Origin: Chiloscyllium plagiosum
Lineage: Eukaryota
Length of the DNA stretch: 64,000 bases
Direction: 5' to 3'
Assembly: GCF_004010195.1 (NCBI RefSeq)
Contig: NC_057719.1
Coordinates: 10,543,466-10,607,465 of the forward strand
Part shown: in pieces, positions 1-64,000 of the stretch
How the letters are laid out: each line of letters begins with the position of its first letter
Numbering within the stretch: position 1 is the first letter of the stretch
Translations under genes and position numbers: made by a program
The notes under the pieces: generated by a model
The model's database searches: none
What the model saw: only the letters and a program-made list of their open reading frames with translations
What the model was told of the DNA's origin: nothing

Positions 1-550
1 ACTAATTGGTGGTGGGGGTCTGATTGTAAGTGATGGAAATGTCAGAGAATGATGCATTGGATTCGGAGTGTTCGAGAGGTTGGTGAGGTGGTACGTGAGG
101 ACAAAGGGGACTCTATCCTTATTGTGGTTGAGTGTAGGGTAGTTGAGAGCAGAAGTGTGGAAGGTGGGGAAGGTGTGGTTGAGGGCATCTTGAATTACTG
201 AGGAGGCAAAATTATGGTCCCCAAAGTAGGAGGACATCTGGGATGGCCTGAAGAGGAACACCTCAGCTCGTGAAGTGTTCAAACTCCTCGTGAGAGCATG
301 AGGCAGCATCAATACAGTCATCCATGTAGCGGAGGAAAAGGTGGGGGATAGTGCCAGTGTAGTTGTGGAAGAGGAACTGTTCTACGAATCCTCCAAATGG
401 ACTGGCATAGCTTGGGCCCAGAAGAAAGTGAGAACTGCAGATGGTGAAGCTCAGAGTCAAGAGTGTGATGCTGGAAAAGCACAACAGGTCAGGCAGCATC
501 CGAGGAGCAGGAAAATCAAAGTTTTGGGCATAAGTCCTTCATCAGGAATG
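1..550 (-). mobile_element. Penelope-like element (Neptune-type) fragments: RT core, linker and terminal repeat
   Basis: Minus-strand peptide GPSYAS...LFLRYMDDCIDAASCSHEE (RT YxDD) and PLVLTYH motif; terminus with degenerate hammerhead at ~510-548. Confidence 0.8.
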
Positions 551-619
551 TTGGATCTGTCTGGTTTCATTTTTTGGAATTTGATCTTATTTATTTTTCC
601 AGATTTCTGAAGTTTTTTT

Positions 620-1140
620 TGAGTAGGCCTATGATTCAGTTCTCGAGTTGTGGGGTTGGGGGTCTATCGCCGCTTGTTGGTAAGTGTTGGTATCTGCAAG
701 TAGTGCGTTCACCTTCTCAATGCAGATTCTTTGATGTAAAATGACTATCAAGCATCCTTTGTCTACAGGTAGGTTAACAATATTTTTTATCTTTTTTTTA
801 GTTTTACAGCACTTTCCTTGTGTTTTGAGTGTGTTTCCTTCCTTTTACCTGTTAATGTTGATGCGACTGTCAATCTGATTGCTGGGTTTCCTCTGTGAGT
901 TGGTTGTCTTTCAGTGTTGTTTCTAATGCTGCTAAGAAATCGGTCTTGCCCACATCCTGGTAGTTGTAATTTAATCCTCTTACTAAGGTGGATTTTTCAG
1001 TGTCTGTTAAGGGTTGGTCAGATAATTTTTTTTATCCATGCTTCTGTGTTGTCTGTGTTGTTATTGTGTGTAAGTTTGTCTCGGCTTTTCTGCAGGTCTA
1101 GTCTTTTTCCATTTTTTGTGTTTGTCGCTGTCTAATGTCG
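620..1140 (-). mobile_element. Penelope-like (Poseidon-type) RT N-terminal fragment, degenerate
   Basis: Minus strand reads NIVNLPVDKGCLIVI...KVNALLADTNTYQ, matching the PLE 'ADKG' region. Confidence 0.65.
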
Positions 1141-1179
1141 ATGGCTTGTTGTACTCTCACTGGTATCCTTACTTACAGA

Positions 1180-1318
1180 TGAGGAAGGACACCACTTCAC
1201 CTGGGACAACACATCCATCCTAGGACAAGCCAAACAAAGACATGCATGAGAATTCCTAGAAGCATGTCATTCCAACCGGAACTCTATCAACAAACACATT
1301 GACTTGGATCCCATTTAC
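1180..1318 (+). mobile_element. Poseidon-type PLE GIY-YIG C-terminal fragment
   Basis: HHFTWDNTSILGQAKQRHA*EFLEA.HSNRNSINKHIDLDPI; similar to the minus arm at ~41020-41130. Confidence 0.7.
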
Positions 1319-2040
1319 CTTGCCGCTATCTTGCTTGCACCCATGGCTACCCCTTTGGTTTGTAGGAAGTAGGAGGAATCAAATGAAAAATTGTTGAAGG
1401 TGAGGATCAGTTCTGTCAGGCAAATGAATTGGGCTGAGGGGAGAGGAAGAAGCAGAGGGCTTTTAGGCCCTCCGAGTGGGGGATGCAGGTGTAATGGACT
1501 GTACGTCCATGGTGAAGATGAGGTGTTGGGGGCTGGGGAGTTGAAAGTTTTGGAAGAGGTGGAGGGCATGGGTTGTGTCTTGAATGTAGGTGGGGGTTAT
1601 TGGACGAAAGGGGAAAGAATGGAGGAGAGGTAAGAGGAAATGAGCTTGATGGGGCAGGAGCAGGCAGAGACAAAGAGGAAGTCAGATTTATGGATTTTGA
1701 GTAGGAGATAGAAATGGACAGTGCATGGTTGGGGAACTGTCAGGTTAGAGGCGGTAGATGGGAGATTTCCTGAAGTGATGAGGTCGTTGATGGTCTGGTA
1801 GATGATCGTTTGGCGATCAGCGGTGGGGAACAGTCATAGGGAAGAAAGGAGGAGGTGTGACAGAGTTAGCAGCTGGCTTCAGAGATATAGATGTCAGTTC
1901 ACCATACTAACACACTATTACTGCCTTATTGGTGGGTTTAATAGTGAGGTTGGGTTGGAGCGAAGGGATTAGAAGGTGGCACGTTCCGATGGGAAATGTT
2001 GGAGTGAGTAAGGGGGGGTGGAGAGGTTCAAGCAAATGAA
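1319..2040 (-). mobile_element. Neptune-type PLE RT fragment (frameshifted)
   Basis: FTMDVQS/YTCIPHSEGLKAL and LTFNNFSFDSSYFLQTKGVAMG motifs. Confidence 0.8.
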
Positions 2041-2081
2041 GCCGTGGCATCACTTCAAGATGAAAACTTAAAGGGAGCATA

Positions 2082-2910
2082 ACTGTCTCCAAGTCACTGA
2101 AATCCAACACTGCAACATCTCCTCGAAGGATGCGCACCTTGAAGAAGTTTTCATCTGTAGTCCTTCCTGTCACCTCATCACTGAAATCCAACACAACGAA
2201 ATCTCTTCTAAGGAGGCCCACTTTGAAGAACATTTCATTTGCAGACCTTAATGTATCTTAGTCACTGAATTTCAAGACCGCAGACTCTATTCTAAAGGTG
2301 CCCATCTTCAACACGTTTTCATCGGCAGTTCTTCCTCTCCTCGTGGCTGAAAACCAACACTACCATGTCTCTTCTAAGCAAGCCCAATTTGAAAAGGTTT
2401 TCTCAGCAATCCTCAAAGTCTCCTCGTCTCCTCAACACTGCGACATCTTCTCTGAGGATGCCCACCTTCAAGATGTTTTCATCTGCAGTTCTTACTGTCT
2501 CCTAGTTACTGAAAACCAACACTGCCAAGTCTCCTCTAAGTATGCCCAACTTGAAAATTTTAAACTACTGTCCTTACTGTCTCCTTTTCACTGAATTCCA
2601 ACACTGTGAAATCTTCCCTAAAATGCCCCATCTCAAGAAGTTTTAATCTGCAGTCTCCTATCATTGAAAACCAACAATGCCAAGTCTTTTTCAAGTGTGC
2701 CCACCTTGAAGAATTTTCATCTGCAGTCCATACTGTCTCCATACTGAGAACCAAAGCTGTGAAATTTCTTCTAAGAATGCCCATCTCAAGACGTTTTCAT
2801 CTGTAGTCCTGACTGTCTCCTGGTAAGTGAAAACCAACGCTGTGTGGTCTCTTCTAAGGATGCCCACCTTGAAGAAGTTCTCATCTGTAGTTTTTACTGT
2901 CCCATTTGTC
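2082..2910. repeat. Diverged tandem satellite, ~83-bp unit, ~10 copies
   Basis: Anchor (c/t)actgaaa(t/a)ccaacac recurs near 2095, 2179, 2263, 2346, 2508, 2589, 2662, 2742 and 2826; each unit has gcccaccttgaagaagttttcatctgcagtcc-like sequence. Confidence 0.9.
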
Positions 2911-3134
2911 AGCGCCAACTGGGGAAGAAGCAAATTAGAGGGGCTATATTATTCTGAAAGCACATAGCATTCAAACTAGATGGAGAGTTGGCGCTACAAG
3001 TAGAAATAAATAGATACGGTTTAGTTTAAATTGAAGAGACTACTTGCTGTGTGACCAAGTCTTGTGATTGAGTATTCAAGGACAATTGGCACGAGAAAGG
3101 CCAGGGAAAAAAATGGAAAAAGAGACGAGGTAGC

Positions 3135-3243
3135 TTTAGGTGGGCTTGGATCGGCGCAACATCGAGGGCCCAAGGGCCTGTACTGCGCTGTATTCTTCTA
3201 TGTTCTATGTTCTATGTTCTATGTTTCTATGTTCTATGTTCTA
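3135..3243 (+). mobile_element. CR1 LINE 3' end with (TTCTATG)n tail
   Basis: gagggcc.aagggcctgtactgcgctgta followed by the TTCTATG repeat; same end at 38600-38748. Confidence 0.8.
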
Positions 3244-3769
3244 ATAATGCAGGATGAGATCAGTTTATTAGTGAGAGAAATTGTCAGATCAAAATTCACA
3301 ACATGGAATCAGTTTTGGTGGAACTATGAAGCAGGAGGGGCAATAAAAATTGAAGGGTGTTGTTCATAGGCCACCAAATAGTAGTGACAATGTGGGGCAT
3401 CATATGATTCAGGGAAATGGAGGTGCATATAACAAGTGGAATATGGTAATTGCAGCAGCCTGTAATCTACTAGTTTGGGATTGCATTTGGTATGGTACTG
3501 GTTGGACTGAAGGGCTTGTTTCCATGCTGTATGACCATACAACTCTGAGTATAGATAATTAGTTCTAATGCTTTGAAGGATGCATTTCCGGAATGTATGA
3601 AACATAATTCTCTAGAGCGGTATGTTGAGGAACCAACTAATGAAAAGCTATTTTATATTTAATATTGTGCAGTGTGAAAGGGCTGATTAAGAATTTTAAG
3701 TAAAGGAGCTTTTAGTGAAGAGTGACCACAACATGATTGAAGTATATCTTAATTTTAAAAGTACTACAA

Positions 3770-4096
3770 CTTAACTTAGATTAAGTTAGGTTCCCTACAG
3801 TATGGAAACAGACCCTTCGGCCCAACAAGTCCACAACAACCCTCCAAACAGTAACCCACCCAGACCCATTCCCCTACCCTTTATTTGCCCCTGACCTAAT
3901 ACATCGAACACTACAGGCAATTTCCCATGGCCAATTCACCTGGCCTGCACATCTTTGGATTTTGGGAGGAAACCAGAGCACCCAGGGGAAACCCACACAG
4001 ACATGGGGAGGATGTGCAAACTCTACACACAGAGTCGCCCAAAGTGGGAATCAAACCCAGGTCCCTGGAGCTGTGAGGCAGCAGTTCTAATCACTA
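3770..4096 (-). mobile_element. HE1-type SINE (tRNA head, V-domain, CR1-derived tail)
   Basis: Reverse complement of the head ...agcactgctgcctcacagc..., core tttgcacat.ctcccc.tgtctg and tail gggccgaaggg.ctgtttcc. Confidence 0.85.
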
Positions 4097-4099
4097 AAT

Positions 4100-4857
4100 C
4101 CAGAATCTTAAATCTAAATGGAGTCAAGTTAGGTAAAGAGGAAATACAATGAGATCTAGGTGTTCTTATACATCAGTCAATGAAAGCAAGTATACAGGTA
4201 CAGCAGGCAGTGAAGAAAGCTAATGGCATGCTGGCCTTCATAACAAGAGGAATTGAGTATAGAAGCAAAGACATCCTTCTGCAGCTGTACAGGGCCCTGG
4301 TGAGACTGCACCTGGAGTATTGTGTGCAGTTTTGGTATCCAAATTTGAGGAAGAACATTCTGGCTATTGAGGGAGTGAAGCGTAGGTTCATGAGGTCAAT
4401 TCCCAGAATGGCAGGACTATCATATGTTGAAATATTGGAGCAATTGGGCTTGTATACACTTGAGTTTAGAAGGATGAGAGGAGATCTGATTGAGACGTAT
4501 AAAATTATTAATGGATTGGACACTCTGGAGGCAGAAAGCATGTTTCCGCTGATGAGTGAGTCCAGAACCAGAGGACACAGTTTAAAAATAAGGGGTAGGC
4601 CATTTAGAACAGAGTTGAGGAGAAACCAGAGAGTGGTGGGTGTATGGAATGCTCTGCCCCAGAAGGCTGTGGAGGCCAAGTCTCTGGATACTTTCAAGAA
4701 AGAGTTGGATAGAGCTCTTAAGGATAGTGGAATCAAGCGTTATGGGGATAAGGCAGGAACAGGATACTGATTGTGGATGATCAGCCATGATCATAATGAA
4801 TGGTGGTGCTGGCTAGAAGGGCCGAATGGCCTACTCCTGTACCTATTGTCTATTGCA
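4100..4857 (+). mobile_element. CR1 LINE, 5'-truncated (ORF2 C-terminus plus 3' UTR)
   Basis: ORF 4180-4770: KKANGMLAFI...LYRALVRLHLEYCVQFW...RGDLIETYKI...RTRGHSLK. Confidence 0.92.
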
Positions 4858-5689
4858 GTGGGTGAATTAGGTTACATCAACCCCCTATGTTTCAGTGGGG
4901 TGGAATTGGTTGTGTAATTTGAGAAACAGCGAGTTGTTAGTCTGTATTACCTGTCTCCTAATTGATGAAAATGGAAATGTAAACCATTCTTCCTTCTGTA
5001 TAGTGTGTAGTTTCATATAGAGCACTTGGCTCAGTGATGAGCTCTTCCACAATTCCCATCCTTTATATGGTTATTAGGTGTTGTTATGGAGAAGCACACC
5101 TGAGAAAAACAGATCCTGACAGGTGTGGAAAGGATGTCTCCTTTTATGGAAGAATCCAGAACCTGGGGTAATTGTTAAAAAATAGGCTCGCCCAATTAAC
5201 ACAGACATGAAGTGATTTATTTTTCTCTTATAGTCTTTCAAACTGCTTTACTGAAAAGATGATGGAAGCAGAGTATGTGAACATTTTCAAAGCAGATGTA
5301 GATAAATTCTTGCAAAGCAAAGCATTGAAAGGTTATCAGGAGTAGCCAAGAATGTGGGTTTGAAATTGCAATCAGGATCTTATTGAATAGTGGAGCCAAC
5401 TCAAGGGGCTGAATGGACGACTCCTGCTCCTAATGTGGATATCCCTGCGTAAAGATGTGAAATGAGCTGTCCACCAGCTGTTACCCATTTCAGCTAGGCC
5501 ACACTGCCATAATCTACCCCGAAACATTTGACTAATCATTCCAAATCCCTACCATGTAAGTAAATTATTGATGAGTGGTTCTTGATTAATTATTTGATCA
5601 ATATCCACAAAACACACAACCACACAGGCAGAAACATCACAGTGTCTTTCCTGTGTTCTGCTGACCAGAGTAGGGTGGAGGTGTACCTC

Positions 5690-6145
5690 GATCGGCCTCG
5701 ATGGACTGTGCACATCATCCCCATTACCGACACGAGACTCCCCAAGCAGGTGCTCCACCCCCAGCTTCAAAACAGCAGGTGAGGGCCAGGTGGGACAGAG
5801 GAAGTGCCTCAGAGATACCCACAAGGCCTCACTGAGGTAGTGCGGCATTCCCACCAACACCTGGGAATTTCTGGCTCAATACCGTCAAAGCGGAAGAGGA
5901 GCATCCGGGAAGGCGGTGAGCACCTTGAGATTTAGCGCCAGGAGAAAATGGAAGCCGGGTGAAAATGGCATAAGGAGCGCGCTGCCACACCCCTCACCCT
6001 ACCACCCGCTTCCCGTGACCGCCTTCTGCCCCACGTGTACCAGAGCCTGATGTAGCCACACCAGTCTGTACAGCCGGCTACAGACTCACCCTGAGAGTGG
6101 GAGAGAGTCATCCTCATCTGCAAGGGACTGCGGAAGATGATGGAG
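5690..6145 (+). mobile_element. RTE-clade LINE 3' fragment
   Basis: RWTVHIIPITDTRLPKQVL...GGQRKCLRDTHKASL..CGIPTNTWE, typical of the RTE C-terminus. Confidence 0.75.
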
Positions 6146-6554
6146 AGGCACTGTTACGATCTGATCTAGCACCATAAGGTCAACAAGAGGAACAGTATCA
6201 TTGCAGGAAAATCATGCACTGGAGATGAAGGGTGGACCAGTTTGAGCTGATATTTGATACTCCCTATGGTTGGATTGTCAGCTGGAACTTACTGTCCAGA
6301 TATTAACTTTGGACCATGTGAAACTAGCGGGCACTAAAGGCCAAGTAACCAATCATGTCAGTGCCACAAACATACTGGAGCATCATAACTATTTTACATC
6401 ACCCATTAAGCCTTCAAGAGGATAAATAATAGCAAGAAAAACCCAGGCTAAAAAGAGCAAAACTACTCTGGAAAATGCCTCTCTGATCTCCTCAGGTGAT
6501 TAAAACTAGTACAGGGGGTCAAACAGACTACATGTTATCCGGAGAATCACTTAC

Positions 6555-7170
6555 TGTGATGATGCTGTGCCTTTAAGAGGCATGCTTTGTCCTGTTTCTT
6601 TTAGAGAGATACTGCAGGAGCTGTCCACGTGAAGATAAACAATCTTGTTAGGCCTTGTAGTTTTGTTTTAAAGTTGGAACAATAGAGGAGCCTGACTGGG
6701 TGTAGTCAAGCTCTCACAGATGGTGGATTTTTAGTTAGCTTTCAACAGTTGCTATTGTGGGCTTAAGGAAGCAGAGACAAATTTTCTCTCAATTCAGCCA
6801 AAATCTGGGGTTACTCTTCCTGGGCTGTTGGATTACATCGAGACAAAATCTATTTTCTGAATTTGCCTTTTTGCTAAGGGGTGTGTTAATGGGATGTTAC
6901 TATATTGGAGCAGTTAATTAGTAATAGGTACAGTACCTAATAATCCATTAAGTTTTCCAATACAGTTAAGTTATTCTAAGTTCTTCTTTCTTTTGTTGTA
7001 TTTTAACTATAGTGAGCGAATCAATGGAGTTTTCCTTAATGTCGAGTAGTTTGATCAGTCAAATTACATCTGGAACACAGCATTTTACATTTGCCTTTCA
7101 AGTAAGAGAAAGTTACGGCCCTAGCTACTTTTTAAAAATATTTTGAGAGGGTCTGGTCTGGTCTAAAACA
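6555..7170 (+). mobile_element. Solo LTR (TG...CA)
   Basis: Starts tgtgatgatg and ends ggtctaaaaca; homologous to 29460-32090; TSD not clean. Confidence 0.65.
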
Positions 7171-9494
7171 CTCAGCTTCTTCCTGTTGCAATTTTGTCCC
7201 AACAAGAACAAGTGCCGGTCCCAAAACACCATGCACCATGAAGAGTTGTCACATGGGGTGCCCAGGGAACAACATGTCATAGTCTTTGGGAAAGATGAGC
7301 AAAGAAAACTCTGGAGGGCAGAGCACAATTGTGATCTGGCCTTGGAAACTAAGCTGACAAATGTCCCAGGAGAGCCATCCCAAGCTGAGGAATGCTTCGT
7401 AAAGCAGCTGTTCTAGCCGAGAGAAAACAAGTGAACACACCTGCCAGTGAGCTTAGGCTGTATTCCAAGTGGTTATGCCTTTCCGAGAGCCCAAGTCCCG
7501 TGGTAATTTCTTTCATCATAGACAAAGTTGCTGAATGGCTGCAAGTTTCGTTGCCAGTTCTGCTTGCCTGCAGTAGTTGAAATATTAGCTGCACAGACTG
7601 CACAGCACGTTCTGAACCGACCCAGTAAACACAAACTTTAGCAGATGTTGCAGTTACATCACACACAGTTAATTCAGACATTCTGCCATTTGTCAAGAGT
7701 TTCATGTTACAACCATAATGTTTGATTGCTGTCAATATTCCCCGAGTGTAGATGATGCCCACTTCCCAAAGTGTCATGATTTGCTCTCTTCCTGAATGCA
7801 TCAAAGGAAAATGGTCATCTATTTAACAAAGTAAGGTCTGTTATTACTGGGGAATGGAGCACTCTTCTGTTTCAGTCAGTGACCAAGCAATTTTCAGCTT
7901 GACTTGGTGATAGAGTGTGCATGAGGTATCCCCAGTGATCTCACATTCCATTCAACATTAGGCACTGTGCATGACAATCCATTGCCACCGGTTTTATCTC
8001 CACTGACAAAAGTTCGAAAATTAGTGTCAATCTTAAGCATGCACATGTTGCAAATATATTAAAGATTTTTGTTACTTCTTCGAAATATTGGCTAAATCCC
8101 ACCAATTACCACCCAGCACCATATTAATGTAATATTTTCCATTTAGAATCTACAATCCATTTGGCCCAATTGATGTATGTTCCACACAACCCTCATTCCA
8201 CCTGCATTCATTTAATCCTTTTCCTTTCTGTATTATGTGTTCATCTCACTTCCTCTTAGACGGATCCATTGTTATCGCCTCACCTTCTGCTTGTGATAGT
8301 GGGGTTCATAACTTTACCACTCTTGAGTAAGGTTCTCCTGTAACCATTTTTGGATTAATTTTTTTTTGGAGAGCCATTGTGGACATGATGGGCTGAATGG
8401 CTTTCTTCTGTGCTGTAACAATTTTGTTATTCTGTGATCTTAATTTTATAGCCTCTGGGTTTAGCCTCTCTGACAAACAGGAACACCTCTACAATGTTAT
8501 GAATCGACAATCAGCTTGAGTAAGACTGGGTACATTGGGCTAATTCAAGTGACATGCTGCATCTTAATCTGTGGCAGGCCCATGGCTGCTCACAGCTTAC
8601 AGTGAGACCTTCCTGAAATACTTCACTAAGGACATTCATAACCTCCAAGGAAAACAGAATTCTGGATTCCAACCCTGCTCCCAGCCTCAGAAACATAATA
8701 TTCAAACTCACTGTCTTACCCATTCTATCGCATTATTCTCCACAATGATAAGCTACAGCAGGAGAAAAGATTTGAATGGTAGAAGGCATCTTCAATGTGT
8801 AGTTCTCCAAGCAGATTTATAGAATCACCTTCTTGTTATCCCCCTGGGTATATTTGCTAATACAACACACAAGTGCAATAAGAGATGGCTGGAACAAGAA
8901 TAACTGTCTCATCAGTTTGATCTGGGTGATTGGCATGTAGCAACAGGTTTGAAGAAATTGTAGATGTCACCGATGGTCAATTGACAGAGTTTTTGTTGCT
9001 CAATTAATGATTCATGAGTTTTGTTACATTTAAGGTGCTGCAAACGGGCAACTTGTTGTTGTAGGAAGGTGTGGGTGGGATGCTTGGCTGCATGCTCAGG
9101 CATGAATGATCCTTTGACATAGTCAAGATGGAGTATTGAGTTGAAACAGCAGTTTAGTCCATATTTAATGCAACAACATCTCAGTAAAGACATGGGAGTT
9201 AGCAGCCAATGGATGACTCATTACATGGTTCACCAGTTGAAAAATCTCACTCGTCAAAACAGTTTGTATGGCATGTTGAGGTCTGTCCCCATCCCTCTCC
9301 GAACCATGCATAGCTGTTTGCAAGTACACAGTCAATTTCAAGAATAATTTGAATGCCTGTTTGGGACTCTTCTGATACAGGGGTAGTGTCCCTACTTCTA
9401 ATCCTGGAGAACTGGATTCAAATCCCATCCTGCTTTATGGATGTCATAACATCTCTGAATAAGATGATATGGCAATATTTAAATGAATGTTAAT

Positions 9495-9735
9495 TTTAGG
9501 TTGCATGTGTGGAGTCACAAGTAGGCCAGGTAAGGATGGGAGACTTTATTTGCTGAAGGACATAAATGAACCAGATGGACTTTTTCTTGGTGACCACCAG
9601 ACTCACTATTAATTCCAGTTTTTGTTGAATTCCAATTTCATGATCTGCATCAATGAGACTTGAACCCATGCCCCCTCCCAAAATTATTAACCTGGGGTTC
9701 TGAATTACTAGGCCAGTGACTTTGCCACTACCCCA
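9495..9735 (-). mobile_element. SacSINE1-like Deu-domain SINE
   Basis: Reverse complement of ccatccttacctggcctacttgtgactcc, ccatctggttca and a tRNA-like gggttcaagtc head. Confidence 0.65.
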
Positions 9736-9773
9736 CTCCCTTCCAGGGACAGGAGGCTTTCTTCCTATGGGCA

Positions 9774-9897
9774 AAAGTGAGGACTGCTGATACTGGAAAC
9801 CAAAGTTTAGATTAGAGTGCTGCTGGAAAAGCACAGCAGGTCAGGCAGCATCCGAGGAGCAGGAAAATCGACGTTTCAGGCAAAAGCCCTTCATCAT
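9774..9897 (-). mobile_element. Short PLE terminal insertion with 17-bp TSD
   Basis: TSD ctttcttcctatgggca at 9757-9773 and 9898-9914; contains (a)tgatgaagggcttttgcctgaaacgtc on the minus strand. Confidence 0.88.
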
Positions 9898-11539
9898 CTT
9901 TCTTCCTATGGGCACAGGACATTTCCTACTCCTCTGAACTCCTCCCTCTTCTATCTCCACTAGTCCATTCAAGAATCTCTGTTACTGCTCCCTCAGTCCC
10001 TGCAAAATGCCAGCCAATGGGTAAGACTCCCTCAGTGGATGTGACCGTGGGCTAGCTACTTCTACTGACTCCCAAACATTGTGCCTGATCTGCAAGCTTC
10101 TATTTTAGCAATTCCAGGTGAATTCAAACTTAAGGAATCTGCAATTAGGAGCAGACGTGTGTGCCAATTCCAGATTTTCAAACATATTTTTCTTATCAGC
10201 AATGTCTTTGTCACCCTTTGACTAAAATAAATCCCAAAGCATTTTTACATAGTTCCAGTTCAGATGCCTCTTTAACTCGATTTTGATTTCAAAAGGCTTC
10301 CAGAAATTGACTGTCATGTTGTTCATAACACTTGTATCAATTAGATGAGGTTTGTTATTACAGAACTAGTGTGTTAGCTTTGGAATGAGGTAAGGCAGCA
10401 GTGGAGGTTGGAGAAAGGAAGACAGCACTGGGGCCGTGAGCTTATACAAGCCATTTATTTGGTATTTAGTTAATGTTCATTCATCCTGGTTTATGGCTCA
10501 GTGATCCATTTTCCAGGGTATGATATGTGCACAGCACTTTTGATATAAAAAGAGGGATAATAATGTACAAGAATGAGAAAAGATCATTTTGATTTAAGTC
10601 TACACATTTTCACATCTTAACGTCTCCTTATGGGGTTCAAAGTCAAATTTTATTTCATAATGCTCTTGTGAAGTGCCTTGGGGCATTTAACTCCACGAAA
10701 GATGGGACACAAAAACAAGTTGCTGGCTTTGTCGTTTGACAGCTTTGAAGTGGAGGTAATGTTACAGGAGGCAACTACAAGAAGGATTGCAATCTGTCCT
10801 GCTTCCCCATAGGTTAGCATTCCTGCAAAAAGATAATGACCAGAGCTGACCTCTGCTGAAGATAGATGAGTTGCCTCTATGTTGCAGGTATCTTTGCAAT
10901 AAATGATTCGGGCTCTGCTGAACTGGATATTGTGGAGACAATTGGCCACAGACAGAGTCAGACAAGAGTGGCAGGTCCTGCAGAAAGGGCACATTGTTGG
11001 CTACAGTCAAGCGGGCCACATTAGCCCATGAATCTCCACTAGAAATAATACTATACCCAAGATAGATTTTATAGTTCATCATGAAATCACACGCCTTAGC
11101 AATAGCATTGGATCTATAGATCCAATTTCCTTGAAGGAAAGGAATTAATTGCACCTGACTTAAAAACAAAGTCTGTTGACCAGTGTGTGCAGCTGCAAGT
11201 GAGCTGTTCTCAAAAGCAAACATGGAAACCGCCACAGAAACTCAGCAGGTCTGGCAGTATCTATAAAGAGAGAAACAGAATTAACCATTGCTGTCGTCAG
11301 AGGTGGGGGCAGAGGATCCCTTCAGTTCATTAAATAGCCTGGCATACCAGTGTAGCTGCTTTCATTCCACTTACTCAATTCAGATTACAAAATTCCCACT
11401 GGGAAAGCCATTGACGTCTGTACAGGAACTGACGGCAACAAAAATAGGAGTTATAATTGGAGCACAGGCAGCTGAGAACCTCAATGGCAGTAGCAAAAAA
11501 AAAAGAAAATTGGTTTACCTTAATTAAAAAAAAAGTTAT

Positions 11540-11845
11540 CTGATGCAGCCCCTTCCAAACCTGAGACCGATACAACCGAGCAAGACATGGGGGGAAAGTA
11601 GATGCACAGGAACACCAGCACCTGCAGGTACCCATTTGATCCACGCACCATTCTGATTGGAACTATATCAACTGTTTTTATGACACTAAGTCAAGGGCCT
11701 GGAACATTCCCACCCTACCCAGCACTGTGAGTGTTCCTATTGCACATGGACTGCATTCGTTCGTGAAGGCAGCTCACGGTCACTTTCTGAAGGGAAATTT
11801 GGGATGGGCAGGGCTGAGTTAACAATGTCCATATCTCATGAATGA
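11540..11845 (+). mobile_element. CR1/L2-clade LINE 3' end (aaggcagctcaccaccac-type tail)
   Basis: Same 3' region as 37850-38200 and, inverted, 20910-21335 and 52150-52680. Confidence 0.6.
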
Positions 11846-12910
11846 ATCAATTTTTTTAAAAAACAACTGTTTAAGATAAATTGACCAGCAATTCTGGATA
11901 TCTATGAATTAGCATTTGATGTCAGGTGCACCAAAGATATGAGGAAATCATATGCAGAGATTAAACACAAATATAATACCCACTCATTTGAGGTGGACAT
12001 TTCTATTGGTACCTATCACACCAGTGGAAACATGATTGAGATCATATTCCAGCTGGTTCAGACCAAAATACATTAATATTATTTTAGGTTGAATTCAGAA
12101 ATGAAGTGTAAAATAACATGGTTGAGAGGATAATAAAGCATTAAGCCTACTGTAAAAGGACTAGTTCAATGGACATCACCTTTTTTTTTGTCAAGACCTA
12201 CTTTCAACACAATTCAGCTCTTCAAATCAATTTTCATTTCTTCGGTTAGCTTAAGATGCTGTTATGCTAAATCAATAGCACCTTATTGAGTGATGCTGCT
12301 CCAGCACATTAGGCAACCTGTTAAATTAGTTGGCCAAAGAATCAAAGTAAATATCAATGTAATTGGCATTTGGCCAGGCAAACATGGAATCTGCTGAAAT
12401 TTCTTTCTCACTTCAGTTCTTTCCTACAAATGTTGTTTAATTTTGATGAAGTTGCACAGTTTAGAAGCACAGAGATATAATCATTAAGTCATCTACAACA
12501 CTGGAGGTGGCCATTTAGCCCACTGATTTCATGCCAGCTTCCCACAAAGCCAGCCAATCAGTCCCATTTCTCCACTCCAACAGGGATTTATTTCCTTCAA
12601 GAGATGATCTTTCACTCCCTTTGAAATTGTTCATCAACTCTACTTCTACTGCCCTTCGATTTCTAAGGCATTGCTATTCACGGTGTAAGACAATTCTTCC
12701 TCACGAATCCCCCTGCATTTTTTGCCCAAAAGCCTTAAACATGTATCCCCTAGTCCTTGCACCAACTGGCTTTTCCTTTTTCTACTTTATCCAAATCATA
12801 TCATTAATCTTGTACACTCCTCTCAATCTCTCCCTAATATTCATTGCTCCAAGGAGAAAAGCCTTCATCAACCTAATCTTGTATTTAAAATTCTACATTC
12901 CTGGAACCAG

Positions 12911-13193
12911 GGTGGCATGGTGGCTCAGTGGTTAGCACTGCTCCCTCACAGTGCCAGGGACCCAGATTTGATTCCAGCCTCGGGCAACTGTCTGTGTGGG
13001 TTTCCTCCGGGTGCTCCAGTTTCCTCCCACAATCCAAAGATGTGCAGGTCAAGTGAATTGGCCATGCTAAATTGCTCATGGTGTTAGGTGCATTAGTCAG
13101 AGGGAAATGGGTTTGGGTGGGTTACTCTTCAGAGGGTCGGTGTGAACTTGTTGGGCCGAATGGGCCTGTTTCCACACTGTAGTTAATCTAATC
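12911..13193 (+). mobile_element. HE1-type SINE
   Basis: ggtggcatggtggctcagtggttagcactgct...gggccgaatgggcctgtttccacactgtag...aatctaatc. Confidence 0.88.
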
Positions 13194-14246
13194 ATTATGG
13201 TAAATCTCCTCTCAGGGACTCTGACACCCTTCCCAAAGTGTGATGACCTGACTTCGCGAATTATAGAAAGTAGTGGTGTGAACAGGAGTTTGCCCCATCG
13301 CACCCATTTCGGTTCTAACTATTCAGCTGAGAAATCTCCTTTTCTCTCTTCATTCCTCAATATAACAACAATGTGCTTTTATATAGCATCTTTAATGAAT
13401 AGAAATGTTGTGAAATATCCCCACTTGCTTCGCAACAGAATTGGTCAAAACACATTTGACACAGTTACATAAGGAAGTAATAAGACAGGTTTGGTCAAGA
13501 GCTTAAAACTTCAAGGAATGTTTTAAAGAACGAGAGAACAGGTCAAGAGTTTGAAAGGGTTAACAAGGAATTTTTCGAGCTGAGAGATGATAAAGTTGAA
13601 GGCATGGCTGCAAAGCAATGAAAATCAGAGTTGTGCAAGACATTGGGAATGGAAAAGTGCAGAGATCTCAGAGGGATGTAAAACTGAAGCAGATTGCAGA
13701 GAATGAGAGGATTGTTGGATTTGATTTTAAATAATACAATTTTTGGAATCCTTATCTAATTGCCATTGAAATGATATCTGAAGAGGTGGTTTTCTGACTC
13801 TGCACTACTGGAGTTTGGAAGCCTTGCCCACCAATCACATGTAGGGGAGATTTTGGATGTTGGTGCTGCATAATTTTCTGATTAAATTTTCAAAATGCAT
13901 TACTAGGGGAGGCTCTCTGCCGACAGCAGTAGGTCAGAAAATTACCTCTCGCAATGTCAATTTCTGAAGTTGCTTGGAGCTGAAGGATTCTATAAATCTC
14001 TCTGTGTATAAAAACTCTTCCAGTTTTGCTATTCTGGTCATAAATTAGACAGACAATTTTCGAAATGAAAGTCGGAATGGGTACATGGTAACTGCAGTTC
14101 GCCATTGTCTTCTTGGGCATCAGTTTTGGTCAGCACTCCCCTAATATGTCACTCCATGGGCTGTGATCACCTGTACTCTCCATCCATGAAAGTTGGTGCC
14201 ATTGAATAACTAGTTCTACCCCATCATCACTGCCCATCTCATCTGG

Positions 14247-14550
14247 GAGTGGCTCAGTGGTAAGCACTGCTGCCTCACAGAGCCTGGGATCCAGGTTTGA
14301 TTCCACCCTCGGGTGACTGTTTACCTGGAGTTTGCACATTCTCCCAGTGTCATGCGTGGGTTTCCTCCCACAATCCAAAGATGGTCAGGTTAGGTGGATT
14401 GTCCATGCGAATTTACTCATAGTGTGCAGGCTATAAGTGGATTAACCATGGGAAATGCAGGGTTATAGGATAAGGGGGTGGATGATCTTCAGAGGGTCAG
14501 TGTGGACTTGATGGGCCAAAGGGGCCTGCTTCCACACTATAGAGATTCTA
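14247..14550 (+). mobile_element. HE1-type SINE
   Basis: gtggctcagtggtaagcactgctgcctcacag...gcctgcttccacactatag. Confidence 0.82.
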
Positions 14551-14844
14551 TCACAGTTTACTATTCAATATTACACATTCGGAGCCCACTGACACCTCAC
14601 ATTGCAATACTGCATGCAGGGACAGATACCCATCTCATGGATCTGAGCAGGGTTGCATCTTTGCTCGCTTTCTTGTCACTCTCTCTGTTTGCACCGGCTT
14701 GGATTCTCTCAGTTTTCCTGCCTTGCTCTGCCTTTTAACACAATGCCACTTTGGAACTTACAGATTCAGTCTTGCCCCTTCGGCCAGGCAGAATGCAAGG
14801 CAACTTGTTGTGTTTGTTTACAATGAAGATACATGTGACAACTT

Positions 14845-15381
14845 GGGGTGGCGATGGTATTAGCCCAAGACTATTAACCCAGAGACTCCAGTAACAATCT
14901 GGAGACCTAGGTTCAAATCCCACTGTTGAATCCCTGACAGTGTGGAAACAAGCTATTCAGCCGATCCTCCAGAGAGCAGTCCACCCAAACTCAACCCCCT
15001 ATCCTATCCTTTTAATCCTGCATTACCCATGGCTAATGCACCCAGCTCGCACGTCCCTGGACACTATGAACAATTTAAGGTGGCCAATCCACCTAACCTG
15101 CAGACCTTTGGACTATGTGGGAATGCACAGACAGTTGGCAGAGGGTGGAATCGAACCTGGGTTCCTGGCACTGTGAGGCAGCGGTGCTAACCACTGAGCT
15201 ACCATGCCACCCGCCATGCAGATGGTGAAATTTAGCTTTAATTAAAGATTCAGAATTAAAAGTTTAATTAAGACTATGAATCCACTGTTAATTGTCCAGA
15301 AAAAGTCCATCTGGTTCTCTAAAGTCCTTCAAGAAAGGAAATCTGCCATCCTTACCTGGTCTGGCCTACATATGACCCCAG
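14845..15381 (+). mobile_element. SacSINE1-like SINE interrupted by a minus-strand HE1 (~14928-15217)
   Basis: Head ...ggttcaaatcccac resumes as catgcagatggtgaaattt...ccttacctggtctggcctaca. Confidence 0.75.
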
Positions 15382-15881
15382 NNNNNNNNNNNNNNNNNNN
15401 NNNNNNNNNNNNNNNNNNNNNNNNNNNNNNNNNNNNNNNNNNNNNNNNNNNNNNNNNNNNNNNNNNNNNNNNNNNNNNNNNNNNNNNNNNNNNNNNNNNN
15501 NNNNNNNNNNNNNNNNNNNNNNNNNNNNNNNNNNNNNNNNNNNNNNNNNNNNNNNNNNNNNNNNNNNNNNNNNNNNNNNNNNNNNNNNNNNNNNNNNNNN
15601 NNNNNNNNNNNNNNNNNNNNNNNNNNNNNNNNNNNNNNNNNNNNNNNNNNNNNNNNNNNNNNNNNNNNNNNNNNNNNNNNNNNNNNNNNNNNNNNNNNNN
15701 NNNNNNNNNNNNNNNNNNNNNNNNNNNNNNNNNNNNNNNNNNNNNNNNNNNNNNNNNNNNNNNNNNNNNNNNNNNNNNNNNNNNNNNNNNNNNNNNNNNN
15801 NNNNNNNNNNNNNNNNNNNNNNNNNNNNNNNNNNNNNNNNNNNNNNNNNNNNNNNNNNNNNNNNNNNNNNNNNNNNNNNNN
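15382..15881. other. Assembly gap (500 N)
   Basis: Run of N. Confidence 1.
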
Positions 15882-16590
15882 GGTTTCCAGCATCTGCAGT
15901 CGTTGTTTTTACCTCGTTGACACTACCCTGTTGCCTGGCCAACATCTCTGTCTCAGTTCTGAGGAAGGGGGTGCGCACTCCAAAACATTAGCTCTGATTT
16001 CTCTCCACAGCAGCTCCTGAACTTGCTGAACCTTTCCAGTGATGTCTGGTTTTGTTTCTGAATTACAGCATTCGCATTTCTTTTGGTTTTTGTCTCAGGC
16101 TTGCTCCCGGGAAGCTCAGCACAAGCTGGAAGAATAGCACCTCACTTTCCACTTGGGAACCCTACAATCCTTCTGGAGCTTAAGATCAAGTTCAATAACT
16201 TTATGGCTTGAGCTCTCCCATCTCCTTACCCCAATCCCCAAACACCTTGTGATCGCATAAGTCTTTTATTGCACCCAATCCATTGTTAGCCACTAACAGT
16301 CCCATTAATAGCTGTTCACCCTCCCAGCCAGCTCCTTAATGACTCCTTTGTCTGTCCAACTGTTCTTCTCTCTCTTTGGCCTGTATCCCTACCTATCATT
16401 TACTTCTTACCCCCTCCCCCTATTTTATCTTCTGCATACAAACAGGCATTTTCCTAGCTATCATCAGTTCTGACACCCAAAATGTTAACTCTGATTTCTT
16501 TACACAGGTGCTGCCAGACTTGCTGAACTTTTCGAGCATTTTCTGTTTTTAGTTTCTGATTTACAGCATTTGCAGTTCTTTCAGTTCCTC
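15882..16590 (+). mobile_element. PLE 3' fragments and terminal repeats (family B)
   Basis: Repeated ctctccacag...gctg...tttccag...cagcat..gcagtt termini; similar to the reverse complement of 44095-44900. Confidence 0.65.
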
Positions 16591-17789
16591 AGTCATGTGC
16601 TAGTATCCTGCGAGGAGATTGGATCCTGCACAACAGAGCGTGCTTCTCTGCAGCCTTATACGAATAGGCTATTGATGAATATTAGGTAAAAACAATGACT
16701 GCAGATGCTAGAAACCCCAGATTCTGGAGTAGAGTGGTGCTGGAAAAGCACAGCAGTTCAGGCAGCATCCGAGGAGCAGGAATTGTTCAAAAGAAACCTC
16801 GATGCCTAGTTCGAGTTTTAACGAAGGTTCAGAGAACCCTGCATGATTAAAACAAGTCTATTATTTTACATGGGATTGGAGTAAAATTAATGATTCTGTC
16901 ATTACCTTTGGATCAGAGCCATTACTAAAGGAAATAAAGCAAGAAATGCAGGTTAGCTTCTGACAAAGGTCTCTACCTTTCTGTACTTCATTAGTTTCTA
17001 CAGTTCTTTTACTTTCCTGTTTTCTCATACTTATATGTAATATTTTGTCATGGCATGCTCTCATTACAACACTGAGGTGTCTCGGTTGACGATCTCCTCT
17101 AAGTCCTAAGCAGCAAGTCTTGTCAGTTGTGCTAAGCTGATTATCAGTTCAACTCTACTTGACCAAAGAGCAAGCAATAGGGGCTATGTTACAAATGTAG
17201 GTGTGTGTTCGTTGCTAGGTCACAGATCGGCCTCAATATTTTCAAATGGCAGAACAGGATCAAGGGGCTAAATGGCCAGCTTCTGCTCCTATCCTCCTAA
17301 GCCTTCATATCAGAGCATCAACATGAGAAATAATTTAGGGCTAAACACCTCAAGGTCAAAATCTACATTGGCGGTTTCCACAAGCTGAAGATAACATGAC
17401 ATAACTTCACTGAGTTGACCCAATTTCTCACAGAGACTGCAGCTGGGGAATTAAATAACATGAAACACGAAAGTCAGCAAGTTTAGATTCTTGTTCTGTG
17501 TGTGTTTCACTGTGTATTAGTGAGCATCTATACTTGTACGTGGATAGGCTGTTCTCAAAGAAGGGAAGTTGCTCTCATCACACAATTTTAATCACCTCAG
17601 GATAGCCAAAAATCTTTTCCGTGTGTTTGAAGTGCTGTCATTTGCTGTGAAGTAGGAAACACAGCAGCCAATCTGCATGGGGCAAAATCCCACAACTGCC
17701 AATAATGAGAAATTCTGTTTTTAGGTCTTGGTTGAGGAATATTGGCAGAATTGTCCACCATGTTTGTGGAATCAAATAAGTAGAAAGGA

Positions 17790-18848
17790 ATAGAGTCATA
17801 GTGATGTACTGCATGGAAACAGACCCTTCGGTCCAACCTGTTCATGCCGACCAGATATCCCAACCCAATCTAGTCCCACCTGCCAGCACCCGGCCCATAT
17901 CCCTCCAAACCCTTCCTATTCATATACCCATCCAGATGCCTTTTAAATGTTGAAATTGTACTAGCCTCCACCACTTCCTCTGGCAGCTCATTCCATACAC
18001 GTAACACACTCTACGTGAAAAAAAGTTGCCCCTTAGGTCTCTTTTATATCTTTCCCCTATCACCCTACCTTTGCCCTTTAGTGCTGGACTCCCCCCACCC
18101 CAGGGAAGATTGTCTATTTATCTTATCAATGCCCCTCATGATTTTATAAACCTCTACAAGGTCACCCCTCAGCCTCTGATGTTCCAGGGAAAACAGCCCC
18201 AGCCTATTCAACCTCTCCCTATAGCTCAAACCCTCAAACCCTGGCACCATCCTTGTAAATCTTTTCTGAACCCTTTCAAGTTTCACAACATCCTTCCTTG
18301 AGGAGGGAGACCAGAATTTCACGCAATATTCCAAAAGTGGCTGAACCAATGTCCTGTACAGCAGCAACATGACTTCCTAACTCCCGTACTCAATACTCTG
18401 ACCGATAAAGGAAATCATACCAAAATCTTTCTTTACTTTTACTATCTACCTATGACTCCACTTTCAAGGAGCTATGAACCTGCACTCCAAGGTCTCTTTG
18501 TTCAGCAACACCCCCAAGGACCTTACCATTAAGTGTATAAATCCTGCTCTGATTTGCTTTCCCAAAATGCAGAACCTTACATTAATCTAAATTAAACTCC
18601 ATCTGCCACTTCTCAGCTCATTGGCCCTTCTGATCAAGATCCTGTTGTAATCTGAGGTAACCTCTTTTTTGCTGTCCACTACACCTCCAATTTTGGTGCC
18701 ATCTGCAAATTTACTAACTATACCTCTTACGCTCACATCCAAATCATTTATATGAACGTCGAAAAGTAGTGGACCCAGCACCGATCCTTGTGGCACTCAA
18801 CTGCTCACAGGCCTCCAGTGTGAATAACAACCCTCCACCACCACCCTC
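17790..18848 (-). mobile_element. CR1 LINE, 5'-truncated (RT C-terminal half)
   Basis: PQGSVLGPLLF...INDLD...SKFADGTK; LEYCVKFWSP; CTATGACT tail. Confidence 0.92.
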
Positions 18849-19206
18849 AGATCAATACAGTACCCTGATTCGAGGTGCAGTGAAATCCATCGATTCACAT
18901 CTTTGCTATTTGTGAATTTGCTTCCCTGTGTGAAGCATTTTGTACAGTGTATCACCTCTTAGCATATCAATAAACATTTATACATAATTTGGAGGAGCCA
19001 AAAATACCAAGAAATATGTGCCAAAGGAAAGAATTAGACACAAGTTTGATGTATCCAAACTGTGTTGTACTTCTGGGAGAATCTCGAATTAGGCACTGGC
19101 TTTTACCAGACACCAACTAAATGTTACGTTTGGTGTGCTTCATGGAGAGTTTCTGTCTGAAGATCGAACAGGTTTTCTCACACTATCTTCCCAACCTCTG
19201 CATTAT

Positions 19207-19425
19207 AGGATCCCTACAGTGCGGAAACAGGCCATCTGGCCCAACAAGTCCACACTGACCCTCCGAACAGTAACCCATCTAGACCCATTCCTCTACATTT
19301 CCCCTGACCTGCACATCTTTGGATTGTGGAAGGAAACCCACACAGGCATGAGGAGAACATGTAAACTCCAAACAGCCTGAGGCTGGAATCGAACTTAATG
19401 CTAACCACTGAGCCATCGTGCCGGC
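19207..19425 (-). mobile_element. HE1-type SINE, internally deleted
   Basis: ccctacagtgcggaaacaggcc...gctaaccactgagcca. Confidence 0.75.
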
Positions 19426-20909
19426 CCTACACTCCTATGGAATCCTGCTTGCTGTATTCCCTCACTCACCGATGGTGGAGGTCTGGCCTCTGCCAGGACT
19501 TCCTGGGATTCTTGTCACTGCCGCCACCATTAAAGCTCAGCCATACACCAGGCCTACCACTGACAGTCCTTAGCTACCTTGTACGGTGTGTTTTATTAGC
19601 CTCAGATGGAGAGTAATTGGCTCCTTAGGCTGCTGACAGGGATCTGCTGGTCCTGCTGGACTGGGGATACATGTGATTGCTGCCCACAAAGAGAGCCTGG
19701 AGATGGTGGTGACTAACGGAGATCTGGAGGACCAAGCAGAGAGCTAGAAGTCACTAGGCCTGCAAATAGACTGCTTGACATCCTCTACTGAGAATCTCCT
19801 CTCGAGGTTCAACACTTTGTTAGAAAATGGGACATTAGCAGAAGATGTTTCAATGCCAGTCTCATGTGATATTCCCAATGTTCTCACCAAACCCCACAGC
19901 ATTGAGAGCTTGAGAAGATTCTACCTTCAGTGTCGCTGTTTAAAAATAGGGGCTGCCCATTTAAGACAGAGATTAGAAAAAAAAGTGTTTATCACAGAGC
20001 ATCATGACTCTTGGAATCTCTTCCCCAAAAGATTTTTGGAGCAGAATCTTTGAACATTATGAAGGCAATGGTGGCTATGTTCTTCATAACCAAGGTGGGG
20101 GGGGGGGGGGTGAAAGTTAATTGGGAGTAATTAGAACAGTCAGGATCATGGTGGAGCAGGCTCCAATAGCCTATTCTTTGTACAAAGCCGTGTGTTCATA
20201 TGGGAAGTGTGGACTCTTGTGTGCATTGACTATCGTGTTGCAGATATTATGAAATATTTTATGAACCTTATTAAGGTGTATTTAGCACAGGCAAATTATC
20301 AGGTTCCTTTTCACTGTTCATGGGACTCTGCTACCTTGTTTGATTTCAGGTCAGCCCACTTCAAGCACTCAGTAGTTTGAGACAAGTATGTTAGGTCACT
20401 TCTTTTACTAAAGTACTTAAACAAACATTGCCTTGGATGGAGCAGAAATGTGCTCAAGCTTGTTCAGGCGAAAGGAGCAATGTGAAACTGAGGAAAGGTG
20501 TACTGTCCAGACCCACAGAGGCTGGCATTAAATTTAGCTCTTTCCTCTCTTAGTTTAGTTCACTATTCCTCCAAAAGAAAATCTTTATTTTTAATTTAAA
20601 AAAACCATTGTTTTCAGCAAATTTTACAAAATTGCTAACTTTGCTGTAGGTCTCAGCATTTTGTACGGTTGGAACCTATCCAATTGACTCTTTTTGCAAA
20701 ACATATTTGCCGATTTTGATTTTGCCATTGGCAAGGTTTCATTGGAATGTGTAACCCATAAACAGTGGGATTTTATAATCTGGCAAAGAGCTGAGTAATC
20801 ACAGTGGGCCTTCTCTTGCATTATCCCCTTCCACACTTGCATATATTTTGGTTACTGCCAGCACAAAACATTCAGATCCCTCACAACTAGAGGAAAAATA
20901 CATTTTCAT

Positions 20910-21335
20910 ATTCATTCGTGGGATATAGGCATCACTGATTGGGCGAGCATTTATCGCCTGTCCCTAATTGCCCTTGAGAAGGTGGTGGTGAGCTGCATTC
21001 TTGAACTGCTGCTGTCACTTCACTGTAGGTAGACCCACAATACTGCTGGGGAGGGAGTTTCAAGATTTTGACCCAACAACAGTAAAGGATCGATGATATG
21101 TACCCAAGTCGGGATGGTGAGTGGCTTGGAGGGGAATCTGTATACATGTATCTACCACCCAGATGGAAGTGGTAATGTGTTTGGAAAGTGCTGTCTCAGG
21201 ATCTTTGGTGAATTCCTGTAGATAGTACACATTGCTGTGACTGAGCATTGGTGGTGGAGTGATGTGATGGAAATCAAGCAGGCTGCTTTGTCCCGGATGG
21301 CGTCAAGTTTCTTGGGCGTTACTGGAGCTGCACTG
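20910..21335 (-). mobile_element. CR1/L2-clade LINE 3' fragment
   Basis: gcatttatcgcctgtccctaattgcccttgagaaggtggtggtgagctgc. Confidence 0.7.
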
Positions 21336-21699
21336 GATATAGTTTATTGTTGAGTATTGAGAACTGATAATTTGGTAAAGCTGTGGAAAACTAACGAGTA
21401 ATTCTAGCAAGGTTTGTCTTCAGAAAACATTGAAGATTCTTTATTTTAAGTTAGAAATGTGGAATGCAAAGTGGGCTGACATTGGTTTGCAAGGCAGGGA
21501 TGGCAATTTGTGACTCAGCTGGACTGTTTAAGTTAGAGGTGGAGAACATAAAAAATTGTTGTCTCTCTCATTAGTGTCCCACTGTCCTGGGCTACTGACC
21601 CCATCTTCATCCAGCAGGGGCTTGAGCATTGTTGTGCTTATAATATATAGTGCAGCAGTGGGGAAGTGGGAATATCATGGTAATGTCAACTAATAATGT

Positions 21700-22090
21700 T
21701 AAAAGTGACACAACACTAGGTCATACTCCATCAGGTTTATTTGAAATCACAAGCTCTCAGAGCTCTGCTCGTTTTTCAGGTGAAGTGAAGAGAATCACAC
21801 AGGCACAGAATGGATAGGCAGAGAGATCAAAAGATTGACTCAGCGAGTGGAGTGCCAACAGACTGAATACCAAGTGAAAGGATGACCTAAATTCCCATTA
21901 ATTGAGGCGGAGAAATAATTACAAAAAAAATTAAAAATACGGTGGTGCTAGAAACAAACCAAATGACTGGAATGACATGACAGGCATAAGAATCGCATGC
22001 CAAAGGTCTAAACAAAGTAACAGGTAATCCAAAACTGTAGGAACTAATTAAGGTAGAAAGATCATCGCAAGTTATCAAGGTGATGGTGTT
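21700..22090 (-). mobile_element. PLE family C terminal fragment
   Basis: Reverse complement of ...aaataaacctgatggagtatgacctagtgttgtgtcactttt, as at 35735-35780. Confidence 0.55.
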
Positions 22091-22210
22091 ACATGTAGCG
22101 CTTGTCTAACTCCCCATACTGTTCTGTGTCTGTAACATTTTCCTTCCTGTCATGTTTTGTCACCTTCACTTTGACACAGAGCGCAGGCTAAGACAGAGGA
22201 AAGGGGTAAG

Positions 22211-22585
22211 ATTAGAGTGGGGCTGGAAAAGCACCCAGCAGGTCAGGCAGCATCCGAGGAGCAGGAAAATCAATGTTTTGGGCAAAAGCCCTTCATCAGG
22301 AATAGAGGCAGGAAGCCTCCAGGGTGGAGAGATAAATGGTGGTGTGGGGCTGGGGAGAAGGTAGCAAAGAGTACAATAGGTGAATGGTTTAGATCAGAGT
22401 GGTGCTTGAAAAGCACAGCAGGTCAGGCAGCATCCGAGGCCCCCCCAGCTCTACCCCCACCCATTTATCTTTCCACCCTGGAGCTCCCTGCCTCTATTCC
22501 TGATGAAGAGCTTTTGCCCGTAACGTCGATTTTCTTGTTCCTCGGATGCTGCCTGACCTGCTGTGCTTTTCCAGCACCACTCTGT
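22211..22585. mobile_element. Inverted PLE terminal repeats with degenerate hammerheads
   Basis: Minus arm 22211-22380, partial second minus arm 22390-22439, plus arm 22440-22585 (cctgatgaagagcttttgcccgtaacgtc). Confidence 0.82.
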
Positions 22586-23209
22586 TCTAAAAATATGATT
22601 ACCCGTTCACCAAGTGAAGGCCTGAGCACGGAAAAAAGGTGAATAAATTTCAATGACTCAACACCAAATCACAACCATGTCCCATGATCCACTTAACTCT
22701 GACAAGACAAACACATAAGATTCATCGACCGCAGCGATGGTGGTGGTGGTGGGGGTGTGGGTTGGTGTGGAGATCGTGATAATTAATCAACATACAACCA
22801 TGCAGGAGCATTCAGGAATGAATTACGTGTGGTTCGTAGGGCTAAAGGGATGAAAGGTTATGGGGACAAAGTGGGAACCGGGCCTGAGTGGGATGATCAG
22901 CCATGATCATATCAAATGGTGGAGCAGGCTCAGAAGGCTGAATGGCCTATGCCTGCTCCAGTTTTCAACAGTTCTCTGTTTCTATTCACAGATCACTGTA
23001 CCTGAAAGATAAGGAGATGGAGGTAAAACTGTTCTGTACAATGTAAATACCAAGGCTGTAGGGTTCTAGCAGAGAGGTTACTGATAACATGGTAGCATTG
23101 CTGTGGTCAGGAAAGAGGAGGAAAAGAATGAATGACAATAAACCAGACAATGAACCACAGGGGGCTGCCATTGTGGATGAAGCCATGGACAAGGCTCTCC
23201 AGTAAATGT

Positions 23210-23650
23210 GGAGGTGGTGGCCTAGTGGCACTGATAATCCCAAGACCCAGGGGGTATATGGCCTGGGTTCAAACCCTGCCGTGGCAGATGGTAGAATTTG
23301 GATCCAATAACAATCTGCAATTAAGAGTCTAATGATGGCGATTGTCAGGAAACAAACCCACCTGGTTCACTCACATTCTTTTGTAGAAGGAAACTGCCAT
23401 CAATACCTGGTCAGCTCTTCGTGTGACTCTATACCAACAGCAATGTGGTTGACTCTCTGGGCAATAGACACTAGCTAGTTGAGTTTTTCCAACAATTGAC
23501 AATAAATTCATGGCCATCATTACACTCTTAATTCCAGATTGTTTGTTTTATTTCAAATTCCTCCATCTGCCATGTGAACCCAGGACCCTGGATCATTGTC
23601 TGGGTCTCTGGATTAATAGTCCAGCAATTACACCACGAGGCCATTACCTT
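23210..23650. mobile_element. Two SacSINE1-like SINEs, tail-to-tail
   Basis: Plus copy ~23210-23470 (gggttcaaaccctgccgtggcagatgg...gcaatgtggttgactct); minus copy ~23510-23650. Confidence 0.65.
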
Positions 23651-26600
23651 CCCTATCTTCCACACAATGTGCCTGCACACAGTTTGGAATGCAGAGACTG
23701 AAAGGCAGATTGTACTTGACCATGACAAGTTGCTGCATTGAAAAAAAACCTTTCTCTCACATTGCCTCTGATTCTTCTTGCCAGCTTTTTGTTCATGAAA
23801 CCAAAGCTGATACAATACAGATGGAGTACATAAGGTCACCTGTGGCAACCTTCTGAAAGAGCTATCCAATTAGTCCCTCACTCCTGCTCCTCCCCCATAG
23901 CTGGGCAAGTGTTTGCCTTGCAAGTATTTATCCAATTCCCTTTTGAAAGTTACGATTGAGTCTGCTTCCACTGACCTTTTTAGGCAGTGCACTGCTGATC
24001 ATAATAAGCTTCTATGTTATAAAAAAAAATCCCTCATGTCGGTTCTGATTCATTTGCCAATTACTTTAATATTTTGGGCTGTAAGATGCTGTTAGCACAG
24101 TGGGAAGCTGGTTTCGGATTGAATTGCATTGCTGCTCTGAGTGAAGGGAGGAGTGAGAAATCTCTAAGATGTAGAAACTTCCATTTGGAAAAGGCTTGCT
24201 AAATATGAGTGCTCCTGAATTTGAAGGTGCCTAACAAAGTGTGGTATAAAAGTGAGATGGGACTGGAAGCACAGATGATGCAGATCCAAGGTAATTTTTG
24301 TTAAGTCTTGATTAAACCACATGACTATAAGATATAGGAACAGAATTAGGCTATTCAGCCCATTGAGCCTGCTCCACCATTCAATCACGGCTGATACGTT
24401 TTGCACCTCATTCCCTTGCTTTCTCCCCATAATCCTTGATTCCCTTACCAATCAAGGACCTATCAATTTCTATCTATTATATACATGATGACCTGGCTTC
24501 CACAGCAATAAGTTCCACAGATTCACTACCCTCTGTCTGAAGAAATTCTTCTTTATCTCAGTACTAAAGCGACGTCCCTTCATGCTGAAGCTCTAGCTTG
24601 AGGATACAACAGTTTTTGATTTTTATTTATGATTTGTCATTGGAATTTGAACCACGGGCCATGTTTATCACGTAATTCCAGTTGCTAAGTGAAGATGCAC
24701 AGTTGGCCAAGGCATTAATTTCAATCCAATCCCTGAAGCCAAGTGTTCTTCTGCTCATGATTGTTGAGGTGACTGGTCCACCACGGAGTCTGCAGAGGGG
24801 CCTAATCTTCTGTAATGTGCAACATCATTAGTCCCTGTCCAAAAGCACAGCAGTAGTTTGTACTGAGCCTCAGTGGTAGAGTTTGGCTGAACTTGTTTAG
24901 CAAAACCATTCCATGTTCATTCAAAGTCCGTCATTTGATAGATGCAGGGACTTCTCATATTGCCCATTCCTTGGTGCATTGGGCGCCTGAGAGAGCATCT
25001 TGCTCAGGAAGGGTGATTCACAGGATCACTGAAGATGGGCAGTAGGGCCCATAGGTTGGACTTGACATTCAGAGTGTTTGACTGAGAATCCAGTGATTGA
25101 CATTCCTTCAGGGCACTTTGAGAATTTGGAGTCAGTTAAATGAAGTCCGGACATAAAATTGGTATCATGGAAGTGACCAAGAATTTGCTTCAGAGTTTGT
25201 TGTAAAGATCCAATTTGCTCACTAAAGACTTACGGAGAAGCAAACAGGCCATCCAACCTATAAACAACTCCAATCCCTCACCAATGTAGTTGGCTCTTGA
25301 CTGCTCTGTGATATGGTCTAGAAGGTCACTCTCTTGGAGAATAAGAATTGTGAAACACTTTCGTATGTGCAGAGTACTAGTTACCAGCCTCTCATAACGT
25401 CATGGTGTTGATATGATGGGCCCAGTTAAAGTTCTGGACCCTCCAAGGTGCTGATGGTGCCATAGAAGATTAAGGGGAGATAATTGGGATTTTTTTTGTT
25501 GTTTGAGATGCTTATCGCTCAGCACTGATGTGACATGAATGTTACCTGCTGCCAGTCAGTTCAAACTTGGACGACACAAGGGTCTTTTGGCAGGGACCGC
25601 TTCAGTAGTCGCAGTTGTGAATGAAGCTCTACATTGTAGAACTGTCCGTGAAGAGCCACATTCTTGTCCAAATGGCAGAATGAAGCATCTTAAAGATGAG
25701 TTGGGCCAAGGAGACCTCCCTCAAGAGCTAAGTTCCTACCATGCAATGGATGACCTCCAATGGCCAAAACCATGGGTTCTTGCGTCGGCTTCAACTCCAA
25801 TTGCCAAGCACTTTTCCTTTGACCTTGTCTCTGGCTGGGACTCTTTGGTGACACTCTCAGTTGATCTCTGTCTTGATGTTCAGGGCAACAGCTCTCATCG
25901 ATCCTCAAGCATTCAGCACTTGCGTCCGTTCCTGAATCAAAGCTGCTGCCAGGTCTTATTGCAACCCAAGTGAGTATTAGTGAGCAAGTTCATTGATAAG
26001 TAAATGGCACTAGATGGCACTATTGTAAGAATTCTTATTTACTTCCTTCTATATTTAAGAGCTTGGCAATAACAGAGTATCGTGTGCTCCCAAAAATGAC
26101 CCACGTGCCCATAGAGTAGCAACTGTGCCAGTGTGAAATGAGTTTTACATTTCTTCAGCTTCTGTGCATATCTCTTTGCCCCGCTGCATTCAGGTATGAC
26201 TCCAACTGCTCTGTTCAAAGACCAAACTGTTAGTGACCTCACCCTGAGATGATGGGTCCAGAACCACCTCCGAAATCCCCAGCTGCCATCTTCATTCAAG
26301 GGTAAAGCTAGACTTTATGAGACACAGTAAAAAGGGCACCAGCGAGTTGGCAATACCTTAAGGTTTCTTTCCTGCTGAATTAAAGGTGCAGCACTTCTCT
26401 GCAAATTGTCCACTTGGTCAACAGTCCTCTGGGTAAACAAAGAGAGCCTGGAGTTTCGATCTCAATTTTGCTCCGAGTTACTTGCAAATGTGGCACCTTC
26501 ACCAAAATCAGCTGTAAATTTAGAAGAACGAAAGGTGGTCCAATTGAAAAATATAAAATTGATGAAGGCCTTGAATGGGCAGATGAGGAGGGATTTCTTC

Positions 26601-26816
26601 ACGTGGAAAGTAGCGAAACTGTGGAACTCTTTACTGCAGACTATAGTCAAGGCTGGGTTGCTACATAAATTCAAAGCTGAGATAGACAGATTTTTAATGG
26701 GTAAGACAATTAAAGGTTACGAGAAAAAAGGCAGGTGGAAGAGGAAATTTGGAATTATCAGCTCAGTCACGATCCCACTGAATGACAGAGCTGATTCGAT
26801 TAGCAGAATGGCCTAT

Positions 26817-27864
26817 TGTTATGAGACAGGGTAAACCCTCCTGCGTAATTTAAAACCAGCAACACAGAAAAGATTTATCCTATACAGTAATCTGTAAAAA
26901 TTCGATCGACCAAGAACTAGTTGAAGTAAAAATTAACGACTTTGTTTCTTAAAGTACAACAGAGAATCATTGAGTAACAACTATTTACAATTCCTTCATC
27001 TAACCTATTATTTACCTTCCCCTTCCACAATACTAGTCCAATAAAACTCCCAATTAAGATTTACAAAACAAAACTTTTATCTCAATATCAGGCAGCTTTT
27101 GATTCTTCTATTTAGACCTTCCTGTGTCTTCTTTTCTTCTTAGGGATGCTGTGTCACAGGTTACTGATCAGTAAAAGTACTTATAAGAGAGATATTTTTC
27201 AGGCAGTCTGTTTACACGTTAGGGCTTGGCAATTCTCCTCTCAACTGTTCAATTTTCCCCGGTCCTATACCCCCAAAGTAGCAGATTATGTCATTGGCTT
27301 TGAAGATTGTTAATTTACAGATACACAGTCCTTCATCTGAAATGCTCAGGACCAGCTGGTTTTCAGAATCCGGAATTTTTCGAATTTTGGAATAAGTGAC
27401 AGTTCAACAGTGAATTTTTTGAAAATCTTACCCAACAGCAGATTCACAATGACCTGAGACAGAATTGAGGCCTGCCAGTGCTGGGCTACGCTCACCAAAT
27501 CGCATCTGAGTGAAATGCATCGAGTGGGTGTGGAGTTGGGTTAACTGTTTGCATGCCAGACAACCTTGTTATTGAGATAAAACCTCACGAAAAAACCTTC
27601 GGATTTTGGAGCTTTTCAGATTTCGGGACTTTGGATAAAGGGTTGTTCATCTATACTAAATTCAAACTGGATTGGAGTCTGATATTTTTCAGGATATAAT
27701 TTAAACTGATTGGCCAAATTAAAATGTGTTTTTGTCTCCAGGCAACGAACTAATCAAGTTGTTCAACTACCTTTTGCTACATTGCTACCTTTTTGAGAAC
27801 ACTGGGTGCTGTGTCTGATAGTTCTGCTGTTTTTAACTCTCTTAAAGTACACATCTTCATAACC
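26817..27864 (-). mobile_element. Solo LTR inserted in a CR1 3' end
   Basis: tgttatgag...cttcataacc; flanks ctat/ctac split the CR1 motif gaatggcctact; related to the 6555 LTR in reverse. Confidence 0.6.
27318..27653. mobile_element. Tc1/mariner (Tigger-like) MITE
   Basis: TA on both sides; imperfect ~25-bp TIRs cagatacacagtccttcatctgaaa / tttggataaagggttgttcatcta. Confidence 0.6.
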
Positions 27865-29493
27865 CTACTTTGTGCTCCGATGGCACATGATTTTAGAATG
27901 GTTTCATCTTATGGTCTTATCTTAAAGCATTTCATATATTGCAGTGCATTGATGGAGAACAGCCAACGGGATCCTTGCGGACTCCTCCAAATTGCAAGCA
28001 CTCACCCCCACCACCCACAACCGCACTCCCCACCTCCCCCACATCCCCCTACAACCCACCCCCCCACCCCATGTCTACCTCCCATACTCCCGACTCTGTG
28101 GCAACTCCCCAAATTCCAGGCCAAGGAGAGATTTCTTGAATCAAAGGGTGTTGTAAATCTTTGAGTCAAGCATGCTCAATCAAAGCAGATAGTCAAGGCA
28201 GAATTTGATGGATCTTTGGAGAGCAGAAGTGGAATGGATGGCAAATGTTAGAGCGGCAAAGTGGGATCAAAGTGTAAGATATTACAAAATGGCAGGTCGG
28301 ATACAGAGTGCCTTTGTGCCTAATCCTGTTTTCTTACAATCTTAAGAAACCTAGCAGAATGTTAGGTCATGTTACTTGAATTTACAGCCAGCTATCAAAC
28401 CTATTAGCTTTTCTAGCTGCCCGATCCCAACTCTCCAAAGCGATTGCCCTTAAGGAAGCTGACAGTGGGGAATGTCTGGACATTGTTTTTAAAATTTTGT
28501 TTTGCACAGCAACAGTAAGTCTGTCATTTTATTGTATTGTTTTCACAGTTCCTTCTTTGAGTCATTCTTATTTTAACCTCATTGTATTTTCTGTTGATTT
28601 GACACATTTTGTGGTTTAAGTATGAGTCTTATTAAAAATTTTAAAAAGCTTCCCAATGGTAGGTTCTGGAGCATACTGTTCCTGATGTGCGTGAATGATG
28701 GCACAATGAGATGTAAGAGCAATTTTGAATCACTGAAGAAAGGAAATTTTGCAGTATGCTTTCTTCAGGCTCTGATTGCTTTCACTGACTTCAGCCATGA
28801 GACTTTCTCCAATGAGATTGGAAAGAGTAAGAAATATGGTATCAGCAAATTGAAGATGATTCCAGGTCTACACACCCATTTGGGAGGTTCCAAGCCATGT
28901 CATGTATGTGCTTGAACCTTCCTCGATCTGTTTTGTTTAAACGAGGGAAAATTATCAAAGAGAGGTGGAAAATTGTTTATTTTCCACTTCCCAGCAGTCA
29001 AGATGCAGGGTGGTATCTCACTCCCAGAATCTCAGCCCTATCCCAAGTGTTTGCAAACCAATGTTTTGAACTAAGCAGAATGGCTGAGCCTATGAAATTT
29101 GCCAGCCTGCCTCTTTGCTTCTGTGTCATTTTTCTCACTGTCACTATGACTTCACTTTAAACAGTGGAAATCATATGGTACTGAAATGAGAGGTGAGGGG
29201 ACCTGCCACTCAGTCCCAAGGTGGGGTGGTGGGGGGGCAATAGCCTGATGGCATTATCACTTGATTATTAATCCAGAAACTCAACTGATGCCATGGGGAC
29301 ACGGGGTCAAATCCCTCCATGGTCGAATTTGAATTCAATTTTTTTTAAAATGCTGGAATTAAGAATCTAATGATGATGATATAGCTATTGTCAATTGTTA
29401 GAGAAGTGCGTCTGGTTCACTAATGGCTTTCAGAGAAGGAAATCTGTCTTCCTTACCTGTGTGATGATGTTGCTCTTTAACAAGGTTGTGCTG

Positions 29494-31456
29494 TCATAGA
29501 GTCACAGAGTCATAGAGATGTACAGCACGGAAACAGACCCTTTGGTCCACCCTGCCCATGCCGACCAGATATCCCAACCCAATCTAGTCCCACCTGCCAG
29601 CACCCGGCCCATACCCCTCCAAACTGTTCCTATTCACACACCCATCCAAATGCCTCTTAAATGTTGCAAATGTACCAGCCTCTACCACATCCTCTGGCAG
29701 CTCATTCCACAGACGTACCACCTTCTGTGAGAAAACGTTGCCCTTTAGGTCTCTTTTATATCTTTGCCCTCTCACCCTAAACCTATGCCCTCTAGTTCTG
29801 GACTCCACGATCCCAGGGAAAAGACTTTGTCTATTTATCCTATCCATGCTCCTCATAATTTTGTAAAACTCCATAAGGTCACCCCTCAGCCTCTGAAGCT
29901 CCAGGGAAAACAGCCCCAGCCTGTTCAGCCTCTCCCTGTAGCTCAAATCCTCCAACCCTGGCAACATCATTGTAAATCTTTTCTGAACCCTTTCAAGTTT
30001 CACAACATCCAAGTTTCACAATATTCCAACAGTGGCCTAACCAATATCCTGTACAGCCACAACATGACCTCCCAACACCTGTACTCAATACTCTGACCAA
30101 TAAAGGAAAGCATACCAAATGCCTTCTTCACTATCCTATCTACCTGCAACTCCACTTTCAAGGAGCTATGAACCTGCACTCCAAGGTCTCTTTGTTCAGC
30201 AACACTCCCTAGGATCTTACCATTAAGTGTATAAGTCCTGCTAAGATTTGAAATGTAGCACCTCGCATTTATCTGAATTAACCTCCATCTGCCACTTCTC
30301 AGCCCATTGGCCCGTCTGGTCCAGATCCTGTTGTAATCTGAGGTAACCCTCTTCGCTGTNNNNNNNNNNNNNNNNNNNNNNNNNNNNNNNNNNNNNNNNN
30401 NNNNNNNNNNNNNNNNNNNNNNNNNNNNNNNNNNNNNNNNNNNNNNNNNNNNNNNNNNNNNNNNNNNNNNNNNNNNNNNNNNNNNNNNNNNNNNNNNNNN
30501 NNNNNNNNNNNNNNNNNNNNNNNNNNNNNNNNNNNNNNNNNNNNNNNNNNNNNNNNNNNNNNNNNNNNNNNNNNNNNNNNNNNNNNNNNNNNNNNNNNNN
30601 NNNNNNNNNNNNNNNNNNNNNNNNNNNNNNNNNNNNNNNNNNNNNNNNNNNNNNNNNNNNNNNNNNNNNNNNNNNNNNNNNNNNNNNNNNNNNNNNNNNN
30701 NNNNNNNNNNNNNNNNNNNNNNNNNNNNNNNNNNNNNNNNNNNNNNNNNNNNNNNNNNNNNNNNNNNNNNNNNNNNNNNNNNNNNNNNNNNNNNNNNNNN
30801 NNNNNNNNNNNNNNNNNNNNNNNNNNNNNNNNNNNNNNNNNNNNNNNNNNNNNNNNNNNNNNNNNNNNNNNNNNNNNNNNNNNNNNNNNNNNNNNNNNNN
30901 NNNNNNNNNNNNNNNNNNNNNNNNNNNNNNNNNNNNNNNNNNNNNNNNNNNNNNNNNNNNNNNNNNNNNNNNNNNNNNNNNNNNNNNNNNNNNNNNNNNN
31001 NNNNNNNNNNNNNNNNNNNNNNNNNNNNNNNNNNNNNNNNNNNNNNNNNNNNNNNNNNNNNNNNNNNNNNNNNNNNNNNNNNNNNNNNNNNNNNNNNNNN
31101 NNNNNNNNNNNNNNNNNNNNNNNNNNNNNNNNNNNNNNNNNNNNNNNNNNNNNNNNNNNNNNNNNNNNNNNNNNNNNNTTCCCTTTCACCCTGACAGGAA
31201 TATACTTTTTCTGGATTCTTGTTATCTCATTTCTGAAGGCTTCCCATTTTCCAACCGTCCCTTTACTTGCGAACAACTGCCTCTAATCAGCTTTCGAAAG
31301 TTCTTGCCTAATACCGTCAAAAGTGGCCTTTCTCTAATTTAGCACTTCAACTTTTAGATCTATCCTTTTCCATCACTATTTTAAAACGAATAGAATTATG
31401 GTCGCTGGCCCCAAAGTGCTCCCCCACTGACACCTCAGTCACCTGCCCTGCCTTAT
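29494..31456 (-). mobile_element. CR1 LINE spanning the assembly gap
   Basis: ORF 29584-30012 LERVQKRFT...RLRGDL...RTRGHRF; CTATGACT tail. Confidence 0.9.
30360..31178. other. Assembly gap
   Basis: Run of N. Confidence 1.
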
Positions 31457-33419
31457 CCTTGGCTGTTTCTTTCCAGAGAAGTTGTAAAAGCAACAATTCC
31501 AAAAAGTCTCTGTTTGAAGGATTTTAGGGCTCGTTTGATTATAGCTAACAGGTATTGCCTCAGGTAAAAAGCTTTCAAATTAAAAAAAAATACTTGTGCA
31601 ATGAAATGGAAGTGGTCAGTTCTCCCTGCTCAGCTTTTCTCTGGTTTGGTTTGGTTTTAGCAGTATGGCTGTTCACTTAAAGCAGTCAGTCAGTGAGGCT
31701 GCTGATCCAAGAAACAGGCCCGTGGAAGAAGGTGTTCCATGCTGAATCCCTCTGCCATCTCTCTCTGTGTCTCCTGTAAGACCTTGTGTTTGGTTTTACC
31801 TTTTTTTGCCAAGGTGTGTTCATGGGGATTGCTGCAAGAATTTGGAACAGCATCATTAAGTTGGGATAGTCTGTTGCGTTTTCAGCTCAGTTAAGTTATT
31901 CTATATTCTGTTCTCCTTTGTGTTTCATTCAGTAATATTACAAATAAACTCTGTTTTGTTTAAATCTAAGTGATTGGGCCAGCTGTATCACTCCTGGAAT
32001 ATCTACTATGCACCTGCTTAAAACAATTAGGGTTAGGGTCTGGGTTACTTTCTTGGAATATTTTGAGGGGATCTGGCCTGGTCCATAACGCCTGGACTGG
32101 CCTACATGTGACTCCAGACCCACTGTAATGTGATTGATTCTAACTGCCCTCTGGGCAATAAACACTCATATCCTGTGAGTGAAGACAGGAACACAAAACT
32201 CTGTGTTACTCTGCAAAGTAGATGCAACTCACAATTCAATACCAATCCAACCAATCCATGTCCGCACAATAGCTTGGTCATTATTTTAACGGAGCTGATG
32301 CCTGATTTGAGTGGGAGGTGGTGCTGTAATGGTAATAACACTGGATTGGGAATCCAGAACCTCAAGAAAATGTCCTGGAGATAGGGGGGTGGGGAGACTA
32401 AAGTGAATAAAATTTAGAATTAAAAAGCTACCCTAATGGTAGCTATTGTTGTCAAAACCCGTCAGGTTGACTAATGGCCTTGAGGGCAAGAAAACTTTAA
32501 ATGGTCAGTGACACCAGACCCAAAGTCATGGGGTTGATTCTTCACTGCCCTCTGAAGTGGCCTCACTTAACAAGGACAATAGTAGTTGCCTTAGCTAGTG
32601 ACATCCAAATCCCAGAAACAATTCCTTTTAGGCCAGATGAGAATTAAAGGAGCACAGACAACCACTTCTGTGTGCAGGCGTCCAGCTAAAAGCTAGTTTT
32701 GTCCTTTATAATTTGGATAGCGTTGCATTGAGTGGAGGAGGGAATTGCAAGACCATAAGAAATCGAAGCAAGAGTCACCATTCAGCCTGTTGAGATTGCA
32801 ACACCATTCAATTATTTCAGATTTCCAGCACCACAGTATTTTCCCTTCGTTATTATACTAGTACTCGAAGAAAGCTCACCAATACCCTCTCGAGGGAAAG
32901 TATGAATGAGCAACAACTGTTCACCTTACCAGCAACACCACATTCACCAGAATGTGCAATGGGCACTATGCTGTGTGCAATAACCGACTTAAACATTTCG
33001 CAAATGTGTATATCACTCCTCTGTCTCTCATTCGCTGGGTCACGGACATTACAAAAAAACAACTTTGTAACCAAAGGTCACTCGCCTTAGTTGGCACACA
33101 TTACATCATCCACTGAGAGAACATAAGGGGGTCTGATTCTGATGAAATTTCACAGTGGATTACAAACCCATTATGAACACTGGCAGGTTATCATTGTACA
33201 ACAATTACAGTTGATGTAAACCGAGAGAACTGGACAAATATGATTAATGATCAGTGGGTCAGAAGAATCTAGGTTTAGATTAAATGTTGGTTTCATTATT
33301 TGGTTTTCCAGATTGCTGTAAAGGGAATGAGTTTTGGAAAGTTGGCTGGCTATCCTGTGTTCGCATGCCAGTGGGTCAAGATTCCTGCCCAAAGTAGGTA
33401 GCAATGAATGAAACTTTCA

Positions 33420-33632
33420 AAGTGCCACAAGCATGATGTGGCTATGTATCAAGGTGTGTCTGTACATCTGATTGGGTTCAGTGTGTGTCTGTATCTCGAT
33501 GTGGGTTTATATCCATATGTGTACCTGTCTGGGTTAATGTATACAGATGTATGTGTGCTTAGTTGTCGGAATGCATTTTGTGTGTACGTGATATGTGTAT
33601 ATGGTGTGTCTAGCATGTATCTGAGTGTGTGC
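33420..33632. repeat. Degenerate TG/TA-rich low-complexity tract, continuing at ~35975-36235
   Basis: gtgtgtgtctgtatctcgatgtgggt... composition on both sides of the CR1 nest. Confidence 0.7.
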
Positions 33633-33767
33633 AGATTTAGATTTTATTGTCACATATACTCGAGTACAGGAGCACAGTGAATAGTACACATGGCACCATC
33701 TCAGGTACAAAAAACCTTATGTACAATGTACTAAAAAAACAAAGTTAAAGTATGTTTGCTGTGTTTG

Positions 33768-35975
33768 GTTGTGTACATTTTGGAAAGGCAAATCAGGACA
33801 GGCCTTATACACTTGGTAAGGTCCTGGGCAGTATTGCTGAACAAAGAGAACTTAGAGTGCAGATTCATAGTTCCTTGAAAGTAGAGTCACAGGTAAATAG
33901 GATAGTGAAAAAGGTGTTTGGTATGCTTTCCTTTATTGTTCAGTGCACTGAGTATAGGGGTTGGGAGGTCATGTTGCGGCTGTACAGGATATTAGTTAGA
34001 CCGCTTTTAGAATATTGTGTACAATTCTGGCCTCCATTCTATTCGAAGGATGTTGTGAAATTTGAAAGTGTTCAGAAAAAGATTTACAAGGATGTTGCTG
34101 GGTTGGAGAGTTTTAGCTATAGGGAGAGGCTGAATGGGCTGGGGCTGTTTTCCCTGGAGTATCGGAGGTTGAGGCGTGACCTTATAGAGGTTTATAAAAT
34201 CATGAGGGGCATGGATAGGGCAAACAGACAAGGTCTTTTCCCTGGGGTAGGGGAGTCCAGGACTAGAGGGCATAGATTTAGGGTGAGAGGGGAAAGATAT
34301 AAAAGAGACCTAAGGGGCAACTTTTTCACACAGAGCATGGTGTGTGTTTGGAATGAGCTGCCAGAGGAAGTAGCAGAGGCTGGAACAATTGCAATATTTA
34401 AAGGTTAAAAATCACACAGCACCAGGTTATCGGCCAAAAGGCTTATTTCGAAGGGGCAACTTTTTCATGCAGAGGGTGGTATGTGTATGGAATGAACTTC
34501 CAGAGGAAGTGGTGGAGGTGAGTATAATTGCAACATTTAACACCATAAGACCATAAGACATAGGAGTGAGTGTAAGGCCATTTGGCCCATCGAGTCCACT
34601 CCGCCATTCAATCATGGCTGATGGACATTTCAACTTATCTGCACTCTTCCCGTATCCCTTAATTTGTTGCTGAGATTAAGAATTTATCAATCTCTGCCTT
34701 GAAGACATTTAACGTCCCGGCCTCCACTGCACTCCATGGCAATGAATTCCATAGGCCCGCCGCTCTCTGGCTGAAGAAATGTCTCCTCATTTCCATTCTG
34801 AATTGACCCCACTAATTCTCAGGCTATGGCCTTGGGTCCTACTATCCCCGCTTGATGGAAACAAATTCCCACCATCCACTCTTTCTAAGCCATGCATTAT
34901 CTTGTAAGTTTCTATTAGATCTCCCCTCAACCTTCTGAACTCTAGTGAATACAATCCCAGGATCCTCAGCTGTTCATCATATGTTAGGCCTACCATTCCA
35001 GGGATCATCCGTGTGAATCTCCACTGGACATACTCCAGTGCCAGTATGTCCTTCCTGAGGTGTGGGGTCCAAAACTGGATACAATATTCTAAATGGGGCC
35101 TAACCAGAGCTTTATAAAATCTCAGTAGTACATCGCTTCTTTTACATTCTAACCTTCTTGAGATAAATGACAACATTACATTTGCTTTGTTAACCATAGA
35201 CGCAACCTGCAAGACAGCCTTTACAGAATTCTGGACGAGCGATCCCAGATCCCTTTGTACATTGGCTTTATGAATTTTCTCACCGTTTAGAAAATAGTCC
35301 ATGCCTGTATTCTTTTTTCCGAGGTGCAAGACATTGCATTTGCTCACATTGAATTTCATCAGCCATTTCCTGGACCACTCTCTTAAACTGTCTAAATCTT
35401 TCTGCAGCCTCCCCACCTCCTCAGAACTACCTGCCTGTCCACCTAACTTCGTACCATCGGCAAACTTCGCCAGAATGCCCCCAGTCCCTTCATCCAGAAC
35501 ATTAATATATAAAGTGAACTTCATTTAAAAGGCATCTGTATGGATATATGAGTAGGAAGGGTTTGGAGGGATGTGGGCCAGGTGTTGACAAGTGGGACTA
35601 GATTGGGTTGGGCTATCTGGTCGGCATGGATGCGTTGGACCGAAGGGTCTGTTTCTGTGCTGTATATCTCTATGACTGTATGACTCTACTGGCTACCTAA
35701 TGAAGGAGCAGCGCTCTGAATGCTAGTACTTCCAAATAAACCTGTTGGACTATAACCTGGTGTTGTGTGATTTTTAACTTTGTCCACCCTAGTCCAACAC
35801 CAGCACCTCCACTTCATTTAAAAGACACCTGGATGGGTATATGAATAGCAAAGGTTCAGAGGGAAATGAGCCAAGTGCTGGCAAATGGGATTAGATTAAT
35901 TTAGGATATCTGGTCTGCATGGACAAGTTGGGTTAGTTTCTGTGCTGTATATCTCTATGACTCTTTAACTCTATA
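33768..35975 (+). mobile_element. Nested CR1 / PLE-terminus / CR1 / CR1 cluster
   Basis: ORF 33752-34408 (CR1 RT C-terminus); inner minus CR1 34541-35521 (ORF 34787-35524, KFADGTK); duplicated CR1 3' segments. Confidence 0.85.
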
Positions 35976-36984
35976 TGTATCACGTGTTTATCTAAATGCA
36001 CTGTGCGTCTCTGTGCTTGGTTGTGGATGTGAGTCTGTGGAGGCTTTTAGGTTGTAATGAAGTGTGTTCAATGTGTATGTGCTGGTATGTTGAGGGTGCG
36101 TTTCTTAATGTGACTGATGTCTCAGTGGAAAGTGTGTTTGTAGATATGCATGTGTTACTATGTATGTATGTAAGTGTGGGTACTCATGTATATATATAGT
36201 ACACGTGGGCGTATCTACGTATGTGCCTGTATAAGCAGATGCAAAGTATTTCCATTGTTATTATAAATGAGGTATTCTAAAGGAGACAACACTAAACATA
36301 GATCTTGCTGAAACAGCGTGAAGAAAAATAAAAACATTGGTCCTGACCATACTGCTTTCAAAATAGCACTACGTTTATTTACCTGCTGCTATGAAACTGT
36401 CCAACAGAAGAAACAGGGTGGTTCCTGACAGCACCATTAACATATGAATCCATCAATACAGCGGTTCAAGAAGGCAGCTCACCACCACCCTCTGAAGGGC
36501 AATTAGGGACAGACAATAAATGCTGGCTCAGCTAGGGACGTCCAAATCCCATGAGTGGTGAGAAAATAAATGAAATCATTCCTGCACCTGAATTAGCAAA
36601 ATAAATGCAACAATTTGTACAATGTACTAAAAAAACAAAGTTAAAGTATGTTTGCTGTGTTTGGTTGTGTACATTTTGGAAAGGCAAATCAGGGCTCTTT
36701 GACTATTAATCCCGAAACGCAGGTAATGTTCTGAGGTTCGAATCTCACCACCGCAGATAATTGAATTCAATAAAATATGCTTGAAATTAAAAATCTAATG
36801 ATAACTGTGGTTTCATGGTCGATTGTAGGAAACATCCATCAGGTTCATTAATGATGCCACCCGGTCTGATCTACATGTGACTGCAGCACCACATGAATGT
36901 GCTTGACTCTCAGCTGCCCTCTGAAATGGCTTGGTCCTCAGATTGTATCAATCGCTATGAAATCCCAAGAAAGAAATGAAACTG

Positions 36985-38200
36985 GATGGACAGCTTGAAT
37001 GTGGAAAATTGCTCAGGTATGTTCTGTATACAAAAAGCAGAACAAACCCAACCTGACCAATTAACATTCCCGTCAGTATATCCTTGATCATCAATAAAGT
37101 GATGGAAGGGGTCATCAACACTTTACCGTGGGCGGCACGGTAGCACAGTGGTTAGCACTGCTGCTTCACAGCGCCAGAGACTCGGGTTGTGAGGCCCGGT
37201 TTGGGTTCCGCCAGGACCATTCACCTCCTTACCTCGTTACAGCCTTGGTTCAAATCTAGACAAAACAGCGGACCTCCAGAGGCAAGGTGAGAGTGACAGC
37301 TCTTGACATCAACACTGCATTTGACCAGGTGTGGCATCAAGGAGCCCAAGCAAAACTGGGAATGGGGTTGTTGGAGGTCAGTCATCTCGGCTCCAGACAT
37401 CTCTGCAGGTGTGTCTGAGGCCCACCGATCTTCAGCTCCTTCATCAATGACCTACCCTCCTTCATAAAGTTTGAAGGGAAGATGTTGCTGATGATTGCAC
37501 AATGTTCAGCACCATTCACGACTCCTCAGGCACTGATGCAGTCCATGCTCAACTGCAATATCTGGACAATATCCATACTTGGACTGACAAGTGGCAAGTA
37601 ATATTTGCTCCACACAATTGCCAGGCAATTATCATCTCCAGTAAGAGACAATCAAACCATTGCCCTTGACATTCAATGGTATAACCGTCGCTGAATCTCC
37701 CACTGTCAATATCCTTGGAGTTTCCACTGACCAGAAACACAACTGGACTTGCCACATAACACAGTGACTACAACAGCAGATGCTAGAAATGCTGGCACCG
37801 CATCCACAATCATCCATTCCCTGCACTATTGATGCTCAGTAGCCGCAGTGTGTACCATCTACAAGATGCACTGCAGAAATTCACCAAAGATCCTTAGACA
37901 GCACCTCCCAAACCCACGATCACTTCCATCCAGAAGGACAAGGGCAGTAAAAACATGGGAATGCCACCACCTTCAGTTCCCCTCCAAGTCATTCACCATC
38001 CTGACTAGGAAATATATCGCTGCTCCTTCATTGTCACTGGAATTCTGGAATTCCCTCCCAAAGTGCATTGTGGGTCAGCCTACAGCACATGGACTGCAAC
38101 CGTTCAAGAAGGCAGCTCATCACCACCTTCTCAAGGGCAACTAGGGATGGGCAATCAATACTATCCCAGGCAGCAATGCCCACATCCCATAAGTGAATAA
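36985..38200 (+). mobile_element. CR1/L2-clade LINE RT and 3' end, degenerate; HE1 head at 37127-37187
   Basis: ALDINTAFDQVWHQG, FINDLP and ADD motifs; aaggcagctcatcaccaccttctcaagggc tail. Confidence 0.8.
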
Positions 38201-40075
38201 GATGACAAAGTAAAACCTCTGTCTAACACATTAAAACAAAGTGATGGGGAAGGATTCAGAATGGTTAACACAAACTTTAACAATACAAAAAACTGGGGAG
38301 ACCATGGTGTGGTGTTTCTGTAACTTGAGTAGTAATGTGAACATGCAGGCAAATACTCTGAGCCCATGTGCTCAAGATAGATCCAGGCAGCTGGTGGTAT
38401 TAGACACCAATTAATAACTCAGAAACATAAAGCCAGTCTCAGTAATCCTGAAACAGTTACCGATTGTTGTAAAAACCCATCTGGATTACAAATTTTTTTT
38501 GGAAGGAAATCTAGAAATCTACCTGGACTGGCCTACATGTGACTCCAACCCGTGTGGTTCACTGTTACCTCTCCTTTTGAAATGGTCCAGCAAGATGCCA
38601 ACTTTACAGGCATTTAAATGGTCATTGGAAAAGTATATGGACGAGATTGGAATAGTGTAGGTTAGATGGGCTTCAGATTGATTTCACAGGGCAGAGCAAC
38701 ATCGAGGGCCGAAGGGCCTGTACTGCGCTGTAATATTCTATGTTCTAAGACATTCAGTTGTTCAAGAGTTATTAGGGACAGGCAATAAATGTTGATTTTG
38801 CCAGTGACATCCATAAGACTGGGAACAGTTGGAATTACTGAGTTAAAATGAAACCTACATGTGTCAGAAATAGATGATCCTTAATGCAAATACATTTCTG
38901 ATAAAGTGTATAGACAAATGTACATGTATAGAGATGTAAGATTAAATAATTGGGCAGCTAGCAAAACTGAAGTCCATGGGATGATAGTGGTAGTAGCAAA
39001 TTGGTCTCCCATATGTGCTGTCAGATAATAATCCATCTCTTTGGGCACTGGCACCAGTACAAGAAGGCTGTACCATTAGGACAGTCTATATTTGAATGCT
39101 GCTGGGGCCAATGTTCTTGTGAAGCACATAATAAGGGATGTAGGGAGGGTGTTAAACTAAATAGTGAGGGTAAGGGCTCAAAGGTGGAAAGATTCAGGAC
39201 AAGATAATGGAGGGGAAAAGTGATATCAGAAATGAGGGTGAGAGAATGGTAGGAAGGGGAAGAGACAACAAATCTAAGAATGGACAAATAATCAAAGATA
39301 ACAAGAAGAGAAAATTAAATAAAGCTAAACAAAGAAGGGTACAGGTTGAATATGACATTAACGAATAGGAGGATTGATAAAGATGAAGGAGTAGCTCTGT
39401 TGATCAAAGATGGCATTTGCGAAATTGTTCGAAAGGGCTCTGCCTAAATTAGGAGATCAGGATGTAAAATAAGTTTGGATGGAGACGAGGAATAGAACTG
39501 GAAAGAAATTGCGTCCATCTCCGGTGACTACAATGAAGGACAAAGCGTACAAGAAGAAATATTGTGACAAAGAAGTGGCAATAATATTGGGTGACTTTAA
39601 TCTACATGTAAACTGGAAAATTTTAATCCGTAGTCATTGCCTGGTTGAATTCAAAGAATGTTTTGATGATCATTTCTGAAAGCTCTTTTGGAACCAACCA
39701 GGGAGCAGGTAACATTAGACTTGATATTGTGTAAAGGGACGGAGTAATCAATGACCTCAGAGGAAAGGCACCTCTCAATAGCAGTGACCACAATGTTATC
39801 AACTTGTACATTCAGTTTGAAAGAGGGAAGATTGAGTGTAAGATTAGTGTGACGAAAGGTGTGCAGTTGAAACTATTACAGTTTTTGGAATCTGGATTGT
39901 TTTTGGAAAGAGAGAAAATTGATGGGTGGAAAAGGTAAGGTCAGGAATCATTTTGGAACAGTGACCTAAATCCAACAATGCTCAGAAGTTATGTGACTGT
40001 AGACCTCTGTGGTGTTAATGGAAAGATATTTATGAATTTGAGTTTTATCACTGGTAGTGTCAATGCACTAAGTTC

Positions 40076-40376
40076 ATTAGATTTAGATTAGATTGCTTAC
40101 AGTGTGGAAACAGACCCTTCAGCCCAACAAGTCCACACTGACCCTCCAAAGAGCAACCCACCCAGACTCATTCCCCTACATTTACCCCTTCACCTAACAC
40201 TACGGGTAATTTAGCATGGCCAATTCACCTAACCTGCACATTTTTGGACTGTGGGAGGAAACCCACGCAGACACAGGGGGAATGTGCAAACTCCACCCAG
40301 ACAGTTGCCTGAGGCAGGAATTCAACCCGGGTCTCTGGCGCTGTGAGGCAGTAGTGCTAACCACTGTGCCACCGTG
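40076..40376 (-). mobile_element. HE1-type SINE
   Basis: (TTAGA)n tail, gtgcaaactcc core, gtgctaaccactgtgccaccgtg head. Confidence 0.88.
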
Positions 40377-40871
40377 CAGTTCAGTTAGGAAAACACCAGA
40401 ATTGGCTTCTGAAGCAAGTTTTAATATCTCTCCGAGTAGCAGTTTTTTCAATTCAGCTTAAGGGAAGCCAGTAAACCAAACAGAAATGTTTAATTTATGA
40501 TGATTCCAGGTGAGGAGAGATTGCATCAAAGTGTGAAAGTTATTGGATCAGAAAGATCACCCTGTTAACTTTCATTCTGGGATGTGGCCTGACCAGGAGC
40601 AGTATCAGGTGGATTTGTCAAGTCAGTATTTCAAACCTAAATTAGGGAAACTATATGGACATGAAAGTGGAGCTTGCTGAAGTGAATTGACATGCTAGAC
40701 TAAGGGGTGGATCAATTGAGACACAGTGGTAGACATTTAAGGTGATATTTCAGAATAATTAGAAGTATATTCCAATTATAAATAAAAAATCTAAATTCAA
40801 AGTTTGGGAGAAGATTTGTAGCTCGGGTGCTCGTTGTTGTGGTTCTGTTCGCCGAGCTGGGAATTTGTGTT

Positions 40872-40911
40872 GCAGACGTTTCGTCCCCTGTCTAGGTGAC
40901 ATCCTCAGTGC
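40872..40911 (-). ncRNA. Minimal type I hammerhead ribozyme motif (Poseidon terminus)
   Basis: GCA CUGAGGA U GUC-ACCUAGACAGGG-GAC GAAA CG UC^UGC; core intact. Confidence 0.7.
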
Positions 40912-41862
40912 TTGGGAGCCTCCTGTGAAGCGCTTCTGTGATCTTTCCTCCGGCATTTATAGTGGTTTGAATCTGCCGCTTCCGGTTGTCAGTTCCAGCT
41001 GTCCGCATATTGGTCGGTATATTGGGTCCAGGTCGATGTGCTTATTGATTGAATCTGTGGATGAGTGCCATGCCTCTAGGAATTCCCTGGCTGTTCTCTG
41101 TTTGGCTTGCGCTATAATAGTAGTGTCGTTCCAGTCATGTTGCTTGTCATCTGCGCGTGTGGCTACTAAGAATAGCTGGTCATGTCATTTCGTGGCTAGT
41201 TGGTGTTCAGGGATACAGATCATTAGCTGTCTTCCTCCTTGTCCTATGTAGTGTTTTGTGCAGTCCTTGGGATTTTGTACACTACCCAGCATAAGCAAAA
41301 CCAATGTAGTGGTTTAACTAAAGGTTAACTAAAAAAGTTAGTGATAGCATCAAGGGTAAATAACAAACATGTATCTGCAAATGTAACATTTGTATAAATA
41401 TCTTTCCATTAATACCAAAGGGGTCTACAGTCACATACTTTCTGAGCAATGTTAGATTTAGGTCACTCTCAAAATGATATGCTGACATTATTTTTGACCC
41501 ATAGAGAGTCATATAGGCAACCCAAAGGACTAGCCACACTACCATACATCAAGAGCATTTCCAAACTGACAGCCAGATTACTGCGAAAATTAGGACTCAT
41601 AGCAGCACACAAACCAACAGCCACTCTCAGACAACAACTCACCAGAACGAAGGACCCGATACCCAGCATGAGCAAAACCAATGTGGTGTACAAAATCCCA
41701 TGCAAGGACTGCACAAAACACTACATAGGACAAACAGGAAGACAGCTAACGATCCGCATCCATGAACGCGGACAGCTGGAACTGACAACCGGAAGCGGCA
41801 GATTCAAACCACTATAAATGCTGGAGGAAAGATCACAGAAGCGCTTCACAGGAGGCTCCCAA

Positions 41863-41902
41863 GCACTGAGGATGTCACCTAGACAGGGGACGAAACATCT
41901 GC
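41863..41902 (+). ncRNA. Hammerhead motif, second Poseidon arm (GAAACAUC variant)
   Basis: gcactgaggatgtc...gacgaaacatctgc. Confidence 0.55.
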
Positions 41903-41977
41903 AACACAAATTCCCAGCTCGGCGAACAGAACCACAACAATGAGCACCTGAGCTACAAATCTTCTCACAAACTTTGA

Positions 41978-42318
41978 GTCATATAGCACAGAAACAAACC
42001 CTTCTGTCCAACTCATCCATGCCAACCAAACACCCTAAATTAATCTATTCCTATTTGCCCATACTTGGCCCATATCCCTCTAAACTCTCCCTAATCCTAT
42101 ACCCATCCAGATGCCTTTTAACTGTTGAAATTATACCAGCCTCCACCACTTCCTCTGGCAGCTCATTCCATACACACAACTCCCTCTGCGTGAAAAAGGT
42201 TGCCCCTTAGGTGGCTTGTAAATCTTTCCCCTCTCACCTTAAACCTATGCCCTCTAGTTTTGAACTTTCCCACCCTGGGTAAGAGATTGTGTCGATTTGC
42301 CCTATCCATGCCCCTCAG
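41978..42318 (-). mobile_element. CR1 3' end
   Basis: gcctccaccacttcctctggcagctcattcca motif and ATGACTC tail. Confidence 0.85.
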
Positions 42319-42770
42319 TGGTTCTCTCTTTCCAAAACAATCTAAATTCCAAGAATTATAATAATATTTATTATACAGAAGTGGCAGATCAGAAAATAGG
42401 TCAGAATATTAACAGAGGATGACTAAAAGATTGAGTAAGAATAAGAAATAAGAGCTTGAGAGGAAATTAGCTAGAAATGTAAAAACAGATAGTTAGAGTT
42501 TCCGAAGGAATATCAACAGGAAAAAGAGCAAGTGAGTATGAATCATTTAGAGGCCGAGAAGGTGAACGAACAGTAGATAATATTGAATTGGCAAATGATT
42601 TAAATATTTTTCTTCTCTCTTCACTACAGAAGATATAAAGCATTTCAGTGATCGCTGCAAATTTGGAAGTTAAAGGATGAGAATAACTGACTGAAAATAC
42701 AGTAACGAGACAAATGGAACTCAGCGCAGACAAGTCTCTGGGCCCAGTGCACATCACTTTAGGGTCTTAA

Positions 42771-43103
42771 ATCATAGAATCCTTATGGTGTGGAAGCAGG
42801 CCATTCAACCTATTGAGTTGACACTAACCCTCTGAAGAGCATTCCACTCAAACCAACACAAACCCACTCCCCCAGCCTATAACGCTGCATTCTCCCATAG
42901 CCAACCCACTTAACCTGTACAACTTAGCATGACCAATCCATTTAAATTGTGCATCTTTGGACTGTGGGAGGAAACCAGAGCACCCAGAGGAAACCCACAC
43001 AGATACAGGGAGAACGTGCAAACTCCACACAGACAGTCACCCGAGGCTGGAATCAAACCCAGGTACCTGGCACTGTAAGGCAGTAGTGTTAACCACTGAA
43101 CCA
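42771..43103 (-). mobile_element. HE1-type SINE
   Basis: gtgcaaactccacacagacagtcacccgaggctggaatc...gtgttaaccactga. Confidence 0.85.
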
Positions 43104-43581
43104 ATGTACAACCCTAGTGACAGTGGTAGCTAATGAAGTAGTTGGTGCTAATGTTTGAAATTCCCAAGATTCTAGAAAGGGTTGATCAGGCTGGAAAGAA
43201 AGAAATATAACATTTCTATTCAAGAAGGGAGGGAGGCATAAATCAGGAATTTGACAGACCAGTTCGTTTGACACCTGTCACAGATTCAATTATGAGAGAG
43301 CCTTTCAAACTAGGGACGTTGTATTTCTTGTATCTTTCAGCATATTAATTTGTTTTGTGACACTTATTTTTGCAGATTAGTTGCGATTCTGAGTTCTGAT
43401 TCCTCAGCAGTGGTGCAGAATTGTCATTTCGATTGAAATGGTATGTCATTGCAACTGAGATGAGGAAATATTTCTTGACTCAGAGGGTGGTCAACAGATG
43501 GAATTCTCTATCACAGATGGCTGTAGAAGCCAGGTCACTCAGTGACTCAGTTCTTCAAGGAAGAAATTGATCCTTTTTATA

Positions 43582-43791
43582 CAGTCAGTTCTGCTATAAC
43601 ACTGTAGTTCTGTTCTTATGCAATCCCACGTTATAAAAAAATCGCATAATAGCAGCACCGTTTCAGCTAATGGGGCTGGAATCGCGTTATAACCAGTACA
43701 CGCTTTAAAGGTTTGTACTTTAGAAGCAATTTGTCAATCGTGTTATAGTGAATTTGCATTAATTGAGCGCACATTAAAGCAGAACGACTTG
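43582..43791. mobile_element. Tigger-like MITE inside a CR1 3' end
   Basis: ta|cagtcagttctgctataac...ttaaagcagaacgacttg|ta. Confidence 0.75.
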
Positions 43792-44094
43792 TATAATGAA
43801 CGTATCAAGGAGTGTGGAGAGAAAGCAGGAACGTGACATTGGGATAGAGGATCAGCCATGATCATATTGAATGGCAGAGCATACTTGAAGGGCTGAGCGG
43901 CCTACTCCTATTTGCTATGTCTATTGATAAACTGCAAAGGTGGGCTGGTGGAATGGGCAGAAACATGGCAGCTATAATTCAGTGGAGGAAACTGTGAGGT
44001 GATATATGTTGGTAGGAAAAATGAAACAGATACAATTGATGCGCACTGATATCACCTTAAAAGGAGTGGAGGAGCAAAGAGACCTTAAACATAA

Positions 44095-45420
44095 TAAAAC
44101 ACAAAGAACTGAAGATGCTGGGTATCAGAAACACAAACAGAAATTTCTGGAATAACTCAGCAGGTCTGGCAGCATCTGTGGAGAGAAAGCAGAGCTAACA
44201 TTTCGAGTCCACTGACCCTTCTTCAGAACTGTTGAAGCAAGGAAAGGGTTGCTGTGTATGCTGATAATGGGGTGGGGGTGAGGGGGAGGAAAAAAATGAT
44301 AGGTGGAGATGGAGCCCAGAGACAGAGAAAACAGTTGGATGGACAAAGGAATGGTAAAGGTCAGCCTGGGAGAATGAATAGCTGCTAATGGGGGCCATTA
44401 GTGATAGGGTTAGGGTTAGGGTTCGGTTTAGGATTAGAGTTAGGGTTAGGGTTAGGGATTAGAGTTAGGGTTAGAGTTAGGGTTAGGGTTAGGGTTAGGG
44501 TTAGGGTTAGGGTTAGAGTTCGGGTTAGAGTTAGGGTTAGGGCTAGAGTTAGGGTTAGGGTTAGAGTTTGGGTTAGAGTTAGTGTTAGGGTTAGTGCTAG
44601 AGTTAAGGTTAGGGTTAGAGTTTGGGTTAGAGTTAGGGTTAGAGTTACGGTTAGAGCTAGGGTTAGGGTTAGAGTTATGGTTTAGAGTTAGGATTAGGGA
44701 TCGGGTTAGGGTTAGAGATAGCTGACAATGTGTTGATTTTGTTAGCTAGCCCATGCTGCTACCAAAAACAGAAGTCTTGTGTGGGGATCGGAAGAGAACA
44801 TGGGGGAAGGTGCTCAGGCCCTAAAATTTCAAGTCATGAAGGTTATTTGGTCCCTCAGCTGAAAATGCGATACTGTTCTTCCAGCTTGAATTAAGCTTCA
44901 CTGGAGCACTGTAGGAAACCCGAGACAGAGATGTTAGCCAGGGAACGGGATAGTGTGTTGAAGTAGCAGGCAATAGGAATTTCAGGGTCAGTCTTGCTGA
45001 CAGAATGGAGGTGTTATGTGAAGCTGTCACCCCATTTGTCTCTCCAATGTAGAGGAGACCACGTTATGTGCAGTGACTACAATAGTCTAGCTCGTGGGAA
45101 ATGCAGGCAAATCACTGCTTCACCTGGAAGGTGTGTCTGGGGCATTGATACTGAGGAGGCAGGAAGTAAACAGGTTGGTGTCAGACCTTCTGCGATCGCA
45201 GGGGAAGGTGCCATGGGGCTGTGGGTTGATGTTGGGAGTGGAAGAGGAGTTGACCAAGCCGTCATGGAGGGTACAGTCCCTGTGCAAGGCTGACAAGGGA
45301 GGGGAGGGAAGGGACGTACATGTCTAGTGATAGCAATCCACAAGAGATGGTAGAAATGGCAGCTAATGATTATTTTAATGTGGATGCAGGTGGGATGGTG
45401 GGTGAGGACAAGGGGGGGGG
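44095..45420 (-). mobile_element. Neptune-type PLE (family B) 3' portion
   Basis: Terminus with gttctgaagaagggtcagtggactcgaaatgtt; PLVLTHHPT.IHI..II.CHF.HL linker. Confidence 0.75.
44405..44716 (+). repeat. Interstitial telomeric array (TTAGGG)n with TTAGAG variants, ~52 hexamers
   Basis: Read directly from the sequence. Confidence 0.97.
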
Positions 45421-45547
45421 TGGTTTTGAGAGTGCGTTGCTGGAAAAGCACAGCAGGTCAGGCAGCATTCACGGACCAGGAGAATCGATGTTTCGTGCCG
45501 GTGCCCTTCATCAGGAACAAGGGGGACCCTATTGCTGTTGACAATAG

Positions 45548-46150
45548 ATAATAGACATTAGGTACAGGAGTAGGCCATTCAGCCCTTCGAGCCAGCACCA
45601 CCATTCATTATGATCATGGCTGATGATCCACAATCAGTATCCTGTTCCTGCCTTATCCCCATAATCCTCGATTCCACTATCTTTCAGAGCTCTATCCAAC
45701 TCTTTCTTGAAAGTATCCAGAGACTTGGCCTCCACAGGCTTCTGGGGCAGAGCATTCCATGCACCCACCACTCTCTGGGTGAAGACGTTTCTCCTCAACT
45801 CTGTTCTAAATGGCCTACTCCTTATTTTTAAACTGTGTCCTCTGGTTCTGGACTCACCCATCAGCGAAACATGTTTCCTACCTCCAGAATGTCCAATCCT
45901 TTAATAATCTTTTACATCTCAATCAGATCCCAAGTTATCCTTCTAAACTCAAGTGCATACAACCCAGTCGCTCCAATCTTTCAACATATGATAGTCCCAC
46001 CATTCCGGAAATTGACCTCGTGAACTTACGCTGCACTCCCTCAATAGTCAGAATGTTCTTCCTCAAATTTGGAGACCAAAACCGCACACAATACTCCAGC
46101 TGCAGAAGGACCTCTTTGCTCCTATAATCAATTCCTCTTATTATGAAGGC
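45548..46150 (-). mobile_element. CR1 3' portion, same subfamily as 4100-4857
   Basis: RTRGHSLKIR...KAGTGY; high similarity to the reverse complement of 4210-4855. Confidence 0.9.
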
Positions 46151-46151
46151 C

Positions 46152-47340
46152 AGCATGCCATTAGCTTTCTTCTGGGGGTGGAAGAGAGAAGCTGAGGGCT
46201 GAAGTGCAGAGTTGGATCGGACAACACTGAGGGCCACACCAACCACAGTGCTGGGGAATCCTCGATTGAGGAAGAATGTGGATTTTTTGGAGGGCCTGAG
46301 AGAAAGTGAGGACTGCAGATGGTGGAGAGTCAGAGTGTGATGCTGGAAAAGCACAGCAGGTCAGGCAGCATCCGAGGAGCAGGAGAGTCGACGTTTCGGG
46401 CATAAGCCCTTCATCAGGAGTGTGGAGGTGGATGGGGGCTTAGAGTTAAATAGGAGAGTGAGGGTGGGGCTGGTGGGAGAGTGGCTGGAAAGACGATAGG
46501 TAGATGCAGGTAGAGGGTGATGGTGATAGGTCGGAGGGGAGGGTGGAGAGGGTAGATGGGAAGGAAGATGGACAGGTAGGACAATTCAAGAGGGCGGTGC
46601 CAAGTTGGAGAGTTGGACCTGGGATAAGGTGAGGGAAGGGGAGACGAGGAAACTGGTGAAATCGATATTGACACCATGTGGTTGGAGGATCCCAAGGCAG
46701 AAGATAAGTGTTCTTCCTCTAGGCGTCAGGTGGCTAGGATTTGGGGGTGGTGGAGGCCCAGAACTTGTATGTAATTGGCGGAGTGGGCGGGGGAGTTGAA
46801 GTAATTGGCCACAGGGAGGTGGGGTTGTTTGGTGCATGTGTCCCAGAGATGATCCCTGAAATATTCCGTGAGATGGTGTCCTGTCTCTGTTGTAGGAGCT
46901 GGCATCATCAGAACTGAAGCAACAGAGATGGAGGGATTGGAAGAATGGAATAGAGAAAGCAGGGATGAGGATGTATAGTCAAGGTAAGTGTGGGAATCAA
47001 TGAGTTTGTATTGGATTTTAGTGGCCAGTCTATCCCTAGAAATGGAAACAGAGATGTCAAGGAAGGGAAAGGAGGAGTCCGAGATGGACCAGGTGAAGGT
47101 GAGAGCTGGCTGGAAATTGGAAGCAAAACAGATAAACTTTTCCAATTCCAGATGAGACAGGGATGTAGCACCGATGATATCATGAATGTACTAGAGAAAG
47201 AGTTGTGGGTGGGGACTGGAACAAGGAATGTTCTACATACCCCATAAAGAGACAGGCATAACTGGGGCCCATGCAGGTACCAATGGCCACACTTTTGACC
47301 TGAAGAAAGTGAGAGACATTCAACAAGTTGTTCAAAGGAC
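46152..47340 (-). mobile_element. Neptune-type PLE (family A): RT, endonuclease remnant and terminal repeat
   Basis: GVAIGTCMGPSYACLFMGYVE; FTWSISDSSFPFLDISVS...DSHTYLDY; terminus 46296-46420. Confidence 0.85.
46388..46419 (-). ncRNA. Minimal hammerhead ribozyme motif
   Basis: UC CUGAUGA A GGGC-UUAU-GCCC GAAA CG UC^GA; core intact, stem I short. Confidence 0.65.
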
Positions 47341-48793
47341 AAGACTAAGACTCAGTGGAGACTTGGTAGAAATGTTTGAAATAATGATGAGAAAGACACA
47401 GCAAGTAAAGGAAGTGTCAATAACCAGAGGGTACAGATTTAACATGATCTGTAAAAGAATGAGAGATCAGAGGAGGATGCTCAATTTTGTTCAGTGAGTG
47501 GCTCAGATTTGAAATGCACTTCCTGGTGGTATGGTCAATGCCAATTGAGGAGCAGTCTTCAGAAGGGAATGGAACAAATGCTCAAAGAATAAAGAGAATT
47601 GGAGAGGTATCAGGAACATGCTGGATTATGGAAGAAATTGATTGGACTTTATAAGAGTTGGTGTACTATGGATGGGCTAAATAGTTTGTTTTTTGCTCTG
47701 TGCTGTCCTATTAGTCTATGTCTTTGGCTATTTCAAGTAGTTTAATTTTATAACTATTTACTTTTGAAATATAGATGCTGTTGTTGTAAAGTCCAGAGAA
47801 CAATTGTTCTCCATGCACAACAGGAACCAAGAAACCCAATGGCCGGTTAAACCTATTTTCCAAATACATTCCAATCTGGGCTTACAGACCAAGGTAAATT
47901 GGTAGGTACATTTGTGCATCTGGTCCATCCTAGATCAGTCCAAATTCACAGCTGAAGCTCCTCACAAGCAGTTGGTTCTCCTGGCACCGAAAGGCTTGTA
48001 ATTGGGACAAATGATTATTTAAGCGCCATGCAGACAGCAAATTAGCTTTGAAGTGAACCTCTTTAAATGCATTGTGCTCTGATGTTTTCATTAACGTCCC
48101 AAGAGTGGAGAACTAAGATCAAACATTGCATCGATTAGCTGCACCAGGACAAATTCGGAGATAGAGGAGATTGCAGAAATGAAACGTTAGTCGATATTTA
48201 GTTTCTCCCTCACCCCAAAACCGTGCAACAGCAGGACACTCACTCGATCAGCTTAAAGAACGCCCAGGTCTATTCTTCCTTGCGTCTGATTGTTGTAGGT
48301 GATGAGTTTTTCCAAGCTACTGAGGAGATAGCCAATTCAAACAATTAAAGGTGAAATGGATACATTCTATTGAGATCTGACAGTGGGTGATCAGAGTGAT
48401 CCAGTAGCTGCCATTCATTTCACTGTAAATGGTGTTTTTATAGAGCAGTGGGGAGCCATTGTTTTCTATCCAAGAGTGACATCAGCTGAGGAAGTCTGCC
48501 TCCTTTCCTGTTGATGGAAATGGCTGTCCTCTGGAATGTACAAAACAGCCTATCAATCACAGATATATGTTTCCTACGTTGTAACAGCAGCTTCACTTCA
48601 GAAGCATTTAATGGACCACAAAGGCTGTGGAAGGTGCTACAAAAATGCAGTTTGCTTTGTCACAATTGAAGGATGTGAGTTGTTTCTTCTGATCTCATCC
48701 CCAATGAAGAAAGGGTTCCCACTCACCTCTACCTTTGTTTAATAGGAACATCAGCGAACCAATTCTTGAAAAAACTAAAGGCAATATTTCATA

Positions 48794-49115
48794 AAATCCC
48801 TGCAGTGCAGGCCATTCAGCCCATCAAGCCCAACAATCTGAAGAGCATCCCCCGAAGATCCACTCCCCTATCACTACATTCCCCATGACTCATCTACCTA
48901 ATCTACACATCCTTGGACACCATGGGGCAATTTAGTGTGGTCAATCCACCAAACCAGCACATCTTTGGACTGTGGGAGGAAACCGGAGCACCTGGAGGAA
49001 ACCCACGCAGACACGGGGAGAACGTGCAAACTCCACACAGTCAGTAGCCTGAGGCTGGAATCAAAACTGGGTCCTTGGCACTGTGAGGCAGCAGTGTTAA
49101 CCACTGAGCACTGTG
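48794..49115 (-). mobile_element. HE1-type SINE
   Basis: ggactgtgggaggaaaccggagcacctggaggaaacccacgcagacacggggag. Confidence 0.88.
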
Positions 49116-49344
49116 CTATTCCTGATATTCTTTGGCAAAATAAAGATGTAGAGGGTAATGAAAGAAAAGGCTTGCATTTACTTGGTGCGTTACGACATCT
49201 TTCAGAATGGCACAGTTGTCCACGTCTTGAAGTTCAGGACTGACATTGTGTCGACAAATACACGAGCCTTGCCCAATGCACAGCAAGATCCTACAATCAG
49301 TCATGAGATTCTTTGTTTCTTTGCCAGTCATGCTAATTGAGAGG

Positions 49345-49562
49345 AGAAAGTGAGGACTGCAGATGCTGGAAATCAGAGCTGAAAATGTGTTGCTGGAAAA
49401 GCACAGCAGGTCAGACAGCATCCAAGGAGCAGTGGAATCGATGTTTCGGGCATGAGCCCTTCTGAAGAATTCCTGAAGAAGGGCTCATGCCCGAAACGTC
49501 GATTCTACTGCTCCTTGGATGCTGCCTGACCCGCTGCGCTTTTCCAGCAACACATTTTCAGC
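49345..49562. mobile_element. Palindromic PLE-terminus insertion with 17-bp TSD
   Basis: TSD tcatgctaattgagagg at 49328-49344 and 49563-49579; fold centre gaa|ttc at 49469/49470. Confidence 0.9.
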
Positions 49563-49649
49563 TCATGCTAATTGAGAGGGCAAGATGATCAACAAGCCCC
49601 AGGGAGCTTCTCTGAATCGCATTCTGGAATCTGAACTGTTAGACTAGGA

Positions 49650-49832
49650 AAACAAAGAACTACAGATGCTGGAAATCTTGAAACAAAAGCAGAAATTTCT
49701 GGAGAAATTCAACAGGTCTGGCAGCATCTGTAGAGAGAAGAAGGATCACCGGACCCAAAACATTGACTGTTTTCTCCCCACAGATGCTGTCAGACCTGCT
49801 GAGTTTCTCCAGCACGTTCTGTTTTTTGTTTT
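49650..49832. mobile_element. Inverted pair of family-B PLE termini
   Basis: caggtctggcagcatctgt.gagagaa ... ttctccccacagatgctgtcagacctg. Confidence 0.7.
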
Positions 49833-50311
49833 GAACGAGAAGCCAGTTTAAAGTCTCGGCCACATGAAAGTTGACTCGACTTTACAGCACTCCCTCAATA
49901 CTGCAGTTGCAATGTCAGCTAGGATTAAGAACTGAGTCACAGAGAGTTATAACTTCTGACTTCTAGGAAATTGAGGAAAAAGTTGAAAGCACACTGAGAA
50001 AGAATGAAACCACCGATGTTAGCTATCATACGATCTAACCTGATTACGGATTCACAAATAAGTTAGGCTTGGCAGCTGTGTCCTATTTCAACAAAATAAG
50101 TCATGAAAACGCTATGATCGGTACAAACAGATTGGCCACTGTTTCATTCAATGGCTCAAGATGCTGCTGTGTGTTTCTGTAAGAAATGGTGTCTTTCAGA
50201 ATATTATTGAATTACCAGGCCGGGTATTGTGATCGACAGAAGGCAATTTGCTTCTTTTCAATCCCCATCCCTTTGAAAAAAGATACCGCTCTTTGCAACC
50301 AAGTACAGAGA

Positions 50312-50444
50312 TTAATCGAGATAATAGCCAAGGAGCATGGTGTTCTTGGGGGCTGTCATGATGAGGTCTTCCAGCCCAACTCCATTTCTGAGCTGAAGGG
50401 TTGGTGTTTCGTATCCTTTGATCAGGATGATTTTCTGGTTGGAG
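50312..50444 (-). CDS. Candidate coding exon of an unidentified host gene
   Basis: Acceptor ttctgtttgttag; non-repeat sequence; reads (c)SNQKIILIKGYETPTLQLRNGVGLEDLIMTAPKNTMLLGYYLD* with many C/G-ending codons; possible donor ctg|gtaatt at 50216/50215. Confidence 0.42.
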
Positions 50445-50510
50445 CTAACAAACAGAACTCAGTGTGAGATAAGCAGAGTTTGAGGTGAAGTGAGGGAGCA
50501 TCCTACATGG

Positions 50511-50726
50511 AGAAAGTGAGGTCTGCAGACGCTGGAGATCAAAGCTGAAACTTTATTGCTGGAACAGCACAGCAGGTCAGGCAGCATCTAGGGAACAGAA
50601 GATTCGACGTTTCGGGCACATGCCCTTCTTCAGGAATTCCTGAAGAAGGGCATGTGCCCGAAACGTCGAATCTTCTGTTCCCTAGATGCTGCCTGACCTG
50701 CTGTGCTGTTCCAGCAATAAAGTTTC
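50511..50726. mobile_element. Perfect palindromic PLE-terminus insertion with 14-bp TSD
   Basis: TSD agcatcctacatgg at 50497-50510 and 50727-50740; perfect inverted repeat 50544-50729. Confidence 0.92.
50636..50671 (+). ncRNA. Minimal hammerhead motif, mirrored on the minus strand at 50602-50637
   Basis: AUUC CUGAAGA A GGGC-AUGU-GCCC GAAA CG UC^GAAU; 4-bp stem I, 4-bp stem II. Confidence 0.72.
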
Positions 50727-51229
50727 AGCATCCTACATGGGTACTGATCCTTTAATGGGATCGAACTAATGATTGACACTCTATGAGATGTGGCACCCTA
50801 TCTTCCACACAGCAGGATCCCACAAACAGCAATGTGACAATGACCAGATGGTTGATTTTGGTGATGTTTTCAGAGAGATAAATACTGGGCAGGAAAATGC
50901 TCTCCACCGAATGAGGAGGATTGGTTCACCAGCCTTTGGCTACAGAGCATATTAATGGGTCTTCAAAGAAGATATGGCAGCTGACTTCTCAGGTAAAGGA
51001 AGACTGAGGGAAGAGCATTAAACAGCCACTTAATGGCACAGAGCTGGAATATTAGTGAAAAGATTTCCTGAAGCTTTTTAAGTACCGCTCATCAGGATGA
51101 ATGCAAGAATGCCAGGTTTCAATCCATCACATCGATTTATACACCAGGAGCAAAGGATGCTGATTGGTTGTCAATTCAACTCTGATTGGCCAAGCATTGC
51201 CATGGAGAAAGCAATGGGGAGCAATAACA

Positions 51230-51628
51230 TCGGAGGCTGAGGGATGACGTTATAGAAGTTTATAAAATCATGTGGGGCATGGACAGGGTAAATAGAAAAG
51301 GTCCTTTCCCTGGGGTGGGCCGTCCAGAGCTAGAGGCCATAGGTTTAGGGTGAAAGGGGAAAGATTTAAAAGGGACCTAAGGGGTAACCTTTTCATACAG
51401 AGGGTGGTACGTGTATGGAATGAGCTGCCAGAGGAAGTGGTGGAGGCTACTACAATGAAAACATTTAAAAGGCATCTGGATGGTTATATGAACAGGAAGG
51501 ATTTAGAGGGATATGGGCCAAATGCTGGCAAATGGGACGAGATAAATTTAGGATATTTGGTCGGCATGGACGAATTGGACCAAAGAGTCCATTGCTCTGC
51601 TGCACATCTCGATGACTCTATGACTCTA
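51230..51628 (+). mobile_element. CR1 3' end
   Basis: FKRDLRGNLFIQRVVRVWNELPEEVV; ATGACTCT tail. Confidence 0.88.
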
Positions 51629-52149
51629 AGTTCCCTGGATAATCCATAAAATGCTTGAGGCTTGAAAATATTCACTTGTTTCAGTGAACGGGTCCCTGTA
51701 TGTGAACGCTTGGCACTTCTAACAAGTGTAAATGAGCCATATCATGAACTTGTCTGTAATCTTCATTGCCTGTTAGTGTGGCTGTCAGCACAGTCAGGAT
51801 TATTCAGTAAGTATCAGCCAATCACAGAGTCACAACTAAAAGTGGATATTTTGGTCTGTACTTTGCAAAGTTGGGGTACTTGGGCCTGGTCTGTGCACAA
51901 CCTATGACAAACAATCAAAGAAACATGCAGCTCAATTCAATCAGCCAATACATCTGACATTCACAGGTCATTTCAAAGCACTTTTCAACTAATACGGTAT
52001 TCTTAGAGGAGAATCCCAGTTATAATATATGAAATGTGGAAGCCAGTTTTCCAGACAGAAGTCCCACAAACAGCAATGTAATAATGAGTGGCCAATTTGT
52101 AATTTGATGTTTTGGAGGGACAAAAATTGGACAGGAAACTCTATCTTTT

Positions 52150-52680
52150 ACTCACTCATGGGATGTGGGTGTCCCTGGCTGGTCAGCATTTATTGCTCAT
52201 CTCTAGTTACCCCAGAGAAGCTGGTGGTAATCGCTGCCTGGAACTGCTGCAGTCCACATGCTGCAGGCTGACCCACAAAGTTGCTCGGGAGTGTATTCCA
52301 GGATTTTGACCCAGCGACAGTGAAGGGATGACGATATAGTTCCAAGTTGAGATGGTGAGTGGCTTGGAAGAAGACTCACAGATTGAGGTGTTCCCATGTA
52401 TCTGCTGCCCTTGTCCTTAGAAATGGGAGTGGTCGTGGGTTTGGAAGGTGCTGTCTGAGGATTTTGGGTGAATTTCTGCAGTGCACTTCATAGACTGTAC
52501 ACACTGCTGCATGCTCCTTGGTGGAGGGCATGAATGTTTGTGGACGTGGTGCCAATCAAGCAAGCTACTTTGTACTGGATGGTTTCAAGCTTCTTGAGTG
52601 TTGTTGGAGCTGGACCTATCCAGGCAAGTGGGGAGTATTCCATCACATTCCTTACTTGTACCTTGGAGATGGTGAACAGG
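52150..52680 (-). mobile_element. CR1/L2-clade LINE 3' fragment
   Basis: Reverse complement of the 37850-38200 type. Confidence 0.7.
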
Positions 52681-53764
52681 AACTCCCCTGCTCTTTATTG
52701 AAATAGTGCTATGGAATATCTTTTGTCAATCTGAGAGAGCTGAAAAGTTAACAGGTGCATATTTAGGCTGCATGGCCTTTTATGTTTGGTCAAGCAGGAT
52801 GGTCTATAAATTAGCTCAGGCACTTTTCCTGGCCACCTATACCTTCCCCTCAATAGTCATGAGCGAGGTGCAGGGCATCCTGACTGCCCATTGATTGGCC
52901 AGCGACTCACAGAGACTGGACCTGCTCCACCCAGCATCGTTCCGTGGGGGCAGAGCTCTCACCACTAGGCAATCAATGCACCGACGGAGGAAGACTCTGG
53001 GGCTGGGCAGTGACAGATGATTTTCCTGTTTCAGCATCTGTTCCCCTCCCACCCCCAGTCACTCGCTCTGCATAAAATCTTAACCAAAAAGGTGAAACCT
53101 TTCACTGCGCAGCACTCCTTCAGTATTTTACTGGAGCATCTGCCTGGAATTTAATTCTCAAGTTGTCCGAGAGAGACATGAATGCCTCACCTTCTGACAG
53201 AGAGGTGAGAGATGCCACTCACTGAACCAGAGCTGACAATCTATGTTACCTTCAGCATGTTATCAGGATGTCATTGTGAAAACCGATTTGATATAATCCT
53301 GTTAAAATGCCCTGAGAGGCACATTATCATATGAAAACACATTTTTAAAAGACTCAACAGATATTACAAAGACTACATGCCTCAGAGCTGTTCTGTTTGA
53401 AACAATATGCATTCGGCTCTGTACGACTGGAGTATCTGATTCAATCATTCATGACTGACAAGCTTTGGAAGCTCATAAGAATGCTTATTGAGTTCTGCAC
53501 TTCTCTGCAAAGCTTTCAAACAAAATCCCTATTTTGATGATGCCCTGCTCCAGACTTGTTTTGATTTTACCTCAACTCTAAAACAGATATTCCTGAGAAT
53601 ACTCAGGACTTGGTAGAGCTATAAGCTTCTGACTTTTGAAGTTCTGCTACTGTCAGATTCTATTTTACCTTATGCAAATGTCTCCCATCTTCTCCACTTT
53701 ATGAGGACCTCTATCCTGTCCCACACAAGTCCAGTTTTTCTGTCACTCCCTACATTGGCTCTTA

Positions 53765-54066
53765 TAGAGTCATAGAGATGTACGACACAGAAACTGACCC
53801 TTCGGTCCAACACACCCATGCTGACCAGATACCCAAAATGAATCTAGTCTCATTTGCCAGAATTTGGCCCATATCCCTCTAAACCCTTTCTGTTTATATA
53901 GCCATCCAGGTACCTTTTAAATGTTGTAATTGTACCAGCCTCCACCACTTCCTCTGGCAGCACATTCCATACATACACCATCCTCTGCGTGAAAAAGTTG
54001 CTCCTTAGCTCCCTTTTAAATTTTCCCCTTTCACTCTAAATCTATGGCCACAAGTTTTGGACTCCT
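53765..54066 (-). mobile_element. CR1 3' end
   Basis: atagagtcatagag tail; gcctccaccacttcctctggcagc. Confidence 0.85.
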
Positions 54067-54079
54067 TCTGCGCTTTTGT

Positions 54080-54817
54080 CGGGAAAGCAGCCTCAACTCT
54101 TCCTTGCCTCACGACTTGAGTATGGACAAATCCCAAGCTGACAGTGAAGACAAAAATGTCAGTCTACAACACCGACTTCATAAGCACACTGTTGTACAGC
54201 AATGAAATGTGGACTACATACACCAGAGAGGAGAGAAGACTGAACACCTTCCACTTGAGGACTATCGGCCGTATCCTGAGCATATCCTGGCAAGACAGAG
54301 TGTCCAACGCAGCAGTCCTTTCTCACACTAGCCTTCCCAGCATGCACACTCTGTTCAGGAGCAGAGGCTGCGCTGGCTGGGCCACATCCACCACATGGAG
54401 GATGGCTGCATCCCAAAGGATATCCTCTGTGGAGATCTCGCATCCAGGAAGAGACCCACTGTGTGTCCCCAGCTGCACTACAAGGATGTCTGCATGAGCG
54501 ACATGAAGGAGCTTGATATCATTAGAGAGTTCCAGGAAAGGCTTGCAGCTGACCGCATGAGATGGAGAAGCACCCTGAACCAACACCTCAGAACAGGGGA
54601 AAAGAAGCTGATGAGCACTGTAGCTGACAAGCGGGCACCAAAGAAGGAATGCAGCAGTTCCAGCAGATCAACGACCACATACAGCTGTGACCTCTGTGAC
54701 CGGGACTGTCACTCCAATATTGATCTCTTCAGTCACATGCGATGTTGCTTCAGGGAAGCAGAAAGCTAGAACAACGAGGATGCAACTCATGGTCAGCCAT
54801 GACCGAAAGGGACATCA
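54080..54817 (+). mobile_element. RTE-clade LINE 3' fragment with 12-bp TSD
   Basis: STLLYSNEMWTTY...ILSISWQDRVSN; C-terminal CDLCDRDCHSNIDLFSH; TSD ctgcgcttttgt at 54068-54079 and 54818-54829. Confidence 0.88.
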
Positions 54818-54991
54818 CTGCGCTTTTGTAACATAGCAATTAGGACAGTTCAGCTCCTCGTTCTGGTACTCCCTCTGTAAAACTTCCTCCTCCTATCTGC
54901 CACTTTAAAATTCTTCTCAAAGCCTGTCTTTTCAATACTTTCCTAACCCTCGCACCAAATCTTATTCTTTCGCAGCAGTGCTAACCACTGT

Positions 54992-55323
54992 GGGTGACAC
55001 AGTGGCTCAGTGGTTAGCACTGCTGCCTCACAGTGCCAAGGACAAGGTTTGATTCCTGCCTCGGAGAACTGTCTGTGTGGAGTTTGCACATTTTTCCCGT
55101 GTCTGTGTAGGTTTCCTCCAGGTGCTCCAGTTTCCTCCCACAGTCCAAAGATGTCCAGGTCAGGTGAATTGGCCATGCTAAATTGCCCACAGTGTTAGGT
55201 GCATTAGTCAGGGGTAAATATAAGGTGAGGAAATGGGTCTGAGTAGTTGCTCTTCAAAGGGTCGGTGTGGACTTCTTGGGCCGAAGGGCCTGTTTCCATA
55301 CTGTAGGGAATCTAATCTAATCT
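54992..55323 (+). mobile_element. HE1-type SINE
   Basis: gtggctcagtggttagcactgctgcctcacag...(AATCT)n tail. Confidence 0.9.
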
Positions 55324-55856
55324 ATTCTTCTCAGCTACCCTTTGACATGTCCAACCCATCATAAATTGCCCTTGGATATTTCCCATGTTAAAAGCACAAT
55401 CTAATTGTAAGTTGTTAAAATAAAAGGGCATAGATTATAGGAACAGGAAGGCTATGTTGGAGATGTACAGGATTTTGGTTAGGTCACAGCTGGAGTACTG
55501 TGTGCAGTTCTGGTCACCACGCTACAGGAATGTTGAGATTTCTAGATGACTAGCTTGCTTAGCGTGTTCAATAGAACAGAAAACTGAATAGAAACCCAAA
55601 CAGAAATTGTTGGAAAAGCTCAGTAGGTATGGCAACACATCAATGGTGAGAAATTAGAGTTAACGTTTCAGCTCGTGTTAGCCTTCCTCAGAATTGAATA
55701 GCTTGGACAGCTGGTTTGTGACATGGAGTGACACCAACAGCATGGATTCAATTCCTGTACCAGCTGAAGTTACTATGTAGGCCCCGTCATCTCAACCTTG
55801 CCCCTCGTCTGAGACGTGGTGACCCTCAGATGAAACTATCACCAGCTGTCTCTCTA

Positions 55857-56390
55857 ACAGTTCTGGTCGCCACATTACCAAAAGGCTGTGGACGCTTTGG
55901 AGAGGGCGCAGAGAAGGTTTACGAGGATGTTGCCTGGTATGAAAGGTGCTAGCTATGAAGAGAGGTTGAGTAGGTTAGGGGTATTTTCACTACAAAAAAG
56001 GAGATTGAGGGGGGGACCTGATTGAGGTTTACAAAATCATGAAGGGTATAGACAGGGTGGATAGAGACAAGCTTTTTCCCAGGGTGAAAGATTCAATAAC
56101 CAGAGGTCATGCTTTCAAGGTGAGAGGTGGAAAGTTTAAGGGGGATACACTTGGCAAGTACTTCACACAGAGGGTGGTGGGCGTTTGGAATGTGTTGCCA
56201 GCGGAGGTGGTAGAGGCAAGCACGGTAGATTCATTCAAGATGCATCTGGACAGATGTATGAGTAGGTGGGGAGCAGAGGGATACAAATGCTTAGGAATTG
56301 ACCGACAGGTTTAGACAGTACATTTGTATCGGGTCAGGCTTGGAGGGCCGAAGGCCTGTCCCTGGGTTGTAAATTTTCTTTGTTCTTTGT
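55857..56390 (+). mobile_element. CR1 3' end
   Basis: MKGIDRVDRDKLFP...TRGHAFKV...FTQRVVGVWN. Confidence 0.88.
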
Positions 56391-56709
56391 TCGAACAATG
56401 GAAGAGTTGGACAGTGGCGACTTTCCCTTTACTGTTAACAGACTATAATCTCTTGTATTTGATAATTCACCTTTGCCCAGCAAGAAACTCACAACGTCTC
56501 ACATCAAAGTATGAAAAATGGAATGAGATTCTTCAGTTGTCGAGATGGGCCTTATTGGACTTTCTGTGAATTTGCCAACAAATCTCACTATTGGCCGTGT
56601 CACGCAGATCCCTATCTGATTTCAGTCCATTGATTCTTCTTTCAGTGTTGTTTCATTCTTTAATTTGGAAGGAAACACATCTCATTGGAAAAGTTAGAAG
56701 ATTCTGAAG

Positions 56710-57560
56710 TGTCAGAGGCTGAGGGGTGACCTTATTGAAGTTTATACAATCATGAGGGGCATGAATAGGGTGAATAGCCAAAGTCTTTTTCCCAGGGTAC
56801 GGGAGTCCAGAACTAGAGGGGATAGTTTTAAGATGAGAACGAAAAGGTATAAAATGGACCTTAGAGGTAACTTTTACACACAGAAGGTGGTGTGTGTATG
56901 GAATGAGCTGCCAGAGGAAGCGGTGGAGGCTGGTACAATTGCGACATTTAAAAGGAATCTGGATGGGTATATGAATAGGAAGGGATTGGAGGGATATGGG
57001 TCACCTGCTGGCAAATAGGACAAGATTAATTTAAGAAATCTGGTCAGCATGGATAATTTGGACCAAAGGGTCTATTTCTGTGCTGTACATCTCTATGACT
57101 CTATGACTATCACTATTGAGTGCTGTTGATGATACATTGACATTTAATGCCATCACTGAATCCCCTACTGCCAGAATTGACCATCAACTGAACTGGACCA
57201 GTCATAGAACATAGAAAAATACAGCACAGAACAGGCCCTTTGGCCCACGATGTGGTGCCGAGGTTTAGTCCTGATGTAAAGTATAATAACTTAACCTACG
57301 CACCCCTCAACTCACTGCTGTCCATGTGCATGTCCAGCAGTCACTTAAATGTCCCTAATGACTCTGCTTCCACCACCACCGCTGGCAATGCATTCCATGC
57401 ATTCACAACTCCCTGCATAAAGAACCTACCTCTGACGTCTCCTTTATACCTTCCACCTAATATCTTCAAACTATGACTCCTCGTACCAGTCAATCCTGCC
57501 CTGGGGAAACGTCTCTGGCTACTGAACCTATCTATTCCACTCATTAGCTTGTTTACCTCA
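56710..57560. mobile_element. Two CR1 3' ends, tail-to-tail (plus 56710-57110, minus 57204-57560)
   Basis: ORFs 56752-57018 and 57341-57565 with the WNxLP motif. Confidence 0.85.
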
Positions 57561-59559
57561 AACACTATGGTTTCAAAAGCTGGTCAGAGGCTAGGAATCC
57601 TGCGTCGAGTAACTCACCTCCTGACTCCCTACCACCTGTCCACCATCTACAAGGCACAAGACACGAGTGTGAGGGAATATTCCTCACTTGCCTGGATGGG
57701 TGCAGCTTCAATGACAGTCAAGAAATGTGTCACTATCCAGCGCAAAGCATCCTGTACTATCGACAGTTGGCACTGCAGAGACCTATCAAAGCTCCTTAGA
57801 CAGCAGCTTACAAACCTCAACTTCTACCATCTACCTACCAAAGGGCAGCAAATACAAGAGAGAAAGACCCCCTCCACAAGAATTCTGTGTCTAATATCCT
57901 GCCCCACTAGTTACCTGATGAAGGAGCAGCTAGTGCTCCAAAAGCTAGTGCTTCCAAATAAACCTGTTGGACGATCCTATTGTGTGATTTTTAACTTTGT
58001 CTTGGAATAGATCACCATTCCTTCAGTGTCACTGGGTCAAAGTACTCAGATTCCCTTCCTAACAGCGCGCGTGTCCCTACACCAGATGGATTGCAGCAGT
58101 TCAGAGACAGCTCACCACCACATTCTCAAGGGCAGTTAGAGATAGGCAATAAAGGCTGGCATTGTCAGTGATGACCATGTCCAAAGTACAAATAAAACTA
58201 ATAGAGCAAAAGGGTGCATTAGGATATATGGCCCCATTAAGCATTTCTGTACAAAATGAAAAGGATGAAAGGAAGAAACTGAAAGAGTTGCAGGCACATG
58301 TCTGAACTGGAGAGTATAAGCTGCAATATAGTGAAAATATGGGACTAAATATGTAGTCGTAGAGTTGTACAGCATGGAAATAGACCCTTCAGTCTAACCA
58401 GTCCATGCTGACCATAATCCCAAACTAAACTAGTCCCACCTACCTACGCTTAGCCCATATCCCTCCAAACATTTCCTATTCATGTTCTAATCCAAACATC
58501 CTTTAAACATTGTAACCGTACCTGCATTCAGCACTTCCTCTGGAAGCTCATTCCACACACAGATCATCCTCTCTGTTAGAAAAAAAATGCTGCTGTGGCA
58601 GTGCCCCTATCTCTGGTCCAGGAGACCCAGGTTCATGTTCCACCTGCTCAGGAGGTATGCAGTAGTGTCTCTGAACAGATTAAGAATATCTTTTCTCTCA
58701 GGTTAGTTTTCTGCAGCCATGCGTCTCTGAACGAACAAAAGGCAGAACATCTTAAATTGAACAACAAGCAATGGGCCGGATGTAGTTCATAGCCTAGCAC
58801 TGCATCACAATTTTTCTTGTAGTGATCACAATATCATTAAACTTGACAAACAGAGAAGTGAGAGTCAGTTAGTAAGATTTAGATTTTGACGTGGCTGAAT
58901 TTAACCTGATCAGACTGGCTGCAGAAAACTGGGCTCACCTATTAAGGGGCTAAAAAGACAGATCAGAAAATCTTTGAATTGGTTGAAGAATTGGTTATAT
59001 CCTTCCCTGATGAGACCTCCTTGCCAAGAAGAAAACAGCATGGATGACTGAATAGCTTTGGAGCAACATAATAATTAATAATGAAGCAAAAAAAATAGCA
59101 CAGGCACTGGCAACGTGTATATAAGCAACTAGCACAGAACAAAACAAAATCTAAAGTACTGTAGATGCTGGAAATCAGAAATGAAAGCCAAAATTTCTGG
59201 AAAAACACAACAGGCAAATTTGTGGAGAGAAAGCATAGTTAAAATTTCAGGTCCAGTGAACCTTCTTTAGAAGAGTAATGAAGAACGCTGAGTTGCCCTA
59301 ACTTTAATCATCAAAATTTCTATTGATTTGGGAACTGATCCTTTCGAACAGAAGGATGTGTCACTCCATTTGCTGAGGAAAGTGAGACAGGGGGAATTAT
59401 AGGGCATTAACTCAACATCTGTCACTTGGGAATTGCTGAAGTTTGCGGCTAAGGATAGGATAATTAACCACCTTGAAAACATTCAGCTGATCTGAGGTGG
59501 CCAGGAAAGATTTGTAAACGATAGCCGATACATGATGCATCCAATTGCATTTTTATTAT

Positions 59560-60280
59560 ATTACTTACACTGTGGAATCAGGCCCTTCAGCCCAACAAGT
59601 CCACACCGACCCTCCGAAGAGCAACCCACCCAGACCCATTCCCCTACATTTACCCCTCCACCTAACACTACGGGCAATTTAGCGTGGCCAATTCGCCTAA
59701 CCTGCACATTTTTGGACTTTGTGGGAGGAAACTGGAGCAAACCCGTGCAGACACGGGGAGAATGTGCAAACTCCACACAGACAGTTGCCTGAGGTGGGAA
59801 TTGAACCCGGGTCTCTAGCACTGTGAGGCAGCAGTGCTAACCACTGTGCCACCATGCCACCCCTTTATTGAAGTGATCATTACAAGTGAACAGATTAATG
59901 TTATTCATATGGACTTTCAGAAAGCACCAAGAGAGTGAGAGTTCTGGGGTGGCATGGTGGCTCAGTGGTTATCACTGAAGCCTCACAGCGTCAGGGGACT
60001 GAGTTTGATTCCACCCTCGGGATTCTGTCTGTGTGTGGTTTGCAAATTTTCCCCGTGAGTGTGTGAGTTTCCTCTGCTTTCCTTCCACAGTCCAAGGATG
60101 TGCAGGTTAGGGTGGATTAGCCATGCTAAATTGCCCACCATGTCCAGGGACATGCAGGCTAGATGGATTTGGTGAGGGGAATGCAGGGTTACTGGGATGG
60201 GGTGGTCTGGATGGAACGCTCTTTGGGGTGTGGACCTGATGGGCCGAATGGCCTGCTTCCACACTCTAAGGATTCTATGA
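59560..60280. mobile_element. Head-to-head HE1 SINE pair (minus 59560-59862, plus 59947-60280)
   Basis: ccactgtgccaccatgccaccc ... ggggtggcatggtggctcagtgg. Confidence 0.88.
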
Positions 60281-60466
60281 TTGAATTGAATACAGATTCT
60301 TACTGGGCAAGTTGACACACAATCAGAGGAGCCCACAGGCACTGAGGACCCATTTTTCATCAAGATGCTGTCTTTCCTTTGGAAACAGAGGTTGGGCATC
60401 TTCAGGGGGAGGTTAGGAGTGTGACACCTGGTGAGGAAATTCTGCAGCTTTGTAAATTATCCTCAC

Positions 60467-60511
60467 CACCCAGTCTTTTTGCCTCCACCCAACTTCTCGC
60501 TTAGAAGTCGT
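60467..60511 (-). CDS. Candidate 45-nt exon in phase with the 50444 exon
   Basis: ttacag|ACG...GGGTG|gtgagg; reads RLLSEKLGGGKKTG+tg; pyrimidine tract weak. Confidence 0.22.
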
Positions 60512-61362
60512 CTGTAAGCATGATTGCCCTTTTTGCAATAAAACAGCAAATTGTCTCTGTCTGCGTAAGCCACATATTTAATCCTGCTCCTACCTTCCAC
60601 TTCTCCTCTGGGATTTTCAATAAAGAAGGTTATTATTTTGTTGGAGAGAAGGTTCAATCAAATGATCCCTGGTTTGGAGGGATTATCTTGTGAGCAAAAG
60701 TTAAACAGGTTGGGACTGTACTCACTGGAGTTTCGAAGGATGAGAGGTGATCTCATTGAAACAAGAAGGATTCTTAAGCAGAGAAACAGGAGCTAGCTGA
60801 TCAGATGAAACACCTACATTCTAGCCTCACTGTACAGGCTACAGCTGAAATGTTTAAAGACCCACGACGCGTGATGAGGCTGTGGCTGTCTAGTGCTGAA
60901 CTGCCTGCAAGGGAACGTTCTGACGGCCAGAGTTTCTCAAGGTCATCAACATCCCCAACGCAAGTGACCTCCGCCCCAACCAGCTCCAGATCCCCTCCTC
61001 ACACGTTGCTCCTTTTATTTACTCAAATGTAACAAAACCACTGTGGAAGCTGGAAATCTGAAAAAAAAAGCAGGGAATGCTGGGGAACCCCTTTGAACCA
61101 TTCTGAAGAAGATATCAGACTCAAAATGTTCACTCCGCTTCCCTCCCCACAGCTATTGCCAGATCTGCTCCAGCATTCCCGATGCCTGTTTGCTCCTTTT
61201 ATCTATTCCATTATCTCCTCCCTCTTCCATGTGGAAACCACCTTAGAGTAGCACAAGAGTAGTTAAAGCATGGAAGGGTTTGCACAGCAATAACAGGGAT
61301 GTGCATTGACATAGCATCGAGTCACAGCAAGAGACAAGGAACCAAATGATAAAAGAGTAAGG

Positions 61363-62042
61363 TGTAGTGATTTCAACAAGGTCAGCCACGTGGAGCTCAT
61401 CGAATATGAGTCACCTGATTGGGGCTGTTAATCTTGGCTAATCAGGGAGCCCTGGCTGACACATAAAAGCAGGACTGTCACACCTGCACACACACAGCAT
61501 GGGTGCTGGGGAAAAAAAAGCACTACCGCAGTTAGGCGGTAGTGTGGGGGTTAAAAAAGAAAAAGAAAAAGAAAAAGAAAAGAAAAAAAGGAAAAAAGAC
61601 AAACAGGAGGGTCAGGGGTTAACAAAATAAACAGGAGTGGCTTGAATAAAAAAAAACAGGAGTGTCACACACAACATGGGTGCTGGGGAAAATATAAGCA
61701 CTACCGCAGTTAGGCGGTAGTGTGGGGGTAATAAGAAAAAAAGAAGCTGGACTATAAGGGCACTGCTTGTCACTGGCCACTCGGGTGCTTCCTCTCTTCC
61801 TGGTGGTGGAAACTCAATAAAGATTCGTGCACCTTGCGTCTTTCACTGTGTCTCACACCCGCACACACACAACATGGGTGCTGGGGAAAAATAAGCACTA
61901 CTGCAGTTATGCGGTAGTGTGGGGGTAATAGAAAAAAAAATTTAAAATAAGAGAAAAAATAAATAAATAAACAGGAGTGTCAGACATCCTGTTCACTCCA
62001 AGAGCTGGCTCTGAGGGAGCTGGATCAGTGTGTGCAAGGACT
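61363..62042 (+). mobile_element. LTR-like host repeat with CCAAT- and TATA-like boxes, split by insertions
   Basis: tgtagtgatt...gattgggg...ctaatcagggag...acataaaagcaggactgtca resumes at aaacaggagtgtcagacatcc (61969). Confidence 0.5.
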
Positions 62043-62267
62043 AAGAAAAAAAGCAGACTGAAAGGGCACTGCTTGTCACTGGCCACTCGGGTGTTTCCTA
62101 TCTTCCTGGTGGTGGAAACTGAATAAAGATCCGTGCACCTTGTGTCTCTCACTGTGTCTCACACCTGCACACACACACACACAACATGGGTGCTGGGGAT
62201 AATAAGCACTACCGCAGTTAGGCGGGAGTGTGGGGGTAAATAAAAGAAGAAAAAAAGAAAAAAAAAC
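61481..62267 (+). mobile_element. Cluster of poly(A)-tailed, variably 5'-truncated copies of one element
   Basis: Four copies of catgggtgctgggg...cactaccgc-agttag-gcggtagtg-tggggg followed by A-rich tails. Confidence 0.75.
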
Positions 62268-62764
62268 AAGACTGTCAGGTAGGATGAAGAAAATCCAGGA
62301 TTCACCAGCTTCCCAGAATTGTTAGAACACAGATTTTGAATGGGGTGGTTCATGTTTATGCAGCAGTCATTCTTGAAATCAGGAATCAAATCCGTTGGAA
62401 GTAATATGTTTTGATTTGGTGTACGGCTGCTGATCTTCATAATCTGAGTGATGGAATCTAAAGTTGCCTAGTTTAACGGGAATTGTAATGGTGAGTGTCA
62501 GAACTTAGCCAAATGGAAGGAGGAAAGGTTAAGAGAGATCTCCTTAATACTTTGTTGCTTTATAACTCTGACAGCTCAATGTTGCACATTCATTGTGAAG
62601 AACGCTAATTCTGAACTGCCAAGTGCTACAAAACTGTCACAATCAGATATCAGGTAATTGCACTTTTTTTCCCAGTTTTATCTGAGCAGGCTGACAAAGC
62701 TGAAAGCTTGAAATGTGATTATTTAAAAAACAACTACAGCTGTAAGATTAACTGAGAGAAGAAG

Positions 62765-64000
62765 ATTGATTGGAATCTCCTTACTGCAAATGGTCTGGAC
62801 GGAGTCGATTTTGTCAGGTGTGTTCAGGAAGGGTTTCTGACTCAACATGTAGATAGGCCGACTAGGGGAGAGGCCATATTGGATTTGATGCTAGGCAATG
62901 AGCCAAGCCAGATGTCAGATATCTCGGTGGGAGAGCATTTCGGTTACAGTGACCACCACTGCCTCACCTTTACCATAGCCATGGAGAGGGATAGGAACAG
63001 GCAATTAAGGAAGGTATTTAATTGGGGGAGGGGAAATTATACTGCTATTAGACAGGAGTTGTGGAGTATGAATTGGGAATAATTGTTCTATGGGAAATGC
63101 ACAACAGAAATGTGGAGACTGTTTAAGGAGCACTTGTTGCGAGTGTTGGATAACTTTGTCCCACTGAGACAGGCAAGAAATGGTAAGGTGAATGAGCTTT
63201 GGATGACAAAAGAAGAGGAGATTCTTGTCAAGAGGAAGAAGGAAGCTTACTTAAGGTTGAGGAAGCAAGGATCTGGCACAGTTTTAGCGGATTACTAGGT
63301 AGTTAGGAAAGAACTCAAAAATGAACTGAGGAGAGCTAGGAGGGGGCGCAAATTAGCCTTGGTGGGAAGGATTAGGGTAAACACAAAGGTGTTCTCCACT
63401 TACATGAGGAATAAAAGAATGAACAGAGAGAGTGTAGGGCTGATCAGGGATAGTGAAGGGAACTTGTGCCTGGAGTCTGAAGAGGTAGGGGAGGCCGTAA
63501 ATGAGTATTTTTGCTTCAGTATTCACGAGAGAGTGTTGATACCTTGTTGATAGAACACCATGGGCCAGGTTAATAGGCTCGATCAGATTGCTATTAAAAA
63601 AGTGGATGTGCTGGAAATTCTGGGAAGCATCAAGATAGATAAGGCCCCAGGGCCAGACCACTTATATCCAAGGTTACTATGGGGAGTGAGGAATGAAATT
63701 GCTGCGCCTCTGGGGATGATCTTTGCATCTTCACTCTCCATGGGAGTAGTACTAGATGATTGGAAAGAGGCAAATGTTGGTTCCTCTGTTCAAGAAAGGA
63801 AAGAGGGAAATCTCTGAGAATTATAGTCCAGTCAGTCTTACGTCAGTGGTAAGCAAGGTACTGGGAAGGATTCTGAGAGATAAAATTTATAACTATTTGG
63901 AAAAACATAGTTTGATTAAGGATAGTTAGCGTAGCTTTGTGAGGGGCAGGTCATGCCTCACAAGTCTTATTGACTTCTTTGAGGATGTGAAGAGACAAAT
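62765..64000 (+). mobile_element. CR1 ORF2 (endonuclease end, linker, RT start), degenerate, running off the window
   Basis: LDLMLGNEP, EHFGYSDH, DKAPGPDHLYPRLL, DDWKEANV, PVSLTSVVSK. Confidence 0.92.

Follow-up and report, generated by a model that had tools for sequence, protein, structure and literature searches.

The locus and its surroundings

The window, i.e., the whole 64-kb stretch of DNA that was analysed, consists of repeat-rich vertebrate DNA with about 43% GC and many dispersed repeats. Close to its 3' end, a cluster of hairpin-carrying, A-tailed copies is embedded in a host repeat (Table 1). From 5' to 3' the segments are the host 5' part, M1, copy 1 with its tail, M2, a stub, M3, a second stub, M4, copy 2 with its tail and M5, followed by copy 3 with its tail, M6, 60 bp of host repeat, an A-run, M7, copy 4 with its tail, M8 and the flank. 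All copies have one orientation, sense to the host repeat.

Table 1. Host repeat pieces, motif copies (M1 to M8) and element copies of the cluster. The register of M5 and M7 is that of our own alignment.
Feature	Position	Strand	Description
Host repeat, 5' part	61363..61466	+	TG start at 61363; degenerate TATA-like box (local CATAAAA) at end
M1	61467..61480	+	C-class: G at letter 3, C at letter 9
Copy 1	61481..61600	+	71 nt, hairpin 61521-61544, then 49-nt A-rich tail
M2	61601..61614	+	G-class, the majority type of the host family
Stub 1, M3 and stub 2	61615..61653	+	interval between M2 and M4
Stub 1	in 61615..61653	+	last few element bases and short tail
M3 (partial)	61629-61639	+	G-class
Stub 2 (putative element piece)	in 61615..61653	+	unassignable 5' letters and A-run
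M4	61654..61667	+	G-class
Copy 2	61668..61743	+	62 nt, hairpin 61699-61722, then tail
M5	61744..61755	+	C-class, shortened; 10/12 letters as in M1, 8/12 as in M6
Copy 3	61756..61968	+	171 nt, hairpin 61896-61919, then 42-nt tail
M6	61969..61982	+	G-class
Host repeat, piece 3' of M6	61983..62042	+	60 bp; remainder of repeat missing at the locus
A-run before M7	62043-62050	+	opens the interval 62043..62061
M7	62051-62061	+	C-class, one base short
Copy 4	62062..62263	+	176 nt, hairpin 62207-62230 with one stem mismatch, then 26-nt tail
M8	62264..62277	+	C at letter 9, A at letter 3; 12/14 letters as in both M1 and M6

The cluster contains no coding sequence (longest stop-free frame 83 aa). In the window, Pfam gave no family at cut-off in 80/80 N-free frames of at least 95 aa and two sub-threshold matches only; this is a weak negative, as evident CR1-type C-terminal fragments were missed as well. 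ARAGORN reported 0 genes in the window.

Several other repeats were observed in the window, among them what we take to be CR1-type LINE fragments, HE1-like SINEs and Penelope-like stubs. A decayed LINE ORF2 piece on the + strand (about 62790-64000), presumably of CR1 type, is unrelated to the cluster. A degenerate TAGGGT array at 44405-44715 (6-bp unit, 51.5 copies, 78% matches) resembles an interstitial telomeric repeat, and an old tandem array lies at 2082-2905 (84-bp unit, about 10 copies, 67% matches). Around LINE fragments, a 78-bp repeat with 100% identity is found at 33720-33797 and 36616-36693, about 2.9 kb apart, and may have arisen by recent duplication, as a target duplication of very great length or through an overlap in the assembly. 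The young inverted repeat 40797-41285/41683-41977 (210 bp at 97.6% and 85 bp at 87%) is probably a Penelope-like insertion of the fold-back kind. One repeat family has left short fold-back stubs at 22214-22591, 49343-49563 and 50509-50729, and two SINE-like copies (59555-59862/59947-60278), 82 nt apart, are inverted with 76% complementarity across 144 nt. Runs of N mark assembly gaps at 15382-15881 and 30360-31178.

For comparison with other copies, 61200-62500 was matched at 85% likeness to three DNA contig sets (organisms A, B and C; runs X1, X9 and X18, where X9 is organism B) and to one poly(A) RNA run (X21).

The copies are truncated 3' ends of a longer element

An earlier note made from the sequence alone had described four copies with the stem cactaccgc/gcggtagtg and an A-rich tail, and this description was borne out. 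The 24-nt hairpin has four matches in the window, all inside the cluster, with two mismatches at 61896 and one at 62207, whereas 0/100 shuffled sequences reached four matches and no shuffle yielded any match. Folding of the 3'-terminal 61 nt gave z-scores of -4.8, -2.9, -3.0 and -1.6 for copies 1 to 4; in copy 4, with the weakest value, the stem is broken by a private change. Neither copy 4 as a whole (226 nt, z 0.15) nor the first 105 nt of copy 3 (z 1.15) or copy 4 (z 0.28) showed unusual structure. The two further stubs and the partial motif at 61629 are also present.

The copies diverge from one another by 2-8% and have three different 5' ends and one common 3' end. The differing 5' ends claimed earlier thus hold for copies 1 and 2 against the others, but copies 3 and 4 start at the identical element base, 61756 and 62062, and not at 61749 and 62043. 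The letters before these two copies, previously counted as element, are instead the degenerate motifs M5 and M7. An alignment of copies 3 and 4 comprises 159 matches, 11 substitutions and 7 gap columns, and both have the minority letter C at 61813/62119, where T makes up 77-97% of the summed contig/read depth.

Other copies of the family continue 5' of 62062 in all four runs (106, 120 and 131 contigs and 378 RNA reads), and 148 RNA reads continue 5' of 61756 with a different, common sequence. The continuation beyond 61756/62062, judged from loose ends of 30 letters each, is one shared sequence unlike the motif. Copies 3 and 4 therefore share a truncation point, and since the family continues 5', all four copies are the 3' ends of a longer element. 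They are 5'-truncated pieces of a very abundant retroposon: the summed depth of element and host repeat reaches 10^5 to 10^6 in the contig sets, a crude measure that gives no copy number, and in X1 the two flanks have single-copy depth (about 21). By eye, an 11-nt arm among the loose-end letters further 5' pairs with 62062-62072 at 10/11 positions, so that the common breakpoint may lie at the loop of a second RNA hairpin.

The loop position 61709 is G in all four local copies, and reads C in 76% of the depth in organism A, in 11% in B and in almost none in C. The family therefore went on spreading after its loop had changed, and the copies of the cluster have the older form. In the roughly 2% of the RNA run X21 that was covered, sense-strand reads on the element were mostly 85-95% alike and none lay on the unique flanks; these are reads of other element copies. 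They say nothing on expression, as oligo-dT priming on A-tails predicts the same picture.

We take the copies to be the 3' UTR ends of an abundant non-LTR retrotransposon, which quite probably belongs to the Tx1 clade. The four copies show 5' truncation with a fixed 3' end and an A-rich tail, which is compatible with Tx1, but this is not diagnostic because it is common to all poly(A) LINEs. A target-site duplication of host sequence is present as well: the motif stands in the empty host and on both sides of the inserts, where the pairing of individual copies with their target duplications is model-dependent. No Rfam family was above noise in 61200-62500 (best E = 3.3), and pattern scans for the element found 0 loci in metagenome (2), viral (1) and genome (1) contig collections.

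The target motif belongs to an LTR-like host repeat

The degenerate motif has five exact matches in the window, all in the cluster. The positions given before were exact for 61467, 61601, 61654 and 61969, but the last one is 62264 and not 62265. The sole other match in the window, at 3329, has one mismatch, with a chance mean of 0.68. M8 is followed by single-copy DNA (depth about 20 in X1 and about 5 in X18 over 62300-62500). That M8 is a chance match is unlikely, as by a chance estimate the 11-nt motif body occurs within two mismatches at only 25/119,900 positions.

It had been a point to check whether the motif is part of the element. Among the joints listed (15 of 851), the joints 61461->61967/61970 occur in all three DNA runs and represent empty host copies with a single motif. 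Since empty host copies carry one motif, it is host sequence and does not belong to the element, a result in favour of the earlier reading. The same joints confirm that the host repeat resumes at 61969, but this resumption ends after about 60 bp (61983-62042), and the 3' part of the repeat is absent.

The 5' part of the host repeat has a high summed depth in the three organisms compared to the single-copy flank. An organism B contig runs unbroken over 61200-61430; the 5' host piece is therefore common to A and B at the locus. Behind 62031, 271, 120 and 254 contigs (X1, X9 and X18) leave with a common continuation containing AATAAA (among 24 of 1993 loose-end rows listed). This signal lies shortly after 62042 in other host copies and is absent at the locus. 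The repeat would fit an LTR: it starts with TG, the motif is immediately preceded by a TATA-like box, and other copies have AATAAA further 3'; these are the LTR features seen, the host 3' end being missing at the locus. A gag-pol internal region of the repeat was not found in the 64-kb window, and we take the repeat to be putatively of Gypsy type. A comparison of the two host halves, made to see if they derive from different copies, gave 9/101 and 3/59 letters deviating from the family majority, which is not significant (p = 0.54; 40 of 309 differences listed).

The earlier placement of the insertions beside the TATA box does not extend to copy 4, which is 80 bp downstream of the motif at 61969 and thus off the TATA site.

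Insertion at other loci

The view of a poly(A)-tailed retro-element that inserts repeatedly, and in the same orientation, at the motif is supported and also applies to other loci. Joints leading from the tail into motif and host were found in 4 (X1), 5 (X18) and 3 (X9) contigs for the best rows (15 of 851 joints listed), where the shorter side measured up to 53 letters (X18 and X9, 53). Other host copies were therefore targeted at the same site. Targeted insertion with target duplication is supported, because the motif belongs to the host and tail-motif-host junctions exist at other loci.

Host-motif junctions recur, as the proposed site specificity would predict, but exclusivity is weakened by non-host flanks and by the depth of the element. 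In at least 65 X18 contigs a median of 255 unrelated letters follows the tail (24 of 1993 loose-end rows listed), and an X1 contig of 909 nt runs about 700 letters off the stretch behind the tail. In every DNA run the summed depth is about 4-5 times higher over the element than over the host repeat, a crude figure and not a copy number. Host and non-host 3' flanks both occur in what was listed (15 of the 851 joints, 24 of the 1993 loose-end rows). The preference for the host site is not exclusive. For target-specific LINEs, a criterion of more than 20% of flanks of one type is given in the part of PMC4494074 consulted.

At the joint 61872->61756, a contig of run X9 (organism B) contains an element end, an A-run, a motif-like stretch and a second copy, which starts 14-15 letters further 5' than copies 3 and 4. 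It is another tandem array with its own breakpoint.

History of the array

We incline to the reading that a poly(A) LINE inserts preferentially at this site and that the local array goes back to about three events, of which two brought in DNA from donor loci. The endonuclease of the element would prefer the 14-bp sequence just after the TATA-like box of the LTR-type repeat. By target-primed reverse transcription, a step borrowed from LINE biology, the bottom strand would be nicked near the A-run of the motif, with priming on poly(A), and the 5' end would be joined through 2-5 nt of microhomology at the motif end; the last three letters of M1 also fit the element. The insertion would duplicate the motif and leave it open to further targeting.

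The motif copies fall into two classes. In host-repeat contigs the letter at 61469 is mostly A and that at 61475 mostly G. From M1 to M8, letter 9 is C, G, G, G, C, G, C and C, and letter 3 tracks letter 9 in 7/8 motifs. Under serial target duplication, motifs that carry a given change should all be adjacent to one another. The minimum number of motif changes is 11 on the best serial (ordered) tree and 8 for two separately ordered classes (M1-M6 alone, 7 versus 5 unconstrained), a gain of only 2-3 steps on 12 columns that rests on the register of M5 and M7. With two classes no parallel changes are left. The motif is indeed duplicated, as had been claimed, but a regeneration of the target in each round as the full history is weakened because the motif alleles are interleaved.

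That the local array arose by about three events at a C-class motif (copies M1, M5, M7 and M8), and not by six independent insertions, therefore seems to us somewhat probable. C-class motifs enclose each of three inserts (block I, block II and copy 4), and an A-run closes each of them. Block I (61481-61743) comprises copies 1 and 2, the stubs and three G-class motifs; block II (61756-62050) comprises copy 3, one G-class motif, 60 bp of host and the A-run. Each block would come from an array at another locus, imported as read-through RNA (3' transduction) or via gene conversion, and copy 4 would be a plain insertion. Either block has the form of a single insert, opening with a truncated 5' end after one C-class motif and closing with an A-run before the next. 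With two sources, the resumption of the host for 60 bp and its subsequent stop are explained, and the host 3' part would have been lost exactly at the motif end, as an endonuclease-started deletion would leave it. In L1 3' transduction, read-through RNA brings the 3' flank along to another site, where new target duplications enclose it. Blocks I and II have a comparable shape, with the difference that the flank carried here would consist of earlier target copies and host LTR DNA from a putative donor. RNA-level transduction and DNA-level conversion are indistinguishable from one locus. Against an import of blocks speak M8, which is intermediate between the classes, and the end of block II, which lies 11 nt upstream of the host AATAAA and has no canonical poly(A) site; a donor array for either block was not seen in the contig listings.

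The presence of a motif after nearly every tail and of the same junction at other loci would also follow if a family dedicated to the LTR site had inserted serially, six or more times independently, with the target regenerated each time and the allele differences arising as later mutations. We regard this as unlikely: the same two changes would have to occur in parallel in non-adjacent motifs (11 versus 8 steps), the distance of 80 bp to copy 4, the lost host 3' part and the common breakpoint are not explained, and the many non-host 3' flanks (at least 65 X18 contigs; the 909-nt X1 contig) disagree with a dedicated family.

One or two true insertions could have been followed by local DNA-level events, namely a tandem duplication of the unit of copies 3 and 4, unequal conversion and a deletion of the host 3' part. 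The breakpoint and minority letter common to copies 3 and 4 fit a local duplication equally well, and both copies have the same 12-nt A-rich string upstream, which within the window occurs only at 61732 and 62042. However, this match needs a gap of 3-4 nt to keep the motif register, the tails (42 versus 26 nt), 3' motifs and 3' flanks of the two copies differ, and copies 1 and 2 have other breakpoints. In addition, host sequence would be expected after copy 4, where single-copy DNA was found. Such a history is rather improbable.

It is very improbable that the copies are the split-direct-repeat ends of an Ngaro/DIRS tyrosine-recombinase retrotransposon, or a Penelope-like element, with the motif as their own junction. 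The succession of copies 2 and 3 looks like a B-A-B repeat layout, and AATAAA is present in the long copies, but the motif is native to the empty host repeat, the upstream element letters are unlike it, and the tail length varies; the Rfam search, likewise, is at odds with these elements (best E = 3.3). Ngaro/DIRS elements have split direct repeats with the motif inside the element and no target duplication, and this layout does not apply here. For Penelope-like elements, neither an Rfam match (hammerhead) in 61200-62500 nor similarity to other repeats of the window was found; this search covered 61200-62500 only, and a hammerhead further 5' is possible.

A collapsed-repeat assembly artefact deserves hardly any credence, for although no listed contig spans the whole stretch and 61546-61599 and 62157-62274 were skipped as repeats, the copies are 2-8% apart, the X1 flanks are single-copy and an organism B contig crosses copy 2, M5 and copy 3 (61665-61785) at single-copy-like depth (10.3 versus 9.4). 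Together with the common 5' host piece, this contig indicates that the array is real and probably older than the split of A and B.

Starting from the favoured reading of about three events with imported blocks, a further step can be considered with much reservation: the stacks themselves might be mobile, as a self-seeding, ORF-less 'array retroposon' on a borrowed LTR promoter that is re-inserted whole. With the target situated directly 3' of the TATA box and every copy in sense, stubs that lack a promoter of their own might be transcribed, as whole stacks, from the LTR promoter. Recognition of the 3' hairpin and poly(A) by the LINE machinery would then lead to re-insertion of the stacks at new target sites, together with old target copies and LTR DNA, and the landing sites would thereby be multiplied. 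Blocks I and II would then be two such events. This possibility we hold to be doubtful.

Comparison with known systems

The locus would add one more case to a targeting habit known from frogs and crocodilians. A 14-bp endonuclease preference combined with RNA-templated insertion could be of some interest for targeted gene delivery, given a full-length element. A point not found in the papers examined is that target-motif alleles can reveal the history of an array; an array need not record its insertions faithfully in series and might move in blocks. Should donors be found, the locus would be a clear example of retrotransposition at the level of arrays, with a borrowed promoter as its driver. 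Among titles and abstract beginnings, with Repbase, Dfam and subscription journals outside the scope, no report was found of a shark Tx1 family targeting an LTR, or of Tx1 transduction.

In the excerpts of the literature used here, Tx1, R1 and early-branched clades are named as the main target-specific groups and tandem Utopia insertions are noted (PMC4640811), and 3' stem-loops are noted in stringent LINEs and SINEs (PMC3747384). By analogy, the shark element would work like these target-preferring LINEs, and membership in Tx1 is likely. In Xenopus laevis, the APE-type endonuclease of Tx1L, which resides in Tx1D, nicks one site in another transposon (PMC1950540; PMC4494074). Tx1L is described there as stringent, whereas the shark element has many non-host flanks. 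A graded specificity is reported for SINEU-3, -1 and -2, with 90%, 23% and 13% of copies, respectively (excerpt of PMC4494074).

The crocodilian Tx1-clade LINEs Tx1-8_Crp and Tx1-4_AMi prefer LTR retrotransposons according to the same source (PMC4494074). The shark element is like them in having an LTR-like repeat as preferred host, its own clade being only probable. Closest in layout, as far as the excerpt goes, are SINEU-3 and Tx1-Mar in Mariner-N4_AMi, whose tandem insertions sandwich a 16-bp TSD inside another transposon, and for which transcription from the flanking host transposon has already been proposed (PMC4494074). SINEU-3 and the shark locus have in common tandem copies around a target duplication inside another transposon. 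However, in the part of that paper used here the host of SINEU-3 is a DNA transposon and many copies are in opposite orientation, whereas the shark locus combines an LTR-like host and sense copies with motifs in two interleaved allele classes.
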